A stretch of 13,406 bases of DNA. Source: a virus (Duplodnaviria > Heunggongvirae > Uroviricota > Caudoviricetes). How positions within the stretch are numbered: position 1 is the first letter of the stretch; each line of letters opens with the position of its first letter. A program made the translations under genes and the position numbers. This document shows, piece after piece, positions 1 to 13,406 of this stretch. Under the pieces are notes generated by a model, which made no database searches, had not been told where the DNA came from, and saw nothing but the letters and a program-made list of their open reading frames with translations. The stretch lies in the IMG/VR virus record IMGVR_UViG_2778261447_000002. One strand, written 5' to 3'.

Positions 1-7551: not shown

Positions 7552-8151
7552 ATGTGTGGGATGAAGGGGCTTGAGAATGCTATCCGCAATCTGAACAGCC
7601 TTGATACCCGTATGGTGTCACAGGCCAGCGCATGGGCGATAAACCGTGTGGCACAGAAAGCGGTCTCGGTTGCCACCCGGCAGGTTGCCGGGAATACCGT
7701 TGCGGGAGATAACCAGGTGAAAGGGATCCCCCTGAAACTGGTACGTCAGCGTGTCCGGGTGTTTAAAGCCAGTCCGTCAGGAAAAATGACGGCCAGAATC
7801 CGCGTTAACCGGGGCAATCTGCCCGCCATCAAACTGAACACAACACGGCGACGTTCTGGTGAAGGACTGAGAGTGGGAAAATACTTTTTCCGGGGGGCAT
7901 TTGTTCAGCAACTGGCGAATGGCCGCTGGCATGTTCTGAGGCGTCTTCCTGAAGCGCGTTTTGCAACAGGGCATGACCATCAGGGCAGGCCAAGAAAAAA
8001 TCGTCTTCCTGTGGAGGTAGTGAAAATCCCGCTGTCCGGACCGCTGACACAGGCATTTGAAGATGCCCGCGACCGCATCATTGCTGCGGAAATGCCGAAA
8101 CAGCTGGGGTATGCACTGAAACAACAACTGAGGTTATGGCTGACCCGATGA
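7552..8151 (+). CDS. Z: Tail completion protein (lambda gpZ homolog)
   Basis: Strong collinear similarity to lambda Z: KGLENAIRNL vs KGLEQAVENL, AINRVA, IRVNRGNLPAIKL vs IKVNRGDLPVIKL, GAFVQQLANGRWHV vs GAFIQQLKNGRWHV, VVKIP, LGYALKQQLRL vs LGYALQHQLRM. Start may be 7552 or 7561. Confidence 0.9.
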   Translation: MCGMKGLENAIRNLNSLDTRMVSQASAWAINRVAQKAVSVATRQVAGNTVAGDNQVKGIPLKLVRQRVRVFKASPSGKMTARIRVNRGNLPAIKLNTTRRRSGEGLRVGKYFFRGAFVQQLANGRWHVLRRLPEARFATGHDHQGRPRKNRLPVEVVKIPLSGPLTQAFEDARDRIIAAEMPKQLGYALKQQLRLWLTR

Positions 8152-8549
8152 ACCGACATACACAAATCCGCCAGGTCGTACTGGCACGCCTTCGGGAACA
8201 GTGTGGAGACAGCGCCACTTTTTTTGACGGGCTTCCGGCATTTGTTGATGCGCAGGAACTGCCTGCCGTGGCGGTGTGGCTGAGTGATGCTCAGTACACC
8301 GGAAAAATGACGGATGAAGATGACTGGCAGGCTGTTCTGCATATTGCTGTCTTCATCCGGGCACAGGCACCGGATTCAGAGCTGGATATGTGGATGGAGA
8401 GCACCATTTTCCCGGCCCTGAATGATGTACCGGCACTTTCCGGACTCATCGATACCCTGATCCCACTCGGTTTTAACTATCAACGTGATAATGAGATGGC
8501 CACCTGGGCGATGGCGGAAATCACGTACCAGATCACGTACACGAATTAA
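8148..8549 (+). CDS. U: Tail terminator protein (lambda gpU homolog)
   Basis: Collinear with lambda U: ATFFDG, PAVAVWLSDAQYTG vs PAVAVYLTGAEYTG, WQAVLHIAVF, APDSELDMWMES vs VPDSELDAWMES, ITYQITY vs LTYVITY. ATG 8148 overlaps the Z stop (ATGA); the ORF track starts at 8136. Confidence 0.9.
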   Translation: MNRHTQIRQVVLARLREQCGDSATFFDGLPAFVDAQELPAVAVWLSDAQYTGKMTDEDDWQAVLHIAVFIRAQAPDSELDMWMESTIFPALNDVPALSGLIDTLIPLGFNYQRDNEMATWAMAEITYQITYTN

Positions 8550-8559
8550 GGAGGTGGCA

Positions 8560-9303
8560 ATGACCACACCAAATCCACTGGCAAAAACGAAAGGTGCGGG
8601 AACGACGTTCTGGATGTACACCGGCCGTGGCGATCCGTTTGCGAACCCTTTACAGGACACTGACTGGCTGCGTCTTGCGATGGTGAAGGATCTGCAACCT
8701 GGCGAAATGACCGCTGATGCAGAAGATGACACTTATCTCGATGATGAAGATGCAGACTGGAAAACAACAACCCAGGGGCAGAAATCCGTTGGTGATACTT
8801 CGGCGACGCTGGCCTGGCGTCCGGGTGACAGCGGGCAGAAAAAACTGGTTCAGTTGTTCGACTCCGGTGAAGTCTGCGCGTTTCGTATCAAATATCCCAA
8901 CGGCACTGTTGATGTTTTCCGTGGCTGGCTGAGCTCACTGGGTAAAACCATTGCCTCAAAAGACGTGATGACCCGCACCGTGAAAATCAGCGGTGTGGGG
9001 CGTCCGTATCTGGCAGAGGAAGGCACTGAAACCGTGGGCGTTACCGGGCTGACAATATCACCGGTATCTGCCAGTGTAAAAGTGGGAGCAACCACCACGC
9101 TGACCTTTACAGTAAAACCTGACGGAGCCAGTGACAAAGCGATCAGTGTGCATTCGACAGATCCACAGACTGCCACGGTGACCCTGAACGGGCTTGTGGC
9201 CACGGTGAAAGGCGTGAAGCAGGGCAGTGTCAGCATTGTGGGCATGACCGCTGACGGGAATTTTGTGGCTGTGGCTGCGGTGACTGTCAGCGCAGCAGGT
9301 TAA
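8560..9303 (+). CDS. V: Major tail protein (lambda gpV homolog) with C-terminal Ig-like domain
   Basis: Strong similarity to lambda V: [21 protein letters not shown] vs [30 protein letters not shown] identical, [18 protein letters not shown], VGRP. The C-terminal ~80 aa is Thr/Val/Ser-rich like the lambda V Ig-like (Big_2) domain. RBS AAGGAGGTGG at 8548-8557. Confidence 0.92.
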   Translation: [247 protein letters not shown]

Positions 9304-9323
9304 CAGGACGATACTCATCATTT

Positions 9324-9347
9324 GCCCCGGTTATTCGGGGCTTTTTT
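9324..9347 (+). terminator. Rho-independent terminator after the major tail gene
   Basis: GCCCCG-GTTATT-CGGGGC hairpin (6-bp G/C stem) followed by TTTTTT (9342-9347), 21 nt after the V stop. Confidence 0.7.
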
Positions 9348-9360
9348 GCAGGTGGAGAAC

Positions 9361-9750
9361 ATGATGTTTCTGAAACAGGACACGTTTAATTATGAAAAAC
9401 AGTCCGTGGTGCTCAGTGAGCTGTCCGGGCTGCAGAGAATTGAATATCTGACGTTTGTTCAGCAGCGAACGGCAAAGTTTGATGCCGGGGAGGGAGAACT
9501 GCCGGAGGCTGAACGACAGATTGCTTTTCTGCGGATGGGGATGGATATCAATGCCTGGCTGGTTTCCCGCTCACTGTGGAATGCGGAACAGTCTCAGGAT
9601 GTTGAGACGCTTTACGCATCCGTTATTACAACATGGTCGTATGATGCCCTGGGTGCGGGGGCAGAGATGGTTCTTTCGCTGAGCGGTATGGGAGCCATTG
9701 AGAATGCCGGGGATTTGGAGCATGAGGTGCTGACGCCGGAAAAGTCCTGA
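9361..9750 (+). CDS. G: Tail assembly chaperone (lambda gpG homolog)
   Basis: MFLKQDTF...LSELSGLQRIEYL parallels lambda G MFLKTESF...LSELSALQRIEHL. RBS GGTGGAG at 9351-9357. Start at 9361 or 9364 (ATGATG). Confidence 0.85.
   Translation: MMFLKQDTFNYEKQSVVLSELSGLQRIEYLTFVQQRTAKFDAGEGELPEAERQIAFLRMGMDINAWLVSRSLWNAEQSQDVETLYASVITTWSYDALGAGAEMVLSLSGMGAIENAGDLEHEVLTPEKS
9738..9744 (+). other. Candidate -1 programmed frameshift (slippery) site for G-T fusion
   Basis: Heptamer G_GAA_AAG in the G frame, 2 codons before the G stop. The -1 frame is open from 9726 onward and encodes the T-like sequence. Lambda uses G_GGA_AAG at the equivalent place. Confidence 0.6.
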
Positions 9751-10088
9751 CGCGGGAAATGCAGTTTGTCATGCGGCTTGCCCGGGAGTTCAGGCGGGCA
9801 GACTGGCGGCGGATGCTGTCGGAAATGTCGGCCACTGAGCTTGGTGAGTGGGGCGATTATTTCCGGATGCAGAGCTTCAGTGATGTGTGGATGGATGCGC
9901 AGTTTGCCTCGCTGAAGGCATTGATCGTGAGAATGGTGTCCGGCAGCAGTGATGCTGCGGTGGCTGATTTCAGCCTTTTACCGGAAGAGAACGGGATACC
10001 GGAGCGAACGGACGAAGAACTGATGCATCTTGGGGAAGGTATTTCCGGAGGTGTGCGTTATGGACCAGATAGCCAACCTGGTCATTGA
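9738..10088 (+). CDS. T: Tail assembly chaperone gpT portion (made only as G-T fusion by -1 frameshift from G)
   Basis: The -1 frame relative to G encodes ...LAREFRRADWRRMLSEMSATELGEW...DFSLLPEE...GGVRYGPD, matching lambda T (LAREMGRPDWRAMLAGMSSTEYADW...DFSLLNRR...GGVRFGPDG). There is no independent RBS. Coordinates are the shifted-frame segment from the slip site to the stop. Confidence 0.8.
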   Translation, partial: GKVLTREMQFVMRLAREFRRADWRRMLSEMSATELGEWGDYFRMQSFSDVWMDAQFASLKALIVRMVSGSSDAAVADFSLLPEENGIPERTDEELMHLGEGISGGVRYGPDSQPGH

Positions 10089-13000
10089 TTTGGGGATTGA
10101 TGCGGCAGAATTTAAAAATGAAATTCCCCGTATCAAAAACCTTCTGAATGGTGCAGCCAGCGATGCAGAACGGTCTTCTGCCCGTATGCAGCGTTTTATG
10201 GAGCGTCAGACTCAGGCCGCCCGGCAGACAACGCAGGCGGCTTCTTCGGCTGCAACAGCCGCATCCGTCCATGCGCAGACGGTGGAGAAGAACGCACAGG
10301 CTCATGAACGCATGGCCCGCGAGGTGGAGAAAACCCGCCAGCGCATGGAGGCGCTGAGCCAGAAAATGCGCGAGGAACAGGCGCAGGCCATGGCTCTGGC
10401 GGAGGCTCAGGATAAAGCGGCTGCTGCGTTTTATCGTCAGATTGACAGTGTGAAACAGGCCAGTGCGGGGCTGCAGGAATTACAGCGTATTCAGCAGCAG
10501 ATCCGACAGGCCAGAAACAGTGGCGGGATTGGTCAGCAGGATTATCTGGCGCTGATTTCTGAGGTTACTGCGAAAACCCGTGTTCTTACACAGGCTGAGG
10601 AAGAGGCTACCCGACAGAAAGTGGCGTTTATCCGTCAGCTTAAAGAGCAGGCAACCCGCCAGAATCTTTCATCTTCTGAGTTGCTTCGTGCCAAGGCAGC
10701 CCAGCTGGGGGTAAGCAGTGCTGCAGAAGTGTATATCCGCAAAATGGAGCAGGCAGGAAAAGCCACGCATTCGCTGGGTCTGAAAAGTGCAGCAGCCCGC
10801 CAGGAGATAGGCGTTCTGATAGGTGAACTGGCCCGCGGCAATTTAGGGGCGCTGAGGGGATCCGGGATAACGCTGGCTAACCGTGCCGGATGGATAGACA
10901 CACTGATGTCACCGAAAGGCATGATGCTTGGCGGGGTTATTGGCGGTATTGCCGCGGCCGTCTATGGTCTGGGTAAAGCCTGGTATGACGGTCAGAAGGA
11001 GGGGGAAGAATTTAACCGCCAGTTGTCGCTGACGGGGCATTATGCCGGAGTCACTGCCGGGCAGCTGTGGACGCTCAGTCGTGCTATTTCCGGGAATGGT
11101 ATCACGCAACATGCTGCAGCCGGTGCGCTGGCGCAGGTGGTGGGGAGTGGTGCATTTCGTGGAAACGATATCGGTATGGTGGCGAGAGCTGCCGCACAGA
11201 TGGAGCGATCGGTTGGCCAGTCGGTCAGCGATACCATAAATCAGTTTAAGCGGCTGAAGGATGATCCTGTAAATGCCGCGAAGGCTCTGGACAATGAGCT
11301 GCATTTTCTTACTGCCACTCAGCTTGAGCAGATACGTGTCCTTGGGGATCAGGGACGGTCCAGTGATGCTGCACGGATAGCCATGTCTGCACTGGCAGAG
11401 GAAACCGGTCGGCGTACTGCGGATATTGATAATAACCTCAATGCGCTTGGCAGTACGCTGAAGTATCTGTCTGATTTGTGGAGTCGTTTCTGGGATGCGG
11501 CCATGAATATTGGTCGTGAAGACTCGCTGGATGAACAGATTACCGCTTTACAGGAGAAAGTGTCGCGGGCGAAAAGACTCCCCTGGACGGCATCATCTTC
11601 TCAGGTTGAATACGATCAGCAGCGTCTTAACGATCTTCAGGAGAAAAAACGCCAGAAGGATTTGCAGGATGCAAAAGAGCAGGCAGAGCGGAATTATCAG
11701 GAGCAACAGAAACGACGTAATGCTGAAAATGCTGCACTGAACCGGATGAATGAAACGGAAGCAGCACGACATCAGCGTGAAATTGCGCGTATTAATGCCA
11801 TGCAGTACGCCGACCAGGCTGTCAGGGATGCGGCGATACAACGTGAAAATGAACGTTACGAGAAAGCCCTGGCATCCGGTAAGAAAAAAACACGCGAAAC
11901 CCGTAATGATGAGGCCACCCGGTTATTGCTGCAGTACAGTCAGCAACAGGCACAGGTGGAAGGACAGATTGCTGCTGCAAGGCAGTCAGCAGGCATTGCC
12001 ACTGAAAAGATGACAGAAGCGCATAAACAGCTTCTGGCTCTGCAGCAGCGCATCAGCGATCTGGACGGGAAAAAACTGACGGCAGATGAAAAGAGTGTGC
12101 TGGCCCGTAAAGATGAACTGATGCAGGCACTGACGCTGCTGGATGTAAAACAGCAGGAGCTTCAGAAACAAACGGCACTCAACGATCTGAAGAAAAAAAC
12201 AATTCAGCTGACCAGTCAACTGGCTGAAGAAGAGCGCGCTCAGCGTCAGCAACATGACCTGGATATCGCCACGGTGGGTATGGGTGATCAGCAGCGGCAG
12301 CGATATCAGGTACAACTGAGTCTTCGCCAGAAATACCAGCAACAGCTGGAGCAGTTGAGGCGGGATAGTGAGCAGAAAGGGACATATAACACGGATGACT
12401 ACAGAAAGGCCGAGCAGGCGCTGACGGAGAGCCTGAACCGACAACTGAATGAGAATCGCCGTTACTGGCAACAGCTTGAAGTTGTGCAGGGTAACTGGAA
12501 AAACGGAGTCCTGCGTGCATTTCAGGATTTTACCGTGGATGCAGACAATACGGCAGGAACAGCAGAACAGGTGTTCTCATCAGCCTTCAGCAACATGGGA
12601 AATGGCCTGGCAACTTTTGTCACTACCGGCAAACTCAACTTCAAATCCTTCACCTCTTCGGTGCTGTCAGATATGGCGAAAATCCTGGCGCAGGCAACCA
12701 TGATGAAATCGATAAAAGGGATTGGCAGTGTACTGGGATTTGATCTCAGCAGCCTTTCCCTGAATGCCAATGGGGGGATTTATCAGTCTGCTGATTTGAG
12801 TCGTTACAGTGGCACGGTGGTTAACCGTCCGACGTTTTTTGCTTTTGCAAAAGGGGCGGGTGTGATGGGAGAAGCGGGACCTGAAGCCATTCTGCCACTG
12901 CGTCGTGGTGCTGACGGTAAGCTGGGTGTTGTGGCACAGATTTGTGGATCAGGTATGGCGATGTTTGCCCCGCAGTACAATATCGAGATTAATAACGACG

Positions 13001-13125
13001 GCATGAACGGGCAGATAGGTCCGGCTGCCCTGAAGGTGGTTTATGACCTCGGGAAAAAAGCAGCAGCGGACTTTATGCAACAGCAGTCCCGTGATGGTGG
13101 TCTGTTCTCCGGAGGTGGACGATGA
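10060..13125 (+). CDS. H: Tail tape measure protein (lambda gpH homolog)
   Basis: About 1021 aa. N-terminus MDQIANLVIDLGIDAAEF vs lambda MAEPVGDLVVDLSLDAARF. C-terminus NNDGMNGQIGPAALKVVYDL...RDGGLFSGGGR is almost identical to lambda H. Long Gln/Ala/Glu/Arg-rich coiled-coil interior. RBS GGAGGTG at 10047-10053; the ORF track starts at an upstream TTG (10030). Confidence 0.92.
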   Translation: MDQIANLVIDLGIDAAEFKNEIPRIKNLLNGAASDAERSSARMQRFMERQTQAARQTTQAASSAATAASVHAQTVEKNAQAHERMAREVEKTRQRMEALSQKMREEQAQAMALAEAQDKAAAAFYRQIDSVKQASAGLQELQRIQQQIRQARNSGGIGQQDYLALISEVTAKTRVLTQAEEEATRQKVAFIRQLKEQATRQNLSSSELLRAKAAQLGVSSAAEVYIRKMEQAGKATHSLGLKSAAARQEIGVLIGELARGNLGALRGSGITLANRAGWIDTLMSPKGMMLGGVIGGIAAAVYGLGKAWYDGQKEGEEFNRQLSLTGHYAGVTAGQLWTLSRAISGNGITQHAAAGALAQVVGSGAFRGNDIGMVARAAAQMERSVGQSVSDTINQFKRLKDDPVNAAKALDNELHFLTATQLEQIRVLGDQGRSSDAARIAMSALAEETGRRTADIDNNLNALGSTLKYLSDLWSRFWDAAMNIGREDSLDEQITALQEKVSRAKRLPWTASSSQVEYDQQRLNDLQEKKRQKDLQDAKEQAERNYQEQQKRRNAENAALNRMNETEAARHQREIARINAMQYADQAVRDAAIQRENERYEKALASGKKKTRETRNDEATRLLLQYSQQQAQVEGQIAAARQSAGIATEKMTEAHKQLLALQQRISDLDGKKLTADEKSVLARKDELMQALTLLDVKQQELQKQTALNDLKKKTIQLTSQLAEEERAQRQQHDLDIATVGMGDQQRQRYQVQLSLRQKYQQQLEQLRRDSEQKGTYNTDDYRKAEQALTESLNRQLNENRRYWQQLEVVQGNWKNGVLRAFQDFTVDADNTAGTAEQVFSSAFSNMGNGLATFVTTGKLNFKSFTSSVLSDMAKILAQATMMKSIKGIGSVLGFDLSSLSLNANGGIYQSADLSRYSGTVVNRPTFFAFAKGAGVMGEAGPEAILPLRRGADGKLGVVAQICGSGMAMFAPQYNIEINNDGMNGQIGPAALKVVYDLGKKAAADFMQQQSRDGGLFSGGGR

Positions 13126-13406
13126 AAACCTTCCGCTGGAAAGTGAAACCCGGTATGGATGTGGCTTCGGCCCCTTCCGTAAGAAAGGTGCGCTTTGGTG
13201 ATGGCTATTCCCAGCGAGCGCCTGCCGGGCTGAACGCTGACCTGAAAACGTACAGCGTGACGCTTTCTGTTCCCCGTTGGGAGGCCACGGCGCTGGAGTC
13301 GTTTCTGGCTGAGCACGGGGGCTGGAAGGCCTTTCTGTGGACGCCGCCTTATGAGTGGCGGCAGATAAAGGTGACCTGCGCAAAATGGTCGTCGCGGGTC
13401 AGTATG
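13122..13406 (+). CDS. M: Minor tail protein M (lambda gpM homolog), 3' end cut by window edge
   Basis: ATG 13122 overlaps the H stop (ATGA). Translation MKTFRWKVKPGMDVASAPSVRKVRFGDGYSQRAPAGLNADLKTYSVTLSVPRWEATALESFLAEHGGWKAFLWTPPYEWRQIKVTCAKWSSRVSM is near-identical to lambda M as I recall it. Open to the last base of the window, so absent from the ORF track. Confidence 0.9.
   Translation, partial: MKTFRWKVKPGMDVASAPSVRKVRFGDGYSQRAPAGLNADLKTYSVTLSVPRWEATALESFLAEHGGWKAFLWTPPYEWRQIKVTCAKWSSRVSM

What the first reader, a model, noticed from the sequence alone, without database searches (positions are those of the whole stretch)
9726..9760. G-T frameshift site uses a variant heptamer (G_GAA_AAG) rather than lambda G_GGA_AAG
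The -1 frame opens at 9726 and G stops at 9750, so recoding must occur in this 25-nt window. The only slippery-looking sequence is GGAAAAG (9738-9744), where P-site re-pairing would be GAA to GGA, an imperfect match, while the A-site Lys slip AAG to AAA is canonical. A lambda-like GGGAAAT sits 10 nt further on (9754-9760) but beyond the G stop codon, as if the slip site had drifted. Frameshift efficiency sets the G to G-T ratio needed for tail assembly.
Basis: partly seen in the sequence, partly recalled or inferred. Interest (0 to 1): 0.45.

Follow-up and report, generated by a model that had tools for sequence, protein, structure and literature searches.

The report
Common variant phage tail frameshift site
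This is where ribosomes slip back one base to make the longer of two phage tail-assembly chaperones; its GGAAAAG slip sequence differs by one base from phage lambda's, but it is the usual and already annotated form among lambda's relatives, so the finding is correct but ordinary.

Summary
Gene G (Pfam Phage_TAC_2) ends at TGA 9748-9750. The -1 frame (Pfam Phage_tail_T) opens at 9726. The only in-phase slippery motif in the 25-nt overlap is G_GAA_AAG at 9738-9744, at the position homologous to lambda's G_GGA_AAG.

The "drifted site" reading is wrong. In a one-genome-per-species survey, 29 of 37 sequence clusters of G/T junctions carry GGAAAAG and only 3 carry lambda's GGGAAAG. Heptamer base 1 is G in 36 of 37, although it is a third codon position of Ala, Pro, Leu, Val or Thr codons. 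All 90 close relatives keep the heptamer.

The N15 GenBank record marks this same heptamer as "slippery sequence for -1 translational frameshift", and the phage LLS record does likewise. The downstream GGGAAAT is just the codons Arg-Glu-Met of T. It lies past the stop, is out of phase and is not conserved.

No downstream RNA structure is supported. An SD-like GAGGTG 8 nt upstream is a possible stimulator specific to this lineage.

This is a known variant of the lambda-type G-T frameshift. Its efficiency is unmeasured. The GT fusion is not annotated in this very common E. coli prophage lineage.

The parts
8485..9303 (+). Major tail tube protein gene (lambda V homologue) just upstream. The listed ORF starts at GTG 8485. 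The start annotated in relatives corresponds to about 8560.
   Evidence: Pfam Phage_TTP_12 4.4e-66 plus Big_2. Annotated as major tail protein in mEp460, cdtI and Ayreon.
9364..9750 (+). Gene G, the tail assembly chaperone (128 aa; an alternative ATG at 9361 gives 129 aa). Stop TGA at 9748-9750.
   Evidence: Translation. Pfam Phage_TAC_2 1.6e-40. PGAP calls it 'phage tail assembly chaperone G' at the equivalent coordinates.
9724..9729 (+). SD-like GAGGTG, 8 nt upstream of the heptamer. It is a candidate upstream stimulator (inferred, specific to this lineage). It also encodes Glu-Val of G.
   Evidence: Duplex with the anti-SD is -9.2 kcal/mol for TGAGGTGC, in the top 2% of 8-mers of the G ORF. 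GAGG is kept in close relatives (GAGGTG or GAGGCG). It is absent from phi80, N15 and LLS.
9738..9744 (+). The -1 slip site G_GAA_AAG. Glu and Lys are decoded in the G frame, and the next codon read is GTC (9744-9746) in the T frame.
   Evidence: Homologous to lambda G_GGA_AAG. Invariant in 90 close relatives. Present in 29 of 37 divergent clusters. The same heptamer is annotated as the slippery sequence in N15 and LLS.
9744..10088 (+). T segment, read in the -1 frame (114 aa plus stop). The frame is open from 9726. The predicted GT fusion is 241 aa (242 from the ATG at 9361).
   Evidence: Translation. Pfam Phage_tail_T 5.1e-15. T-frame conservation continues upstream of ATG 9759 to the heptamer.
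10060..13125 (+). Tape measure protein gene (lambda H homologue) just downstream, overlapping the end of T.
   Evidence: Pfam TMP_2 2.7e-49 and Tape_meas_lam_C 3.2e-22. Annotated starts in relatives.

Best explanation
This is the lambda-type G-T programmed -1 ribosomal frameshift of a lambdoid E. coli prophage related to mEp460 and cdtI.

Most ribosomes read G to the TGA at 9748-9750 and make gpG (128 aa). A minority slip back one base on G_GAA_AAG (9738-9744) and continue in the T frame to 10088. That gives a GT fusion of about 241 aa with the junction ...LTPEK|VLTREMQF....

Shown here:
- The gene order V-G-T-H.
- The two frames and the 25-nt overlap.
- The single in-phase slip motif.
- Its homology in position to lambda's site.
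- Strong conservation at the nucleotide level.

Inferred:
- tRNA-Lys moves from AAG to AAA, which is the favourable move in E. coli.
- tRNA-Glu re-pairs from GAA to GGA. It keeps the first and third pairs and has a G.U at the middle position.
- The site therefore acts as a near-cognate heptamer G_GNA_AAG rather than a canonical X_XXY_YYZ.
- Efficiency is probably a few per cent, with no downstream RNA structure.
- In this lineage the SD-like GAGGTG 8 nt upstream may help.
For: - Frames, stops and heptamer.
- Pfam: G is Phage_TAC_2 (1.6e-40) and T is Phage_tail_T (5.1e-15), flanked by the tail tube and tape measure genes.
- The slip-site Lys aligns with lambda's in the T-frame alignment, and an invariant Glu lies upstream of the ATG.
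- Survey of one genome per species: GGAAAAG 29, GGGAAAG 3, GGCAAAA 2, AGAAAAG 1, GGTAAAG 1, GGGAAAA 1 out of 37 clusters. Heptamer positions 4-6 are AAA in 37 of 37. Position 1 is G in 36 of 37.
- The codon before the heptamer is GCG, CCG, CTG, GTG, TTG or ACG, while third-position G in these G genes is only 32.5%. If the clusters were independent the binomial probability would be about 1e-16.
- 90 of 90 close relatives keep the heptamer, and positions -8 to +9 are invariant, while the G tail upstream varies.
- Plaque-forming phages with the same heptamer include mEp460, cdtI, Ayreon, phi80, N15, Gifsy-2 and LLS.
- The N15 and LLS records annotate GGAAAAG as the -1 slippery site. The Gifsy-2 record calls T part of a frameshift hybrid.
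- A_AAG is the most shift-prone tetramer in E. coli (Sharma et al. 2014, PMC4066793).
- Natural NNA_AAG sites such as IS1222 G_CGA_AAG are used productively (Atkins et al. 2016, PMC5009743).
Against: - No frameshift product or efficiency has been measured for this heptamer in any phage that I could find.
- In a reconstituted E. coli system, G GAA AAG gave mainly 0-frame product. The authors treat it as a one-tRNA, 'less slippery' site (PMC6924986).
- A_AAG without a stimulator was near background in vivo, and reached 5.6% only with the IS3 pseudoknot (PMC4066793).
- I found no significant downstream structure: z = -1.2 and -0.96, and the consensus fold was -1.5 kcal/mol with no covariation.
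- The SD-like element is not shared by phi80, N15 or LLS.
- Heptamer position 3 varies (A, G, C or T). Exact P-site re-pairing is therefore not essential.
Confidence: 0.85

Rival explanations
1. The site and product are the same, but the slip is a pure single-tRNA event on A_AAG (hexanucleotide GAA_AAG). Only tRNA-Lys re-pairs. The tRNA-Glu contributes only by freeing the third base A, and the G at heptamer position 1 is irrelevant.
For: [quoted passage not shown]
- Hexanucleotide NNA_AAG sites are known (IS1222, B. subtilis cdd). Their efficiency tracks the wobble propensity of the tRNA on the 5' codon.
- Heptamer position 3 varies among relatives.
Against: - Position 1 G is kept in 36 of 37 clusters at a synonymous site, across six different preceding codons. 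That is unexpected if P-site first-base re-pairing did not matter.
- Position 2 is G in 37 of 37 clusters. The P-site codon is always GNA, even though the amino acid changes among Glu, Gly, Ala and Val.
Confidence: 0.3
2. T is translated on its own from ATG 9759, as annotated by PGAP and in the mEp460 and cdtI records. No frameshift is needed.
For: - An ATG exists at 9759.
- The 109-aa stand-alone T is the annotated product on at least 1000 contigs.
Against: - The ATG is specific to this lineage. Relatives have a Leu or other codon there.
- The only purine-rich stretch upstream (GGGA, 9754-9757) ends 1 nt before the ATG, too close for a Shine-Dalgarno.
- T-frame conservation (K-[VA]-L-x-x-E) continues from the ATG back to the heptamer.
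- From established knowledge: in lambda, T sequence is made only as the GT fusion and needs the G part to bind the tape measure (Levin et al. 1993; Xu et al. 2013 and 2014, as summarised in PMC5009743).
Confidence: 0.07
3. The slip site has decayed. The true or ancestral site is the lambda-like GGGAAAT at 9754-9760, or the prophage no longer makes GT.
For: Only the resemblance of GGGAAAT to GGGAAAG.
Against: - GGGAAAT lies after the G stop. In the G frame it would be GGG_AAA_T, which is the wrong phase.
- It encodes Arg-Glu-Met of T and is absent from Gifsy-2 and other relatives.
- Viable phages carry the same GGAAAAG junction.
- The heptamer is invariant in 90 relatives.
Confidence: 0.02

Closest known systems
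Bacteriophage lambda G / G-T -1 programmed frameshift (G_GGA_AAG)
   Same: - Same gene order V-G-T-H and the same Pfam families for G and T.
- The slip is at the homologous Lys codon a few codons before the G stop.
- The T-frame sequence after the slip is the same type (K-V-x-x-x-E-x-x-F...LAREx-R-DW).
- No conserved downstream structure.
   Different: - One base differs: heptamer position 3 is A, not G. The P-site codon is therefore GAA (Glu) instead of GGA (Gly).
- Re-pairing in the -1 frame has a middle-position G.U rather than a third-position wobble.
- The site does not fit X_XXY_YYZ.
- T identity to lambda is only about 37%.
- The G stop is 1 codon after the heptamer here and 5 codons after it in lambda.
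Phage N15 genes 14/15, with the same type in phi80 and LLS, and Gifsy-2 G/T
   Same: - The heptamer GGAAAAG is identical and in the same phase and position.
- The N15 record marks it as 'slippery sequence for -1 translational frameshift'.
- The LLS record marks it as 'minus-one programmed translational frameshift site GGAAAAG'.
- Gifsy-2 shares the local string ACGCCGGAAAAGTCCTGA and is annotated as a frameshift hybrid.
   Different: - The proteins are divergent. T identity is 42% to phi80 and LLS and 52% to Gifsy-2.
- In N15, phi80 and LLS the G stop lies 5 codons after the heptamer, and there is no SD-like element upstream.
- In the window's own lineage the fusion is not annotated.
Hexanucleotide or tetranucleotide A_AAG frameshift sites (IS1222 G_CGA_AAG, B. 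subtilis cdd A_CGA_AAG)
   Same: The -1 shift is driven by tRNA-Lys moving from AAG to AAA, with a 5' codon that cannot re-pair cognately. Output is low.
   Different: - IS1222 relies on a downstream stimulator and on an inosine-containing tRNA-Arg.
- Here the 5' codon is GAA preceded by a conserved G, which allows two Watson-Crick pairs plus a G.U.
- No structure was found here.
E. coli dnaX frameshift (A_AAA_AAG with an upstream SD-like element and a downstream hairpin)
   Same: The A-site codon AAG is the same, and there is an SD-like sequence a short distance upstream of the slip site. In the window this is GAGGTG, 8 nt upstream.
   Different: - dnaX has a canonical heptamer, a strong hairpin and an efficiency of 50-80%.
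- Here there is no hairpin, and the SD-like element is untested and specific to this lineage.

Membership tests
Tail assembly chaperone G/GT -1 frameshift of long-tailed phages (Levin 1993; Xu, Hendrix and Duda 2004) | Two overlapping ORFs lying between the major tail protein gene and the tape measure gene | tested here: met
   V (Phage_TTP_12), then G, then T, then H (TMP_2, Tape_meas_lam_C)..
Tail assembly chaperone G/GT -1 frameshift of long-tailed phages (Levin 1993; Xu, Hendrix and Duda 2004) | The second ORF is in the -1 frame relative to the first and overlaps its 3' end | tested here: met
   The G frame has codon starts at positions of the form 3n+1 and the T frame at 3n. The overlap is 9726-9750.
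Tail assembly chaperone G/GT -1 frameshift of long-tailed phages (Levin 1993; Xu, Hendrix and Duda 2004) | A slippery sequence in the correct phase inside the overlap | tested here: met
   G_GAA_AAG at 9738-9744. It contains the in-phase tetramer A_AAG and is conserved across the family.
Tail assembly chaperone G/GT -1 frameshift of long-tailed phages (Levin 1993; Xu, Hendrix and Duda 2004) | Sequence homology to lambda gpG and gpT | tested here: met
   Pfam PF06894 at 1.6e-40 and PF06223 at 5.1e-15. Alignment with lambda T.
Tail assembly chaperone G/GT -1 frameshift of long-tailed phages (Levin 1993; Xu, Hendrix and Duda 2004) | The downstream ORF lacks its own conserved start codon and ribosome-binding site | tested here: met
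   ATG 9759 is specific to this lineage and has no properly spaced SD. T-frame conservation extends upstream of it.
Tail assembly chaperone G/GT -1 frameshift of long-tailed phages (Levin 1993; Xu, Hendrix and Duda 2004) | The fusion protein GT is actually made, at a small fraction of G, and is required for tail assembly | not testable with these tools
   This needs a reporter assay, western blot or mass spectrometry, and genetics.
Canonical tandem-slippage heptamer X_XXY_YYZ | Positions 1-3 are identical and positions 4-6 are identical, so that both tRNAs re-pair at the first two anticodon positions | tested here: not met
   Positions 1-3 are G, G, A. Re-pairing of tRNA-Glu on GGA has a second-position mismatch (PMC6924986). 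Positions 4-7 (A_AAG) do fit.
Z_ZZN tetramer / NNA_AAG hexanucleotide -1 sites | An in-phase A_AAG with a non-repairing 5' codon | tested here: met
   GAA_AAG is in the G frame. The definition of the class is given in PMC4066793 and PMC5009743.
Z_ZZN tetramer / NNA_AAG hexanucleotide -1 sites | Dependence on a downstream structured stimulator, as in IS3 and IS1222 | tested here: not met
   No significant fold (z = -1.2 and -0.96). No conserved or covarying structure in 24 relatives.

The most novel reading that the evidence does not exclude
G_GAA_AAG, not lambda's canonical G_GGA_AAG, is the ancestral and predominant G-T slip site of lambda-like phages of Enterobacterales. It works as a true two-tRNA site, with tRNA-Glu tolerating a middle-position G.U in the P site. 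It delivers lambda-like efficiency in vivo, even though it was 'less slippery' in a reconstituted system. That would imply an unrecognised stimulator, such as the SD-like element, the conserved E-x-[VL]-[TS]-x-E-K nascent peptide or its mRNA context. It would also extend the rules used by motif-based frameshift finders, which at present miss this site in about a third of complete E. coli genomes.
Probability: 0.3. Interest if true: 0.45.

Novelty: already known. Interest (0 to 1): 0.22.

Why it matters
For phage biology this is ordinary. It is the expected G-T frameshift, and the heptamer variant was already marked in the N15 record and again in LLS.

There are two modest practical points.

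1. This G-T module is in 1847 of 5426 complete E. coli genomes. Yet RefSeq/PGAP and most phage records annotate T as a stand-alone 109-aa protein. The predicted GT fusion is absent from a 15-billion-protein collection. That is a systematic annotation gap. Searches restricted to X_XXY_YYZ motifs, such as the design of Sharma et al. 2014, would not pick this site up.

2. The site is a natural, strongly conserved test case for P-site second-position G.U re-pairing. Bock et al. 2019 say explicitly that their frameshift free-energy model has not covered this situation.

Tried and rejected
- **Downstream stimulatory structure.** Folding 9745-9830 and 9700-9860 gave z-scores of -1.2 and -0.96. RNAalifold on 24 GGAAAAG-type relatives gave 4 invariant pairs, -1.5 kcal/mol and no covariation. 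Rejected.
- **Universal upstream SD-like stimulator.** It is strong in the window (-9.2 kcal/mol), in Sodalis, in Symbiopectobacterium and in the Pantoea G_GTA_AAG clade. It is absent from phi80, N15, LLS and many others. It is kept only as a possibility specific to this lineage.
- **Transcriptional slippage.** The A run is only 4 bases. From general knowledge, known cases need about 7 or more. Rejected.
- **GGGAAAT at 9754-9760 as a slip site.** Rejected on phase, position after the stop and lack of conservation.
- **Literature.** Full-text searches for GGAAAAG / G_GAA_AAG with phage, tail or frameshift terms found nothing on phages. The only relevant hit was the Rodnina-lab in vitro paper. 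Xu et al. 2004 (PMID 15469818) and Licznar et al. 2003 are not held. I therefore could not check whether they list or measure this heptamer.
- **Exact look-up of the predicted GT fusion (241 and 242 aa).** Not in the collection.
- **Bare-string enrichment of GGAAAAG in the window.** None: 3 matches against 2.4 expected.

Full report
**What the window is.** The 13.4-kb window is the morphogenesis block of a lambdoid E. coli prophage. The stretch 9300-10100 is 97-99% identical to phages 500465-3, phi458, Ayreon, mEp460 and cdtI. It is 100% identical to a prophage of E. coli strain Ch1. Pfam gives terminase gpA, a lambda-family portal, a ClpP-capsid fusion, a cement protein, then Z, U, V (tail tube), G (Phage_TAC_2, 1.6e-40), T (Phage_tail_T, 5.1e-15) and the tape measure H. 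The finding therefore sits at the classical G/T junction.

**Checking the observation.**
- The G frame reads ...CAT GAG GTG CTG ACG CCG GAA AAG TCC TGA, with the stop at 9748-9750.
- The -1 frame has TGA at 9723-9725 and is then open from 9726 to 10088.
- Within the 25-nt overlap the only in-phase shift-prone motif is A_AAG, embedded in G_GAA_AAG at 9738-9744. There is no canonical X_XXY_YYZ heptamer.
- GGGAAAT is at 9754-9760.
- As a bare string GGAAAAG is not enriched (3 copies against 2.4 expected). The other two copies are in the phase GGA_AAA_G. The case rests on position, phase and conservation.

**Homology of the site.** I anchored on the Lys codon and translated the -1 frame. This gives KVLTREMQFVMRLAREFRRADW here, KVFDGELSFALKLAREMGRPDW in lambda, KALASELKFVLNLAREFGRPDW in phi80 and KVLNNELHFVRQLAREFRRPDW in Gifsy-2. 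The slip site is thus at exactly the homologous codon pair: Glu-Lys here and Gly-Lys in lambda. The heptamers differ by one transition at position 3.

**The variant is the rule, not a drifted exception.**
- A T-profile scan of one genome per species returned 78 loci. After I removed lambda contaminants and clustered the junctions at 90% identity, 37 clusters remained. They split as GGAAAAG 29, GGGAAAG 3, GGCAAAA 2, AGAAAAG 1, GGTAAAG 1 and GGGAAAA 1.
- Positions 4-6 are AAA in 37 of 37 clusters and position 2 is G in 37 of 37.
- Position 1 is G in 36 of 37, although it is the third base of the preceding codon. Among the GGAAAAG clusters that codon is GCG, CCG, CTG, GTG, TTG or ACG. Third-position G in these G genes is 32.5%. 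If the clusters were independent, the binomial probability would be about 1e-16. They are not fully independent, but at least five different amino acids keep G there. This is selection at the nucleotide level on the heptamer.
- In 90 close relatives the heptamer is invariant, and positions -8 to +9 do not vary, while the G tail just upstream is polymorphic.
- A rough NJ tree of T places lambda and E. albertii (GGGAAAG) nested among GGAAAAG lineages. Edwardsiella appears as a separate GGGAAAG lineage. Lambda's canonical heptamer therefore looks derived.

**The variant is already annotated.**
- The N15 record carries a misc_feature 'slippery sequence for -1 translational frameshift' whose seven bases are GGAAAAG.
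- Phage LLS carries 'minus-one programmed translational frameshift site GGAAAAG' together with a joined CDS.
- Gifsy-2 shares ACGCCGGAAAAGTCCTGA with the window, and its T is annotated as part of a frameshift hybrid protein.
- In the window's own lineage, by contrast, G and T are annotated as separate genes. This holds in mEp460, cdtI, Ayreon and PGAP.
- The stand-alone 109-aa T is recorded on at least 1000 contigs, and the predicted 241/242-aa fusion is absent from the 15-billion-protein collection.
- The module occurs in 1847 of 5426 complete E. coli genomes.

**The GGGAAAT decoy.** In the T frame it is CGG GAA ATG (Arg-Glu-Met), and the Glu is the conserved residue of T. It lies after the G stop. 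In the G frame it would be GGG_AAA_T, the wrong phase for a -1 tandem slip. It is absent from Gifsy-2 and from most relatives. It is a coding coincidence.

**Mechanism.**
- Shown here: the frames, the motif, the positional homology and the conservation.
- Inferred: tRNA-Lys shifts from AAG to AAA. A_AAG is by far the best tetramer in E. coli, reaching 5.6% with the IS3 pseudoknot but staying near background alone (PMC4066793).
- Inferred: tRNA-Glu would re-pair from GAA to GGA with a middle-position G.U. Peng et al. 2019 used G GAA AAG as their 'less slippery' control and saw mainly 0-frame product with wild-type EF-G (PMC6924986).
- The conserved G at positions 1 and 2, and the pattern G_GNA_AAG (N = A, G, C or T), argue that first-base P-site re-pairing matters. 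I therefore favour a near-cognate two-tRNA slip over a pure single-tRNA slip. The latter, known for the NNA_AAG sites of IS1222 and cdd (PMC5009743), remains a live alternative.
- I extrapolated from the parameters of Bock et al. 2019: +5.1 kJ/mol for an A.U to G.U change (measured at a first position) and -2.9 kJ/mol for the A-site wobble change. The equilibrium penalty relative to lambda's heptamer could then be small. That paper states, however, that second-position changes were not in its data set (PMC6787027). This is an extrapolation, not a result.

**Stimulators.**
- No downstream structure is supported: z = -1.2 and -0.96, and the consensus fold across 24 relatives is -1.5 kcal/mol with no covariation.
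- Upstream, the window has GAGGTG at 9724-9729, 8 nt before the heptamer. The anti-SD duplex is -9.2 kcal/mol, in the top 2% of 8-mers of the G ORF. This falls within the 6-17 nt range that Sharma et al. searched for SD-like stimulators.
- GAGG is kept in close relatives and in Gifsy-2. It is absent from phi80, N15 and LLS, which use the same heptamer. It is therefore at most a helper specific to this lineage.
- The 0-frame stop lies one codon after the heptamer here. It lies directly after it in the Proteus, Providencia and Morganella relatives, and five codons after it in the phi80 type and in lambda.

**Independent initiation of T.** This is unlikely. ATG 9759 is specific to this lineage, it has no properly spaced SD, and T-frame conservation runs upstream of it to the heptamer.

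**Verdict.** The core interpretation (slip site, junction, imperfect P-site re-pairing) is right. The 'drift' narrative is wrong. The feature is a known, widespread variant of the lambda-type G-T frameshift. The residual interest is that its efficiency and tRNA mechanics appear unmeasured, and that it is systematically left un-annotated in a very common E. coli prophage lineage.

Noticed in passing
window 9324-9347 (+): There is a terminator-like hairpin, GCCCCGGTTATTCGGGGC followed by TTTTTT, between the tail tube gene V and G. The mEp460 and Ayreon records annotate a terminator here, and N15 has a 'putative rho-indep. transcription terminator' in the same V-G gap. It could lower transcription of G-T-H relative to V.
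   Followed up: partly
window 4501-6720 (+): A single 739-aa ORF combines a ClpP protease domain (3.3e-36) with a phage capsid domain (Phage_capsid_4, 2.3e-54). This is a protease-capsid fusion, unlike lambda's separate C, Nu3 and E genes.
   Followed up: no
window 6762-7277 (+): A head cement or decoration protein (Phage_cement_2, 9e-21) carries a C-terminal collagen-like triple-helix repeat (1.9e-07).
   Followed up: no
window 426-935 (+): The ORF in the small-terminase position, upstream of gpA, matches only DUF1441 (2.2e-44).
   Followed up: no
L053, L055, L056, L073 (Pantoea prophages), junction at about locus 1186-1192: This clade uses G_GTA_AAG, where P-site re-pairing from GUA to GGU is poorer. 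It has a conserved strong SD-like GGGGAGGA or AGGGAGGA about 9 nt upstream (-10.9 kcal/mol, stronger than any 8-mer in its G ORF). This may be a compensating stimulator.
   Followed up: partly
L016, L018, L020, L024, L028-L030, L036, L054, L074 (Kluyvera, Ewingella, Morganella, Proteus, Providencia): In these relatives the 0-frame stop codon directly follows the heptamer: GGAAAAG-TAG, GGCAAAA-TAG, AGAAAAG-TAA and GGGAAAA-TAG. This is a 'shifty stop' arrangement, different from both the window and lambda.
   Followed up: no
L059-L064, L067, L068, L070 (genome-contig hits): Short, low-coverage contigs occur in assemblies of unrelated organisms (Neobacillus, Oceanobacillus, Kitasatospora, Chromatium, Shewanella, Pseudomonas, Leeuwenhoekiella). 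They are 100% identical to lambda over the 540 nt of the G-T region that I compared. This is almost certainly lambda DNA contamination of those assemblies.
   Followed up: yes
window 9759-10088 (+), and databases: T is annotated as a stand-alone 109-aa protein on at least 1000 contigs, and by PGAP. The predicted GT fusion of this lineage is absent from the 15-billion-protein collection. This is a systematic annotation gap for a prophage module found in 34% of complete E. coli genomes.
   Followed up: yes
window 9724-9744 and homologous junctions (table, positions -13 to 7): The last residues of G before the slip form a conserved motif, E-x-[VL]-[TS]-x-[EG]-K. The Glu codon at -13 to -11 is conserved in 33 of 37 clusters and the C at -3 in 31 of 37, although the rest of the G tail is variable. 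I could not tell whether this reflects protein function, a nascent-peptide effect or mRNA context.
   Followed up: no

Follow-up and report, generated by a model that had tools for sequence, protein, structure and literature searches.

The plus-strand gene at 10060–13125 of the window (the whole stretch of viral DNA analysed, 13,406 nucleotides) encodes the intact tail tape measure protein of a lambdoid prophage, a member of the lambda gpH family. Its product is longer than lambda H, and a single N-proximal block, found in a subgroup of the family, accounts for almost all of the difference. We consider it probable that this module, residues 57–227, lengthens the ruler, giving a tail of about 36–38 rings compared with 32 in lambda. 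The relation of tail length to tape measure length is already established, as are this gene and its annotation, while the contribution of the module to tail length, and the size of that contribution, are what we infer here.

The tape measure gene and its surroundings

Translation from the ATG at 10060 to the TGA at 13125 gave 1021 amino acids plus a stop codon, with no internal stops, compared with 853 amino acids in lambda H, which bears out the length of about 1021 residues given in the preliminary description. A GGAGG motif lies 7 nt 5' of the ATG, and the tape measure gene of phage mEp460 is annotated with an identical start and length. The longest possible open reading frame begins 30 nt upstream, at TTG 10030. 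Antisense open reading frames overlapping the gene had no Pfam match.

The protein matched the phrog_24 profile over aa 1–1020 and TIGR01541 over aa 656–981 (285.7 bits; cutoff 104.75). Three Pfam domains were identified: TMP_2 (PF06791; aa 228–426, 10741–11337; E 2.7e-49, 168 bits against a cutoff of 30.2), which contains the hydrophobic segment; TMP_4 in the helical centre of the ruler (aa 616–693, 11905–12138; E 2.4e-17); and Tape_meas_lam_C (PF09718; aa 811–885, 12490–12714; 78.8 bits against a cutoff of 23), which falls within the TIGR01541 match. The C-terminal 45 aa (12988–13122) are of the lambda type, with 76% identity to lambda H, and aa 986–1017 matched the resolved gpH fragment in PDB 9e7m chain Ha (E 2e-6). 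In lambda, the C-terminal helix of gpH sits on gpI in the tail tip (PMC10721106, PMC12617516), and the C-terminal 45 aa are predicted to correspond to this gpI-binding helix.

The neighbouring genes, all on the plus strand, follow the order Z-U-V-G-T-H-M of a lambda-like tail. A gpG-like tail assembly chaperone gene (9361–9750, phrog_42 match) is followed by a T reading frame in the −1 frame relative to G (open frame extent 9726–10088, phrog_39 match), whose last 29 nt are shared with the start of the tape measure gene. A candidate −1 slip site is the heptamer G GAA AAG at 9738–9744: it is in phase, the T frame is open there, and it is kept in mEp460, phi80, mEp043 and Gifsy-2. Downstream lies the start of a gpM-like tail tip gene (13125–13406, cut by the end of the window) with 93% identity to lambda M. 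The tape measure gene is thus located between a G/T chaperone pair with a candidate frameshift site and the gpM gene, as gene H is in lambda.

The tape measure genes of phages mEp460 (gp13, YP_007112087), cdtI, Ayreon, Tritos and phi458 are the same gene, with 95–98.5% nucleotide identity over the full length and the same neighbouring genes. The mEp460 gp13 gene has 98% nucleotide identity and also encodes 1021 aa. Differences within this group were confined to point changes and indels of three to four codons, and cdtI-type variants differ by a few residues. The gene is the normal tape measure of a very common E. coli prophage of the mEp460/cdtI type. It is extremely improbable that the extra length is an artefact of a wrong start codon or of two genes fused by a sequencing error, and this reading was rejected: starting at ATG 10060, the N-terminus lines up residue by residue with those of lambda H and phi80, phages isolated independently are annotated with the 1021-aa gene, the module segment occurs in complete E. 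coli genomes (1844 of 5426), and the frame is open throughout.

Position of the extra length relative to lambda H

The two ends of the protein align with lambda H. By BLASTP, aa 2–56 matched H 3–57 (33% identity, E 4e-8) and aa 289–1021 matched H 122–853 (E 2e-52); a PDB sequence search likewise matched the N-terminal segment (aa 1–56, 10060–10227) to lambda gpH 4–58. Between these regions the register shifts. TMP_2 begins at aa 228, compared with aa 54 in lambda, and Tape_meas_lam_C at aa 811, compared with aa 627. The hydrophobic segment (aa 287–308, 10918–10983), aligned by BLASTP with lambda H 122–141, has its hydropathy maximum of 1.58 at aa 287–305, aligned with lambda H 116–140; the hydropathy maximum of lambda H is at aa 113–131. 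In a global alignment with lambda H, 170 additional residues were placed between aa 54 and 295 and a further 24 at aa 760–783, and the remaining small indels amounted to a net change of about −26.

Because 170 extra residues fall within aa 54–295, the extra length is a single N-proximal block, best bounded by aa 57–227 (10228–10740), and the net 168 extra residues come almost wholly from this module. The preliminary description had aligned the N-terminus and the last ~45 residues with lambda, had noted a displaced central hydrophobic segment and had placed the additional stretch at roughly 10150–10850. These points agree with our results: the block lies inside that range, and pairwise alignment did not spread the extra length as small indels.

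Lambda gpH has the common N-terminal 56 aa, the hydrophobic segment, TMP_2, Tape_meas_lam_C and the C-terminal tip-binding helix, but no counterpart of aa 57–227, and the two proteins share just 26% identity overall. The stretch of 58 aa that separates the module from the hydrophobic segment differs from lambda in sequence type, and aa 899–960 could not be aligned, with a GEAGPEAILPL motif replacing lambda's sequence.

We surveyed the 150 best matches to this protein, of which 106 were full-length; this set is biased toward module carriers, and wrong start codons in metagenomic members may distort the lengths of the N-proximal part. Among the 106 full-length members, the N-proximal part averaged 233 aa (sd 78, range 87–423), and its length correlated with total protein length (r = 0.95). 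Between the core and Tape_meas_lam_C the sd of the length was 21, and from Tape_meas_lam_C to the end it was 13. Length differences in the family thus sit almost entirely before the hydrophobic segment. A local HMM found the full module in 32 of the 106 members and its last third alone in 15 further members and in T1 gp38.

Structure, conservation and distribution of the module

Module sequences were identified by tblastn in 38 phage records from Escherichia, Salmonella, Klebsiella, Enterobacter, Providencia and Aeromonas, with 46–69% identity to phi80, Gifsy-1/-2, Fels-1, mEp043 and pAEv1818. A multiple alignment placed the module in phi80, Gifsy-2, mEp043 and pAEv1818, and the phrog_24 profile itself includes module columns, with this protein covering profile positions 26–1055 and lambda H 205–1055. 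The module is a standard part of the phi80/Gifsy/cdtI/mEp460 subgroup, ordinary rather than special.

The closest diverged relatives over the whole length are the tape measures of the Salmonella prophages Gifsy-2, Gifsy-1 and Fels-1, in which the module is 63–69% identical. Gifsy-2 is 40–81% identical from aa 104 onward, and its G, T and V proteins are 51–69% identical; its annotated start is truncated, and an in-frame N-terminus is visible upstream in the DNA. The whole N-proximal module is also present in the tape measures of phi80 (1045 aa) and mEp043/mEp213 (1086 aa). The phi80 protein is 50–78% identical over aa 104–426, but the central and C-terminal parts of the phi80 and mEp043/mEp213 proteins are only 18–28% identical. 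Since the C-terminal 45 aa are of the lambda type rather than the phi80 type (18% identity), the gene is a mosaic. A more distant member of the same family, T1 gp38 (957 aa, PDB 9l9p; E 4.5e-30, identity about 30%), has an N-proximal part of about 256 aa that includes the module's last third, while the first two thirds are absent.

AlphaFold2 predicted an unbroken helix over aa 15–153 and further helices up to aa 238, interrupted at aa 154–158 and 201–204; modelled as a single long helix, the mean pLDDT was 63. The module is therefore predicted to be all-helical. Hydrophobicity over aa 15–153 had a period of 3.50 residues, with a power of 145; shuffled sequences averaged 9, and not one of the 500 attained the observed value. 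Over aa 154–227, no heptad periodicity was detected (power 8.8, reached by 212 of 500 shuffles). Continuous heptads within predicted helix were thus confined, in the module, to aa 57–153. The preliminary description had proposed that the extra length was mostly N-proximal coiled coil in a helical stretch; its helical character is consistent with the model and the heptads hold for aa 15–153, while aa 154–227 carry no heptad signal.

The two parts of the module also differ in conservation. The first (aa 57–103, 10228–10368), an Ala/Gln/Arg/Glu-rich heptad coiled coil absent from lambda, is poorly conserved, with 17–30% identity to phi80, Gifsy-2, mEp043 and pAEv1818. The second (aa 104–227, 10369–10740) is a helical region with 49–69% identity to phi80, Gifsy-2, mEp043 and Aeromonas pAEv1818, compared with 18–31% in the central region of the ruler for phi80, mEp043 and pAEv1818 (Gifsy-2 excepted). 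It carries the motifs AAFYRQIDSVKQ, QQDYLALIS and LSxxELLRxKAAQLGVSxAAEVYIRK, and 33 of its columns are invariant among 25 homologues with identities down to 40%. Such strong conservation is unlike that of a pure spacer. The PHROG fragment families 11020, 5918 and 24823, all of 'unknown function', cover this segment, and no Pfam or NCBIfam model covering the module was matched.

A possible but doubtful alternative is that aa 104–227 form a functional domain rather than ruler filling, with any effect on length being secondary. Such a domain could dock a chaperone, terminator or completion protein during assembly, or could contribute to the channel made in the cell envelope by the tape measure once ejected. 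Identity of 49–52% to phi80, mEp043 and the Aeromonas phage, against 18–31% in the central ruler, together with the invariant columns, the missing heptad signal over aa 154–227, the separate occurrence of the last third in the 15 further members and T1 gp38, and a possible module remnant kept in lambda H (LSRQALAAQKAGIS), all point in this direction. However, lambda and many short-form relatives build working tails without the module, which has no match among known domain models or solved structures. The chaperone G did not co-vary with the module (the G protein here shares 36% identity with phi80 G and 37% with lambda G), and the conservation could reflect the inheritance of aa 104–426 as one unit with TMP_2. 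We therefore only tentatively propose that aa 104–227 (FYRQID, QQDYLALIS, LSxxELLRxKAAQLGVSxAAEVYIRK) might represent a functional domain, so far undescribed, in the tape measures of many siphophages; it would act with a specific assembly or envelope-penetration partner, and lambda would have given up this domain. The preliminary description had raised a functional insertion as an alternative to a longer tail; conservation above that of the central ruler lends some support to a function for aa 104–227, but 'insertion' is misleading for a block that is shared by a large subgroup.

Two other candidate relationships were rejected. PDB sequence matches to the amyloid precursor E2 domain (E 0.012–0.4) were taken to reflect the similar composition of helical proteins. 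An origin by internal duplication was not supported, as the module had no significant BLASTP match within itself, elsewhere in the protein or in lambda H (best E 0.015), and the DNA contained neither tandem repeats nor notable direct repeats; a weak likeness between GGIGQQDYLALIS and lambda H GKILQADYNTLMA (aa 428–441) was not significant.

Tail length and the short form in lambda

As the protein serves as a ruler within the growing tube, the module would lengthen the ruler, and would do so at its head-proximal end. The first half of the module prolongs the long heptad coiled coil and the second half bears the conserved motifs; the longer ruler would yield a tail tube of about 36–38 rings. Two phages with known ring counts allow calibration: lambda, with 853 aa and 32 rings of 42 Å (PMC10721106), and T1, with 957 aa and about 34 rings of 42 Å (PMC11945409). 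Whole-length scaling gave 26.7 and 28.1 aa per ring for lambda and T1, respectively, and scaling on the core-to-C-terminus span gave 23.1 and 20.6. On this calibration, the 36–38 rings would plausibly correspond to a tail 13–20% longer than that of lambda, so that the 20 percent increase predicted in the preliminary description would be the upper end of the range. A rule of ~0.15 nm per residue has also been given (PMC1796659, citing Katsura and Hendrix). However, T1 has 104 aa more than lambda but only ~2 more rings, and there is thus no fixed rate of residues to length across phages.

Among phages carrying this gene, the only published tail length that we found was a rough figure for Ayreon, whose tape measure gene has the same length and 98% nucleotide identity; the phi458 paper gives no tail measurement. 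The Ayreon tail was reported as about 120 nm, shorter than lambda's (PMC5764929), a crude value from a genome announcement in which the method, sample size and standard are not given. This figure does not support the prediction of a longer tail.

It would also fit an alternative in which the extra residues leave the tail at about lambda length, the N-proximal part being folded back, compacted or outside the measured span. The same reading draws on T1, whose N-proximal part is ~142 aa longer than lambda's for only those ~2 additional rings (PMC11945409, PMC10721106), and on the mature lambda tape measure, which falls short of full extension and travels down the tube (PMC12617516). We nevertheless regard it as unlikely, as the two available ring counts fit whole protein length better than the core-to-C-terminus span, length variation in the family is concentrated in the N-proximal region, as expected of a length-setting part, and a single long helix is predicted for the segment. 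Youderian, as related by Katsura and Hendrix in 1984, is said to have found phi80 tails to be longer than lambda's, and a tail-length determinant was reportedly mapped near gene H in hybrids.

The nearest relatives of lambda H over the core-to-C-terminus region in our sample (mEp043, phi80, P0031 and P0033) all carry the module, and lambda H differs from mEp043 by clean block gaps with clearly homologous flanks. Because its closest sampled relatives carry the module, lambda H is more likely a deletion derivative that lost it, and the description of the block as an insertion would be better reversed. Residues 104–227 are conserved enough to merit a domain model of their own. Lambda, the textbook reference, would thus be a short form that probably lost the module, and measuring everything against lambda can make the common form seem unusual.

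Delimiting the extra length of the tape measure protein

The tape measure ORF runs on the + strand from an ATG at 10060, preceded by a GGAGG 7 nt upstream, to a stop at 13125, and the annotated tape measure start of mEp460 is identical. It encodes 1021 aa, as stated in the preliminary description, compared with 853 aa for lambda H. BLASTP aligned aa 2–56 with H 3–57 (E = 4e-8) and aa 289–1021 with H 122–853 (26% identity, E = 2e-52). The Pfam domains TMP_2 and Tape_meas_lam_C were located at aa 228–426 and 811–885, corresponding to lambda H 54–256 and 627–701, respectively. In a global alignment with lambda H, the interval from aa 54 to aa 295 held 170 extra residues, and outside this main block there was an insertion of 24 residues at aa 760–783, with the remaining small indels summing to approximately −26. 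Together, the BLASTP, Pfam, and global alignments indicated that the extra length is a single N-proximal block (aa 57–227, nt 10228–10740), and not a spread of small indels. The proposed displacement of the hydrophobic segment was also confirmed (aa 287–308, versus ~113–140 in lambda), as was the alignment of both ends with lambda. The final 45 aa were 76% identical to lambda H and matched the gpH fragment seen on gpI in the tail-tip structure PDB 9e7m (E = 2e-6).

Near the C-terminus, window 12664–12954 (aa 869–965) matched the RcGTA-type tape measure model NF058675 (E = 1.2e-15), although the match falls short of the model cutoff. This part contains a GEAGPEAILPL motif; the lambda H sequence there is unrelated, and the BLASTP alignment was heavily gapped.

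The block had been described as a helical coiled coil, which held for its first half. AlphaFold2, run on aa 1–300 with 25 homologues, predicted a single helix over aa 15–153 and further helices at aa 159–200, 205–216, and 219–238, with a mean pLDDT of 62.7 (70–86 over aa 30–100 and 140–180). The hydrophobicity of aa 15–153 had one periodicity peak only, sharply defined at exactly 3.50 residues, with a power of 145 that none of 500 shuffles reached (shuffle mean, 9). This indicates an uninterrupted heptad coiled coil whose core positions hold many alanines. The same comparison with shuffles found no heptad signal in aa 154–227. The second half, also helical, is set apart by its conservation. 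Identity over aa 104–227 to phi80, mEp043, and pAEv1818 was 49–52%, and 33 invariant columns lay between aa 117 and 228 among the 25 homologues. Over aa 57–103, identity to phi80, Gifsy-2, mEp043, and pAEv1818 was just 17–30%, and over the central ruler (aa 427–810) identity to phi80, mEp043, and pAEv1818 was just 18–31%. The first half of the block looks like a spacer, while the second half, being strongly conserved, may have a specific role. Co-variation of G with the block was not seen.

Distribution of the block and its gene neighbourhood

A lambdoid prophage late operon makes up the window, in which terminase, portal, and fused protease/capsid genes are followed by Z, U, V, G, T, the tape measure gene, and M. 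The window is 100% identical to part of the E. coli Ch1 chromosome, and of 5426 complete E. coli genomes, 1791 contain at least 80% of it. The head module (window 4501–6720) differs from that of lambda. It has a single long ORF, for which the annotation in relatives is a fusion of a ClpP-like prohead protease with the major capsid protein, an arrangement matching Gifsy-2 and mEp043. A candidate site for the −1 frameshift from G to T, the heptamer G GAA AAG at 9738–9744 (within window 9726–9750), lies in the correct phase directly ahead of the stop codon of G. In mEp460, phi80, mEp043, and Gifsy-2 this heptamer recurs in the same phase, whereas the slip heptamer of lambda is G GGA AAG.

The gene is annotated as tape measure in mEp460, Ayreon, and Tritos (98.0–98.5% DNA identity), phi458 (96.6%), and cdtI (95%). 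The observed gene is a known and common form, and lambda carries the short variant. Nor is the block confined to the phage studied here: a tblastn search with aa 51–233 found it in 38 phage records, including the mEp460/cdtI group, Fels-1, Gifsy-1, and Gifsy-2 (63–69% identity), phi80 (48%), mEp043 and mEp213 (47%), LLS and phages of Klebsiella and Enterobacter (~50%), and Aeromonas pAEv1818 (46%), with a partial match in a Providencia phage. Tape measures of the block-bearing relatives were 975–1086 aa long, and their multiple alignment revealed the conserved block motifs AAFYRQID(S/G)V(K/R)Q, QQDYLALIS, and LSxxELLRxKAAQLGVSxAAEVYIRK. The phrog_24 profile includes the block (columns 26–1055 for the window protein, 205–1055 for lambda H); neither Pfam nor NCBIfam had a model over it, and PDB sequence searches found no solved structure covering it. 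An origin by duplication within the gene was rejected by comparing the block with its own gene and by a DNA repeat search. Block DNA was present in 1844 of the 5426 E. coli genomes and a lambda-type 5′ end in 3713, showing that both forms are common within the species.

Two database records deserve comment. The annotated Gifsy-2 tape measure start (L004 3722–3871, the Gifsy-2 DNA record) looks truncated: in-frame sequence upstream encodes the conserved N-terminus (VGDIVINMDVDTAK...), and the true protein probably extends ~30 aa beyond the annotated 995 aa. For Aeromonas phage AP1, a 254-kb strabovirus, the record MT713136 contains 238 bp 97% identical to window 11794–12031, located in its final 7 kb (L008 2928–3165) amid sparse hypothetical ORFs and tRNA genes. 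This E. coli prophage piece is probably an assembly chimera.

Length variation and the short form of lambda

Among 1.84 billion representative proteins searched exhaustively, 1064 were relatives at E < 1e-30. Small HMMs for five protein parts were mapped onto the 150 best hits and the reference phages. Total length had a standard deviation of 84 aa among 106 full-length proteins, for which start codons of metagenomic members were taken as predicted, unchecked. The part ahead of the hydrophobic core varied from 87 to 423 aa (233 ± 78 aa) and correlated with total length (r = 0.95), while the standard deviations were 21 aa for the core-to-lam_C span and 13 aa for the lam_C-to-end span. This N-proximal part is 285 aa in the window protein, 287 in phi80, 338 in mEp043, ~256 in T1, and 114 in lambda. 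The HMMs detected the full block in 32 proteins and only its last third in another 15, although block carriers are over-represented because the best 150 hits are those most similar to the window protein.

From core to C-terminus, the nearest relatives of lambda H in the survey set were mEp043 (42% identity), phi80 (41%), and the survey proteins P0031 (41%) and P0033 (37%), all four with the full block. Against mEp043, lambda H showed clean block gaps of ~157, 26, and 35 aa with clearly homologous flanks. Since the nearest relatives carry the block and the gaps are clean, its loss in the lambda lineage is the simpler reading of these sequences.

Predicted tail length and the mosaic gene

That tail length follows tape measure length is established in lambda as well as in other phages, with deletions and duplications shifting tail length by ~0.15 nm per residue (PMC1796659, citing Katsura and Hendrix 1984 and Katsura 1987). 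Natural counterparts of Katsura's mutants are found among E. coli prophage tape measures of lambda type (P0259–P0378; lambda gene, L001:10542–13100). These are 87–98% identical to lambda H and 805–953 aa long. They are distinguished by block indels of +50, +50+50, +21, +7, −48, −42, and −22 aa, every one of which falls within lambda residues 250–600.

Rings have been counted for two family members, both with a 42 Å rise: lambda (853 aa, 32 rings; PMC10721106) and T1 (957 aa, ~34 rings; PMC11945409), giving 26.7 and 28.1 aa per ring, respectively. Applied to 1021 aa, these ratios predict 36–38 rings, and the tube would be ~151–161 nm long, 13–20% longer than that of lambda (134 nm). The rise per ring is likely to be similar, because the major tail protein is 54% identical to gpV and of equal length. 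The two calibration points were fitted better by whole-length scaling than by the core-to-C-terminus span, weakly favouring an N-proximal part that counts as ruler. The only published tail measurement we found for a phage carrying this gene, 'long flexible tails (+/-120 nm)' for Ayreon, comes from a genome announcement giving no method or standard (PMC5764929) and does not support a longer tail. A tail longer than that of lambda, probably by 13–20%, is a plausible prediction.

In lambda, the assembly steps outlined here are known, and the tape measure, once ejected on infection, helps to build the envelope channel (PMC12617516). By homology, several tape measure copies coated with G and GT would reach out from the tip complex, with their C-terminal helices gripped by the gpI homologue. 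The tube would then polymerise around them until the N-terminal end, where the terminator would bind. The block occupies the head-proximal third of the ruler. On infection, the tape measure would be ejected and contribute to the envelope channel.

The gene is a mosaic: aa 104–426 are phi80-like (52–78% identity), and the centre resembles the Gifsy group only. Compared with lambda H, the N-terminal 56 aa showed 37% identity and the parts other than the two ends 18–28%, while the start of M was 93% identical to lambda M. As the last 45 aa and M are lambda-like and the remainder is not, a recombination joint lies within the 3′ end of the gene (window 12988–13406). With the joint at this position, the ruler's tip-binding end stays linked to the tip genes.
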